Assembly: GCF_003918875.1 (NCBI RefSeq)
Contig: NW_025767096.1
Location: 372,001 to 436,000 of the forward strand
DNA length: 64,000 bases
Reading direction: 5' to 3'
Source of the DNA: Haliotis rubra
Taxonomy: Eukaryota
In this document: piece by piece, positions 1 through 64,000 of the stretch
How positions within the stretch are numbered: the stretch's first letter is position 1
Layout of the letters: each line of letters begins with the position of its first letter
Position numbers and translations under genes: made by a program
Notes under the pieces: generated by a model
The model's database searches: none
What the model saw: the letters and a program-made list of their open reading frames with translations, nothing else
What the model was told of the DNA's origin: nothing

Positions 1-2781
1 TGTGGGATTTTCTACGGCAGTTTGTTGGTTGCTTGAGTTGTTGTTTAACGCAGCCCTCAGCAATATTCCAGTGGTCTGTAAATAATCGAGTCTGGCCAGA
101 CAATCCAGTGATCAACAGCATGAGCATCGACCTATGCAATTGGGATACAATGACATGTGTCAACCAAGTCAGTGAGCCTGACCACCCGATCCTGTTAGTC
201 GCCTTTTACAACAAGCATGGGTTGATGAAGACCAAATCTAACCCAGATATATACAGGTTCTTGGGCAGAGAGTGTATGGAATAACGCACGCACAAACGTG
301 GCCCAGTTTGGGCAAGCTATTCGAACAGATAGATGGGTAACACCAAGGGTGACCATTTCGCAAGTTAATTAACAGTATACCATCAATAAGTTGTGCATGT
401 TTTGCACAATATTGTGGACACACCTGAAATTTTTCTACATGCCTGAAAATATTTTATGGACACATTTTCTCCTATACTATCATTTCATCAGTTAACCTCA
501 TTTTATGTGAGTACATTTTTCCTTTTCCTTTTCTTAAATACAAACCGGTTTTCCAATTTTTCCTGTCATCCCAAAGTGGGTACGTCACTGATTTGATAAG
601 AATGTTAGGAATTCACATCAAGCAAGGTAGATGGAAATTTGAGTTCCTGTGGTTAGAACATCGATAGTATTAACATGGCAAAAATAAGAAGTGCATACAC
701 TTCAACACAAGAGAGAGAGGTGTTTGGTCAGTACACCTACACACAAGACTAAAAGCATGTGCACTGAACCTTTACACACACATCTGATGTGTGACAAACT
801 GAAAATACAAATAAAAACATTAATACTGTTTATTTCATCTTAATCAAAGAACATCTTGTATAAAATCAACAACAGCTTATAATAAAAATCATAAACCACA
901 GCATAGCATCACACAATCATGTTTCTCACATAATAGTTAACAACAATTGAAGCCCTGGCTAAAGGAGCCATGTTACAATAAAAAAAACACTGGAGACATA
1001 CCTTCACCCAAATTTCAACCCCTGTATTGTTCAAGTGTACGTTAGGTTTAAATTCAATTCAAAATCTCACATATTAGCCACAATCCATATCCTACTTGAC
1101 TCAAATTCAGAACTGTAGTTCAAAGTTAACTAACCATCAAAATGAGAAAATATTTAGATCAGTTTTCAACTGATTCAGAGGAAGAGATCAACTTGCCAGA
1201 GTGAAAATATAGACATTTTTCACAAAACAAAAGAGTGCTCTGTGAAAGCTGCTCAATTGACATTCAAAACAGTTTCAGTCAATTTTATGATTGTCATTCT
1301 CATGAAATTGAAAAGCTTGATGCCATTTATAACTATCTTATATCAAATCATACTGCAATCATATCCTTACATGCCAATATAGTAAGCAAGCTTGACTACT
1401 GAGGTGAAAATGTAGATACCTCTAAAATATTGCTGATGCTAGGAACCAACCATTTTAAACATCTTTAGTGGGGCTGGTATTTATGCTTCAAAACATAGAT
1501 TTTTTCTCTGAACGGAGAAGCTGCACACTATTTACCACTCTTTCGTTTCCGTGGTATTCAGCATGTCTATTGCATGCTATATTTAGTGAAGAAACATTGA
1601 GAATATTGTGTCTGTTCAAGGAGCCTTTTGACTAGATGACACCAGCATCCCTGTTGCTGGACTGACATCCAAAGAGTGTGAAATGTTTGTGATGCTAACT
1701 CCTTAAGGAAGACCCACCTTACAATTGGTTTAAGGGGTAAACACTTTCATCATCATTTTTGTTTCACATATTTTTCATCCAGAAAACAAATGATAGGATT
1801 GCTAGAGAGATGGGGAGAGCATGGAGTCACAGTGGTCTAAACAAATGCGATCTCTTAGCAGAGGAAGCTTCAGTTGGTGTTTCTGTGGTTTCTGAGTGGT
1901 GAAGGTCTATCACCTCCTTAACTAACAAAGCTTCATCAGGCCAACACAGCAGCTCAACTCACTCATTCAGGAAAGAAATCCAAAGAGATGTAACTTTTTC
2001 AAGCTGGACATTACATAATCTAATTAACTACATGTAGGCAAACTGTTGTTAATCAAATGCAAACAAATTACCCAGCATATTCAAATACAAAAAGATTTTT
2101 CTCTTGGTTTTGATTGAATTATTGTGAATTTAAAAACTGTCCACTGCCCTTATTAGCAGACCCTAGATTACCATCAAGCCAAAAGAACTGTCCGGCAGCT
2201 GTCCGAAACTGACCAGTAATCACTGAAATCCAGACATGTAGCCTCCTCATAACCAAACTTCTCAAGAAACCTCTTGACCATCAATAGTGAAGCTCTTAGG
2301 AGCAATGGGGTAGCCTAGTGGTTAAAGCATTGGCATGTGATGCCGGAGATTCGGGTTCGATTCACCAGATGGGTACAATATGTGAAGCCCATTTTTGGTG
2401 TTCCCCACCATGATACTGCTGGAATATTGCTAAAAGTGGCATAAAAACATACTCACACCCTCAGTAAAGCTCTTTGTTCCATATCAAAACAAGAGGTCTC
2501 AATTCTGTATGGTGACAGCCTTTAAATTCAACTGAAAGTTTATAACCAGAATATTGACCTGTTCCAACCAATCAGATAGCTTTCAGTGGTGAGGTCGCAG
2601 AAGCAATTGTTGCTATGACTGTAATCACAACACTGAACTACTGGTAGAATGGATCATAAACAACTGCTTTAGATAACTGCAATCAATACCAATTAATGTC
2701 ATGTGTTAATATTTTAGTTTCAATGTCATAGCATTCATATTTCAGACTTTCTCAATCGAAACATATGACTCTGGGCTATAT

Positions 2782-3016
2782 CAGTGTATGAAATAAGGCC
2801 CATCCGACAGCCCGAGATGGACTAGATTTCTGACGGACGGTCTAAATTTACAGCTAGCCATCCCGATGGTCTGGTCAAACTTTTAGATGTTCCATACATC
2901 TGAGCAAATTCACCATATCTTGGTGTCTGGTCTGGTTAAATCCATTTTGGGCTGGTAACATTCAGAAGTTACCAGCCCTGATATCTGGCTGGATTTTTGA
3001 CTTATTTCATACACTG
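2782..3016. mobile_element. hAT-like MITE
   Basis: 16-bp TIR cagtgtatgaaataag; flanking direct repeat gctatat. Confidence 0.8.
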
Positions 3017-3080
3017 GCTATATATACAAGTAACGGTAGGTCTATTCTCCAGTGAGGTGAGGTTGATCGTAAGTCCTATA

Positions 3081-4108
3081 CAGTAGAACACGGATATAAC
3101 GAACTCCAAGGGACCAAGAAATTTAGTTCGCTATATCCGTTGTTCGTTATTCACATTGACCGCCATCTTGGATTGTAGAGATGTAGACATTCACAGACAT
3201 TACCTATATCATGTTGATAAATATGAAGTTTATTTTTATAATAAAATTGAAATAATACAACTACAACTTAAATAAATTTATTTTTTAATGAAAATGCAAG
3301 CTCACATTTATAATGTCCAGATAAACCACGAAAGAAGCAAAAACTGTAGCGATTTTTTTTTCCATTTGTGACATGTCATAACATGCCCGTGCCTTTTTCT
3401 TTTATATTTTCATTTTTATGTAATCAGGCTTTCCGCTCGCTAACATGACACAACAACGGAAATACCTCCGTTTTCGCTTCAGATGAATAAATAACATGCG
3501 AGGCTTAATCGTGGTGGTGTCTGGTATCGCTCGACAGTTCTGGAACATCAACAATATCACTGTACCCTTGCCGAGAGTATTTTCACAGTTGTAAAAAGCG
3601 ATTTTATTGATAAAGATTGGTTTCTAATGACGCTTTTCGCCACAGTCTGCTATAAGGATCGTGATTGGTCAAAATCAGACATGTGACCTAAGGCAGCCAA
3701 TCATACTACGGCAATGGATACCGCCCTCGGCCAACGAAAAACTTCGCTTTTCATAACGCTGTGGCCGATTATTCGCCTGGCGTAAGTTGAATGGGTTAAA
3801 CACGATATGTTTGTTTTGTTAATTAATTAATGACCATCAAACAATGTTGATTCACCGCCAACAAGATTGATGTATACTGTACCGCTAAGTGGCTGAGCTG
3901 ACACTGAGTGAGTTCACTAATCACGTCGTTAATTGGGTCTTGGGGGGTAGTAAATCAGTTCGCTATAGCCGTTAATTTGCTACTCACGAGTTCGTTATTC
4001 ACGTATAATTTTAATGATATTATAAAGGACTGTTGACAGGACTTTTAAATTTGTTCGCTATATCCGTCTGTACGCTATATCCGTGTTCGCTATAAGCATG
4101 TTCTACTG
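3081..4108. mobile_element. pogo/Tigger-type non-autonomous DNA transposon
   Basis: TA|cagtagaacacggatataacgaac ... gttcgctataagcatgttctactg|TA, with subterminal gttcgctata repeats. Confidence 0.85.
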
Positions 4109-4934
4109 TACTTTAACATTTGCTTATGATGGTCGTAACTCCAATATTGCTTTGTGAAACATGGCCCATGAATAAACCTGAGCATCACTTACCATATATT
4201 TCTATATGTAAAAGACATCTAAAAATACTTTCCCATGTTAACTTCCTGAAGAATACTGTCTATTTTTGTGTACAGAGTGAGATCACCATGCTGATAGTAG
4301 AAACTGAAACAGATATCAGGGCTTGATTTAAAAACAGGAAACCTACTTCCAACTGGTATTAACCTTGTAGCACCAGACAAAAACAGTTTGCATCTGGTGC
4401 TGAGACAAAATTAGTAAGAGTCTGATGAGGTCACTTTATCTAACTTAATAAAATTCCATCATATGAACACTAACGGTCATGGTCTTACTGTCCATGCAGC
4501 CATCAGAGTCACTGCTCCAAGTCATTTCCTTGCCATTCTGTTTTCAAACTGAAGTCTGTGTTCTTTGAGCAGCAAAAATAAAAACATGCAGTGGGTGCCA
4601 GTTGGTACCGGTATAAGTATGAGGTTGCATTTTGCAGTTTCAGGCTGCACCAGTGCAAGTTCTAAATGCTTAAATCTAGCCGTGAATATCATGTTTTGTG
4701 AGTTTCCAATGGCAACAGCATAGCATCTCACTCTTGACATCACATACAACATAGCCATCAAATACCATTTCAGCAGGTCTCTGGAATATTTCACACATAT
4801 ATCAACATGACATCAATATCATTTATACATATGAATGGTGGAGGTTCAGAGTGTATGAAAATATAGGAGGTTTCTTCCCGAATTGTATATCCTGTATATT
4901 ATTATTGTAATCACTATCTGGAAGGATATGCACA

Positions 4935-7900
4935 CTATCCAAACCAGTGCTGGCCTTGGCAGTCCCGATCCCACACCTTGTTGCACACCCAGCACCAGTC
5001 TTCCCCGCACCGTGGACACAGCATGTGCATACAACCACCTGTAACAGAGCATAACACAGTGTGACGGAGTTTCACAGAGCGTCACAGAGAGTAACAGTGT
5101 AACAGAGTGTAACAGGCCATGTTTGTGAAAGACAATAGCAGGGAGAGAGGTGACTTCTGACCTACTCCCACACTCAGCAACACCAGAACTACACAAAAAA
5201 CCTGAAAGGTTTAGGGTCTGTGTGATTTAGTGGTCGATAGCATGAGCAATACTCTTTGGATACAATGTCTCTCTTACAGATAAAGAATTATACCACCACC
5301 AATTCTGACCCAGAATTTAAAAAGGCATGAGAAGATGACGATTATTTTCTGTGTACTTATGTTATAGGTATTCGACTTACATAAGATCATTAAAGATGCT
5401 TCCCCTTACTACATATGTCTCTTGCCATTGTGGTGGCAAGTATGGACTGACTAACATTTGACTTGAATTTCTAAACATACTGATGTAGACTTCTGAGACC
5501 GTGACTGACCGTTTCTCTCAGTCCTGGAGCCACACTTTGGACAGGGCTTGGTGGTGCGGTCTATCAGCGTTCGAGACTGGTCCTCCCACCGAGACCGTCA
5601 GCCTGGAGTGGGTCCACCAAGTAGTCCTGGAGAGACAGTCACCAAACACTGAAACAATCCTCCACACCAAAGTCACTTCTACTGGACCCATGAAGATCCG
5701 GGCTAGAATATAGATCTTCAGTAACCCATGCTTGTCGTAAGAGGCAACTAACGGGATCAGGTGGTCAGGCTCGCTGACTTGGTTGACACATGTCATCCCA
5801 GATAGCATTCAGATGTTGGCCCAACGTCTGAATGCTATCTGGGATCCGTTCCCAATTGCGCAGATCGCTGCTCATGTTGTTGATCACTGGATTGTCTGGT
5901 CCAGACTCGATTATTTACAGATCGCCGCCATATAGCTGGAATATTGCTGAGTGCGGTGTAAAACTAAACTCACTCACTCACTCACTTCTACTACTACAGT
6001 AGGAAGTCCCAATACAAATGGCAAGATATCATGTACTGTGTATCATATAACAACCTTGCTGTCAAGATGTATCATCAGGCAGTCTCCCTCCTTGGCTTCT
6101 TTCAGATCAGTCCTGATAATCCATCTCTTTGCATGTATCTACCTCTAACTCCAATCTGTTCTTACTCTCTAGATATGCTTACACAACCTTAACGTCCATT
6201 AGTATCAGTGTTGTTGTTTCTGTAAGATAACAGTGTATCAGTGCTGTTGTTTCTGTAAGATAACAGTGTATCAGTGTTGTTGTTTCTGTAAGATAACAGT
6301 GTATCAGTGTTGTTGTTTCTGTAAGATAACAGTGTATCAGTGTTGTTGTTTCTGTAAGATAACAGTGTATCAGTGTTGTTGTTTCTGTAAGATAACAGTG
6401 TATCAGTGCTGTTGTTTCTGTAAGATAACAGTGTATCAGTGTTGTTGTTTCTGTAAGATAACAGTGTATCAGTGTTGTTGTTTCTGTAAGATAACAGTGT
6501 ATCAGTGCTGTTGTTTCTGTAAGATAACAGTGTATCAGTGTTGTTTCTGTAAGATAACAGTGTATCAGTGCTGTTGTTTCTGTAAGATAACAGTGTATCA
6601 GTGCTGTTGTTTCTGTAAGATAACAGTGTATCAGTGCTGTTGTTTCTGTAAGATAACAGTGTATCTGTAAGATAACAGTGTATCAGTGTTGTTTCTGTAA
6701 GATAACAGTGTATCAGTGCTGTTGTTTCTGTAAGATAACAGTGTATCAGTGCTGTTGTTTCTGTAAGATAACAGTGTATCAGTGTTGTTGTTTCTGTAAG
6801 ATAACAGTGTATCAGTGCTGTTGTTTCTGTAAGATAACAGTGTATCAGTGTTGTTGTTTCTGTAAGATAACAGTGTATCAGTGCTGTTGTTTCTGTAAGA
6901 TAACAGTGTATCAGTGCTGTTGTTTCAAGATATCACAGTATCATCTGTCTCCCAGTCCTAACAGTGTATCAGTGCTGTTGTTTCTGTAAGATAACAGTGT
7001 ATCAGTGCTGTTGTTCCAGTGCATCAGTGTTGTTTCTGTAAGATAACAGTGTATCAGGCGCTGTTGTTTCTGTAAGATAACAGTGTATCAGTGCTGTTGT
7101 TTCTGTAAGATAACAGTGTATCAGTGCTGTTGTTTCTGTAAGATAACAGTGTATCAGTGCTGTTGTTTCTGTAAGATGCTGTTGTTTCTGTAAGATGTAT
7201 GTATCAGTGTGTTGTTGTTTCTGTAAGATAACAGTGTATCAGTGTTGATAACAGTTGTATCAGTGCTGTTGTTCTGTAAGATAACAGTGTATCAGTGCTG
7301 TTGTTTCTGTAAGATAACAGTGTATCAGTGCTGTTGTTTCTGTAAGATAACAGTGTATCAGTGTTGTTGTTTCTGTAAGATAACAGTGTATCAGTGTTGT
7401 TTCTGTAAGATAACAGTGTATCAGTGTTGTTGTTTCTGTAAGATAACAGTGTATCAGTGTTGTTTCTGTAAGATAACAGTGTATCAGTGCTGTTGTTTCT
7501 GTAAGATAACAGTATATCAGTGCTGAGTATAAAAGTTAGCAGGGCTAAAACACAACCACTTTAAAGAAAGGGGTCGGATGTTCTTAAAAATGTCCTGTCA
7601 CTGGCGTTATTCTCATTGTTACTTACCAGAGGTGAGAGTGTGAGGAGAGGGTTGACATCACAAGGCCCGTCATGGTACTCATTCTTGCAGTCACGACAAA
7701 ATGTCATCTGTAACATGAGAGTGAGTGAGTGAGTGGGTGAGAGAGAGAGACATAGAGTGAGTGAGTGAGATAGAGAGAGAGAGAGAGTGAGAGTGAGTGA
7801 GTGAGTGAGTGAGTGAGTGAGTGAGTGAGTGAGTGAGTGAGTGAGTGAGTGAGTAGTGAGTGAGTGAGTTGTAGATACATTCCAGCAATAGTATGGCAAA

Positions 7901-10900
7901 GGGTATGATAAATGGGACTCAAACACTGTACCTATGTCAAGTGGAAAGATGATAAACGGTCAGGGACATAGTTCCTGAACTGGGGCACTGTCCATGACAT
8001 TGTAACAATTTGCCTGCTGTTTGATTAAAGGTCTGACAACACCTGGTAAATACCACTGCTGTTCGACATTTTGCACAACTTGTTACTGCAACAAGGAAAG
8101 CAGTAGACCTAAAAACATCATCATCAATTAGGACATGACATGTTTACCATGCAGTCCTTGGCAACACAGGTGACTTTCCTCCCCGCTGTGTCAAGGACGA
8201 AGCCCATCCCACATCCTGGTCCTGGACACAGCACGCCACCATCTTGTAGTACATACTCTTCTGTAGCGAACGTGTTGAACCGTTCATACTGCAACATTTT
8301 GATACATTTTTATAAGTAGATAATGGTGAAATGAATATTTTAAACACTTCCTTTCTGCTGGGGCCACATATAACTAATTGTATACAGCAGTGTAAACCAT
8401 GTCAGAAACTGACCCACTACATTCCCTGTTTCCCTGTAAGGCGTCTGGGTTAGAACACGATCCCAAAATCTCATTCTTGATATCAATTGAAAATGAACCC
8501 CTCTCACACAGGTAACATGAATCCCTCCTACCCAGTTAACATGAACCCCTCTCACCCAGGTAATATGAACCCCTCACCCAGGTAACATGAACCCCTCTCA
8601 CCTGGGTAACCACGAACCCCTCACCCAGGAAACATGAACCCCTCTCACCTGGGTAACATGAACCCCTCACCCAGGTAACATGAACCCCTCTTGCCAGGGT
8701 AACACAAACCCCTCACCCAGGTAACACAAACCGCTAACCCAGGTAACACGAACACCCCTTTCACCCAGGCAACATGAACCTCTCACCCAGGTAAGACAAA
8801 CCCCTCTCACCTGCTCATCTCCCAGTAGGTGGAAATGGTGGCTCTCCTGGATCTCCGAGCTGGGACAGCCAGCTGAAACATACCAGGTCTGATACAACAC
8901 CTGGTTACTGTGGTTGGGAGGATCGTATTTGGTCAAGAAGAGGGCATCATTTCTTTTTAATGTGTTTCACGTAAGTCACCATGGGTCAGTCGAATTCTGA
9001 ACATGGGTCAGTCGGTCGGTAAAAAACCCCAACTTAATAAAGCCAAAATTATCTGAATAATGTTCTTGATTCTCATTTATTGAAATTCTTATTACTTAAA
9101 CATTTATATGACAAGGCAGTATGTTTTAGGTTCGAGTCGGCGGTGTTGGAATGAAAAATAAAAGATGAAGAATTTGGGGAAGGTCAGCAAAAAATTTTTA
9201 GAAGGGTCAGTCGGTCGATGAGAAACACAAAAAATAAAAATGCTGCCCATATATCTAATGTACTGAAGTTACAGTGCCCTGGGTGATTCACTGACCAGGA
9301 GTGGCAGGGTATATCTCAACATGCATGTTTATCTGACCTGTACCTTGCCTCTACAGAGCAAGGCTGGGTGTACCTTGTCTCTACAGGGCAAGGCTGGGTG
9401 TATCTTGTCTTGCCTGATTTACTAACCTGGCCATGGTAGAGTGTATTTAGCCCTGAATGTTTTACTAACAGGGCAAGGCAGGGTGTACCTTGTGTCTACA
9501 GGGCAAGGCTGGGTGTACCTTGTGTCTACTGTTAAACTAACCTGGCCATGGTAGAGTGTATTTAGCCCTGAATGTTTTACTAACAGGGCAAGGCAGGGTG
9601 TACCTTGTGTCTACTGTTAAACTAACCTGGCCATGGTAGGGTGTATTTAGCCCTGAATGTTTTACTGACAGGGCAAGGCTGGGTGTACCTTGTCTCTACT
9701 GTTTAACTAACCTGGCCAAGGTAGGGTGTATTTAGCCCTGAATGTTTTACTAACAGGGCAAGGCTGGGTGTACCTTGTGTCTACTGTTTAACTAACCTGG
9801 CCATGGTAGGGTGTATTTAGCCCTGAATGTTTTACTGACAGGGCAAGGCTGGGTGTACCTTGTGTCTACTGTTTAACTAACCTGGCCATGGTAGAGTGTA
9901 TTTAGCCCTGAATGTTTTACTAACCTGGGCAAGGCAGGGTGTACCCATGCTCTGGGTGCTTAATGAACCTGCGTTCACTCAACTGGGTGATTCCATATAT
10001 TTTGAAGCATTCGATGCACATCACGTGTCCTGACTCACAGGGGAACACCAGCACAGGAGATCTGCAGAAGTATTTCTGTTTTAAACATCATAATCATACA
10101 AAGGAAAACTGTTGGACACTTCACTTAGCAATATCCCAGCTGTAATACAGTTGCCTGTAAATAATCCAGTCTGGACCACATAACCCAGCTGTGGATATTG
10201 AAAGCAACGATCTATGCTGTCAATGAATGTCATCAACAAAGTCCTTGAGTTGGATCAACAACCAGCCTCCAACCACCAGTATAGGTCGAAGGGGGCAATT
10301 CCAACCTTGGAACTCCATATGTGTACCCTCGCCATTTGTCAAATAATGCCATGATTACATCATCAGTTCTGCTATGCTTGGGAATGTTTTTCAGACTGAT
10401 TTCTCATTCCAGTATATTTTGAATAATTATTTAAGATTTGATGTTGGGAGACCTAACCCTCCCAACCATCACAATTTAATTAATGTTAGAACATAGCAGT
10501 AATACTGAACAGCTCCTGACCTGCCTCACCAGTAACACGTTTGAGATATACTACGGTACTCAAAACAAGTCAAAGATAATCTGATCCTTTCATATTGCTA
10601 TAGTTTATCAGTCATGGCATAACATGAGTGAGTGATTTTTGGTTTTACGCCGCCGCTTTTAGCAATATTACAGTAATATCATGGTGGGGGGACACCAGAA
10701 ATGGGCTTCACACATCTTACCCATGTGGGGAATCGAACCTGGATCTTTGGCATAATGAGCGAACACATTAACCACTATGCTACTATAGTGATATGAATGA
10801 ATTACATGCTTTTTTACCCCTTTTGAGTAGTATACTTCAATCAATTTGCAAACACAGCTTTTAAGACATTCCGAAAAAGGCAGACCACTTAAATCACCAC

Positions 10901-13745
10901 CCAGACCATGATCCAGTTACCTCACATCTGCACAGGTAATGCACTCAACCTCCCGTCTGTTTGGTCGGACATGTCGTAGAACGACAGCTGATATGCCATC
11001 AGCGTGGGACTTGCCACATTTGAACACAAACTCCTGAAATGATATCATAAACTCAGACATGATGCCCCCGTAACCAACAGAAGCTGCTGGAACACACAAC
11101 TGAAGCTATCTTCCTTGACATGGTCCATTCAGCTGTGTAATAACCAACTGACTATCAGAAACATCCCTTAGAATATGCTCAGTCACAGGGACTCTTCAAA
11201 TACTTGTGTCTCTGGTAACCTGACCAGCCAATCCTTCACATCACATAAATACCTAAATGAACAAAAACCTTACAGTAATTTATGCTGATCCCACCAACAC
11301 AGATGAGAAAGGTCAGCTTTTAAGAAAATGAAAATTCATTTTCAGGTCTGCACCTTCCAATTTTTATTTTATGGCCTCAGCTTCTCTGGGCAGAGCAACC
11401 TAAAGTCTGGTGTGTGTGATGTCATGTGGTGGTAAGTCTGAAAGGAACTTTCCAGAAATCACTTACCGCAGTTGTCCCTTCACAGCCATCATTCCGACAC
11501 TCCCCACCCATGCTCCTTGACTGCAACACATCGCTCCAGCCCTCGGGGTCCTGACAATACACAGTTTAGGATTTTCAGCTCTAAGACAAGTAACTGATGG
11601 GATTGTCAAACAATATGTTAAAGCCTAATGTTGTACTGTACCTACACTTTTATCAGCATGTAACCATGACAACTAGATTGTTTGTTTGTTATTTAATAGG
11701 TAGCAGTATGACAGCTTCATATATAAGCAAAGACTGAGGGAGGACGAGACGGAACAGTGATTGATATTATGAGCAATATATTTGCCACTGACACCCATTT
11801 AGTTGCCCTTTATGACCAGCTTGGGTTGGTGAGGACCAGTTCTAACCTGGATTCCTTACACAAGAGGTAAGAGAAACAATGCCACTAAGTTAGTTGTTGT
11901 CAAAAATACATATTTCATACTGACCCTGCTGAGAACAAAGGCCCCATCCTGGCATGTAGCACATTTGACCCTAAGCTTGCCTGGCTGTATTGATCTACAT
12001 TCCTTACAGTACACATAGTACTGGTTCTTGAGCTCTCTTTCCTCGCTTGCTGCAAGATAAACCATTATATTATCATGGTGTGAGATAAAACACTACATTA
12101 CCCTTCTGTTTGATAAAACAATGTATTTCTATTGTGTAAAATATAGAAAATATTACACAGATGTAAATAAAAATGATGATGATCATGATTTTAAGGGGGT
12201 CACCCATTTTGTTCTGGGGAGGTAGGCGGGGTCATCAATTTTGTACACATCTACTAGGGTGTGTGTGGAGGGGGTGGGGGGGGCAGCAATTTTGTACCTA
12301 AATATTATTCAAAAATTATGCTTAAAAAATTATGGGAAGGGGAGGGGGTGTCATTGATTTTGTACATGACATGCAGGGGGTTCACTTACTTTGTACATAA
12401 ATTTTAGGGGGGGTCATTCACACTGTACATGCTTCTCCATAAAAATCATCACCCCACCCTAGCCATAAATTATGAATGGTCCCTAAGTTTACACAATGGC
12501 AAAACTCACTTCAGTAACCTAACTGGATAAAGGTCTCAGAGGCAAGCCTGGTTAACTACACTGGATCCTGAAGCAGTCCTTAGTCTGTGTAGACATAAGC
12601 AAACTGTTCTTGTGAAACCTCAAGTGGCTGAAACCTTGATCAAATAACCGCTTGGTTAACTGACTGCGGTTAACTCTCAACAGTGCAAATATATCTTACC
12701 TTCTGATGTCAGAGTTTTTTCACTCCCTGATATCTGTCTGAAGATATGGAGAGTGCTTTGATCACCAAAATCCAAATCCTGAATGATAAAACATTTCTAA
12801 CTAAAATCTTATGTTAACATATGACTTTGTAGTAGTTTTTATCATATCAACATGACATTTCAGTCTTTGGTGGATCATAAAATTAGGAAGTTACACATTA
12901 TCTATTTGTTTATTTGTTTGTTGTTAAAACTCAGTAATACATCAGTTATGTGATGGTGGTCTGCAAACAACTGAGTTTTGGCCATAAAATCCAGTCACTG
13001 ACAGCATGAGCATCTGTCCTTACAATAAGGATACGATGACACGCATCAACCAAGCCAGCGAGCCTGACCACTCAATCCTGTTAGTCGCTTCAGACAAGAA
13101 GCATGGTACTTGTGGTTTTGAGGTATCACCTCTTCCTCAATATCCCTCTTTGATTCCATCCTTTCCCCTCCTAAGCTGCCTCCAAAAATAATAGCAAGCC
13201 TGTTCTCTGTATATTGCAGGAAATCCTCCAGAGCCCTGACCCCATGTATTCTGATCCCATGACTCAGTTGGTATTATTTAAATGGAGGAGGGAATACCAT
13301 GACAGCAGTCTTTCAAATTGGATTGGGATTCTCTGAGCACAATTTAAAAGCACGACCTGAGCAATATTCCTGCATTATCACGGCGGATGACACCAGAACT
13401 AGGCTTCAATATTTGGGGTATCAAACCCGGGTCTTCAGCATGACAGGCAAACGCTTTAACCACTAGGCTACCCCACTGCCCCTGCACATGGATGAAGTAC
13501 TCACTCATCCATGTCACACCTACGAAAAGTGAAGACATGTTGTTCAGACAATTAAAGTAAGGATGCTCACTTGAAACACACAATCGTCCGTCAGCAATTT
13601 TCCCCCCAAATATAATCTTGACTTCTTCCAGTGGCAAATTGACCTTCTTTGATATTTCTCTTTTGATTTCATGCAAGCTGCTGTCGGGGTTAATTTCAAC
13701 AAGAACTGCACAATTGCTGTGAAATTTCACATTCACGGTAATCAT
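4935..13745 (-). CDS. PRKN: E3 ubiquitin ligase parkin (RBR family), 11 coding exons, ~405 aa after correcting two 1-nt indels
   Basis: Exons (minus, all GT-AG, phases consistent): 13745-13571, 12778-12700, 12049-11925, 11550-11467, 11033-10921, 10061-9925, 8872-8811, 8288-8148, 7707-7627, 5626-5510, 5038-4935. Domains: Ubl (MITVNVKF...DQSTLH, Ser65 equivalent), RING0 (YVYCKEC...[11 protein letters not shown]), RING1 (CITC...GHVMCIECF...GYTLPCPAGC), IBR ([11 protein letters not shown]...[10 protein letters not shown]), REP (RWE), RING2 (TTKPCPKC...GGCMHMLC...WCWVC...HWFG*). An extra G at 13602-13607 and a missing base near 5597 break the frame as assembled. Confidence 0.95.
5684..5985 (+). 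mobile_element. SINE family A (~250 bp, GTCGTAAGAGGCGACTAA core, TCAC tail)
   Basis: TSD tcacttctact. Other copies or fragments near 30-260(-), 10110-10320(-), 11690-11855(-), 12905-13110(-), 28338-28544(-), 41175-41430(+), 45175-45250(+), 51605-51720(-), 62215-62330(-). Confidence 0.85.
6202..7525. repeat. 33-bp minisatellite (~40 copies) in parkin intron 9
   Basis: Unit cagtgtatcagtgYtgttgtttctgtaagataa; source of the spurious [11 protein letters not shown] ORFs. Confidence 0.97.
7716..7940 (-). mobile_element. Decayed tRNA-head SINE with expanded (TCAC)n/(TC)n tail
   Basis: A (GAGT)n/(GA)n tract at 7716-7869 continues into attccagcaata...atgggactcaaacactgtacc, matching the body of the short SINE family. 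Confidence 0.7.
8495..8810. repeat. 22-24-bp minisatellite starting at the parkin exon 7 splice donor
   Basis: Unit catgaacccctctcacccaggtaa, ~14 degenerate copies. Confidence 0.9.
9335..9945. repeat. 85-bp minisatellite derived from the parkin exon 6/intron 6 junction
   Basis: actaacctggcc recurs at 9421, 9536, 9621, 9706, 9791, 9876. Confidence 0.92.
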
Positions 13746-14487
13746 GATGCAAGTTATGTAGATAAGATTACACCATGTTCATTCGCTGCATATAATGCGC
13801 CGTATGTTCCCTGAAGGCTAAGTGTGGCTGTCAAACAACTTCCTGCATCGTAGTTAGCACAGGTATGCGATCGAAAGCACAACCTGGCACACTTGTCATC
13901 TGCTTAAAGACAGAGAAACGTGCACCCTGGGTTGTTTTGGTGTCGTCAGTTTTGTGTAGTCCACATCCGATAACGACAAACAAAAAAATCCCCTCCTATA
14001 ATGACAAGAAACACGTGCTTGACACTCGATTTGTTGTTATTTGTCATGATTTTATTAAAATGTGAAATATATTAATCACGTACAATGAGTGCTCAGTATT
14101 GTAAGCTACATCTTAATACGGCAATATTCATTCATTTGACTATGATGATGTCATACTTGTGTTTTTATGTAAATAAACAAATCAATATCTTCAGAAATAA
14201 TACCAAGCAAGTTAGTTTTTGTTAGATCATTTCCGTAACTTAACGCATTTCAACTTTTAATAAGCACCGCATTACTACCTTTTCGGAACACGTAACGCAT
14301 TAAAAATAGTACCTAAATATAACTCGAATAAGCAGTAATAAAGAAGGGTTTTGGTTCAAAATGTTTGAATCAATAAATATAATGCTTTATTCTACGATGT
14401 TTAACATGATATAATATTCTCATTATTCATGTTCTTTATCACTAACCTTTGCGGATGAATGTATGAGTTATTCCGTAAACAACCAAC
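13746..14487. promoter_or_regulatory. Probable shared bidirectional promoter region for parkin and ISCU
   Basis: The two divergent ATGs are 742 bp apart. TSSs are not identifiable from sequence. Confidence 0.6.
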
Positions 14488-17400
14488 ATGGCGCTGTTCA
14501 GAGTAACGTCTCGTTTGGGGAATTCGTTGAAGTCTGTGTTTGATGCCACCCCGGTTGCACTTTATCATAAGAATGTAAGAACGGATTTCAATAACAGTTT
14601 GAACTCTTGCACATTTTACAGATTTAACATGCACGTGATTATAGTCGTAATATATGAGCAAAAAAAAGTCGTTGTGTAACCCACATGTTCTACTTCATTG
14701 AAAAACAAAAAAACGTCATGATCACTCGGCTAAATTCGGTTACCATTCAGATGTAGTTTAATGTGACACTGACAGCTATGCTAAGTAAAAGCAAGTAGCT
14801 GCGACGTAACTGGCACCTCAACAGTGGTGTTATGAAAAGACCAGTTGATCTATATAGAATAGAGCATTTCATCACCCTGTACTGGGGCTGTAGTTCAGCC
14901 AGCTAAACGTCGTGTTCCTACCAAGGTATACCTTACCTGGCTAAACTAATCATCCTGTAGACTAGCAGCAAAGTCGTGCCACTTTCCCGCACTGTTTTTA
15001 CAGTCAAGCATCCACTGGTCACTAGTACCATGCTTCAATGCTAAAGATCTCCTAAAGTAATATGTTAATAGTATCATGGTTACAGGTTATCTTTTGACAT
15101 GATGTAATGGCTGATATTGGAGGGATGAGAAAATCAAAACTCAGATTGTGCTCCTTGGTATTTGAGTAATGATTCACGGAAGAATGCATGTGTTTTGGCA
15201 TGGAATTGTCAAACTAGATTCTTGCAGGTCGCCATTGGAAATCAAAAAGTAATTAAAGTTTGTAAACACTAGGGCTGTGCAATATTACCGGTATATACCG
15301 GTACAGTATCTCACGATACGATTATCGCCATATGGTTCAGATTCTGCAATATATTGGGCCATGCAGAGTAATTTCCGTTGTTTTATCTGCCCTTGATTTC
15401 TATAGTAACAAAATGTGCTCTAAAAGTGCCAAATATACTTTTATTTCTGTTGGTTTCATGTAGCATTTTACAAGTGGAAGTAGCTTGACAAGTGGCTCCA
15501 AAAGTGCCAAATATTCCACCAAATGCTTAAAGTTTTGTGGGTTTGAATGGTTTCATATGTGACCTTTTGGAGGAATTAAGTGGCTTCAAATGGACCAATT
15601 GTTTATTTGGACTTACTAGTAGAGCCTCTGGCTCTGAGTGACGTTATCAATTTATCATAAAGGCCTCTTATAAATTTTGTAGGACTGTATAATGACATTC
15701 TAGTCAAGGGTCTTAGTTATTGGAGGTCACATGAGAGTTTAAGCTCAAGTAGTTCACCTAAATCAAGTTTTTGTTTCATTTTGCAATAGTTCATGTTAAC
15801 ATATGTTTATATTGTAGTTGAATCTGAATGAATCACTGACATACAGTAACAATAATACATACTGCATTGAAGTGCATTCTGTTGAAGCAAACAACACTGA
15901 CCATGGAAATCATGCCATACTATTAGCATGATTAGTGCTGGTATTGGCATACAACCTGCGATACGATACATCATGATACTAAACTTTTAGTCACGATGAT
16001 ATATTACCAAAGTATTGTGCACTGAAGCTGCGATACGATACAAATCCTGATATAAGGGTGGCGATATGATATGTATCACGATACTAAAATCTTTAATTCT
16101 AACATCAACTATAAAACACCTTAAGATCAAAACAAAACCATTTAAAAGTATTTCGCCAAATTCCACCAGCGTTTTTCAATGTTCATTCGGAAATGAGATA
16201 ATTAAGTTTACACACAGACTTTGTGAATGTTAATAAAATGCAACCGCTATGTTTGACACAGTTCCTGACGCAAGGATTTCCGAGAAACTTATGAAGGGAA
16301 AATAAGTATGCATATATTTTAGTCATCAAACAAAAGTAAGTCTTTCTTGACAGATATCGTGATTCAGCAATATTCAAAGTAAAACATCGATGTATCATGG
16401 CCCATTTGAAGTATCGTATCGGGATATACTGCAATGTAAAACTTTGTATCCATTCACTGTATCGGTGGCCCATGGATCGATGCATCGATGCGTATCGATG
16501 AATCGTCTTACCACTACATACTATTACCTTTATCATTATGTTCGCAAAACTTTGTTTCAAGACTTCAATTAAACATTCCACCTTAAGGCTCTATATCATT
16601 TATTTACATGTAAACCATTGCCTGGAAGTCAATAAATTGCAATATGTATTGCAATATCTCTTAAAGGTCACATGCAACGTAAAACACAACTTTGCAGATT
16701 CTGATACCTTTCGGTGTGGACTTACCGAAACAAATCATCAAAAATGCAAATTCAGCGTCTAAAGTTGAAAAATAACGCGATGAAAAAAACTGCGCGAAAT
16801 CGGAGTTCAAACGATTCACTAATTTTCCGCCAGCGCTTGGGGGAAAAAGTGATTTCAACAGCTGGGCTGTGCTCATAGCTCATGCGCAGTGAAATAGGTT
16901 CGCGCAGCTTGGAAGCGGGTTGTCCGGTGAATACTCGGTGAAGGCTTTGGTGTGAGCTATTTTTCTAATTTTTTGTTGATATTTCACAGGCGCGAGCTTT
17001 TTATATGTTATGACAGTAGATTACCGATTTAACTGTTTATATAATTTCATTTGTTATTTCACCACACGCTCTTCTTAAAGCAGTCAATTTATTAGTTCGA
17101 TACTTAAAAGCAATGTCCTTATTTAGCATTGACAGAATTTCTAACTGTGATATAGGTATGTCGTCGTCACAGACAAACTCAATGTCTGTTTTATTGACAT
17201 CTATATGTCTGCCTGCCTCTCTGCTAATGACACTATTCAATACACAACTTCGATCACTGACCACATGCAATTTGAACTTAACACCTATCAGGCTATACAT
17301 CATAAACAAAACGCATTGATTTATGGCCCGATTTCGGTCTCTGTCACATTATGTAATTACACAGACAGGCAGGTGTGATACTTATACACATGACATGCTA

Positions 17401-20400
17401 TGATGTCTGTTGATTGCAAAATGTTATACACAAAAAATGAGCATGTATTTACAAAACCCAACATCTCTATATATACACACACAATGAGCCGTGAGGGCAT
17501 CTGCAAATGAACCAGCCATTACACTTGAGTGCACACCCACCCACTCTGACTGGGTTCGGTATCCCGGCTGCTTCGTTTCTTGGGAAGTAAACCCGAGTAC
17601 AAAATATTGCACTTTTGATTTGCGATTGTACGCTTATAATTTTGTTTATATGTTTTTTCATAATCAGCAATGTATATTATATGTCATGAATAAGTGATAA
17701 TTGTGTTTTGATTATGTTTGATTTTTTGGTTGCATGTGACCTATAAATGAATGTGACCTTTTTGGTGTACTGCTGGAATGTTGTTAGAAAAGCTGTTATT
17801 AATCGGGAGCAGGACAAAATCCACCCGGACAAATGCCACCTGGACAAAATGCCACCTAGGACAAAAGCCACCCAGTTATTTTACCATTACAGAGAGGACA
17901 ATTACCAGCCTTATTGACTTTAATGTTGATTTTGTTGTAAAATTATGTAGACTTTGATGAATAATTTGATTTCTTGAAGGAAATATTCACTTTGATAAAA
18001 AAAAGTTGATTTTGATGTAAAATTTTGATTTCATAGTAATGTTGATTTCATAGTAATGTTGATTTTTAAAAAATGTTAACATAAATGGATGACAAATTTG
18101 ATTTAAAGGTCACATGCAATGTAAAACACAACTTTGCAGATTCTGATACCTTCGGTATTGACTTACCAAACAAATCATCAAAATGCAAATTCAACTTATA
18201 AAGTTGAAAAATAACACGATGATGAAAAAAAAACGCTAAATCGGAGTTCAAACGATTTACTAATTTTCCCCGACTATATTTCCCGGGAAAAACGGGTTTC
18301 AACAGCTGGGCTGCGCTTCATAGCACGCATGCGCAGTGAAATAGGTTCGCGCAGCTTGGAAGTGGGTTGTCCGGTGAATACTCAGTGAAGGCTTTGGTGT
18401 GAGCTATTTTTCTAATGTTTTGTTGATATTTCACAGGTGCGAGCTTTTATATATGTTATGACAGTAGATTAACTGTTTATATAATTTCATTTGTCTATTT
18501 CACCACACGCTCTTCTTACCGAGTCACTTTCTCAGTTCGATACTTAAAAAGCAATGTCATTATTTAACGCTGACAGAATTTCTAACTGTGATATAGATAT
18601 GTCGTTGTCACAGACAAAACTCAATGTCTGTTTTATTGACACCTATGTGTCTGCCTGCCTGTCTGCTAATGACCATATTCATTACACAACTTCAATCACT
18701 GACCACATGCAATTTGAACTTAACACCAATTAGGCTATACACCATAAACAAAATGCATTGATTAATGGCCCGAAGTTCGGTCTCTGTCACATTATGTAAT
18801 TACACAGACAGGCAGGTGTGATACTTATACACATGACATGTTATGATGTCTGTTGATTGCAAAATGTTATGCACAAAAAATGAGCATGTATTTACAAAAC
18901 CCAACATCTCTATATTATACACACACAATGAGCCGTGAGGGCATCTGCAAATGAACCAGCCGTTACACTTGAGTGCACACCCACCTGCTCTGACTGGGTT
19001 CGGTATCCCGCTGCTGCTTTTGGGGAAGTAAACCCAAGTACACAATATTGCACTTTTGATTTCGCGATTGTACGGCTTATAATTTTGTTTATATGTTTTT
19101 CATAACCAGCAATGTATATTATATGTCATGAATAAGTGATAATTGTGTTTTAATTATGTTTGATTTTTGGTTGCATGTGACCTTTCCAAAGAAATAGTTT
19201 GACCTTGAATTTGGTGAGAAGCCTGTTATAATAGCATTGTTTTGAAAGTAAGGCTAACTAAGCACATGGGAAGTCTTCGGGAGGGTTGTGAGCTTGGGTT
19301 CACTATAAGTCAGTCTGAATGTTGTATTAAATGGCATTAACCGGTGTATTTATAAAAAGAATAAATCCTTTGGTTAAGGAAACTACTTAGCCCATTGGAG
19401 TAGCAGTAAGAGGAGATGTTATATGATATACAGAAGAATACTATACCACCAAAATAAAAATAATCAAATACATTTTATCTGGGTCCCGTCACATATCGAT
19501 GTACCGTCATACCGTCACATGAGTCCGTGGCAACGAAATGGCAGACCAAGCTGCCAAACTTGGACTCCACTCAAAAAAAAATTATCCACTCTACCAAATT
19601 CAACAAACACTAAATACAAACTGTAAAAATTATCACCAAACACGCCAAATTGATGTTGCCATAACCAGACTAAGACTAGCAAATTGCAATGTTAATCACT
19701 ATCTACACAAAATCAACCTTCATCCAAAGGGCAAATGTATCACTTGCCAAATTCCTGAACCAATAGCCCACACTATCTTTTACTGCTCAAAATATAATAA
19801 ACAAAGAACCCCATTTACCAATGCTTTCAAACAGTACCTCAACAATGCTAACCCTTCTGATCTCAAGCACATTCTAACAAACCCCAAATTAATTAAACCT
19901 CTCACTAAATATCTCATTCATACAAAATTATATCAAACAATCTAGCAACAAAAACAATAACATAATAATTCCACTTTTTACCATTTTAAAAATTGTTATA
20001 AATATGTATATGTTCTTTTAACTTTTCAAATGAGTTCTCTCTTTTTATCAACTTCATCTTTTAACCTTTTATATGTTCATCATTATTCACTTAATAAATA
20101 TGTTTTTAAACAATAACAATAAACATAAAAACAGTACCTCAACAATGTTAACTGTTAAATGCACATTCTAGCAAATCCCAGATTAATTCAAAAGAATTCT
20201 CTCTTTTTATCAACTTCATTTTTTAACCTTTTGTGTGTTTATCATTATTAACATAATAAATGTTTTTAAACGTCGGTTGCAAAAAAATACAATAATAATA
20301 ACAATAACCAATTATTACACTACAATTCTAATAAATTCCAAATCTCTATTACTCTTTACCTATTTCATATTTTTTACCTTTTTAATTTTGGTACTTTTGC

Positions 20401-22299
20401 CTCCCATTCAAATTTCCCAAATAAAGCAAATAACTAACAAACTGACCATTTCACTTCCAATGTGCACAACCAAGTTGAATATGTTTCATCGCAGGAGTAT
20501 GAAAGCAATATTAATAAAAGTGTGAATGAAAAATGAAAAAAGATAAGAATGAAAGCAATAATGAAAGTATGTAAATGAAAATGAATTATCATGCAAGTAC
20601 ATCTGGGAAACATAATATTGTGTTGGTGGTTTTTATTTTTATTTGGGTGGCATTTATCCAGGTGGCTTTTGTCTGGGTGGCATTTGTCCTAGGTGGTTTT
20701 TGTCCGGGTGGCATTTGTCATAGACCCTAATAATCATACCACAAATTAGTCATTCATAGCTGAAATCTATCTTGGTCATGTTTCATACTGTGTTTACAAG
20801 AGATGGCTTTCATTATTAAACAGGACACTGAGGAACTTTGATGTGTATGTGCACTGACAATTACGTCTAATGATGACAATTTCACAATGGACTCTTTGTC
20901 TGTATAGCTGTCTGTAACAATGGTACCGGCCAAAAATGAAGAGTATGTGATAAAATATTTCATTGTTTTGAAAATGACAAGGGCACTGTTTCTTTGAAGG
21001 TGATCGACCACTATGAAAATCCGAGAAATGTTGGTTCTTTGGATAAGGCTGACAAGAAGGTTGGAACTGGCCTAGTTGGAGCCCCAGCATGTGGGGATGT
21101 AATGAAACTGCAGGTAATGTGAAGTGTTCTTCCTAAACCTTGTTAACAGTTAACTATGATCACCTTTACCATATTTACAATATGCATTTACCTCCAGTAC
21201 AAATGGAGCAGGAGCAGGTGTCCAAGGTATACAAAATATGCATCATACTATACATACATCATGAATCTTTGTACCAAGATACAAGAGTCGTCAATTTAGA
21301 CATTCTCACCGCACATATCTAAAACATGTTAGTATACGTCATATTGCTGTTAGTCATTCACTTATATTAGGAATTTTGGTTCAACAACAAGTGTCAAGTT
21401 TTAAGTGTCACATTGTGTATCGTCTTGGAAACTTGCATGCTTACTGTTGACATTGGGCATCACACTCTTGGTCTTACAGCATCAACTTCAAAAGACCAAA
21501 TGAAAATCTGTGATATTATGTTCTGTGTTTGCAGATCAAGGTTGATGATGATGGCAAGATTGTTGAAGCAAAATTTAAAACTTTCGGATGTGGATCAGCA
21601 ATAGCTTCAAGCTCTCTTGCTACAGAATGGGTCAAAGGGAAAACTGTAAGTTGCCAACTGAAGTGAAACAAGAAAGTGGTCCTCTTTGGTCCATGTCGTC
21701 AGTATACTGGCGTTATAAAGGACAAGAGTTTGCTAAAAATATTATTGTAAGAACATGAAAATATGACAAATAAACCAGTCTATTTCCATATTATGTTGTC
21801 AGGTCCTTTAATTTATGACAGCTGGTTGTAATTTGAACATGTTCTGGCATTCCAACCTTTCTATACTCATCACATGATGTGGTTTTTTTCCAGCTGGATC
21901 AAGCATTGAAGATTAAGAACACAGACATAGCTAAGGAACTGTCTCTTCCACCAGTCAAGCTGCACTGCTCCAGTAGGTTATCTACTTTTCCATACTTGTT
22001 CTGATTGTTATGCTGAATTTGATACTGTAGTGTCACTCAGACTGAATCAGCAATTATTACATGACAATATTTGATTTCATATTGTAAATGTTCTGACATA
22101 CTGAAAAGATTTTGTGATAAAATAGCAGGAGGTTAAAATACAGCCTGTTGAACTCTAGATAGATGACATCCAACTCTTTTACTGACTGAAATATGTTGTT
22201 ATTTTAGTGTTGGCTGAAGATGCTATCAAGGCTGCTTTAAATGACTACAAGGTGAAGAACACACCTGATGGGGAGAAGGCCGCTGCCACCACCAACTAA
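14488..22299 (+). CDS. ISCU: Mitochondrial iron-sulfur cluster scaffold ISCU (NifU N-terminal family), 160 aa
   Basis: Exons 14488-14574, 21000-21113, 21535-21645, 21894-21972, 22208-22299 join in frame. Presequence-like MALFRVTSRL, then YHKNVIDHYENPRNVGSL, GAPACGDVMKLQI, FKTFGCGSAIASSS, LPPVKLHCSMLAEDAIKAA (three Cys ligands and the LPPVK motif). Confidence 0.97.
16665..17742. mobile_element. Non-autonomous TTAA-targeting (Kolobok-like) element, copy 1
   Basis: TIR aggtcacatgcaac/gttgcatgtgacct; TTAA on the left and ATAA on the right. Confidence 0.8.
18107..19183. mobile_element. Kolobok-like element, copy 2
   Basis: Collinear diverged copy of 16665-17742, same TIRs, TTAA on the left. Confidence 0.8.
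19420..19945 (+). mobile_element. 3' remnant of an RNase H-bearing (I/Nimb-type) LINE
   Basis: FIWVPSHI...MADQAAK (RNase H), ITRLRL, C-x2-C-x7-H-x4-C knuckle. Confidence 0.75.
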
Positions 22300-24259
22300 C
22301 CACTACTCCAATCCAGTTGTTATGTGTCACATATTTAGAGTGCTTGAGAAAATTTGTTTGGGCTAAAGTGTAATTTCTTCTTGATGTCAAATATACATGG
22401 ACTTTTGCCTTGTGTATGTGTAGTCTCTGAAAAAGATTGTATGATGACTGTATATGCTCGAGAGCCTTTGAATTTGTGAGCTGTTTTTACTGAGAACTCT
22501 CCCTGAACATTTATCAAATTAGAATCGATGTTGACGAAATCTGAATACTGAAATCTCATGTATATAGTCTATTTACTTTTGAACATGTACATATAATGTG
22601 AAACCAATCATTCATGTCTTAGATTTTAATGACATGCTTCGCATTTTGCTGGAAATTCGTTTTCAATCATGTACTTGTTTAGGAAAACACTCACAAAGAA
22701 TGTATTATATGTAATTAGTTTCTTTGCTACTCTATGGCATTATAAATTGTATACATATTAAACAGGGAGAATGCCCTTTTCTAGTACTCGGATAGACAGT
22801 ATTGTTCCTCTGGGTGTCAAGCTATCTATCAAGGCCAGATTTAGGGAAGGAAAATTGTTGATGATCTCTGTACTGTGACCGCACAAATGAGTCAATATGT
22901 TACTTGTACAAAGATAATTTGCATGATACTGACAGCTTCCGCTGCAAATAGCCTGGAGCCTGCTGACTTGAATGAAGGATGTGTGCCTGAAAGAGAGACG
23001 TTATTTTTCATGATTTACTTTTTACGTTCTTTGTTTTGCTGGTTCCTTGTCAAGACAATACTCAGACTTTTGTAAATTGTGATTCAGATTATTAATCCTT
23101 AATCAGTGAGTATTTCAATTTTAGGATATAAGTTGCAATTTGCAAATAAAATATGTAAAATACTGTTTGATTTCTCTTTTCATTTCGTTTTGACATTGAC
23201 GTGGGTGTTTCATCGCTGTCGTAGCTGGAGCAACCAGTATGATCTTCACACATTGTATTTGTGTTGGGAACAGAGCCCAGATTTTCACTGAGACAACCAC
23301 TCCTGTTTCACTGCTGTGCGATGAATTTGAGAAAGCGATGCACATGAAACAGCAGATAAATGAAGATGAAATACCTCGAAAATAGATGCCAAAGCCATAA
23401 GATACACTGTCTTCAATGAAGGAATGGAGCCCTTGGCAAGGGACTAGTGTTTTACTGTATTCTTTGTAGATTGCATTGCCAGTTTCCTGAAGAGAAATAT
23501 AATGGAAGAAAAGAATGTAGCTTGCATCAGCAGTGGACAAGGGTTAGTCTTGGGAGGTTCATGCTGCAAAGGGAAGGCAACTAGTGCAGTTTAGAGTTGG
23601 TGGGTCAGAGGCCAAGAAGAGGCTCATGGGAGCATTATTGGTGGTCGCTGGGGCAAATGAATTCTTTTCATATGAAGAAGAACTGTTATCAATAATGTGG
23701 TTCAAGGTTGCCAATATATACCGCTGGTATGCCAAGTCTTGACTTAAGAGGGACCATATGCTGCAGGTTTGGTGCCTATTTCCTGATGTCAGGGCCAGAT
23801 GTTGTACTCTTCAACTGTTCTGCCTATAATTGGTCTCGACTTAATAAGAGCCCAAGCTGTAATGTAGCGGTGAATTTTGTCTTGACGTGACATCACACGT
23901 AGAGGTCCGGAAAGCGGCAAATCATGTGTTGTTCTGCTCACGATAACGTCTCCAAAGATATACTGAACTACTTTAGAAACACGTCACCCTATTACCATAG
24001 GCCATGGAATTTGCAAAACATGTTTTGAACACAAGCTATGCTTGAAGTATACTATGACAGATAAAGAACATGCACACTGGGAAGCATGTGCTATTTCTTT
24101 CATTTGCCTGTGGATCACGTGAACCATCATGTGCTGAAAATCACCTTTTCACCTGCAAAACGTGTGAAAATGCTTACAAACAGCGGTTCCACAGCACATT
24201 GACACAACACATCCAACTGTGCACCAAACCACATCAAAATTTTGAATAGCACTAAGTTG

Positions 24260-24545
24260 TTGACATAATGCCATCGTTTATCAGCTGTTGTGAGAGAAAG
24301 CTATTTCATTTTTTGAGACTGGCTTGTCTACAGGTCAAGTGGCCACATGGTTTAATTTTCAGACCACACCCAGGGTTACCTGTGTCACCCCAGGCACGAG
24401 ATCGTCACATCGTCTTCATTCATTTATGGAACAGGTTCAAGGCAACGTCCAGAACAGACACTACCATTAATGGAAGACGGGGTATCATCAGTCCCAAGAC
24501 GGCACGACGGCGATTACGTCAGCTTGGACTATGTGCGCGTACGTT
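24260..24545 (+). mobile_element. Older Tc1-like transposase fragment
   Basis: ...DRHIVFIHLWNRF...ISPKTARRRLRQLGLCAR resembles the Tc1 HTH region. Confidence 0.6.
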
Positions 24546-24950
24546 TTCTGTTTATATTAGCCTACTGACGGCTCAAGATTTCATCTAAGTCATGTGGATG
24601 CATAAAATCCCGTACACCCCTCATCACAATGCTACAACTTATAATGAACGTCTACGCTGATGAGACAACGTTGCCTTGCTGTTGTGAATCCGAGAGGGGG
24701 TATGCGTGGGACTGAACAAGCTCCAGTACAGATGGCTTGTCCACGTGATATCAACAAGTGACCCCATCGTGATTACTGTTGACTGTCTAGGGTGCACTGA
24801 GCGCACCTTATTGCCTAATCCGTTTAAAAACGAGTCTCGTCTTATCTCATGCCTATAAGCTCTGTTCATTGTTTGATCGGCATTCTAGAAGTTGGTGACT
24901 CAAAAATGAAACATACAACTTTATGGATGACAACTTCTTATTTATTGCAT

Positions 24951-24995
24951 AGAGCGACGTTTCGATGTAGATCCTTACATCGTTATCAAGCTAAA
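24951..24995 (-). ncRNA. Minimal type I hammerhead ribozyme-like motif in Penelope pLTR
   Basis: Minus strand AGC-UUGAUAA-C-GAUGUA(aggauc)UACAUC-GAAAC-GUC-GCU. Confidence 0.55.
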
Positions 24996-25186
24996 AGTGA
25001 ATACAACCAGATGATGAGAGGTATATATACATAGTATGTTTTGACAAACAGCAGATTAACAACAACATGTAATTGAATAACAACTGGCACCGAATTATGA
25101 GAGGCCATCGGGAGACTGAAAACAACAAATGAGAATCACCCTACCCTACATCGGCAAGACCTAGCATCAAATTAGCAGACTACTAA

Positions 25187-27194
25187 TGGTGCGGTCCCAG
25201 TGCCGACCCTATACGCTACTCGACCTTCTCGACCTGAAGGTCGAGTTGGTCGAGTTTCAGAACGAGTTAGGTCGAGTCAGGTCGAGTCAGGTCGAGTCAG
25301 ATCGAATCAGGTCTACCAAGTTTTTGAAAATGTTTTGACATGTCAAAAATTTTCCCCGACTTCCTCCTCGACCTTTGGTTCGAGATGGGGTCGAGAATAG
25401 GTCGAAAAAAGGTCGACCTTAGGTCGAGTTGAAGGTCGAGCTGGCCTGACATGCCGATCCGTGTTCGTCTAAGAGTCGATCTGTACTCGGCCTCGACTCG
25501 ACCTTGAGTCGACCAACTCTAACTGGACTCCACTTGGACTCAACCTGGAGTCGACCGACTCGACCTGAAGTCAACCTATCTCGACCTCAGCTCGACCTAA
25601 TCGAGTCCGCGCCAACCGCATAAATGGTCGCCATCTTCCCAATTGCGTCATAAAAGCCAAACGGCAGCCAGTGGTAGCACATCATCTAAAAAAACAAACA
25701 AGAGTTCCTTTGTAAATGAAGTAGTCCTAAATAATAGAGTACACTTTAAAGTCATTTGGATATCATCTTCTCTTGCCAATGAACAGCTCCTGGGCCCATG
25801 AAATAGTTCTTCAAATAGTTTCTTTGGCTGGCGCCATCTAGTGGGGTAACGTTCCTCGCACCCCGGTTATCCCCATCAAGCAGCTGTGTGCAGGAACGTG
25901 AACAGTCCTCATTCCCCTGGTCTGTGAGGTTCATCTGACTGTTCCGGTTCCTCGTTCTCAGCATGTTGTGTAAAGTGACGCAGGCCAGGGTTATCTGTTC
26001 AGCTCTGTCTGCAGTGCTATTTAGGGAGCCGAGCAGGATCTGGAACCTCATAGCCAGAATCCCGAAGGTATTCTCCACCACTCGTCTGGCCCGAGACAGT
26101 CTGCAAAAGGCACAAATTAAACATTTTTAAGTCAAGTGCATTCAAAATTCAAAACCTTTGATATAATATTGCATACACCCAAAGATACTAAGTTATAATT
26201 TGATTCAGGTATTTATGGAAAAGAATAATTACCTGCAGTTGAAGATCTGCTGATCGGGGTCCATCTGACGCATGGAAAAGACTTCATCATCCAGGGGCGG
26301 AGTGGAAAGGCATCGTCGCCGATGATGAAGTATGGCGCACCATACGGGGAATACAAGGTCATCGCCCTCCATCCGATCTCGTGAATGGTTGAAGACCATC
26401 AGCGAGTGCCAGCAAGACGATAGGGAAGAAGTTCTTGTAGTAGTAGAAGAGGGACCCGCTTTTGGGAGGCTTCTTGATACGTATGTGCTTGCCATCAAAC
26501 GCACCGGTGCAATATGGAAATTGCCACCTTTCCTTGAAGCACGGGCTACAGTATTCCATCTGCTCTGATCCCACTCATCTGACCGATACTCAGCTTTGAA
26601 GGCGTCAAGGATGGGATTGGTGTGCTTTCGGCTGAGGCTTTGGCTTTGGAGGAGGGTTGGCATTCTCCAGGTCATCCACCAGTTCAAGCAGGTGCCAGGC
26701 TATCTGCACCCAAATGGTAAGCAGTCTTCGCTTCTCGGGGCTCACCAGGTTTACGTCAAGGTTCCTGATGGTGATGTTACTACTTTGCAGTCCTGTAATT
26801 GAATGGGTACCTGGTGAAAATGCACCCTGTAATTTATACAATTTGGAAACCAAGGGTCTACTCGTCAGAAAAAATGGAATTTCCGTCGAGAACCAGTCGC
26901 TCCGGTTGAACACAGGTCGCGTAGAGGTCGGGGCGGTCGACTTAAGACGAAATTAATTCGAAATTAGGTCGATATACAGGTCTAGCTGGTCGAGCATAGG
27001 TCTTCTCAACTTGGCCGACCTGAGTCGAGATAGGTCGACTGAAGTCGAACTAAAATTGATCTAAGGTCCTTACGAGGTAATTATGAGGTTTTGAGGTCGT
27101 TGTGAGGTCGAGATACCTCCCAGGTCGAGACAGGTCGAGTAGTTTGCGAGGTCGAGTCGGTCGAGCTCCCGGGGTCGCCACTGGGACCGCACCA
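25187..27194 (-). mobile_element. PIF/Harbinger DNA transposon, degenerate
   Basis: TIR tggtgcggtcccagtg/cactgggaccgcacca, TWA flanks, subterminal TCGAC repeats. Transposase fragments FPYCTGAFDGKHIRIKKP, SLFYYYK, RVVENTFGILAMRF, ACVTLHN. Confidence 0.9.
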
Positions 27195-28269
27195 TTAAAG
27201 GGCCTCTGATTCAGAGCAATTTCCGTGGACTGGTTGTTGCTTTTGTTATTGTTTTTCTCCAGTGAGTACCCGGATGATATCCCAGAATTCATGACTTGTT
27301 CGTTACCTCTGCTGCGCCACCCTCATGCGCACTTGATAGTATAAGTATAGACTGTTCAACAAAGATGAAATTTTTTTTACTTGATAATCTTATGTCGATT
27401 TTGTTGTAAAATTATGTAGACTTTGATGAATACTTTGGTTTCTGATGAAAATATATTCACTTTGATAAAAATGCTGAGTTTGATATAAAACTTTGATTTC
27501 ATAGTAATGTCGACTTTATAAAAATGTTAACGTAAATGGATGTAGAATTTGATTTAAGCATCAAGCAGGCATCGACACCATCTTCACTGGCTCCCCATCC
27601 CTCAGGACCATCCTCCAAGCCAATGGCCGTAAATTGCCCTCCAAAAAGCAACCCCCCAAAGGAGTGATCTACAAAATTAATTGTGAATGTCGTGACTCCT
27701 ATATAGGTAGAACCTCCCGTCCCGTTGATATCCGCAATAAAGAACATAAACAGCCAAAGGAGACAGCAAGTCAGCTCTCTCCGACCACCAACAGAAATTC
27801 CCTATACCTATCAAATCAAGTTCGACAAATTTGAAATCCTGTCAACCAAGAATCAGGACTTCACAAAAGGAAAACTCTTGGAAGCCGCTACAAACCTTTG
27901 ATCAATAGAGACCAAGGATACTACATACCATCGGCCTATGAAGAATTAATCAAACTATAGACTGTATAAAGCACCCAATCAGCTTGTTATTACGACCTAA
28001 CCTAATCCCCCTTGTTTATTGGCTTCCATACAGTCTCATCTGTTGTTTTTAGTCTCCCACTGGCCTCTCATAATTTTGTGCCAGTTGTTGTTATTCAATT
28101 ACATGTTGTTGTTAATGTTAATCTGCTGTTTGTCAAAACATACTATGTATATATCCTATTGTTGGGTATTGCAGAGAATATATATATTGCGATATATTGC
28201 GATGCGAAAGCATATATTGCGATATGCATTGCAATATTACGGAAGCGCTGAAGGGACATGATGAAATAT

Positions 28270-28650
28270 AATTTATCTTGAGCGCACAAGTTAGTATGTT
28301 GAGTGCACAAGTTGATATATTGAGCGCACAAGTTAACAGTGTGAGTGAGTGAGTGAGTGAGTTTAGTTTACGCCGCACTCAGCAATATTCCAGCTATATG
28401 GCGGCGGTCTGTAAATAATCGAGTCTGCACCAGACAATCCAGTGATCACCAGCATGAGCATCGATCTGCGCAATTGGGAACCGATGACATGTGTCGACCA
28501 AGTCATCCGAGCCTGACCACCCGATCCCGTTAGTCGCCTCTTACGCACAAGTTAATATATTGAGCGCACAAGTTAGCATCTTGAGCGCACAAGTTAGTAT
28601 CTTGAGTGCACAAGTGAATATATTGAGCACACAAGTTAGTATCTTGAGTG
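28270..28650. repeat. 21-bp tandem repeat (ttgagcgcacaagttagtatc) interrupted by a truncated SINE A
   Basis: Three units before and about five after; gcacaagttaa flanks the SINE. Confidence 0.85.
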
Positions 28651-28810
28651 GAGCGGAAACTCGAGCTGGTCCATGCTTATTTCAGTCTTGGGTTCCAATA
28701 CAAAGATATAACACATCTTCTTGTCAAAATCATGGTGTATGTCACTTGAAGCGTATTCTGAGGTGTATGTCCCTCTTTCGCACCAGATACTAGATTTGCT
28801 GATGTTACAG

Positions 28811-28970
28811 TGAGTGAGTACGATTTACGCCGCTTTTAGCAATATTCCAGCAATATCACGGCGGGGACACCAGAAATGGGCTTCACGCATCGTTCCCATG
28901 TGAGGACTCGAACCCAGGTCTTCGGCGTGACGAGTGGACGCTTTAACCATGAGGCTACCCTCACCACCCA
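28811..28970 (-). mobile_element. SINE family B copy
   Basis: 13-bp TSD gctgatgttacag. Confidence 0.9.
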
Positions 28971-29430
28971 GCTGATGTTACAGACTTTATTGCGGACAAC
29001 TTCGACGATCTGGACAAAGACATGGTTATCGTTGTATGCATTTTATCAAAAAAATTATCAAACATGTATCCAATGCGGTTTAATCGTGAAACAGGATACT
29101 GTAAGGTAGTAAGAGTGTTGGACCCGGATGGTGTTGAATTTCGCTCAAGACACTGTCTTTACCGACTTGTTTATGCTTCAACTTCCTCTGTTGTTAAAAC
29201 ATGTTAAATAAACTACAACACACACACACGTATACATACGGGATTGAAACGGAGGAAGTAAAACGGGGAACATGGAATTTTATAGTCTGTCATACAGACC
29301 CTGAAGCAAATATATCCACGAAAGCCCACTCAAGTCTTGAAAATGTGGCAAGTCTAGATTTCCACAGCTTTCTGAAAATGAAGAAAGTCTCAGGGCTTCT
29401 TTTCATTATATTTTATTTTTTCAATATGAG

Positions 29431-29775
29431 GTGAGGTGAGGTGAAATTGGGTTTTACGTCCTGCTTGAGAATATTTCGCTCATATGACGACGTGCATGCG
29501 TGTGTATGTGTATGTGCGGCTGCTTGTACTAGCCCAGACTAAGCTGGTTTTATAGTGCTAGCCCACTGAGATACTATGCCGCAGTGAAGCATGAATACCC
29601 CACTCAGACAGATTATACTGACTCCGAACTGACCAGTCCTTGGTGTACCCATTAATGCCGAGCGCCAGGCAGGGACCATATTTTAACGTCTTTTGGTATG
29701 ACGCGGTCGGGGATCGAACCCGCGACCTTCCGCTCTCCGGGCGGACGCTCTAACCACTACACCACGGAGGCGGTC
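29431..29775 (-). mobile_element. SINE family C (~345 bp, tRNA head, (CTCAC)n tail)
   Basis: B box GGTTCGATCCC, 13-bp TSD ttttcaatatgag. Further copies near 51030-51380 and 61648-62000 (+). Confidence 0.88.
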
Positions 29776-30334
29776 TTTTCAATATGAGCTTTTTTGGTAA
29801 AATATGTTCATTTCAGAGACTAGATGTTAGTCTAGGAATTTTAGTAAGAAATAAAGTCGGTATATGTGCCATACATGCACATACCAATGGATCAAATAAA
29901 TCAGGCGGGTTATTTATGATATTGTTCAGAGATAAACTGCCATTGTACCCACGTTAGGAAACAGTTACTGATACATGCAAACCAAGTATACAGACTATAG
30001 TTCCCTGAAAGCGGTCGACTTTACTTAGAATACATCAGACATCAGTTTTATAATGAAGTATATAACACTCAATGTTTACATTTTTCATGGTCATGTAATA
30101 CTATGTATACATAATAAAGCCGTAGCACAAAACAAGTTATCCAAGCTTTACGCTAGTGTTCATAATACTTACCAATATTAGAAGTCAGTAAAACCACTAT
30201 TCATCCCTGCAATAAACTCCTACTCGTGTTTATGTTTTATTTTTTATTATGACATTACACATACCTGGCCTTGCTTTATGCAATAAAGCAAACAGTGGTA
30301 AAATCAGTTACAAAAAATATACTAAACACATAAA

Positions 30335-31420
30335 GAAACTGTGCATACAAAAAGTTAAAATCTAAATTTATCAAACCTGTGTAGAGACATAAGGATTTAA
30401 ACTCAAAGATTAGTGACATGTACCCAACATGCATGCACGTGCCACGTTCCGTGACGTCAGTGGGTTCGTCCCTGAGACGTGCAATACGTTGTTGCACGTG
30501 CATTCCGGGAAAGAGAAACAGAGCAAATGAATGCCACACAATACTGTCACTTTGGAAAGCTCAACCCCTGCTCTTGCGATCGTTCAAAAAATTAAACGGC
30601 TATTGAAACGCATAGCATGCCAAGGCTCACGTCTGCACAACGTCATGAGGCCATTGGGATGGTCCGTGGGGGAATGTCTCAACGACAAGTGGCCGCACAT
30701 TTCCACTGCCACAGGAACACCATTTCTGCACTGGTGAGACGCTACCAGAACACAAATGACGTCATCGATCGGCCACGTTCTGGACGTCCACGTGTAACAA
30801 CGCCAAGACAGGACATATGGATTTGGGTGACCCATCTTCGCCACAGGTTTCAGACTGCAGTGATGACTGCCCGAACCATCCCAGGACTTCGCCGTATCCA
30901 CCCCAACACAGTTCGACAACGTTTTCGTCATCACGGGATCTGACCACGACGTCCCGCCATACGGCCTATCCTGACACAACGTCATCGACAAGCTCGCCGA
31001 ATGTGGTGCCGAAATCATGTCCGCAGACCCTTGTTTTGGTGGAGAAATGTTGTTTTTACAGAAGAGTCCAGGTTTAACATTTCCCATAGTGATGGGCGTC
31101 AATGTGCCTATAGACGCGTGCGAGAACGTTATGCACAGGCCTTTGTCTTGAGAGGAATCGCTTTGGTGGTGGTTCCGTGATGATTTGGGGTGAAATAACT
31201 CCAAAGAACTCCTTTGGTGATTGTTCAGGGCAACTTAACTGGTGTGGGCTACAGGGATCAGATTCTTCGACCTGTGGCAATTCCTTTTCTGCAACGTCAA
31301 GGCCCTGGGTTAACATTCCAACAGCACAATGTCCGCCCTCATACGGCAATGGTTGCTATGGATTTCTTGCAACACCACAACGTTGACTTACTGCCTTGGC
31401 CTGCAAATTCACCCGATCGC
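30335..31420 (+). mobile_element. Tc1/mariner transposase pseudogene, 3'-truncated
   Basis: ORF from 30617: HTH, RSGRPRVTT, VVFTEESRF (D>E), FQQHNVRPH (D>H), WPANSPD. In-frame stop at 30941 and a later frameshift. Confidence 0.88.
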
Positions 31421-32343
31421 CGACATATGTACATAACAAAGCCGAAGCACAAAACAAGTTATCCAAGCTTGACGCCAGTGATCATAATACTCTGTACCAA
31501 TATTAGAAGTCAGTAAAACCACTATTCATCCCTGCAATAAACTCCTACTCCTATGTTTATGTTTTAATTTTTATTATGACATTACACATACCTGGGCTTG
31601 CTTTATGTAATAAAGCAATAGTGGTAAAATCAGATACAAAGAATAGTATTGACAAGCATAAAGACGATGAACATTTACATAAACATTATCAGTGTTAATG
31701 ATACATTTGCATACTTTTACATAGTCTCAGCATAAGCACCTAGTTAACTCCGACTTTCCATCCTTTGAAATCTTCCCAAAAGGATATAAAATTGTACATT
31801 TTAGCCATCAGTCAAGCAAACGTGCGTTGCAGTAATGCCATTAGATGCTAAACACGAAGTTAAGTGCACAACATTCTAACTTTCTAACATTTGATTTAAC
31901 ATTCCCATGCATTTAAAGGGCAGTTTACAGGAGAGAATTTGGTACCAAAACAACAACTTAAGATTTTTTTCAGAGTTCAACAACAGAAATCTGAAATAGT
32001 CTTTACATTTATGCTAATAATACAGGTGGTGTAAAAATATAGATTAACGTTTTTCTTAACCAAATAAATGTTGAATGTTTGTGTTACTTTACTTAATTAT
32101 CGTTTCTTTATTGAAGAAATATTAATATAAATGTTAAGCCTTGATAAATAAGTTTCCCGTCATGCATGCACATCTATCACAGCGTCCACTATGGCCAACT
32201 ATTTGCAGACGATTGTTGCAAAGGTTTATAAGTTTTTTGTGCTTGAAAAAGACAGAGGTAGACCTTTCATTAGTATAGAAATGGTTTATTACAGAACTTG
32301 TAGAGCTGTTGGTATGTCTTACCAACAAGTTTACAATATTGTA

Positions 32344-32509
32344 GGGGCGGTGGGGTAGCCTAGTGGTTAAAGCGTTGGCTCGTCACGCCGAAGACCCGGG
32401 TTCGAATCCCCACATGGGTACAATGTGTGAAGCCCATTTCTGGTGTCCCCCGCCGTGATATTGCTGGAATATTGCTAAATGCGGCGTAAAACCAAACTCA
32501 GTCAGTCAG
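32344..32509 (+). mobile_element. SINE family B (~165 bp, tRNA-derived head), intact copy
   Basis: A box TAGCCTAGTGG, B box GGTTCGAATCC, shares its 3' tail with family A, 12-bp TSD tacaatattgta. Other copies near 2298-2463, 10626-10785, 13345-13485, 39634-39783, 40600-40760, 42300-42465, 42915-43065, 52924-53080, 63908-64000. Confidence 0.9.
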
Positions 32510-33296
32510 TACAATATTGTAAACAAATCAGACAAGACAGGGACCGTCTCAAAAGCAAAACCGGGACGTAAAACCATCCTTGACAACTTTGACAAGGGAG
32601 TACTTAGACGGGCGGTCTACAAACTTTAGGAGAAGAAGAATATATATATTCTAAAGAAGCTACAACAGTGACCTCGTGAAATCTTTGGCCAATGTTCACA
32701 ACTAGATTAAACTGACCGAATTACATCCATATTTTGCAATGAAATATACTGTTGACATGCAAAACATTTATTAAAACGTTGCACACTTCTACAATCAATC
32801 GATAAGATACCACAAGTGATAGGATTCTTTCCAATGTACAGTAATTCGTATGTTTATTTCACAACAAACACACATACACAAATGATCCCTTACATAACCA
32901 ATACATATACTATACGTACACATATTCAACATTTTGAAGAAAACATCTATTGAGATGACCCCTCGCCCGAGCGTGTGCTCAGGTGTCAATTTCACCTGTC
33001 GATACCGTGCATGCTGATGACGTAACACAGGCTGTATCAAATAACGTCCCACTACCCCTTATTTTTCTAAGTTTTTGGTATTTTCATCAGTAAAAACGCA
33101 TTTTAGGGCATATCTCAAACTTTATTCCTTCGGTCTAAATTAGGTAGATGTTTCTTAAAGTGATTTAACCGGCCTAATTTATTGTTCCCAAGGAAAGGAA
33201 GACGAGTGATGAAAATACAATCGACAAGTCCGCGGCAAATCGTAAAATAAATGCGAGCGGTTTTTCTTGATCTGAAAGTGGATGGCCTCCCTTTGG

Positions 33297-33306
33297 CTTT
33301 CTTTCC
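33297..33306 (+). promoter_or_regulatory. TCT/5'TOP-type pyrimidine initiator of RPL13A
   Basis: CTTTCTTTCC lies ~140 bp upstream of the ATG. An acceptor ttttag|ccatcATG at 33438 implies a short 5' non-coding exon and intron, typical of RP genes. Confidence 0.6.
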
Positions 33307-33443
33307 GTGTTAAACCGGTTCTACTGTTTGTACGCGACGCAAGCTAACCGCTTTTACTCGTTTTTGTAGACAGGTGCCTGGTCAACTTCCGATTTGTCCG
33401 TGGAAAACCACGTGTAACCCCCTTAATCTGCCTTTTAGCCATC

Positions 33444-36400
33444 ATGGGTTTTCAGAACAAGGTAGACGACAACACTGTGCTATCATTATAGTCTGTTTGG
33501 AAGCCCAAGAATGTGGAAATGCTGTTCAATGCATAGCAAATCATCATTATAACATGAACTAGCAATATATGTCAAATTGAAAGCCCTTTCGTGCGTGTTC
33601 TGCTCGATAAGGCTCCACAACCCACGTGTGGTATAATATGGATACCGAATGTATGTGGAAGATCGCAAAGTCACAAATGGTTTAGTGAGGAATATGAGAA
33701 CAATATTTGTAGTAAACAGATTCAAAGTTTGTATCACCCTAAAAGTGTACAAGTCATGTACGTCAGTTATCTCTATTTATGACATGTCATTGAGGAGAAT
33801 TACTAAGTGCTACAACTTCGTGATACTTCACTGGGATCAGTTAGAAGATAACTCGTAGCAGGCCATAATTGCAGCTGTAGAATCCCTGTTCACGTCATTT
33901 ATTGCTTTATTCTTTACTTTCTTGAGATTTTTGAAAAAGCATTTGTGTACCATTTATCCAATTTAAGTCTGATAATTGGATGTATTGACTTAAAAATCAC
34001 GGTTTATTTGTATGCTTGATGATCTAAAGTTTAGTACTTTGTCTTTCATCATGGTAAATACTAAATACTAAATATTCTGTTAGGACAATCTGAAATAGCT
34101 CTATCTTCGGATAACCAGTTATTATTCGAGGGGCTAGAATGCACTTTACCGAAGCAGCCCTCGCTGCCCTTTACGATCCTTAGGGTTAGGGTATGGCACC
34201 CTTTACGATCGTTAGGGTTAGGGTTAGGAACCCCAGCAGCTTAATTAATCTGAAAAAGTGCCCGGTCAAGTGCAGTACTCCCCGAGGGGCTAGAATGCAC
34301 TTTACCGGCAGCCCTCGCTACTCCCCTTTACGATCCTTAGGGTTAGGGTATGGCACCCTTCACGATGCGTTAGGGTTAGGGTTAAGGAACCCCAGCAGCT
34401 TAATTAATCTGAAAAGTGCGCCCCCGGTCAAGTGCAGTACTCCCGAGGGGTTAGAATGCACTTTACCAGCAGCCTCTCTGCTCCCCTTCACGATCCTTAG
34501 GGTTAGGGTATGGCACCCTTTACGATCGTTAGGGTTAGGGAGTTAGGGAACCCCAGCAGCTAATTAATCTGAAAAAAGTGTACCGGTCAAGTGCAGTACT
34601 CCCGAGGGGCTGAGAATGCACTTTACATCGGCGCAGCCCCTCGCTACTCCCTTTTACGATCCTTAGGGTTAGGGTATGGCACCCTTTACGATCGTTAGGG
34701 TTAGGGTTAGGGAACCCCAGCAGCTTAATTAATCTGAAAAGTGCGCCCGGTCAAGTGCGAGTACTCCCGAGGGGCTAGAATGCACTTTACCGAGCGCACG
34801 CCCCTCGCCGTCTTTACGATCCTTAGGGTTAGGGTATGGCACCCTTTACGATCGTTAGGGTTAGGAGTTAGGAACCCCAGCAGCGCTTAATTAATCTGAA
34901 AAAGTGCGCTCGGTCAAGTGCAGTAACTCCCGAGGGGCTAGAATGCACTTTTACTGGAGCATTCCTCGCTACTCCCTTTACGATCCTTAGGGTTAGGGTA
35001 TGGCACCCTTTACGATCGTTAGGGTTAGGGTTAGGGGAACCCCAGCAGCTTAATTAATCTGAAAAAAGTGCGCCCGGTCAAGTGCAGTACTCCCGAGGGG
35101 CTAGAATGCACTTTACCGGTAGCAGCCCTCGCTGCTCCCTTTACGATCCTTAGGGTTAGGGTGGTATGGCACCCTTTACGATCGTTAGGGTTAGGGTTAG
35201 GGAACCCCAGCAGCTTAATTAATCTGGAAAAAAGTAGCCGGTCAAGTGCAGTACTCCCGAGGGGCTAGAATGCACTTTACCGGGAGCAGCCCTCGCTGCT
35301 CCCTTTACGATCCTTAGGGTTAGGGTATGGCACCCTTTACGCATCGTTAGGGTTAGGGTTAGGGAACCCCAGCAGCTTAATTAATCTGAAAAAGTGCGCC
35401 CGGTCAAGTGCAGTACTCCCCAGGGGCTAGAATGCACTTTACCGGCGCGTAGCCCCGCTCGCTCCCTTCACGATCCTTAGGGTTAGGTATGGCACCCCTT
35501 TACGATCGCTAGGGTTAGGTTAGGGGAACCCCAGCAGCTTAATTAATCTGAAAAAGTCGCCCGGTCAAGTGCAGTACTCCCGAGGGGCTAGAATGCACTT
35601 TACCGGCGCTAGCCCTCGCCAGTTCCCTCACGATCCTTAGGGTTAGGGTATGGCACCCTTTACGATCGCTAGGGTTAGGGTTAGGGAACCCCAGCAGCCA
35701 ATTAATCTGGAAAAGTGCTACCGGTCAAGTGCAGTACTCCCCGAGGGGCTAGAATGCACTTTACCGGCGCAGCCCTCCCTTTTACTGATCCTTAGGGTTA
35801 GGGTATGGCACCCTTTACGATCCAATAGGGTTAGGGTTAGGGAACCCCAGCAGCTTAATTAATCCTGAAAAGCCCAAAGCGCAGTCAAGTGCAGTACTCT
35901 ATCATGGCACATTCAGTTGTAAGAGAAACATTTGAACAGGTGAATTTGTATGTAATGGTCTAAGAATACTTATCAAGTTTTTTTTGTTATGAACTGATTG
36001 AGGTAGCTGACCAAACAAGTTGTCAATATTATATTGTCACAGCTTAACTGCGCTTTTCACATTTTAAAGTGTAACTACTAACAAATATAAACAAACAAAT
36101 TCTGCTGAACAGCGAAAGTGAACAATTAGAAGTTTACAGTTAAAACAAGCAGTCCAAACTGAAAATGTAAACCCATCTATAAATTTAAAGTAATGTAGTA
36201 CTAACAAAATGCAATTTAAATGTCAGCATTTGAAAGTGTATGTGAATATAATTCCATTGTCATTTGATTATTGTATGATGCCTATGAATGTCCTATCTCA
36301 TAGTCGTAGTGTATAGTTTTAGTTGAAGTCCTGTAAGTCTTGTCCATGCCACTTGATTATCTCATGCCCTATACACGTGATCAACCTGAATTGATATTGT

Positions 36401-39400
36401 TATAAGGAAACTGATGGTTATGTTTTTGCTTTCAGCCCATTTTGATTGATGCCCGAGGGCATCTGCTCGGGCGTCTGGCCTCAATTGTTGCCAAGACATT
36501 ACTGCAAGGTAAATATTGAACAGCTGGATGGGAACCAGTCATGTTCATAAAGAACAAAAGATTGGAGTTACTGAAATGATGATAATGTTATTCAACTACC
36601 CCAAGTATTTTAGGTACATGTTATACTGGTACCAAACTGAATATGGTATCCCATGATGACTTATCCTACATTGTCTGAATCATGACGATTACCAAAACCT
36701 GAGGAAATAACATATTCAGTATAGAAAATTGCCATTGAAGTTATTAAAAGTGTTTTATTGTCTTATTTTTTAAAGTTTAGTACTTTGTCTTTCATCGTGG
36801 TATTGGATAAATATTAGGGTACTTTGTCAGAACAAACTAATGCTGTTTTTTCAGTCATCAGACTGAAACAGAACATGCACCACAGAAACTGCAGTGAAAT
36901 GTTGGATGACAAATAATGATCGTAAGTGCAGGATTTGGTATCAGTTACATTGTATTTTCCAGGTCAACGAGTTGTTGTTGTACGATGTGAAGGCATCTGC
37001 ATATCTGGCAACTTCTACAGAAACAAATGTAAGTTTTTGATCTCAGTTATTGCAATAACCATGCATTTTGTTATGTCCATGTCAATAACATCAGAATATA
37101 CACACTAGTTCTAGACTTAAGCAACCTGTAAGTTGTATCTGGAATGCATGTGGCACATTACTATTTTGATGATAGTACCATTGTGGTAGTGAATATTTTG
37201 TTCAAGTGTATGCCTCAAAAATGATACATTGACAATATACAGTGTAAATGCTGTAAGCTTTCGAGGTACTCTTGCATGGCCATGAAGACAAGGTCTCGTG
37301 TTTTAAAATTTTGCAGATGGAATCTACATGGTAAATATTACGTATGTACAAATTCATTCCATTATATGTGATTGTAGACACTACATGAAGGTGGTGTATT
37401 TGTGACCTGTGCTAATTCCAACTGACCTTTGTGTTACAGTAAAGTACCTAGACTTCCTGAAGAAGCGATGCAACGTGAACCCTGCTCGTGGCCCGTTCCA
37501 CTTCCGGGCTCCCAGAATGATCTTCTGGAGGACTGTCCGAGGTACCTTTCAGCATTTGTGCTCAACTTAAACTGTGGCTTAGCTTTTTAATTTATAGGCT
37601 TAAGATGCAAGACAAGTTAAAGCAGGGAATGAAAGTGTTTCACATATTACAAATTTACAGGAAGATTAAAATGACCAGAATCCCAACATAAATGAAGTGA
37701 TGAAAAGTTGTCTAACTTTAACTTGTTCAAAGAATTGAATCAGTCATTTCCAGTGATGTCTTTACCTACATTGTCTGAAACCTGAAGACAATCACAGAAC
37801 TGAGGAAATGATATGGCAAAAGGATATTGTTTCACTCACTGGTGATACTTGTGCATGCCTTGATCGTAGGAATGTTCTTTAGCCCAGTTGTAGCATCCCT
37901 TGCTGTGATACTGTGGAATAACAGCATAAAACCATAATCGATCACTCACTCACTAAGAATATGTATTCAGTGAAGAGAGATATAAACCAGCTGTTTGTGT
38001 TGATTTGAGGAGAGGCGATTTTCAATTGTGGAGAAAGGATTTGAAATTTGATAGTGTCTATTTTCAAGCCATCTAATAAAAAAGCAATTGTAAATGTCAT
38101 GTTTTGAAATAATACACATCAGTTCTCTCCTGGTTGGTAGTTTCATTTTGGAAACACTGTGCTTGCATTATGACTTTCACTTTTTTTTTAAACTTCAAGT
38201 GAAGCAAAGAACAAATTTATTTTAATTTGTGGGGAAATTCATTCATTTGGTATGAATCTGTTACCCATAAATAGCATTCAAATTCCAATAAGAATTTAAC
38301 AGAAGCAATATGGATGTTGATGAGAAAATGTAGGTGCAGTGTGTCTCAAGCGTGATATATTACAAAGCCAGCAGTTTCTAAATGATGATTATCCTTACCT
38401 ACATTGAATAATTGTGAAAATAGTCAAAGTCTGATAGAAACTGCTGAACACAGCTCCAGATGAGTTGCGTATTTGCGTATAATACGCTATAGAAAAGTTG
38501 AAATACGGAAGAAATATAAATGCCAGCGTATGAAAAAACACTAAATATTTACGTTTACGCTATGTCAAAATAAGAATGCTTATTTGCCCAATATATCAAA
38601 ATTATGTTGGTATCGTATCAATTCAAGCCAATCGAAACAAACTTTTCCATCTCCAAATATTTGCGATCAGAATATTCTTGTATAATTCTAAACGCACTTA
38701 AGATGTGCAACGCAGATAGAATACCAGTTATAGTTTGTTAACTCTTCACTGATTGGCCAATCTATAAATAGCTACCAATGAAATAGCTGCTTCCTGCGTA
38801 CATGACCTGTAAACAAAGCAAGCATGGTCGAAAGCTTCCACACGCTCAAAGTAAAATATCTTGGATTTTTTGCTTTACAAACAGAAAACAACTTCATTTG
38901 AGGACTGCTAGATGAATTAATATTATCCTGTGTTTCACAATCAGAATCAGTTGCCGGAGATATCTTAAATGAACTTGTAACATTAGCTATTTGCGGCATG
39001 GAAGTGAAACAACACGATGGGAACATGGTTTTGAAAAAACCCAGTTGCTCCGTGGAAAAGAAAATATCCATGGTTAATTTTGAATAAAAAATGTCTTATG
39101 AAGTCATGTTGTAGTGTGTGTCAGGCACACCTCTCTTACACTTGTTATTTGAAATGAATACCCTGGATCTTAAAAATATGGTGGGTATCGAAAAGTATAG
39201 ATAACCACTTGAAATTGGAAATACCCACTTAGTTTAAATAGTATGGGTATCATACCCACATGGCCATAGGTTTTTCTGGCTCTCTGTGAACAACTGAGCC
39301 TTGTCAGAATGTCTGTCTTTCTAAACATTAGGCCTCAATCAGTTATCCAGAATCAGTTATCCAGTGTATGGCATCTCCATTCTAACATTACATTCCCATG

Positions 39401-42400
39401 ACACATTGACCACCATAGCTTTGTTTTTGGGGCTACTTTGGATGACATGATGCTAGAAATAGATGTCCAGTCAAATTAATCTGTTCATCCATGAGTTACA
39501 CAACCAGATGTATTGTCAGTCTTGTTGCCACATACACACCTGTCGTGTCTTGTTGCCAAAGGTCTTTCATCCTCTTTGTACTCCAGCTAAGAAATCTTTA
39601 AACAATTTGTGCAAGTACAAGTTTCAGTACAAGAGGGGCAGCCTAGTGGTTATAGCCTTCACTCAAGCTGACGACCCGGGTTCCAGTCCCCACATTGGTA
39701 CAATATGTGAAGCCCATGTCTGGTGTCCCCAGACGTGATATTGCTGAAATAGTGCCTAAGCGGCATAAAATGTAACTCACTCCAGTACAAGATTTAACTT
39801 GCATTTTGCAACCGGCCTGTAAAACATAACAACCCTCTATTGCTGCTGTTGTAGTAGGCAACTCTTATTGTCAAATAATATAGCTTGTCAATGATGTTTA
39901 TCCATCCCATAGCGTTTTGAAGTTGATGAAACCACTTCACATGCACTACCATCTGAGACAGCTATAAGATACAATTTGTAATGGCTGCTGCTATTGTTGG
40001 AATCCTTTTTCATTGTTTGGTTATCTTGGCTATTTTGTATTTAGCGTATCATCCCATAGTGTTTTGTCCACCATATAGCTGGACTATTGCCGAGTGTGGC
40101 GTAAAACTACACTCCCTCACTCATAGTGTTTTGTAGTTGATGACTTCACATGCACTACCTTCTCAGACATCTACAAAACTCCTTCATAATACAAAGTGCA
40201 TTGTTCAAAGCTATTCAGTGTTGGGAGTCTTGGTCATATTGTGTGTAGTGTATTGCCTAAATAGCCCCTTGAGACCCATTTCAGATGATGTTTGATACTG
40301 CATTTTCACATTGTTGCTCTAGTCAGAGCTTATGGTGGTTAAATGTATTGTTTGCATCTTTGGTTTATTGAAGTTATTGTCAGTTTTCAAGATATAGCTT
40401 GTCAATGATGTTTATCCATCCCATAGCGTTTTGAAGTTGATGAAACCACTTCACATGCACTACCATCTGAGACAGCTATAGAAAACGTTCATAATACAAA
40501 GTGTAATGGCTGCTGCTGCCATTGTTCAAGCTATCTATTCAGTGTTGGGGTGTCTTGGTTATTTTGTCTGTCTAAATAGCTCCTTGAGAACCATTTCAGA
40601 GGGTGTGGGGGTTAGCCTAGTGGCATAGGCATTCGTTCGCCATGCCAAAGACCCGGGTTCGATTCCGTAGGTTTTTGTGATGTGTGATGCCCATTTGTGG
40701 TTTCCTGCGCAGTGATATTGCCGGAATATTGCTAAAAGTGACGTAAAATCTCACTTGCCCATTCCTAATTGTGTTTGATACTGCATTTTCACATTATTGC
40801 TCAGGTCCGGAGTTATGGTAGCTGAATTGTTGATATTTGCATCTCTACTTTATTGAAGTTGTCACTTTTCAAGATATAGCTTGTCAATGATGTTTATCCA
40901 TCCCATAGCGTTTTGAAGTTGATGAAACCACTTCACATGCACTACCATCTGAGACAGCTGTAGAACTACCTTATAATACAAAGTGCTGCTGCCTCAGCCA
41001 TTGTTCAAGCTATTCAGTGTTGGGGTGTCTTGGTTATGTTGTCTGTAGTGTATTATCCAAGTAGTCTCTTGTGACCTGTTGTAGATATTGTTTTCACATT
41101 GTTATTCAGTGACTAGCTGAATTATTGATATTTGCATCTTTGCTTCTTAAAATGGGCTGTCATTTTTTTGAAGGTCCCTTGAAGATCCATTTTAGAAATA
41201 GTCACTATGGGGATCGGGTGGTGTGGCTGACTTGGTTTAAATCATTTTTGCGATGTAAGTGTTAGCGTGTTGCCCCTTGAATGATCCATTTTAGAAATAG
41301 TCACTAGCAACCCATGCTTGTTATAAATGCTCATGCTGTTGATCACTGGATTGACTGTCTGGTCAAGACTCAATTATTTGCAGACTGCCGCCATATAGCT
41401 GGAATCTTGCCGAGTGCGGTGTTAAACATCTTTTAAAGATGTAATGTCAATGATCCATCCCATAGCATTTTGAAATGATGAATACACTTCACATGCACTA
41501 CCATCTGAGACAGCTATAGAAAACGTTCATAATACAAAGTGTAATGGCTGCTGCTGCCATTGTTTAAAGCTATTCAGTGATGGGGTGTCTTGGTCATGTC
41601 TGTAGCAGGGATTTACAGGAAGCGAATTCCTGCGTCCTTTGTGCATAAAAATTGACAATGGACGCAGCAAAATATATTAGCGAGTCCACAGGGAGTCAGG
41701 AAAAGTCTGAACACTTTTTGTAAAAAATTCCAATCAAGTACAATACGTTATCACTGAGTTTGCTACTAGCTGGCTTATGGTATTATTTGCAATTTAATTA
41801 CTGTAACAATGTGATGATCTTGATACACAATACAGTAACAATACTAATAATAATATTTAAGTGTCTGGGACCCCCATTTTGTTGTCCAGGACCCCTGAAA
41901 ATTACGAGTATGAGTCCCAGGGACCCTCGAATATAGGGCTCCATGTAAATCCCTGCTGTTGTGTATTGTCTAAATAGCCCTTTGAAGCCTGTTGTAGATA
42001 TTGTTTTCACATTGTTTCTCAAATCAGAGATGACTAGCTGAATTATTTATATTTGTATCCTTGATTCTTAGAATGGGCTGTCAGTTTTTAAAGAAATAGC
42101 TTGTCAATGATGTTTATCCATCCCATAGCGTTTTGAAGTTGATGAAACCACTTCACATGCACTACCATCTGAGACAGCTATAGAAAACGTTCATAATACA
42201 AAGTGTAATGGCTGCTGCTTCCATTGTTCAAGCTATCTATTCAGTGTTGGGGTGTCTTGGTTATTTTGTCTGTCTAAATAGCTCCTTGAGAACCATTTCA
42301 GTGGGGTTGTGGGTTAGCCTAGTGGCATAGGCATTCGTTCGCCATGCCAAAGACCCGGTTTGATTCTGTAGGTTTTTGCAATGTGTGATGCCCATTTGTG

Positions 42401-44917
42401 GTTTCCTGCACAGTGATATTGCCGGAATATTGCTAAAAGTGACGTAAAACATATCTCACTTGCCCATTCCTAATTGTGTTTGATACTCCATTTTCACATT
42501 ATTGCTCAGGTCCCAAGTTATGGTAGCTGAATTGTTGATATTTGCATTTCTACTTTATTGAAGTTGTCACTTTTCAAGATATAGCTTGTCAATGATGTTT
42601 ATCCATCCCATAGCGTTTTGAAGTTGATGAAACCACTTCACATGCACTACCATCTGAGACAGCTGTAGTAATATGCCTGCCCCCTCTGTATCAAGAAACT
42701 AAGATAGTGCTCAGTTTTGTCATGAGTGTCTTGCCTAGGTAGACCCTTAGGTTAAAATACTTCATGGGACTTATGTGAGACATTGGGTAATTTATGAGTC
42801 TGCAACATGTGATCAAAATGAATTTTCAAATGAATTGTTAGACAGTTATTTTTTGTATGATGATCAGGTGTATATATCTTTATAAAAACCTGATTTAATC
42901 AGTACAGTCATAAGTGTGGTAGTGTAGCCCAGCGGTTAAAGTGTTCGCTTGACACACTGAAGGCCTGGGTTTATTCCCCACATGCGTACAGTGTGTGAAG
43001 CCCATTTCTGATGTCCCTGCTGTGATATTGCTAAAAGTGGTGTAAAACCCAACTCTCTCTCACTCAGTACAGTCATGTCACCACATATTGTCTAGCAGGG
43101 TTGAGAGCCTTGCATGTTCCTATTTGAAGTGTTGTCCAACATGAAATTTCTTTCTGCCACTTAGTTATAACATTTCCAGTGATGACTTTACCTACATTGT
43201 CAGAAACCTGAAGACAAACACAGAACTGAGGAAATGAAGTTATTGTAGTAAAATAATGTTAATCAATTCAGTGGTTATCTTTGTATTTCTCAGGAGTTGC
43301 CTTTAGTATTGAAATATATTGTGTCAGTGTCTATAAAGGTAACGGCAGTTCACCTTCATGACTCACTACAGCGACTTTCATGTTTTCTTGTAGGTATGCT
43401 CCCCCACAAGCAGCCTCGTGGCAAAGCTGCCCTCAGAAAGCTGAAGATGTTTGAGGGGATCCCTGGACCCTATGACAAGATGAAGAGGCAGGTTGTTCCC
43501 TCCGCTCTCAAAGTGCTTCGCCTGAAGCCAACAAGCAGGGTAAGACCGTGGTGCATTCAGTATTCCTTACTTGTAATAAATCCTCATTGCTTTATGTGGT
43601 CCAGGATTAAGAAAATTACCAAGCTCTGATGCAGCTTGAATTTTGCTTACCGTATATATCCCTCTCATTAACAGCTTATACTATCCACATGCTAAATCGA
43701 GGGTTACTTTCTCTTGAAATGTAATTGGTAAAGTAATTGTTAATAACTCAAGGTGTCCACACCTGATGATCTGAACACTCACTTCATGTTGTATAATTCC
43801 CTGTCTGAAGTATCATGCTTTGAGGAGATTCTGTTGAAAACTTGTCTGTGATGTTTACTCATCCCATAGCGTTTTGAAGCTGATGAAAAAGCTTTTACAT
43901 GCACTACCATCTGAGACAAGCTCAGACTTTCCACCATTGTCTCATGCCAGTGGGGACACGTTGTGATGCAGTGTTTGTGTTCCAGTACTGTCAGCTGGAC
44001 CGCCTGTCAAGTGAGGTTGGCTGGATGTACCAGGGAGTGGTGGCCAAGCTTGAAGAAAAGAGGAAGGTCAAATCAAATGATTACTTCAAGAGGAGGAAGT
44101 CCACCCTTGTAAGTTCTAATCCTAAGTGGAGTTGTTTATCATCTTAATTGTGCCAGTGTTTGCTGACAGCATGTTGGACATTTCTGATGACTGTTCATAT
44201 CCAAGCAGCATGAATTTGTCAATTTGTGGCTTGAGTGAGACTATCAGAATTAATTTTAGTTATAGCGCAGATTAGAAAAGTGCTTGAATATTCCCATCTC
44301 AAATTTACCTGAAAGTACATTGCAGCTTAGCACACGGAGAAAATAAGATTGAAGTGTTGACAAACTTTCATGCAAACAATTTGGACACAATGTTTAGTTT
44401 TTGACAAAAGGGTTTCCTTTCCTTAATGATTGCTTACCTGTGTACCTCGTTGGTCAGTGATGATAAAAACCTGGTATTGAAATTGATGAAAAGAGCAACA
44501 TGCACTACCAGCTGAGACTGACAGGAATGGGTGTACTTGTGCAAATGTAGAACGTTTAGATGTTTAATGACTGCAGGCACTGCAGACACAAAATTCATGT
44601 GCCTTCTGACCAAGTTGTGAAAAAGTATCACAGATGTAACTTTCATTTCAAATATAATATACAGATCTATCTTAGAACTGTTGATACTCTCTTAACGACC
44701 CTTGAAACTTATAAGCAATTGGTAGATAACCTCAAACTATAATGTACCCAACCATAATTAATTGAAGTCTTCAGTTGTGGTCAGAGGTCTTGCAACCCAG
44801 GGCATGAGCTTGATATCCTCTTGTCTGTTACAGCGTCTCCGAGAACAAGCCAGGAAAAATGTCCAACCCAAGGTCAAGAAACAGCAACAACTTATCGAGA
44901 GCTGTGGGTACCAGTGA
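33444..44917 (+). CDS. RPL13A: 60S ribosomal protein L13a (uL13), 203 aa
   Basis: Exons 33444-33461, 36436-36508, 36963-37028, 37440-37541, 43394-43539, 43986-44108, 44834-44917 (612 nt). [26 protein letters not shown]...[12 protein letters not shown]...GMLPHK...[10 protein letters not shown]...[13 protein letters not shown]...EVGW. AATAAA at 44934-44939. Confidence 0.98.
34127..35900. repeat. Satellite of 11 x ~160-bp units containing TTAGGG telomeric hexamers and nested inverted repeats, in RPL13A coding intron 1
   Basis: Unit starts near 34127, 34283, 34444, 34603, 34768, 34931, 35094, 35258, 35421, 35581, 35742. Each unit has TTAGGG x2 and TTAGGG x3 blocks. Confidence 0.95.
36636..36720 (+). 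ncRNA. SNORD34: Box C/D snoRNA, SNORD34 (U34)-like, RPL13A coding intron 2
   Basis: C box ATGATGA 36653, guide CCTACATTGT + D' CTGA, C' ATGACGA, D CTGA 36699, extended stem actgaatatg/catattcagt. ACCTACATTGT is the recalled U34 guide against 28S ACAAUGUAGGU. Confidence 0.8.
37744..37811 (+). ncRNA. SNORD34: Box C/D snoRNA, SNORD34-like
   Basis: Stem tcatttcc/ggaaatga, C GTGATGT, guide TTACCTACATTGT + D' CTGA, C' CTGAAGA, D CTGA 37800. Confidence 0.85.
38369..38446 (+). ncRNA. Box C/D snoRNA, SNORD34-related with shifted guide
   Basis: Perfect 12-bp stem cagcagtttcta/tagaaactgctg, C ATGATGA 38382, guide CCTTACCTACA + D' TTGA, C' GTGAAAA, D CTGA 38431. Confidence 0.75.
39886..39960 (+). ncRNA. 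SNORD33: Box C/D snoRNA, SNORD33 (U33)-like, array copy 1
   Basis: tgtc-A-ATGATGT...CACATGCACTACCAT-CTGA-gaca. The 3' end matches the recalled human U33 end, and the guide pairs with 18S UGGUGGUGCAUG. Confidence 0.88.
40047..40169 (+). pseudogene. Decayed SNORD33-like copy 2, split by a SINE 3' fragment
   Basis: No C box, D box mutated (tctca). SINE tail 40068-40121 is flanked by a 13-bp TSD catagtgttttgt. Confidence 0.75.
40400..40474 (+). ncRNA. SNORD33: SNORD33-like array copy 3
   Basis: Identical to copy 1; stem atagcttgtc/gacagctat. Confidence 0.88.
40882..40956 (+). ncRNA. SNORD33: SNORD33-like array copy 4
   Basis: Identical to copy 1. Confidence 0.88.
41445..41512 (+). ncRNA. SNORD33: SNORD33-like array copy 5 (C box damaged by a short deletion)
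   Basis: ATGATCC in place of ATGATGT; D guide and D box intact. Confidence 0.6.
41606..41955. mobile_element. hAT-like MITE inserted in a spacer of the snoRNA array
   Basis: TIR cagggatttaca/tgtaaatccctg; flanks ctgtag/ctgttg; the spacer sequence resumes after it. Confidence 0.75.
42102..42176 (+). ncRNA. SNORD33: SNORD33-like array copy 6
   Basis: Identical to copy 1. Confidence 0.88.
42587..42661 (+). ncRNA. SNORD33: SNORD33-like array copy 7
   Basis: Identical to copy 1. Confidence 0.88.
43171..43236 (+). ncRNA. SNORD34: Box C/D snoRNA, SNORD34-like (paralog of the 37744 copy)
   Basis: Stem catttcc/ggaaatg, C GTGATGA, guide TTACCTACATTGT + D' CAGA, D CTGA 43226. Confidence 0.85.
43841..43920 (+). 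ncRNA. SNORD33: SNORD33-like, diverged paralog in RPL13A coding intron 5
   Basis: Stem cttgtc/gacaag, C GTGATGT. Both guides conserved (TCATCCCATAGCG; ACATGCACTACCAT-CTGA). D box ~70 nt upstream of the acceptor. Confidence 0.88.
44453..44518 (+). ncRNA. SNORD33: SNORD33-like single-guide variant in RPL13A coding intron 6
   Basis: gtc-A-GTGATGA...TTGA...TTGATGA...ACATGCACTACCAG-CTGA-gac. Confidence 0.8.
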
Positions 44918-46726
44918 GACATGTACAAAGAGTAATAAATTTCTGTGGGGAATCTTAATGTTTTTGTTATTCTCTGTCAGACTTTACAAATCGAACTGGA
45001 AACCACAATGGAAATACAATTACCATGGGGACACGGAATTACAATTAGTTCCCAGCAAATTATGGCAGTCATGGAACGACCAAGTGGATCAGGTTGTTGT
45101 GGAACTTGGTTGATATTTCATCATCATGCTGTGAGATTTGTGACTCATTGTTTATGTTGTCTATCACTGAATTTTCTGTTCAAGACTCGATCTACAGACC
45201 GTTGTCAAATAGCTGAAATATTGCAGAATGCTGTGTTAAGCAAACCATCCATCAATGGCCCATGGTTGTCCATAGAACCCTTGAAAGGCATGAGCGGGAG
45301 TCGTGGAAGAACATTTTGTCAAATGTTTCCTGGTGATGTGGAGTGTGGCCCCTTATATTTTGAGGATGATTTGTGCAACAGTAACTTAAATGTAGGCAAG
45401 GAGTGTGTTCTCATGATCCTTTAAAAGTGTGGAAAGTGAACATCAGTGTTCTTGGAATACAGAAGTTAACTCACTTTGCTGCGTTAAGAGGAGAATAAAT
45501 TGATTGTGTAGTGACTGACTCGGTAATTCCTTATATAACAAAAGTTGGTTGATTTGACAAGACCATTTGGAGCCTGTTGCCATGTAGTTACGAGTTACAC
45601 TGAGTGCCCTCCAACATCAAACCTTTCCTGTCCGCCAGTGTTGTCTCCACATACTGGTGTCGAAGATTGTTTTACTGAATTCTGATAACTAATTAAAACT
45701 TGATTTTATATTTCTATGGCAGTGGTCGTGTGAAAACGCGTCATTCATCTTTATATCCATGTTCAAGTGACCACTCAATGTGCGAAATGCTGCAAAATTA
45801 AACAAAGCCTCTGTTGCAGCTTCACTGATCTGTTTTTTTCCAATATTCCATGTTCCTCTGACAAGATGCCTGGTCATTGCTTAAAGCAACTTTTTCTGGA
45901 CAATCAGGGTTAAAATTTGTCATGTCAAATCATAAACTAAAGATCATGCCACATTTAATTCCCGAATCAAATGTTTTACCATCCAGTGACCATTTCTTTT
46001 CAGTGTTTTGTTTGGCCACAATCAAACTTTGGTGTACACTTTCTGTTGTATTTCATTTAATGTAGTGAAAATAGCAAAAGTGTGATTAACTTCAGAAATG
46101 AAACTTTCCGTTTGGGACATTCACATATACGATCGTACAGAGGGTATGTAATGGTGATTGTCAAATGCGTGGGTAATCCTACCCTGAAAAGACAAACTGC
46201 AAACCACTTTACTTTTATTATATATGAATATGTGTATACTTTATAACGACCCTCACTAGAGAGATATGTAATGGATAAAAAAAATCAAACTTATTACAAA
46301 TTATTTGTATTGGTATTTAAACATTTCCAAACACGATGAACCTCTCGGTCACCTATGGAGAAGGACCAGCTGGTACATCTTACAGGAAATGTTCAGGGAC
46401 ACATGCATCATTTGACAATAACCATTTGGAAATCCTGGCCATGAGCCACGACGACTCCTTGAATCTCATCACACTGGTATATATACTCATGGAAACGAAT
46501 ACGGGAACACAGAACACATGTTACTGTACTCTTTTCTGGGTTTCTTCATATGCTTTCTATTGCATTGTGAATGAAATTCCGGGAAATGATTAAAGGAACA
46601 CTTGCACTTTCGAGTATATAATCACAGTCGCGAGTGGCATTATGGGGTTATCGTCACTCTGCAGGGAAAAGGGCCAATACTTTACAGGTACTCTGATGGC
46701 ACTGTCCGTATCATTTAAATCCAATC

Positions 46727-49700
46727 TTATTCCCTGGGAACAGCTCTCACTGCGAAAGGTTTAGGGTTGTGAATGAGACCCAGGTGCCCGTCCATGGACG
46801 GTTTCTGTCCATTCACCGACACGAACTGGAACCTCTGGATCATTGTGGTGAGGAAGAGAAACAGTTCCATTCGGGCCATCGCTTCGCCGAGGCAAACTCG
46901 TCGGCCTGTAACAGATGAAGTTTAGACAAACATCACAAACAATAAAACAGGTTAATAAAAGATGGCTTCCTGCAGTTCAAATGAAGAAGGTCTTAACAGT
47001 TTTTGCCGCAGATAAAAAACCCAATGTTGCATATTGCTGATGAAATGGTTGTCGTGAGGGAAGACACGCTTGCTGTGGTGATGTTTCACTGGTCTATTTG
47101 GGAATACCTGCCAGGTCCATGAACTACGTTTGATTAGAAAGCCTCACTGCTGGACATTCTGGTTGTGAAAGTGTAATACGTTACTTAATATATCAAGTAG
47201 TTAACAGTGTAACGCATTTTTTAAATATACAATTAGAAGGAAAGAATCATTTAACATTTGCAAAATGGTTTCATATGCTAAATATCACGTTATGAATAAT
47301 TATTATGTGTACAGATATTAGCCTACAGTCCTTAATCTAGAATGAGTGTAATGTAGAAGCCCCTTGTCATTCAAACTCGCCATGAAGCCCATATCTGGTG
47401 TCCCGTTGCCTCAATATTGCTGGAATATTGCCAAAAGCAGCGTAAAAACATCCTCACTCACTCACTCACACTCACCAAGAGAAAAGGCAATGAACTCTTC
47501 TTTCTTTTGGAACTTCCCTTCGTCGTTCAGGAAACGTTCCGGTCTGAAGTTGTCGGCGTCCCCCCAAACGTCGTTGTCCCTCAGGACGGAATCCAGGTTA
47601 GGTATGACCAGGATGCCTTTAGGGAACGTATACCCTCTGAACTGGACATCATGGGGAACAGTGTGAGGGAGGTTTGCGGGAACAATGTTCGAGTGTCGCA
47701 AAACTTCAGTAATGGTGGCCTCCACGTAAGGAAGGTTCGTCTTGTCCTTCATGGATGGTCGTCTACTCTGACCAACGTTTTCCAGAATCTCCTGGAAGCA
47801 TTTCTCTTGTACATCCGGGTAGTTCAGGAAGTAGACCAGCGCCCAGCGTATTGAGGTGGCCGTTGTCTCTGTTCCGGCAACGAACAGGTTTGCAATTACC
47901 CTGTTTAGATTTTCGACTGGAATAAAAGTGTGAAGATTATTTCATCAATATCATGTAATACGGAACACGACAACAGAAAATATTAAACATGGAACTGATT
48001 CAGAATTTTAATTTAAATGAAAGTATCGATAGCGGCAAGAGCATACTGACTATGAGGACATGCTTCAAATAGGATGCCACTTATGGCTGAAACACTGACT
48101 GAATGAGTTTAGTTTTACGCCGCTTTTAGCAATATTCCAGCAATATCACGGCGGGGGACACCAGAAATGGGCTTAACACATTGTGCCCATTATGGGAATC
48201 GAACCCGGGTCTCCGGCGTGACGAGCCAACGCTTTAACCACTAGGCTACCCCACCTCCCTATGGCTGAAACAATGTCCATGCGACGTGAAAGTTCTTACT
48301 CACACTTCAGATAAGAATCAAACGCTGTTCTTATTTTCACGAAAAACTAACTGCTTGAGCATTTTACAGTGATATTTTAATCGATACCTGTATATGATAT
48401 ATTCCAAATGGTACAAATTGGCTTGATTCAACATGTACTTGTGACGGGCGCCATCATTACCACTTCATGATTATGACGTATTGTCGGAATCGTACAAAGA
48501 ATTTGCCTTTGAAAGAGATTTCTTGTCAGTATGACAATGGTTTTGTCGCTTTTTTACAATCACAAACATGTTTTGAAGGATATTTACAGTCCATGCTTGT
48601 GTCTTCGTTTTGTTGTTGGCGATGTCGCATTTCTTTAATGTATGCACCGAGGAAGTCCTCCACGTCGTTGTCGTCGTGTGTTTTGAGGTGTTCCTTCATA
48701 CTGGGCTGTGTGAGGAGGGTCTCGACTAGAGAGGCATTGTTGACGATCTTTTTTAAACTTAAATGGATCTCCAGGTAAAAATCTCACAAGAGGTAAGGCG
48801 TTTACCACGCTGGAACCTCCGAGAAGAACCAGATTCTCTTCCAGTGCTTTGAGAAACTTGACAAACAGAGAATCGGTATACTCAAACCGTTTGCCGAACA
48901 CAGTGGAACATATGACATTAGATACAGCGTTGTGCACTAAACGCGAACAGTCAAACCCTTGTCCCATTTTTTCATCAATAGCTGCGAGAAATTGAGATAT
49001 TTCCTCGTTGATTTTGTCCTCCATAATATTTTTTCCCATTCCAAAATCTCGCAATGTGTTGAGCGTAAATCTCCTTTGTTCTCGCCACACATCTCCGGAT
49101 GTTCCGATTATCCCTGTTAGACAAGGAAAGACGGAAATATTATTGAGATTGTTTTTTTTTGTGTTTTTTTTATTCACTTTAGTTGGATACAAACGTCAAT
49201 TTTGCGAGCCTTAAAGTGAGAGACAACATGCATAGAAAGGTACACTTACATATTCAATTACATTATGTGCTGGGAATAGAAGACTATATGCAACATCGTG
49301 GAATCACAATGACATGCAAGTACTGCATCCTCGTAAGATGACGTCATAACAGTGACAATTCTGGTGATATTACATCCCATTTTCTATTAAATGAATCCAT
49401 TTTGATATTTTTCGAACAAATATATTTTTCAGTTTGATACACATCTTTTAATACTGCTTTATAAATATTAAAACTGGGTTCATAACATATATATAGCGTT
49501 TGGCCAATAAAATCATGTGATTGAGTAGCTGGTTGCTATTGCAGCAAAATCTATAGTAGACAGTTTATATGTTTTGTTCAATAGTCTGTTAACAATATTG
49601 ATACATTCTTTCCAAAACAGTCTAATAGTTGGAAATTCAATATATATTCTCATTTACCGAACCACACGATGAACATTAAATCATTATCAACCAGTTTCAT

Positions 49701-52173
49701 TTTAATCAACTTCCATTTTGTATATATGGCTTAGATATAAATTTGTGTGTCTTTGTTAGATTGTCTATATTGTAAAGATATAGTTTTCCAATTTAAATGA
49801 TCACCCAATTCGCAGTCCCATTTCTGACAGAAGTTGGGAAAATTATTTTCAGATATGAAATTATCATAAAATAATCTTGAGCCTTTACTGGTGTTGCTCA
49901 AATGATTCCAAGGGGAACATATTGACAATTTTGATTTATTTGGATGTTTTGTCGTTCGTATAACCTCTTTCCATTTTGGGGGAATACTGAGAAGAACACG
50001 ATTTAGGTCAAGTATCGTACCCCTAATATCAAAGTTCTGAAAATGTAAGGAAATCATGGTTATTACAAATATCCTTAATGTGTATTATTCCTTTTTGGAA
50101 CCAGTTCATTATAATCAAATTAGGGTGGTTACACAGGTGATTTAACCAAATGTGTTGCATAAGAATTTAATTTATATCTTTGTTCCATTCATAGCCCTAA
50201 ATATATTTATTCCATGCATCGAGTGCGTCTTTCCAAAACGGGTTTTCGATTTTGTATTGTTTACTAATATTTGAACCTAATGGAAGAATGTCTTTTAAAG
50301 GGAAACCAACTAAACTATAGCACTTAGAATTTGACACGTATCTCTTTAAACATGCAATTTTTAGTGAATCAATAAAAGATGTCAACCATTCTCAGACCAC
50401 CATTTTCATATTGTCGCATTAAATTAATTCGCTTTATCTTGTCTTTCTTATCATTCCATATGAATTTAAAAAATAAATTATTCAATTTTGCTATGACATC
50501 TTTAAGAGGATTGGGAAGAGATGTAAGAACATGAACTATAGTTGATAAAGCTAAACTTTTAATAACGGTTATTTTCCAATCAGGGTTAAGTTTCGTTTTT
50601 TCCAGTCTCTTCTTTGTATTGATCACTCACAGTTTTCTAAATGAGCATTAAGCTTTATTCCCAAAACATCAAACCTGTGACAATGCCAGTCCAGCTTGAA
50701 ATCATGGGATAAAGTTATTTTACAACCAGCCATTGCACCAATCCAAACTGCTTTTGTTTTGTCAATGTTTATCTTCAGACCAGACATATTGTAGAAAGTG
50801 ATAAGTGTTGTCATTGCTTCATTAAGAGAGGCTTGCGAACAGCCTAAGAACGGAATAAAAGAAGTTGTATATCCATAATAATTGTCATTATTCTTCATCA
50901 ACTCAACTTCTAAAATGCCCATCAAAGAAGTCGTCTAAGAACAGTTCAGTATCGTCAGCATATTGGCCAATGATATGTTCAATTTCATTTAACAATATAC
51001 CCTTAATTTTCTTGTTGTTTCTTATCATTAGACCGCCTCCGTGGTGTTGTGCGTCCGCCCGGGAGAGCGGAAGGTCGCGGGTTCGATCCCCGATCGCGTC
51101 ATACCAAAAGACGTTTAAATATGGTACTTGTTGGTTCCTGCCTGGCGCTCGGCATTAATGGGTACAACAAGGACTGGTCGGCTCGGGAGTCAGTATAATG
51201 TGTCTGAGTGGGGTATTCATGCTTCACTGCGGCATGGTATCTCAGTGGGCTAACACTATAAAACCAGTTTAAGTCTGGGCTAGTACAAGCAGCCGCACAT
51301 ACACATACACACGCATGCACGTCGTCATATGAGCAAAATATTCTCAAGCACGACGCTAAACCCAATTTCACCTCACCTCATCAGCATCACACACATTCAA
51401 TTCATAATTCGCGTGCACGCCTTAAAGCAGCACACTAAATAGTGAGTAAATCACATGTCACAACATACGTGTAGGTCGTGCTTTCTGATAACTACAAGAG
51501 ATCAAAAACGTGCTTTGTACATCAAAGGAAAACAAATAGGTTACCTACGTGTTGTGAATCCACATCAAACACAAATAATATCAAATTATCTGAATTATCT
51601 GAGATTTGTTTGTTGTTCAACTCAACAATATTTCTGCTGTATGTCGGTAAATGATTGCGTTGTGGTCTGACCATCCACTGACCCGTATCATGAGTATCGG
51701 TCTACGCAGTTGGGATACGTTGAGAGGCTTTAACAATGTCAGCGACCTCGAATGGATGTATAAGTGCAACGCTTTTGTCTGTAAACAAAATATACTGCAA
51801 AAATGATATGAAAAAATATATTATAAACATAAAGGAACGAACCTTTCCCTCTTGATATGAAGTCGTTCAGTAAGGTATATGGTCTGTCGGAGAAGACGTC
51901 AGCGTTCTTGACAAGTGCATCTTTGAGAACGGTGAAGCCGTTGAGGACGATAACAGGCTTGTTGAAGAGATACACACTGAATATGTCACCATACCTACTG
52001 CGAAGATTCCTAAAGGTGAGTTTTGGATCTGAGCCATTGGACAGGGCGTTCCCCACAAACGGGAGGAGAGGTGGGCCTGGGGGTAGTCCAGGGTAGCGCC
52101 GTGTCAACAGCCACAACGCAGCCACTACAACAACAAGCCCCAAGAAAGGCGTAGCGCTGAATACATCCAACAT
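46727..52173 (-). CDS. Cytochrome P450, CYP2 clan, copy A (~491 aa if a +1 A in exon 2 is removed)
   Basis: Exons 52173-51843, 49113-48588, 47916-47476, 46905-46727. TM anchor, PPGP hinge, WREQRRF C-helix, AGTETT I-helix, EVLR, FRPERF, heme motif FSLGRRVCLG. Exon 2 is 526 nt and needs 525 (T6 run at 48749-48754). Confidence 0.92.
48095..48259 (-). mobile_element. SINE family B, present only in CYP copy A intron 2
   Basis: TSD tatggctgaaaca; empty site near 58666 in copy B. Confidence 0.92.
49340..51029 (-). mobile_element. Decayed L1/Tx1-clade LINE 3' half in CYP copy A intron 1
   Basis: YADD at ~50952-50963, [33 protein letters not shown]; many frameshifts. Confidence 0.85.
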
Positions 52174-54320
52174 CACTCCTCTGTAACTGACCTCCACAGA
52201 ATTGATTGACTACTGTCAATAGTGTGCACTAACCCCGCTAATACCAACCAACACAACAAATCCCTGTCCCAAACTATATGAGTCTAGCTGTACATTACAG
52301 TGGTGACCCTACCGGTCAAGGAATGGAAGGGTGTCCATTACAGAGGTGACGCGACACGTCAAGGAATGGAAGGGTGTCCATGTAACACGACCTGTAGTTG
52401 TATGGATGTGGCTAGGTCAAATCGCCGTGTCACTGTACAGCCCCTGATCCAGGCTGCCGCGGTCCAGGGTCATTGACTGTTCATAGCTATTTTAAACTTG
52501 AAGTGTTAATCTCTGAAGAGACCACGGATACAGTCGTTTGTAATCCAACTGGCATAACATCCAGTCTATTATTAGGCAGAACACGTTGAATTCATCTGAG
52601 GGGACTGTAGATCACCTACCTCTAAAACGAATTTGAATTTTCAAAAGAATACCGATGGCAATTAATTCAACAGTGTAAGGAACATGAGTGATCCAGTCAA
52701 GTTATCCAGCTGGAGTGTGTTTCCTGTTAAGATTGGTCGAAAAACGTTATATCTAAAGATTCGCCTGCATAGAATGTTTTTCTTAATCATGTATCATATC
52801 TAACAGGCAAGTAAACTGAAAAACATGATTTTGCAAATATCAATGTTTCCAGTTACATTTAGTCAATTCTTTGAAAGACTTCGTAATATTCGTAGAATGT
52901 TTAAATGTCCAAGTGCTGAAGTTGGCAGTGGGGTATCCTAGTGGTTAAATCGTCCGCTCGAAGACCCGTGTTCGATTCCCCAAATGGGTACAACGTGTGA
53001 AGCCCATTTCTGGTGTCCCCCGTCGCGATATTGCTGGTATATTGCTAAAAGCAGTGTGAAACGTAACTCACTCACTCACTCCAAGTGCTGAAATCACGTT
53101 CAGTAATCGTCTCTTAAAACGATCATGAGTCGGGATGTGACCAGCGGGGCGTGACGAGGGTATGCCAAGGTTGATATGTGATTCCTCGCAGCTTGACATT
53201 TATTGTGTGTGCCTTTCCTTTCAACCCTTAAACGTATCAACGTTGTTTACAGTGATGAATTTGTTAAACCTTGAGCTTCCTATTGCGAACAAGTGTAATA
53301 ACAATCAGCTATTAAGTCAGGGGCGGGTACAGCTTTTTGAGAAAGGGTGTGTGTGCACAGTTCAGAAGGAGGTGTGTGGGGTGGGGGTGTCATCTAATTT
53401 ACTGTTGGGGACCTACGGGTGCTTGTAACATTGTAACATATTGGTAACGACTTTTGAAAATACGAATAACCATTGGATAAACTGTGGTTGCATTTATTAT
53501 CCTTCTGTGACATATTTGTGTGTGTCATGACAATCATGTTTGGTGTTAATACTGGTTGGAAATCCCCTGGGAACGTTTGACGTCTGAACTTGTTTCGGGC
53601 TAAGATTGGTATTAACCTGTGAAGTGGGTCAACCGGTCTATGCACCCCCTATCCTACCCATCGTAATCCCCCTTAATCCCATGTTGTCATACCAGTCACT
53701 ATACGCGGGGTAATTTGTACCTACAACAGCAGATGCTGAAGGAGGAGGTATAAAAAATGTCAAAAATCAAATCGACATTCTAGGTGCCCGGCCGATCACT
53801 GAAATATCGCATCGCATCGCACACCGGCAACCTGTTTCAACAGCTCTTGAATGGCGTATTTGCCCTTTTGGGAAGGATTAAGCCAGCCATTTTCCTTTTT
53901 TCAAATTTCACAATGTTTAAGATTGTCCTAAAGTTTTAAAAAAACTGTGAAGCTGCTAATCTGAGTTTAAATGCCCTTTAACTAGGCATCGAATGTTCAG
54001 GGACACATGCATCATTTGACAATAACCATTTGGAAATCCTGGCCAGGAGCCATGGCGACTCCTTGAATCTCATCACACTGGTATATATACTCATGGAAAC
54101 GAATATGGGAACACAGAACACATGTTACTGTACTCTTTTCTGGGTTTCTTCATATGCTTTATATTGCATTGTGAATGAAATGATTAAAGGAACACTTGCA
54201 CTTTCGAGTATATAATCACAGTCGAGAGTGGCATTATGGGGTTATCGTCACTCTGCAGGGAAAAGGGCCAATACTTTACAGGTACTCTGATGACACTGTC
54301 CGTATCATTTAAATCCAATC

Positions 54321-57300
54321 TTATTCCCTGGGAACAGCTCTCACTGCGAAAGGTTTAGGGTTGTGGATCAGACCCAGGTGCCCGTCCATGGACGGTTTCT
54401 GTCCATTCACCGACACGAACTGGAACCTCTGGATCATTGTGGTGAGGAAGAGAAACAGTTCCATTCGGGCCATCGCTTCGCCGAGGCAAACTCGTCGGCC
54501 TGTAACAGATGAAGTTTAGACAAACATCACAAACAATAAAACAGGTTAATAAAAGATGGCTTCCTGCAGTTCAAATGAAGGTCTTAACAGTTTTTGCCGC
54601 AGATAAATAACAATGTTGCATATTGCTGATGAAATGGTTGTCGTGAGGGAAGACACGCTAGCTGTGGTGATGTTTCACTGGTCTATTTGGGAATACCTGC
54701 CAGGTCAATGAACTACGTTTGATTAGAAAGCCTCACTGCTGGACATTCTGGTTGTGAAAGCGTAATACGTTACTTAATATATCAAGTAGTTAACAGTGTA
54801 ACGCATTTTTGTAATATACAATTAGAAGGAAAGAATCATTTAACTTTTGCAAAATGGTTTCATATGCTAAATATCACGTTATGAATTACAGATTAAAGAT
54901 AGTATGCAGCAGAGAGGGTTTGGGTGATCCTGGCACAGTCAGGCTGGTAAGGCTCATCATCAGCTCAGGGCCCTTGCCCCTTCTACACGCAGCTCAGACA
55001 GCGAATGGGACTTCTCCCAGGAAACGCTGCCTAGTCGAACCCGCCAAGAGAATATGAACCCGGAGAATATGAAGGCTTCCCAACACTGCAGCCTTCTGCA
55101 TTACCCAGAGTGTCAGAGGGGCTGTACTCCCGGTGGAGAACCCGGGCACTCTCCTGATCTGCGCCAAGAGATCAGGAGGTACCAAACCAAGGGCACCGAG
55201 AACAATGGGGAGCCTGGCGACAGTGTACTTGGGATGCCAGCGAGACATTTCAAAGGCGAGGTCCGCATATTTATCATGGTTTTCCTGAATCTTGCCAATC
55301 ACATTGGTGTCAAAAGGGACAGAAAATTCAATGATATAAATAAATTCATTGGCTTTATCGAAAAGGACAAGATCAGGTTTGATGGCTTGAATTCTTCTGA
55401 GGCTGTATATGGGCCTATTCCAGAGAAGTTTGAAAGCATCATTTTCCATGATGCCCTGGACATGTTCAGGATCGTACCATGCATGTCGGAGACGGTAGTA
55501 AAAGGAACGAGCCATGCCATCATGTCGTTTAAGATATGCTGTTTGTGCCAAGGAAGGGCATCCACTAACAAGGTGTTGGACAGTCTCTGTGAATTCATTG
55601 CAAAGTCGACATTTCATGTTAATATTCTCTTTAAGAATCACATTTAGGCGATTACGAGTGGGAAGTGACTGGTCCTGAGCAGCAAAAAGGAAGCCCTCAG
55701 TTTCACATCCAGGCGAAGGAGTCGGTGGGATTGCTATTCTGTTCCACACACTGCATGTACACACGATGCAATGGCTTCTCAGAAAGCTTCTCCACAAAAG
55801 ACCGACTCTGGGCAGACCTGGTGAAGGACTTCACCTGGTTTACTCCCATCGCTGTACCGTCCAGCAGTACATCGCCATCAGCAAAGTCAACCTCAAATTT
55901 CAGATTCTGTCCAACAACCTTGGCACGCTTAAAATAGCTGTGGAATTCCTTGCTTTCATCATGAGTCTTCACATGCATCACTAGAGGATCATCCGATAAA
56001 TAAATATGTGCAAAAGTACACAATAAAATTCTATCATGAAGAGCCTCCACATTAATCAAACCCCGACCTCCAGATTTGATTGGCATGTATAAACGGTTAA
56101 GAGAGGAACGAGGGTGGTGGGCTCTGTTGTCAGACATGATCCTTCTGGTCAGACGGTCAAGACTCTGGATGTCTTGTTTTGTCCAATCAACTACTCCAAA
56201 GGAGTAGGAAAAGACTGGCACAGCAAAAGTATTGGTGGCTTTGACCTTGTTTCGAGCATTTAGCTCTGAGCTCCAGATTTTCTTTAAACGAGATTTGTAC
56301 TCGTCCCGAAGTTTGTCTTGAATCTGGGCATTCTGGAGCTTGTCTCGAACTTGCATTCCAAGAAAGGTGTAGGCCTGATCTTCCACAAGATGCTCAATAA
56401 CTCCTCCCCCTTGTAACTTGACCGATCCATCATTAGTTACCTTGCCACGTTTCAAATGAAGAGTATTACATTTGTCGAGTCCAAATGTCATGCCAATATC
56501 ATTAGAAAAGGACTCGACAAGGAGAACGTGCTCTTTCAAATTGGAATCTCCTTTGGCAAGGAGCTGGATGTCATCCATGGAAAGGAGATGAGTAAGAGGT
56601 GTTTGGGATCTGTGCTGAGGAGGTCCGGGATGGTAACCTCCTCTTTATTGAGCAGAAAGCTCAAAGGATTTAAAGACAGACAAAAAAGCAAAGGACTAAA
56701 GGAATCCCCCTGAAATATTCCCCTTCTGATTGGAATAGATTCCGAAGTCTGCACCTGCCCTTGCGAGTACATCTCAAGTTGAGTCGACCAGCAACTCATT
56801 AAAGACTTGAGTAAATCAAGTAGTCGCTTAGGGAGGTCAATACAATGAAGAGACTTCAGAATCCATTCGTGAGGGACAGAGTCGTATGCTTTTTTTGTAG
56901 TCAATCCAGCACATGAAGAGGTTGCGGTGATATTTTTTAGCCTCTTCCAAAATCATTTTCTGTACAAGAAGTTCATCCTTGCACCCCCAACATCCCTTTC
57001 TTGCTCCCTTCTGCTCCCTGTAAATGATATCATCGGAAGAGCAGTAAGATGACATGAGGTTTGTCAAACACCCTGTGAATATTTTGTATTGTGTATTCAA
57101 ACATTAGATAGGGCGGAAGTTTTTGGGATCAGTCAAGTCTCCTTTCTTGGGGAGAAGTATTGTGCGACCTTTGCAGAACCATGGAGGAACATGACCTGTG
57201 TCCACAAGAGAACTGAAGCAGTGAAGTAATGGTGTTTGGACACAGGGGAACAGTTTCCAATACCAGTTTCGAATGCCATCAGGCCCTGGAGCTGTATTAG

Positions 57301-60300
57301 ATTTGGACTTTTTGATGACACTTTTCAGGCAATCTGGTCAGATGTAACAGACAAACGACCTAGTTACTTTCCCTAGTTACTTTCCCATGTCATAATCACT
57401 GACCCATGGTGCCTCTAGGTTACAATCGCCGGGTACAGACCACAACTGTTTCCAGAACCTTTCATTGGCATCCATGGGAGGCCTATTATCATGCTCACCA
57501 TCACCGTTTGTTTTAAGTTGCCTGTAGAAGTGCTTTCATTATTTCTAAAAAGTTTATTTTGTTTGATGAATTTATTTTTCTTTTCCCATTTTTTCTTTCT
57601 TTCAGTCCAAACCTTTATTTTTGCCTTAAGGGAATCGACAATTTGGAGAAGTATCTTTTCTTTCGTTGTTTTATATTTCAGTTTTAATTTTCTCCAAATT
57701 GCCTTTTGTCGTTTAGACATAGGATTCCCTGATGATCTTAACTTCAGGCAAAGCTCTATCCAGGAAATGTATTTTCTAGTTTCTGTTAGTTTCACTTGAA
57801 ATCGGTTTTTCTTTGGTGTATTGTTCTTAGTATTGGATGTGTTTTCTTTGGAAACTGTGTGAAGTTCCTCCAAGGATAATTATTATGTGTACAATTATTA
57901 GCCTACAGTCCTTAATCTAGAATGAGTGTAATGTAGAAGCCCCTTGTCATTCAAACTCGCCATGAAGCCCATATCTGGTGTCCCCCTGCCGCGATATTGC
58001 TGAAATATTGCCAAAAGCAGCGTAAAAACATCCTCACTCCCTCCCTCACTCACACTCACCAAGAGAAAAGGCAATGAACTCTTCTTTCTTTTGGAACTTC
58101 CCTTCGTCGTTCAGGAAACGTTCCGGTCTGAAGTTGTCGGCGTCCCCCCAAACGTCGCTGTCCCTCAGAACGGAATCCAGGTTAGGTATGACCAGGATGC
58201 CTTTAGGGAACGTATATCCTCTGAACTGGACATCATGGGAAACAGTGTGGGGGAGGTTTGCGGGAACAATGTTCGAGTGTCGCAAAACTTCAGTAATGGT
58301 GGCCTCCATGTAAGGAAGGCTCGTCTTGTCCTTCATGGATGGTCGTCTGCTCTGACCAACGTTTTCCAGAATCTCCTGGAAGCATTTCTCTTGTACATCC
58401 GGGTAGTTCAGGAAGTAGACCAGCGCCCAGCGTATTGAGGTGGCCGTTGTCTCTGTTCCGGCAACGAACAGGTTTGCAATTACCCTGTTTAGATTTTCGA
58501 CTGAAATAAAAGTGTGAAGATTATTTCATCAATACCACGTAATACGTAACACGACAACATAACATATTAAACATGGAACTGATTCAGAATTTTAATTTAA
58601 ATGAAAGTATCGATAGCGGCAAGAGCATACTGACTATGAGGACATGTTTCAAATAGGATGTCACTTATAGCTGAAACAATGTCCATGCGATGTGAAAGTT
58701 CTTACACACACTTCGGATAAGGATCAAACACTGTTCTTATTTTCACGAAACACTAACTGCTTGAGCATTTTACAGTGATATTTTAATCGATACCTGTATA
58801 TGATATATTCCAAATGGTACAAATTGGCTTGATTCAACATGTACTTGTGACGGGCGCCATCATTACCACTTCATGATTATGACGTATTGTCGGAATCGTA
58901 CAAAGAATTTGCCTTTGAAAGAGATTTCTTGTCAGTATGACAATGGTTTTGTCGCTTTTTTACAATCACAAACATGTTTTGAAGGATATTTACAGTCCAT
59001 GCTTGTGTCTTCGTTTTGTTGTTGGCGATGTCGCATTTCTTTAATGTATGCACCGAGGAAGTCCTCCACGTCGTTGTCGTCGTGTGTTTTGAGGTGTTCC
59101 TTCATACTGGGCTGTGTGAGGAGGGTCTCGACTAGAGAGGCATTGTTGACGATCTTTTTTAAACTTAAATGGATCTCCAGGTAAAAATCTCACAAGAGGT
59201 AAGGCGTCTACCACGCTGGAACCTCCGAGAAGAACCAGATTCTCTTCCAGTGCTTTGAGAAACTTGACAAACAGAGAATCGGTATACTCAAACCGTTTGC
59301 CGAACACAGTGGAACATATGACATTAGATACAGCGTTGTGCACTAAACGCGAACAGTCAAACCCTTGTCCCATTTTTTCATCAATAGCTGCGAGAAATTG
59401 AGATATTTCCTCATTGATTTTGTCCTCCATAATATTTTTTCCCATTCCAAAATCTCGCAACGTGTTGAGCGTAAATGTCCTTTGTTCTCGCCACACATCT
59501 CCGGATGTTCCGATTATCCCTGTTAGACAAGGAAAGACGGAAATATTATTGAGATTGTTTTTAATTTTTTTTTTTTTATTCACTTTAGTTGGATACAAAC
59601 GTCAATTTTGCGAGCTTAAAGTGAGAGACAACATGCATAGAAAGGCACGCTTACGTATTGAATTACATTATGTGCTGGGAATAGTAGACTATATGCAACA
59701 TCGTGGAATCACAATGACAGCAAGTACTGCATCCTCGTAAGATGATGGGCGGTGGGGTAGCCTAGTGGTTAAAGCGTTGGCTCGTCACGCCGAAGGCCCG
59801 GGTTCGATTCCCCACATGGGCACAATGTGTTAAGCCCATTTCTGGTGTCCCCCGCCGTGATATTGCTGGAATGTGGCGTAAAACTAAACTCAGTCAGTCA
59901 GTCAGTCGTAAGATGAAGTCATAACAGTGACAATTCTGGTGATATTACATTCCATTTTCTATTAAATGAATCCATTTTGATATTTTTCGAACAAATACAT
60001 TTTTCAGTTTGATACACATCTTTTAATTCTGTTTGATAGATATTAAAACTGGGTTTCAAACCCTTTATGTTCATAACATATATATGGCGTTTGGCCAATA
60101 AAATCATGTGGTTGAGTAGCTGGTTGCTATTGCAGCAAAATCTATAGTAGAAAGTTCATATGTTATGTTCAATAGTCTATTAACAATATTGATAAATTCT
60201 TTCCAAAACAGTCTAATAGTTGGACATACAATATAAACATGACAGATGTTCTCACTTACCGAACCACACGATGAACATAAAATCATTATCAACCAGTTTC

Positions 60301-62783
60301 ATTTTAATCAATTTCCTTTTTGTAAATTTATATTGAAACTCTAGGAGTTTTGTGTCTTTGTTAGATTGTCTATATTGTAAAAATATAGTTTTCCAATTTA
60401 AATGATCACTCAATTCGCAGTCCCATTTCTGACAGACTTTGGGAAAATTATCATAAAATAATCTTGAGCCTTTACTGGTGTTGCTCAAATGATTCCAAGG
60501 GGAACATATTGACAATTTTGATTTATTTGGATGTTTTGTCGTTCGTATAACCTCTTTCCATTTTGGGGGAATACTGAGAAGAACACGATTTAGGTCAAGT
60601 ATCGTACCCCTAATATCAAATTTTGCTTTAAGTTCTGAAAATGTAAGGAAATCATGGTTATTACAAATATCCTTAATGTGTATTATTCCTTTTTTTGAAC
60701 CTGTTCAATATACAAATCAAATTAGGGTGGTTACAGAGGTGATTTTAACCAAATGTGTTGCATAAGAATTTAATTTATATCTTTGTTCCATTCATAGTCC
60801 TTAATATATTTATTCCATGCATCGAGTGCGTCTTTCCAAAACGGGTTTTCGATTTTGTATTGTTTACTAATATTTAGCCTTATGGAAGAATGTCTTTTAA
60901 AGGGAAACCAGCTAAACTATAGCACTTAGAATTTGACACGTATCTTTTTAAACATGCAATGTTTAGTGAATCAATAAAAGTTTTGATGTCAACCATTCTC
61001 AGACCACCATTTTCATATTGTCGCATTAAATTAATTCGCTTTATCTTGTCTTTCTTATCGTTCCATATGAATTTAAAAAATAAATTATTCAATTTTGTTA
61101 TGACATCTTTAAGAGGATTGGGAGAGATGTAAGAACATGAACTATAGTTGATAAAGCTAAACTTTTAATAACGGTTATTTTTCCAATCAGGGTTAAGTTT
61201 CGTTTTTTCAAGTTCAAAATAATTTTCAAGTCTCTTCTTTGTATTGACCACCCACAAATTTTCTAAATTTTCTTTATTCCCAAAACATCAAACCTGTGAC
61301 AATGCCAGTCCAGCTTGAAATCATGGGATAAAGTTATTTTACAACCAGCCATTGCACCAATCCAAACTGCTTTTGTTTTGTCAATGTTTATCTTCAGACC
61401 AGACATATTGTAGAAAGTGATAAGTGTGTTCATTGCTTCATTAAGAGAGGCTTCCGAACCGCCTAAGGACGGAATAAAAGAAGTTGTATATCCATAATAA
61501 TTGTCATTATTTTCATCAACTCAACTTCTAAAATGCCCATCAAAGAAGTCGTCTAAGAACAGTTCAGTATCGTCAGCATATTGGCCAATGATATGTTCAT
61601 TTTCATTTAACAATATACCCTTAATTTTCTTGTTGTCTCTTATCATTAGACCGCCTCCGTGGTGTTGTGCATCCGTCCGGAGAGCGGAAGGTCGAGGGTT
61701 CGATCCCCAACCGCGTCATACCAAAAGACGTTAAAATATGGTACTTGTTGGTTCCTGCCTGGCGTTTAGCATTAATGGGTACAACAAGGACTGGTCGGCT
61801 CGGAGTCAGTATAATGTGTCTGAGTGGGGTATTCATGCTTCACTGCGGCATGGTATCTCAGTGGGCTAACACTATAAAACCAGCTTAAGTCTGGGCTAGT
61901 ACAAGCAGCCGCACATACACATACACACGCATGAACGTCGTCATATGAGTGAAATATTCTCAAGCACGACGTTAAACCCAATTTCACCTCAACTCACCTC
62001 ATCAGCATCACACACATTGAGCGTAATTCATGTGCACGCCTTAGCGCAGCACACTGAATCGTGAGAAAATCACATGTCACAACATACGTGTAGGTCGTGC
62101 TTTCTGATAACTACAAGAGATCAGAAACGTGATTCGTACATCAAAGGAGAACAAATAGGTTACCTACGTGTTGTGAATCCACATCAAACACAAATAATAT
62201 CAAATTATCTGAGATTTGTTTGTTGTTCAACTCAACAATATTTCTGCTGTATGTCGGTAAATGATTGCGTTGTGGTCTGACCATCCACTGACCCGTATCA
62301 TGAGTGTCGGTCTACGCAGTTGGGATACGTTGAGAGGCTTTAACAATGTCAGCGACCTCGAATGGATGTATAAGTGCAACGCTTTTGTCTGTAAACAAAA
62401 TATACTGCAAAAATGATATGAAAAAATATATTATAAACATAAAGGAACGAACCTTTCCCTCTTGATATGAAGTCGTTCTGTAAGGTATATGGTCTGTCTG
62501 AGAAGACGTCAGCGTTCTTGACAAGTGCATCTTTGAGAACGGTGAAGCCGTTGAGGACGATAACAGGCTTGTTGAAGAGATACACACTGAATATGTCACC
62601 ATACCTACTGCGAAGATTCCTAAAGGTGAGTTTTGGATCTGAGCCCATGGACAGGGCGTTCCCCACAAACGGGAGGAGAGGTGGGCCTGGGGGTAGTCCA
62701 GGGTGGCGCCGTGTCAACAGCCACAACGCAGCCACTACAACAACAAGCCCCAAGAAAGGCGTAGCGCTGAATACATCCAACAT
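54321..62783 (-). CDS. Cytochrome P450, CYP2 clan, copy B (near-identical paralog, same +1 frameshift)
   Basis: Exons 62783-62453, 59519-58994, 58500-58060, 54499-54321. Same motifs as copy A, T6 run at 59155-59160. The last intron is expanded by a ~3-kb R4-clade retrotransposon. Confidence 0.92.
54887..57875 (-). mobile_element. 5'-truncated R4/Dong-clade non-LTR retrotransposon (RT + CCHC + restriction-like endonuclease), frameshifted
   Basis: [62 protein letters not shown]...[15 protein letters not shown]...IIEFSVPFD...KYADL. Absent from the paralogous intron of CYP copy A (47290). Confidence 0.9.
59746..59905 (+). mobile_element. SINE family B, present only in CYP copy B intron 1
   Basis: TSD tcgtaagatga; empty site near 49331 in copy A. 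Confidence 0.92.
59917..61647 (-). mobile_element. Decayed L1/Tx1-clade LINE (duplicate in CYP copy B intron 1)
   Basis: Same sequence as the copy A remnant. Confidence 0.85.
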
Positions 62784-62834
62784 CACTCCTCTGTAACTGA
62801 CCTCCACAGAATTCACTGTCAATAGTGTGCAATA

Positions 62835-63285
62835 ACTAATATTATTATACAGGTAGTATTTTTCCTGTACCACGATTGGTCAAAAGACCGTCACATGATT
62901 GACTACAAAGCACGATATTGACTTGAGTTTTCTGATAAATTACGATATTGACTTGGGTTACTAAAAATAGACAAGGAATCCCGTACGAAGGGGCTTCCCC
63001 CGCTTTTCAGCCAATCAGATCACTCGGATAGATGGCACAGTGTGTGCATTAAAAGTTTGTGTTAAAACCCGTTTCTCTTTCATTATATAATAAAACAATT
63101 ATAGACTCTTGTAGAGGTCGATATCGGTTTTTATTGACCTGAGGAAAACAATATCGACCGAGCAATCTCGGTCGATATTGTTTTACTCAGGTCAATAAAA
63201 ACCGATATCGACAAGCTCGGTCGATATTGTTTTTCTCAGGTCAATAAAAACCGATATCGACCTCTACAAGAGTCTATAATTGTAT
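62835..63285. mobile_element. Palindromic insertion upstream of the CYP copy B ATG (Crypton-like non-autonomous element?)
   Basis: Absent from copy A. ~65-bp inverted arms at 63095-63161 and 63215-63282 with a partial third arm. Confidence 0.65.
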
Positions 63286-64000
63286 AACAACAAACGCAAC
63301 AAATCCCTGTCCCAAACTATATGAGTCTAGCTGTACATTACAGAGGTGACGCGACCGGTCAAGGAATGGAAGGGTGTCCATGTAACACGACCTGTAGTTG
63401 TATGGATGTGGCCAGGTCAAATCGCCGTGTCACTGTACAGCCCCTGATCCAGGCTGCCGCGGTCCAGGGTCATTGACTGTTCATAGCTATTTTTAAACTT
63501 GAAGTGTTAATCTCTGAGTGTGGAGAGACCACGGATACAGTCGTTTGTAATCTAACTGGCATAACATCCAGTCTATTATTAGGCAGAACACGTACAGCAT
63601 GAATTCATCTGAGGGGACTGTAGATCACCTAACTCTAAACGAATTTGAATTTTCAAAAGAATACCGATGGCAATTAATTCACAAAGGCTGGCATGCAACA
63701 GTGTAATAACATGGTCCAAAATCCAGCTGGAGTATATCGCAAGATTCGCCTGCATAGAATGTTTTTCTTAATCATGTATCATATCTAACAGGCAAGTAAA
63801 CTGAAAAACATGATTTTGCAAATATCAATGTTTCCAGTTACATTAGTCAATTCTTTGAAAGAGTCCGTAATATTCGTAGAATGTTTAAATGTCCAAGTGC
63901 TGAAGTTGGCGGCGGGGTATCCTAGTGGTTAAATCGTCCACTCGAAGACCCGTGTTCGATTCCCCAAATGGGTACAACGTGTGAAGCCCATTTCTGGTGT

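What the first reader, a model, noticed from the sequence alone, without database searches (positions are those of the whole stretch)
37542..43393. Polycistronic box C/D snoRNA array in one ribosomal-protein intron: seven SNORD33-like and three SNORD34-like copies
Seen: RPL13A coding intron 4 (5.85 kb) contains a tandem ~490-650-bp unit carrying a 75-nt C/D snoRNA. Copies at 39886, 40400, 40882, 42102 and 42587 are identical, while the adjacent spacers differ by many substitutions and indels. One copy is SINE-disrupted and one has a damaged C box. Block ~40375-40960 is re-duplicated at ~42076-42665, including the same SINE. Known: vertebrate RPL13A hosts U32-U35 at one snoRNA per intron, released by debranching and exonuclease trimming. 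Inference: the host-snoRNA link is ancient, the copies are under purifying selection or gene conversion (dosage amplification), and ten snoRNAs in one intron need endonucleolytic separation, recursive splicing or cryptic NMD exons. That would be an unusual processing mode for animal C/D snoRNAs.
Basis: partly seen in the sequence, partly recalled or inferred. Interest (0 to 1): 0.85.

Follow-up and report, generated by a model that had tools for sequence, protein, structure and literature searches.

The report
Abalone RPL13A intron snoRNA array
One 5.85-kb intron of an abalone ribosomal-protein gene (uL13/RPL13A) really does carry ten methylation-guide snoRNA genes; three other abalone species have the same cluster, so it is real and under selection, but several snoRNAs in one intron is a known layout and how they are cut apart is untested.

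Summary
Intron 37542-43393 splits uL13 residues 86/87 and has GT/AG ends. It holds five 100% identical SNORD33-family genes (Rfam 55.2 bits, cut-off 44), one copy with a damaged C box, one copy split by a SINE, and three SNORD34-like genes.

The identical block is 84 nt, exactly the snoRNA plus its terminal stem. The flanks differ at 9-23% of sites. The guides fit this genome's own rRNA at the SNORD33 site (18S) and the SNORD34 site (28S).

It is not an assembly artefact. Haliotis cracherodii, H. rufescens and H. asinina carry 6-10 snoRNA genes in the same intron. Between species, only exons and snoRNAs are conserved in the gene.

The uL13 genes of Babylonia, Biomphalaria and Tegillarca also have introns with several snoRNAs. 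The hemichordate Saccoglossus has one per intron.

So the host link is ancient and selection is real. "Unusual for animals" is overstated: intronic snoRNA clusters are described in rice and Drosophila, and they look widespread in molluscs. Earlier notes of this scan flag other multi-copy snoRNA introns in this genome.

Release of the inner copies by endonucleolytic cuts is a reasonable inference, but nothing here tests it. Products capped by a snoRNA at each end (sno-lncRNAs), as in mouse Rpl13a, remain a live rival.

Verdict: new member of a known kind.

The parts
37440..37541 (+). uL13/RPL13A coding exon 4 (residues about 53-86)
   Evidence: PDB phmmer hit to uL13 residues 53-85, E=5e-13. 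Matches P0109.
37542..43393 (+). Intron 4, 5852 nt with GT...AG ends, holding the snoRNA cluster
   Evidence: Read. The flanking exons are adjacent in uL13.
37745..37810 (+). SNORD34-like C/D snoRNA, copy A1. Its D' guide pairs 12/12 with own 28S and places the methylation at U2158.
   Evidence: Rfam 37.1 bits, cut-off 38. Guide scan. Terminal stem of 9-11 bp.
38374..38441 (+). SNORD34-like paralog B. Same 28S stretch, guide register shifted 3-4 nt, 12-bp terminal stem.
   Evidence: Rfam 34.3 bits.. Conserved in L014, L015 and L016.
39640..39790 (+). tRNA-derived SINE copy upstream of the first SNORD33-like gene (approximate bounds)
   Evidence: Self-BLAST to 42926-43036 and 40650-40755. Read.
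39884..39962 (+). SNORD33-family snoRNA, intact copy a
   Evidence: Rfam 55.2 bits. D guide has 11 Watson-Crick pairs plus 1 G-U pair with own 18S, methylation at U1320.
40040..40172 (+). Decayed SNORD33-like copy, split by a SINE-tail insertion with a duplicated target site. D box reads CTCA.
   Evidence: Read. 83% identity to the intact copy over 53 nt.
40398..40476 (+). SNORD33-family snoRNA, intact copy b
   Evidence: Rfam 55.2 bits.
40606..40765 (+). tRNA-derived SINE in the b-c spacer. It was duplicated together with the block.
40880..40958 (+). SNORD33-family snoRNA, intact copy c
   Evidence: Rfam 55.2 bits.
41443..41514 (+). SNORD33-like copy with a deletion in and after the C box, plus substitutions. 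Probably inactive.
   Evidence: Rfam 43.2 bits, under the cut-off of 44. 92% identity over 63 nt. Alignment.
41606..41955 (.). About 350-bp insertion with 12-nt terminal inverted repeats (MITE-like) in the d-e spacer
   Evidence: Read directly. Not tested further.
42100..42178 (+). SNORD33-family snoRNA, intact copy e (recent duplicate of b)
   Evidence: Rfam 55.2 bits..
42310..42465 (+). SINE copy duplicated from 40606-40765
42585..42663 (+). SNORD33-family snoRNA, intact copy f (recent duplicate of c)
   Evidence: Rfam 55.2 bits..
43171..43236 (+). SNORD34-like snoRNA, copy A2. 95.5% identical to A1. Lies 157 nt upstream of the 3' splice site.
   Evidence: Rfam 34.0 bits. Self-BLAST. Guide 12/12.
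43394..43539 (+). uL13 coding exon 5 (residues 86-135)
   Evidence: PDB phmmer hit to uL13 residues 87-132, E=6e-17. Splice sites read.
43841..43920 (+). Single SNORD33-family paralog in intron 5. 87% identical to the array copies, with the same two guides. Lies 65 nt from the 3' splice site.
   Evidence: Rfam 53.5 bits..
44450..44521 (+). Single SNORD33-family gene in intron 6. Same 18S guide, different 5' half.
   Evidence: Rfam 43.7 bits..
36647..36709 (+). Weak SNORD34-like C/D snoRNA in intron 2. By eye its guide pairs about 9 consecutive bases with the same 28S stretch.
   Evidence: Rfam 30.3 bits for SNORD34 and 29.2 for sR14. 78.6% identity to A1/A2. My guide scan returned nothing for it at its thresholds; the 9-bp pairing is my reading of the sequence.

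Best explanation
This is a genuine, selected cluster of box C/D snoRNA genes in one intron of the blacklip-abalone-type uL13 (RPL13A) gene.

How it arose: an ancestral set of SNORD34-like and SNORD33-family genes in intron 4 grew by unequal crossing-over and segmental duplication. The window now has 5 intact and 2 decayed SNORD33-type copies and 3 SNORD34-type copies.

What it does: all copies are transcribed as part of the host pre-mRNA. The intact copies guide 2'-O-methylation of 18S U1320 (the SNORD33 site) and 28S U2158 (the SNORD34 site), in this genome's own numbering.

How it is most likely processed (inferred, not shown): each unit folds its long 9-12-bp terminal stem and assembles a snoRNP regardless of its distance from the branch point. 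The excised intron, or the nascent transcript, is cut by an endonuclease in the unprotected spacers. Exonucleases then trim each piece back to its snoRNP. This is the route used by plant and Drosophila intronic clusters and yeast polycistrons. A XendoU/EndoU-type enzyme is a candidate; the genome encodes several.
For: Identity and targets:
- Rfam gives SNORD33 at 55.2 bits five times, plus SNORD34-like hits.
- The guides pair with the genome's own rRNA: 11 Watson-Crick plus 1 G-U pair on 18S, and 12/12 on 28S.
- This RNA occurs nowhere else in the 1.38-Gb genome.

Selection:
- The 84-nt core is identical in five copies while flanks differ at 9-23% of sites.
- The recent duplicate shows 16 changes in 398 nt of spacer and 0 in 168 nt of snoRNA.
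- The two copies that lost a box have drifted to 92% and 83% identity.
- Across four abalone species the copies differ by only 1-3 nt, all at positions outside the boxes, guides and stem.
- Between species the snoRNAs (96-99% identity) are better conserved than the coding exons (90-96%), and nothing else in the intron is conserved.

Not an artefact: independent assemblies of H. cracherodii, H. rufescens and H. asinina carry 10, 10 and 6 snoRNA genes in the same intron.

Same habit elsewhere: Babylonia has about 8 in one uL13 intron, Biomphalaria 4 and Tegillarca 2.

Processing:
- Array copies have 9-12-bp terminal stems. The single intron-5 paralog has a stem of about 6-7 bp and sits at the classical 65 nt from the 3' splice site.
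- Splicing-independent endonucleolytic release is documented, with Rnt1 in yeast and XendoU in Xenopus (PMC10557570).
- XendoU-domain exons are found at five or more loci in this genome.
Against: - No RNA data were available. Neither expression of the about 80-nt RNAs nor any cleavage is shown.
- In mammals, two snoRNAs in one intron give a stable RNA capped by a snoRNA at each end, not two free snoRNAs. One example comes from Rpl13a itself (PMC4234469).
- No conserved cleavage motif or hairpin was found in the spacers.
- Seven genes share the same 18S guide, which sits oddly with strong selection on every single copy. Within-species sharing of states at free positions hints that gene conversion or turnover also contributes.
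- The three SNORD34-like hits in the window fall just below Rfam's cut-off.
Confidence: 0.6

Rival explanations
1. The intron is trimmed only by exonucleases. It therefore yields one or several long RNAs capped by a snoRNP at each end (sno-lncRNAs), and few or no free inner snoRNAs. The inner copies would then be conserved for a role inside such an RNA, or as alternative caps.
For: Mouse Rpl13a makes exactly such an RNA when SNORD33 and SNORD34 fall into one intron (PMC4234469). The general rule is reviewed in PMC11028025. In the window, SNORD34-like genes sit at both ends of the cluster, at 37745 and 43171.
Against: The inner copies keep perfect guides, boxes and stems, as working methylation guides do. 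In H. cracherodii and H. rufescens the last gene of the cluster is a SNORD33 type, so the 'SNORD34 caps' layout is not conserved. The spacers, which would form the body of such an RNA, are not conserved.
Confidence: 0.2
2. The 5.85-kb interval is removed in several steps, by recursive splicing or through small non-coding 'poison' exons between units. Each snoRNA then effectively has its own intron, as in the SNORD115/116 host transcript.
For: It would reconcile the array with the one-snoRNA-per-intron rule. snoRNA host transcripts are known targets of nonsense-mediated decay (cited in PMC10557570).
Against: No spacer block of 45 nt or more at 90% identity or more is shared between abalone species, apart from the snoRNAs, SINE fragments and one 82-nt spacer stretch (40199-40280, 91%) shared with H. 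asinina only. The flanks of 20 units cannot be aligned. The annotated 203-aa product joins exon 4 directly to exon 5. Splice sites need little sequence, so this rival is disfavoured, not excluded.
Confidence: 0.12
3. Each unit is an independent gene with its own promoter inside the intron, so no release from the host intron is needed.
For: Independently transcribed intronic small RNAs exist in some invertebrates. This rests on my own recollection and I checked no paper for it.
Against: The 120 nt upstream of the 20 intact units share no conserved motif within or between species. All copies lie on the host's sense strand.
Confidence: 0.05
4. The array is an assembly artefact or neutral junk duplication without function.
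For: Tandem repeats are prone to mis-assembly, and two copies are visibly decayed.
Against: Three other species' assemblies show the same cluster, with orthologous first and last units. The contrast between core and spacer rules out neutrality.
Confidence: 0.03

Closest known systems
Vertebrate RPL13A snoRNAs U32/U33/U34/U35 (SNORD32A, 33, 34, 35A)
   Same: Same host gene, same Rfam families (RF00133, RF00147), and the same guide elements and rRNA sites for SNORD33 and SNORD34.
   Different: Mammals keep SNORD33 and SNORD34 in separate introns (PMC4234469). Abalone has 6-10 in intron 4, plus singles in introns 2, 5 and 6. No SNORD35-like hit was seen.
Intronic snoRNA gene clusters of rice and Drosophila melanogaster
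   Same: Several snoRNA genes, often tandem isoforms, lie in sense inside one intron of a host gene. The organisation is named in PMC2780460 (citing Liang 2002 and Huang 2004/2005) and listed as a class in PMC11028025.
   Different: This one is in a mollusc and in a ribosomal-protein gene, with ten box C/D genes. From memory, the Drosophila clusters are mostly H/ACA. I could not read the primary papers because they are not held.
Mouse Rpl13a-region sno-lncRNA and the Prader-Willi-region sno-lncRNAs
   Same: Two or more C/D snoRNAs in one excised intron. One case involves the same host gene and the same two families.
   Different: In mouse this arises only through alternative exon skipping, and the product is a stable snoRNA-capped RNA. 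In abalone the shared intron is constitutive and the product is unknown.
SNORD115/SNORD116 tandem arrays
   Same: Tandem amplification of one C/D snoRNA with birth-and-death turnover and copy-number change between species.
   Different: Those arrays have one snoRNA per intron of a repeated non-coding host exon unit. Here there are no exons between the units and the host codes for a protein.
Yeast and plant polycistronic snoRNA precursors (Rnt1/RNase III route) and XendoU-dependent release of Xenopus U16/U86
   Same: They supply the only documented ways to free a snoRNA without relying on intron ends: an endonucleolytic cut followed by exonuclease trimming (PMC10557570).
   Different: No Rnt1-type stem-loop or conserved U-tract was identified in the abalone spacers. 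Enzyme involvement is speculation.

Membership tests
Rfam RF00133 SNORD33/SNORD32/Z195 family | Covariance-model score at or above the gathering cut-off (44 bits) | tested here: met
   55.2 bits for five copies and 53.5 for the intron-5 copy. The decayed copy scores 43.2 and the intron-6 copy 43.7, both just below.
Rfam RF00133 SNORD33/SNORD32/Z195 family | Guide upstream of box D complementary to the 18S site of SNORD33 | tested here: met
   11 Watson-Crick plus 1 G-U pair with own 18S. The fifth base from box D faces U1320. The guide is identical to the Rfam consensus. Equivalence to human U1326 rests on the consensus, not on an rRNA alignment.
Rfam RF00147 SNORD34 | Covariance-model score at or above the gathering cut-off (38 bits) | tested here: inconclusive
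   The window copies score 37.1, 34.3 and 34.0. The copy at the position of A1 in the three other Haliotis species reaches 38.5-38.6.
Rfam RF00147 SNORD34 | D' guide matching the family consensus and the 28S target | tested here: met
   The consensus guide stretch is matched letter for letter in A1. Pairing with own 28S is 12/12, with methylation at U2158. Copy B uses the same stretch in a shifted register.
Box C/D snoRNA (general) | C box RUGAUGA-like, D box CUGA, internal C'/D' boxes, and a 5'-3' terminal stem | tested here: met
   Boxes read. Terminal stems of 9-12 bp.
Box C/D snoRNA (general) | Accumulates as a discrete small nucleolar RNA bound by fibrillarin, NOP56, NOP58 and SNU13 | not testable with these tools
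   No RNA or protein data available.
Intronic snoRNA gene cluster | Two or more snoRNA genes within one intron, on the sense strand of the host | tested here: met
   Ten genes lie between the GT at 37542 and the AG at 43393, all on the + strand.
Intronic snoRNA gene cluster | Individual mature snoRNAs are released from the common intron | not testable with these tools
   Inferred only from selection on the inner copies.
sno-lncRNA | Stable intron-derived RNA ending in a snoRNA at both ends | not testable with these tools
   The precondition, two snoRNAs in one intron, is met. Accumulation is unknown.

The most novel reading that the evidence does not exclude
Molluscs routinely free many box C/D snoRNAs from a single pre-mRNA intron. 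They would do so through a dedicated endonucleolytic, splicing-independent pathway like that of plants, which bilaterian animals are generally thought to use only marginally. The abalone RPL13A intron, with ten genes, orthologous clusters in four species and internal decayed controls, would be the natural test substrate. A variant of this reading is that the intron also yields a family of snoRNA-capped long RNAs.
Probability: 0.4. Interest if true: 0.55.

Novelty: new member of a known kind. Interest (0 to 1): 0.42.

Why it matters
- It extends the RPL13A-SNORD33/34 host relationship from vertebrates to molluscs and a hemichordate. That makes it one of the older known pairings of a snoRNA with its host gene.
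- It shows that the "one snoRNA per intron" rule is broken again and again in mollusc uL13 genes.
- It offers a clean natural experiment on what keeps a snoRNA gene alive: identical intact copies, decayed copies and fast-drifting spacers side by side, repeated in four species.
- It is also a substrate for asking how animals release snoRNAs that cannot be reached by trimming from the intron ends.
- It is not a new kind of element.

Tried and rejected
- Tandem Repeats Finder found no array. The spacers are too diverged, so the units had to be defined by Rfam and self-BLAST.
- A Pfam L13 search of the genome did not pick up this gene exon by exon. It hit another contig, probably the mitochondrial L13.
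- Two PDB searches failed on a wrong reading frame and were corrected.
- The Rfam SSU search of the whole genome gave no answer. rDNA was found with a short conserved 18S pattern instead.
- Conserved spacer motifs, promoters, hairpins or cryptic exons: none found in 20 aligned units or in between-species BLAST.
- Huang et al. 2005 (PMC1370813) is not held, so the Drosophila clusters are cited second-hand.
- A literature search for mollusc snoRNA clusters found nothing relevant.
- The scallop uL13 and the H. rubra record could not be fetched.
- The exons were searched one by one, by reference. I did not build or search a joined spliced protein. Stored database proteins (P0109, P0001, P0110) were used for exon mapping instead.
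- No contig looked human.
- Assembly artefact and neutral duplication were considered and rejected (see the rival explanations).
Full report
**What is there**

The window is a piece of a 1.38-Gb, 2855-contig genome. Its uL13 exons equal the Haliotis rubra RefSeq product P0109, including residues that differ in three other abalone species. The H. rubra record itself is withheld by the look-up tool. I therefore take the window to be blacklip abalone or something very near it.

The exon ending at 37541 matches uL13 residues 53-85 of solved ribosome structures. The exon starting at 43394 matches residues 87-132. The interval begins with GT at 37542 and ends with AG at 43393. I searched the exons one at a time and did not join them.

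**The snoRNA genes**

- Rfam at its curated threshold finds five SNORD33-family genes inside the intron, at 39884, 40398, 40880, 42100 and 42585. All score 55.2 bits against a cut-off of 44.
- At a relaxed threshold it adds a copy at 41443 (43.2 bits). This copy has lost part of its C box.
- It also adds three SNORD34-like genes at 37745, 38374 and 43171 (37.1, 34.3 and 34.0 bits, cut-off 38).
- A seventh SNORD33-like copy at about 40040-40172 is split by a SINE tail flanked by a duplicated target site. Its D box is mutated.
- Outside this intron the gene carries a weak SNORD34-like RNA in intron 2 (36647). It carries single SNORD33-family genes in intron 5 (43841, 53.5 bits) and intron 6 (44450, 43.7 bits).
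- A BLAST of the 79-nt RNA against the whole genome finds it only here.

**Targets**

I located the genome's own rDNA and scanned the guides against it.

- The D guide of all SNORD33-type copies pairs with 18S by 11 Watson-Crick pairs and one G-U pair. It places the methylation on U1320. The guide is letter for letter the Rfam consensus.
- The two A-type SNORD34-like copies pair 12/12 with 28S and point at U2158.
- Copy B uses the same 28S stretch shifted by 3-4 nt.
- The conserved 5' half of the SNORD33-type RNA pairs with a second 28S stretch by 10 Watson-Crick and 2 G-U pairs. This is only a candidate, because a match of that quality is not rare by chance.

**Is the conservation more than chance?**

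- The five intact copies are identical over 84 nt. That is the Rfam hit plus 4 nt upstream and 1 nt downstream, which is exactly the RNA with its extended terminal stem.
- In the 120 nt on either side, pairs of units differ at 9-23% of aligned sites and by many indels. The chance of no substitution in 84 nt is 3e-4 to 3e-10 per pair.
It shows 16 differences in 398 nt of spacer and none in 168 nt of snoRNA (P about 0.001).
- The two copies that lost a box have drifted to 92% and 83% identity. They serve as a built-in control. Homogenisation alone would have carried them along, so selection on intact copies is the main force.

**Other species**

The uL13 genes of H. cracherodii (L014), H. rufescens (L015) and H. 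asinina (L016) come from independent chromosome-scale assemblies.

| Species (locus) | SNORD33-type genes in intron 4 | SNORD34-like genes in intron 4 |
|---|---|---|
| Window (H. rubra-like) | 5 intact + 2 decayed | 3 |
| H. cracherodii (L014) | 6 | 4 |
| H. rufescens (L015) | 6 | 4 |
| H. asinina (L016) | 3 | 3 |

Counts are; the intron bounds come from exon mapping.

- The single intron-5 and intron-6 genes are also present in all three species.
- From the alignment of unit flanks, the first unit looks orthologous in all four species. The middle and last units look orthologous between the window and H. asinina.
- The cluster therefore predates these species and is not an assembly artefact.
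- Array copies differ between species by only 1-3 nt, all at positions outside boxes, guides and stem.
- Those free positions are uniform within a species group. In one case they differ between orthologous units of the sister species while matching paralogs. This hints at some gene conversion or turnover on top of selection.
- Between species, the blocks of 90% identity or more in the gene are the exons (90-96%) and the snoRNAs (96-99%). The exceptions are SINE fragments and one 82-nt spacer stretch shared with H. asinina only.

**Wider comparison**

- Saccoglossus (a hemichordate) has SNORD34, SNORD33, SNORD33 and SNORD33 in four successive-looking introns, one each.
- Babylonia has three SNORD34-like genes in intron 3, two in intron 4, and about eight in intron 5 (three SNORD33 type and five SNORD66-like).
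- Biomphalaria has one SNORD34 and three SNORD33 genes in one 11-kb intron.
- The ark clam Tegillarca has two SNORD33-like genes in its last intron.
- Capitella has a compact gene with none inside.
- The host link is therefore ancient, and several snoRNAs per intron is a molluscan habit, not a peculiarity of this window.
- Earlier notes of this scan report multi-copy snoRNAs in single introns of other genes of this genome. I did not check them.

**How it probably works**

*Shown:* the genes, their targets, selection on them, and their age.

*Inferred:* the processing. Trimming from the intron ends would stop at the outermost snoRNPs, so the inner copies need something more.

- In mouse, SNORD33 and SNORD34 fall into one Rpl13a intron through exon skipping. 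The result is a stable RNA capped by a snoRNA at each end (PMC4234469; general rule in PMC11028025).
- The inner abalone copies behave like working guides under selection. I therefore favour release by endonucleolytic cuts in the spacers followed by exonuclease trimming.
- That route is documented for yeast (Rnt1) and Xenopus (XendoU) (PMC10557570).
- Two details fit this. The array copies have 9-12-bp terminal stems. The single intron-5 paralog has a shorter stem and sits 65 nt from its 3' splice site, the classical position for splicing-coupled assembly. The link between long stems and position-independent assembly rests on my knowledge of the mammalian literature.
- XendoU-domain exons exist at five or more loci of this genome. 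This is only a plausibility check.
- Against cryptic exons, recursive splice sites or internal promoters: nothing in the spacers is conserved within or between species.

**Comparison with what is known, and verdict**

Several snoRNAs in one intron is a named organisation. [quoted passage not shown] I found no paper on it in molluscs.

The finding is therefore a correct observation and a well-supported new member of a known kind. It has a nice evolutionary depth, and the question of its processing is open and testable.

Noticed in passing
window 34100-35900: A G+C-richer tandem array lies just upstream of uL13 exon 2. The 34001-36000 bin reaches 50% G+C, and the repeated units give the same peptide-like strings in all three frames. 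Another note of the scan places it in intron 1.
   Followed up: no
window 38374-38441: SNORD34-like paralog B keeps the SNORD34 guide stretch but has no CUGA after it. With the nearest D'-like box, the predicted methylation moves 3-4 nt, to 28S about G2161-2162. It is conserved in three other abalone species.
   Followed up: partly
window 39884-39962 and 43841-43920: The 5' half of the SNORD33-type RNA is invariant in 24 of the 25 aligned copies from four species; only the decayed copy at 41443 differs, at one base. It pairs with own 28S at about 1350-1361 by 10 Watson-Crick and 2 G-U pairs, so it is a possible second guide. The match alone is not statistically strong.
   Followed up: partly
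window 39640-39790, 40606-40765, 42310-42465, 42920-43060; fragments at 40068-40107 and 41388-41427: Four copies and two tail fragments of a tRNA-derived SINE lie inside the intron. One fragment split a snoRNA copy, and another sits right before the copy with the damaged C box.
   Followed up: partly
window 41606-41955: A 350-bp insertion with 12-nt terminal inverted repeats (MITE-like) lies in one spacer.
   Followed up: no
L017 7991-14755 (Babylonia areolata uL13 intron 5): About eight snoRNA genes lie in one intron: three SNORD33 type and five SNORD66/ceN106-like. The latter family is absent from the abalone gene.
   Followed up: partly
G000 contigs C1191, C2001, C2278, C2289, C2356: XendoU/EndoU-domain exons occur at five or more loci, some apparently in tandem clusters.
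   Followed up: no
L019 2501-2579 (Capitella teleta): A weak SNORD34-like hit lies just downstream of the compact, snoRNA-free uL13 gene.
   Followed up: no
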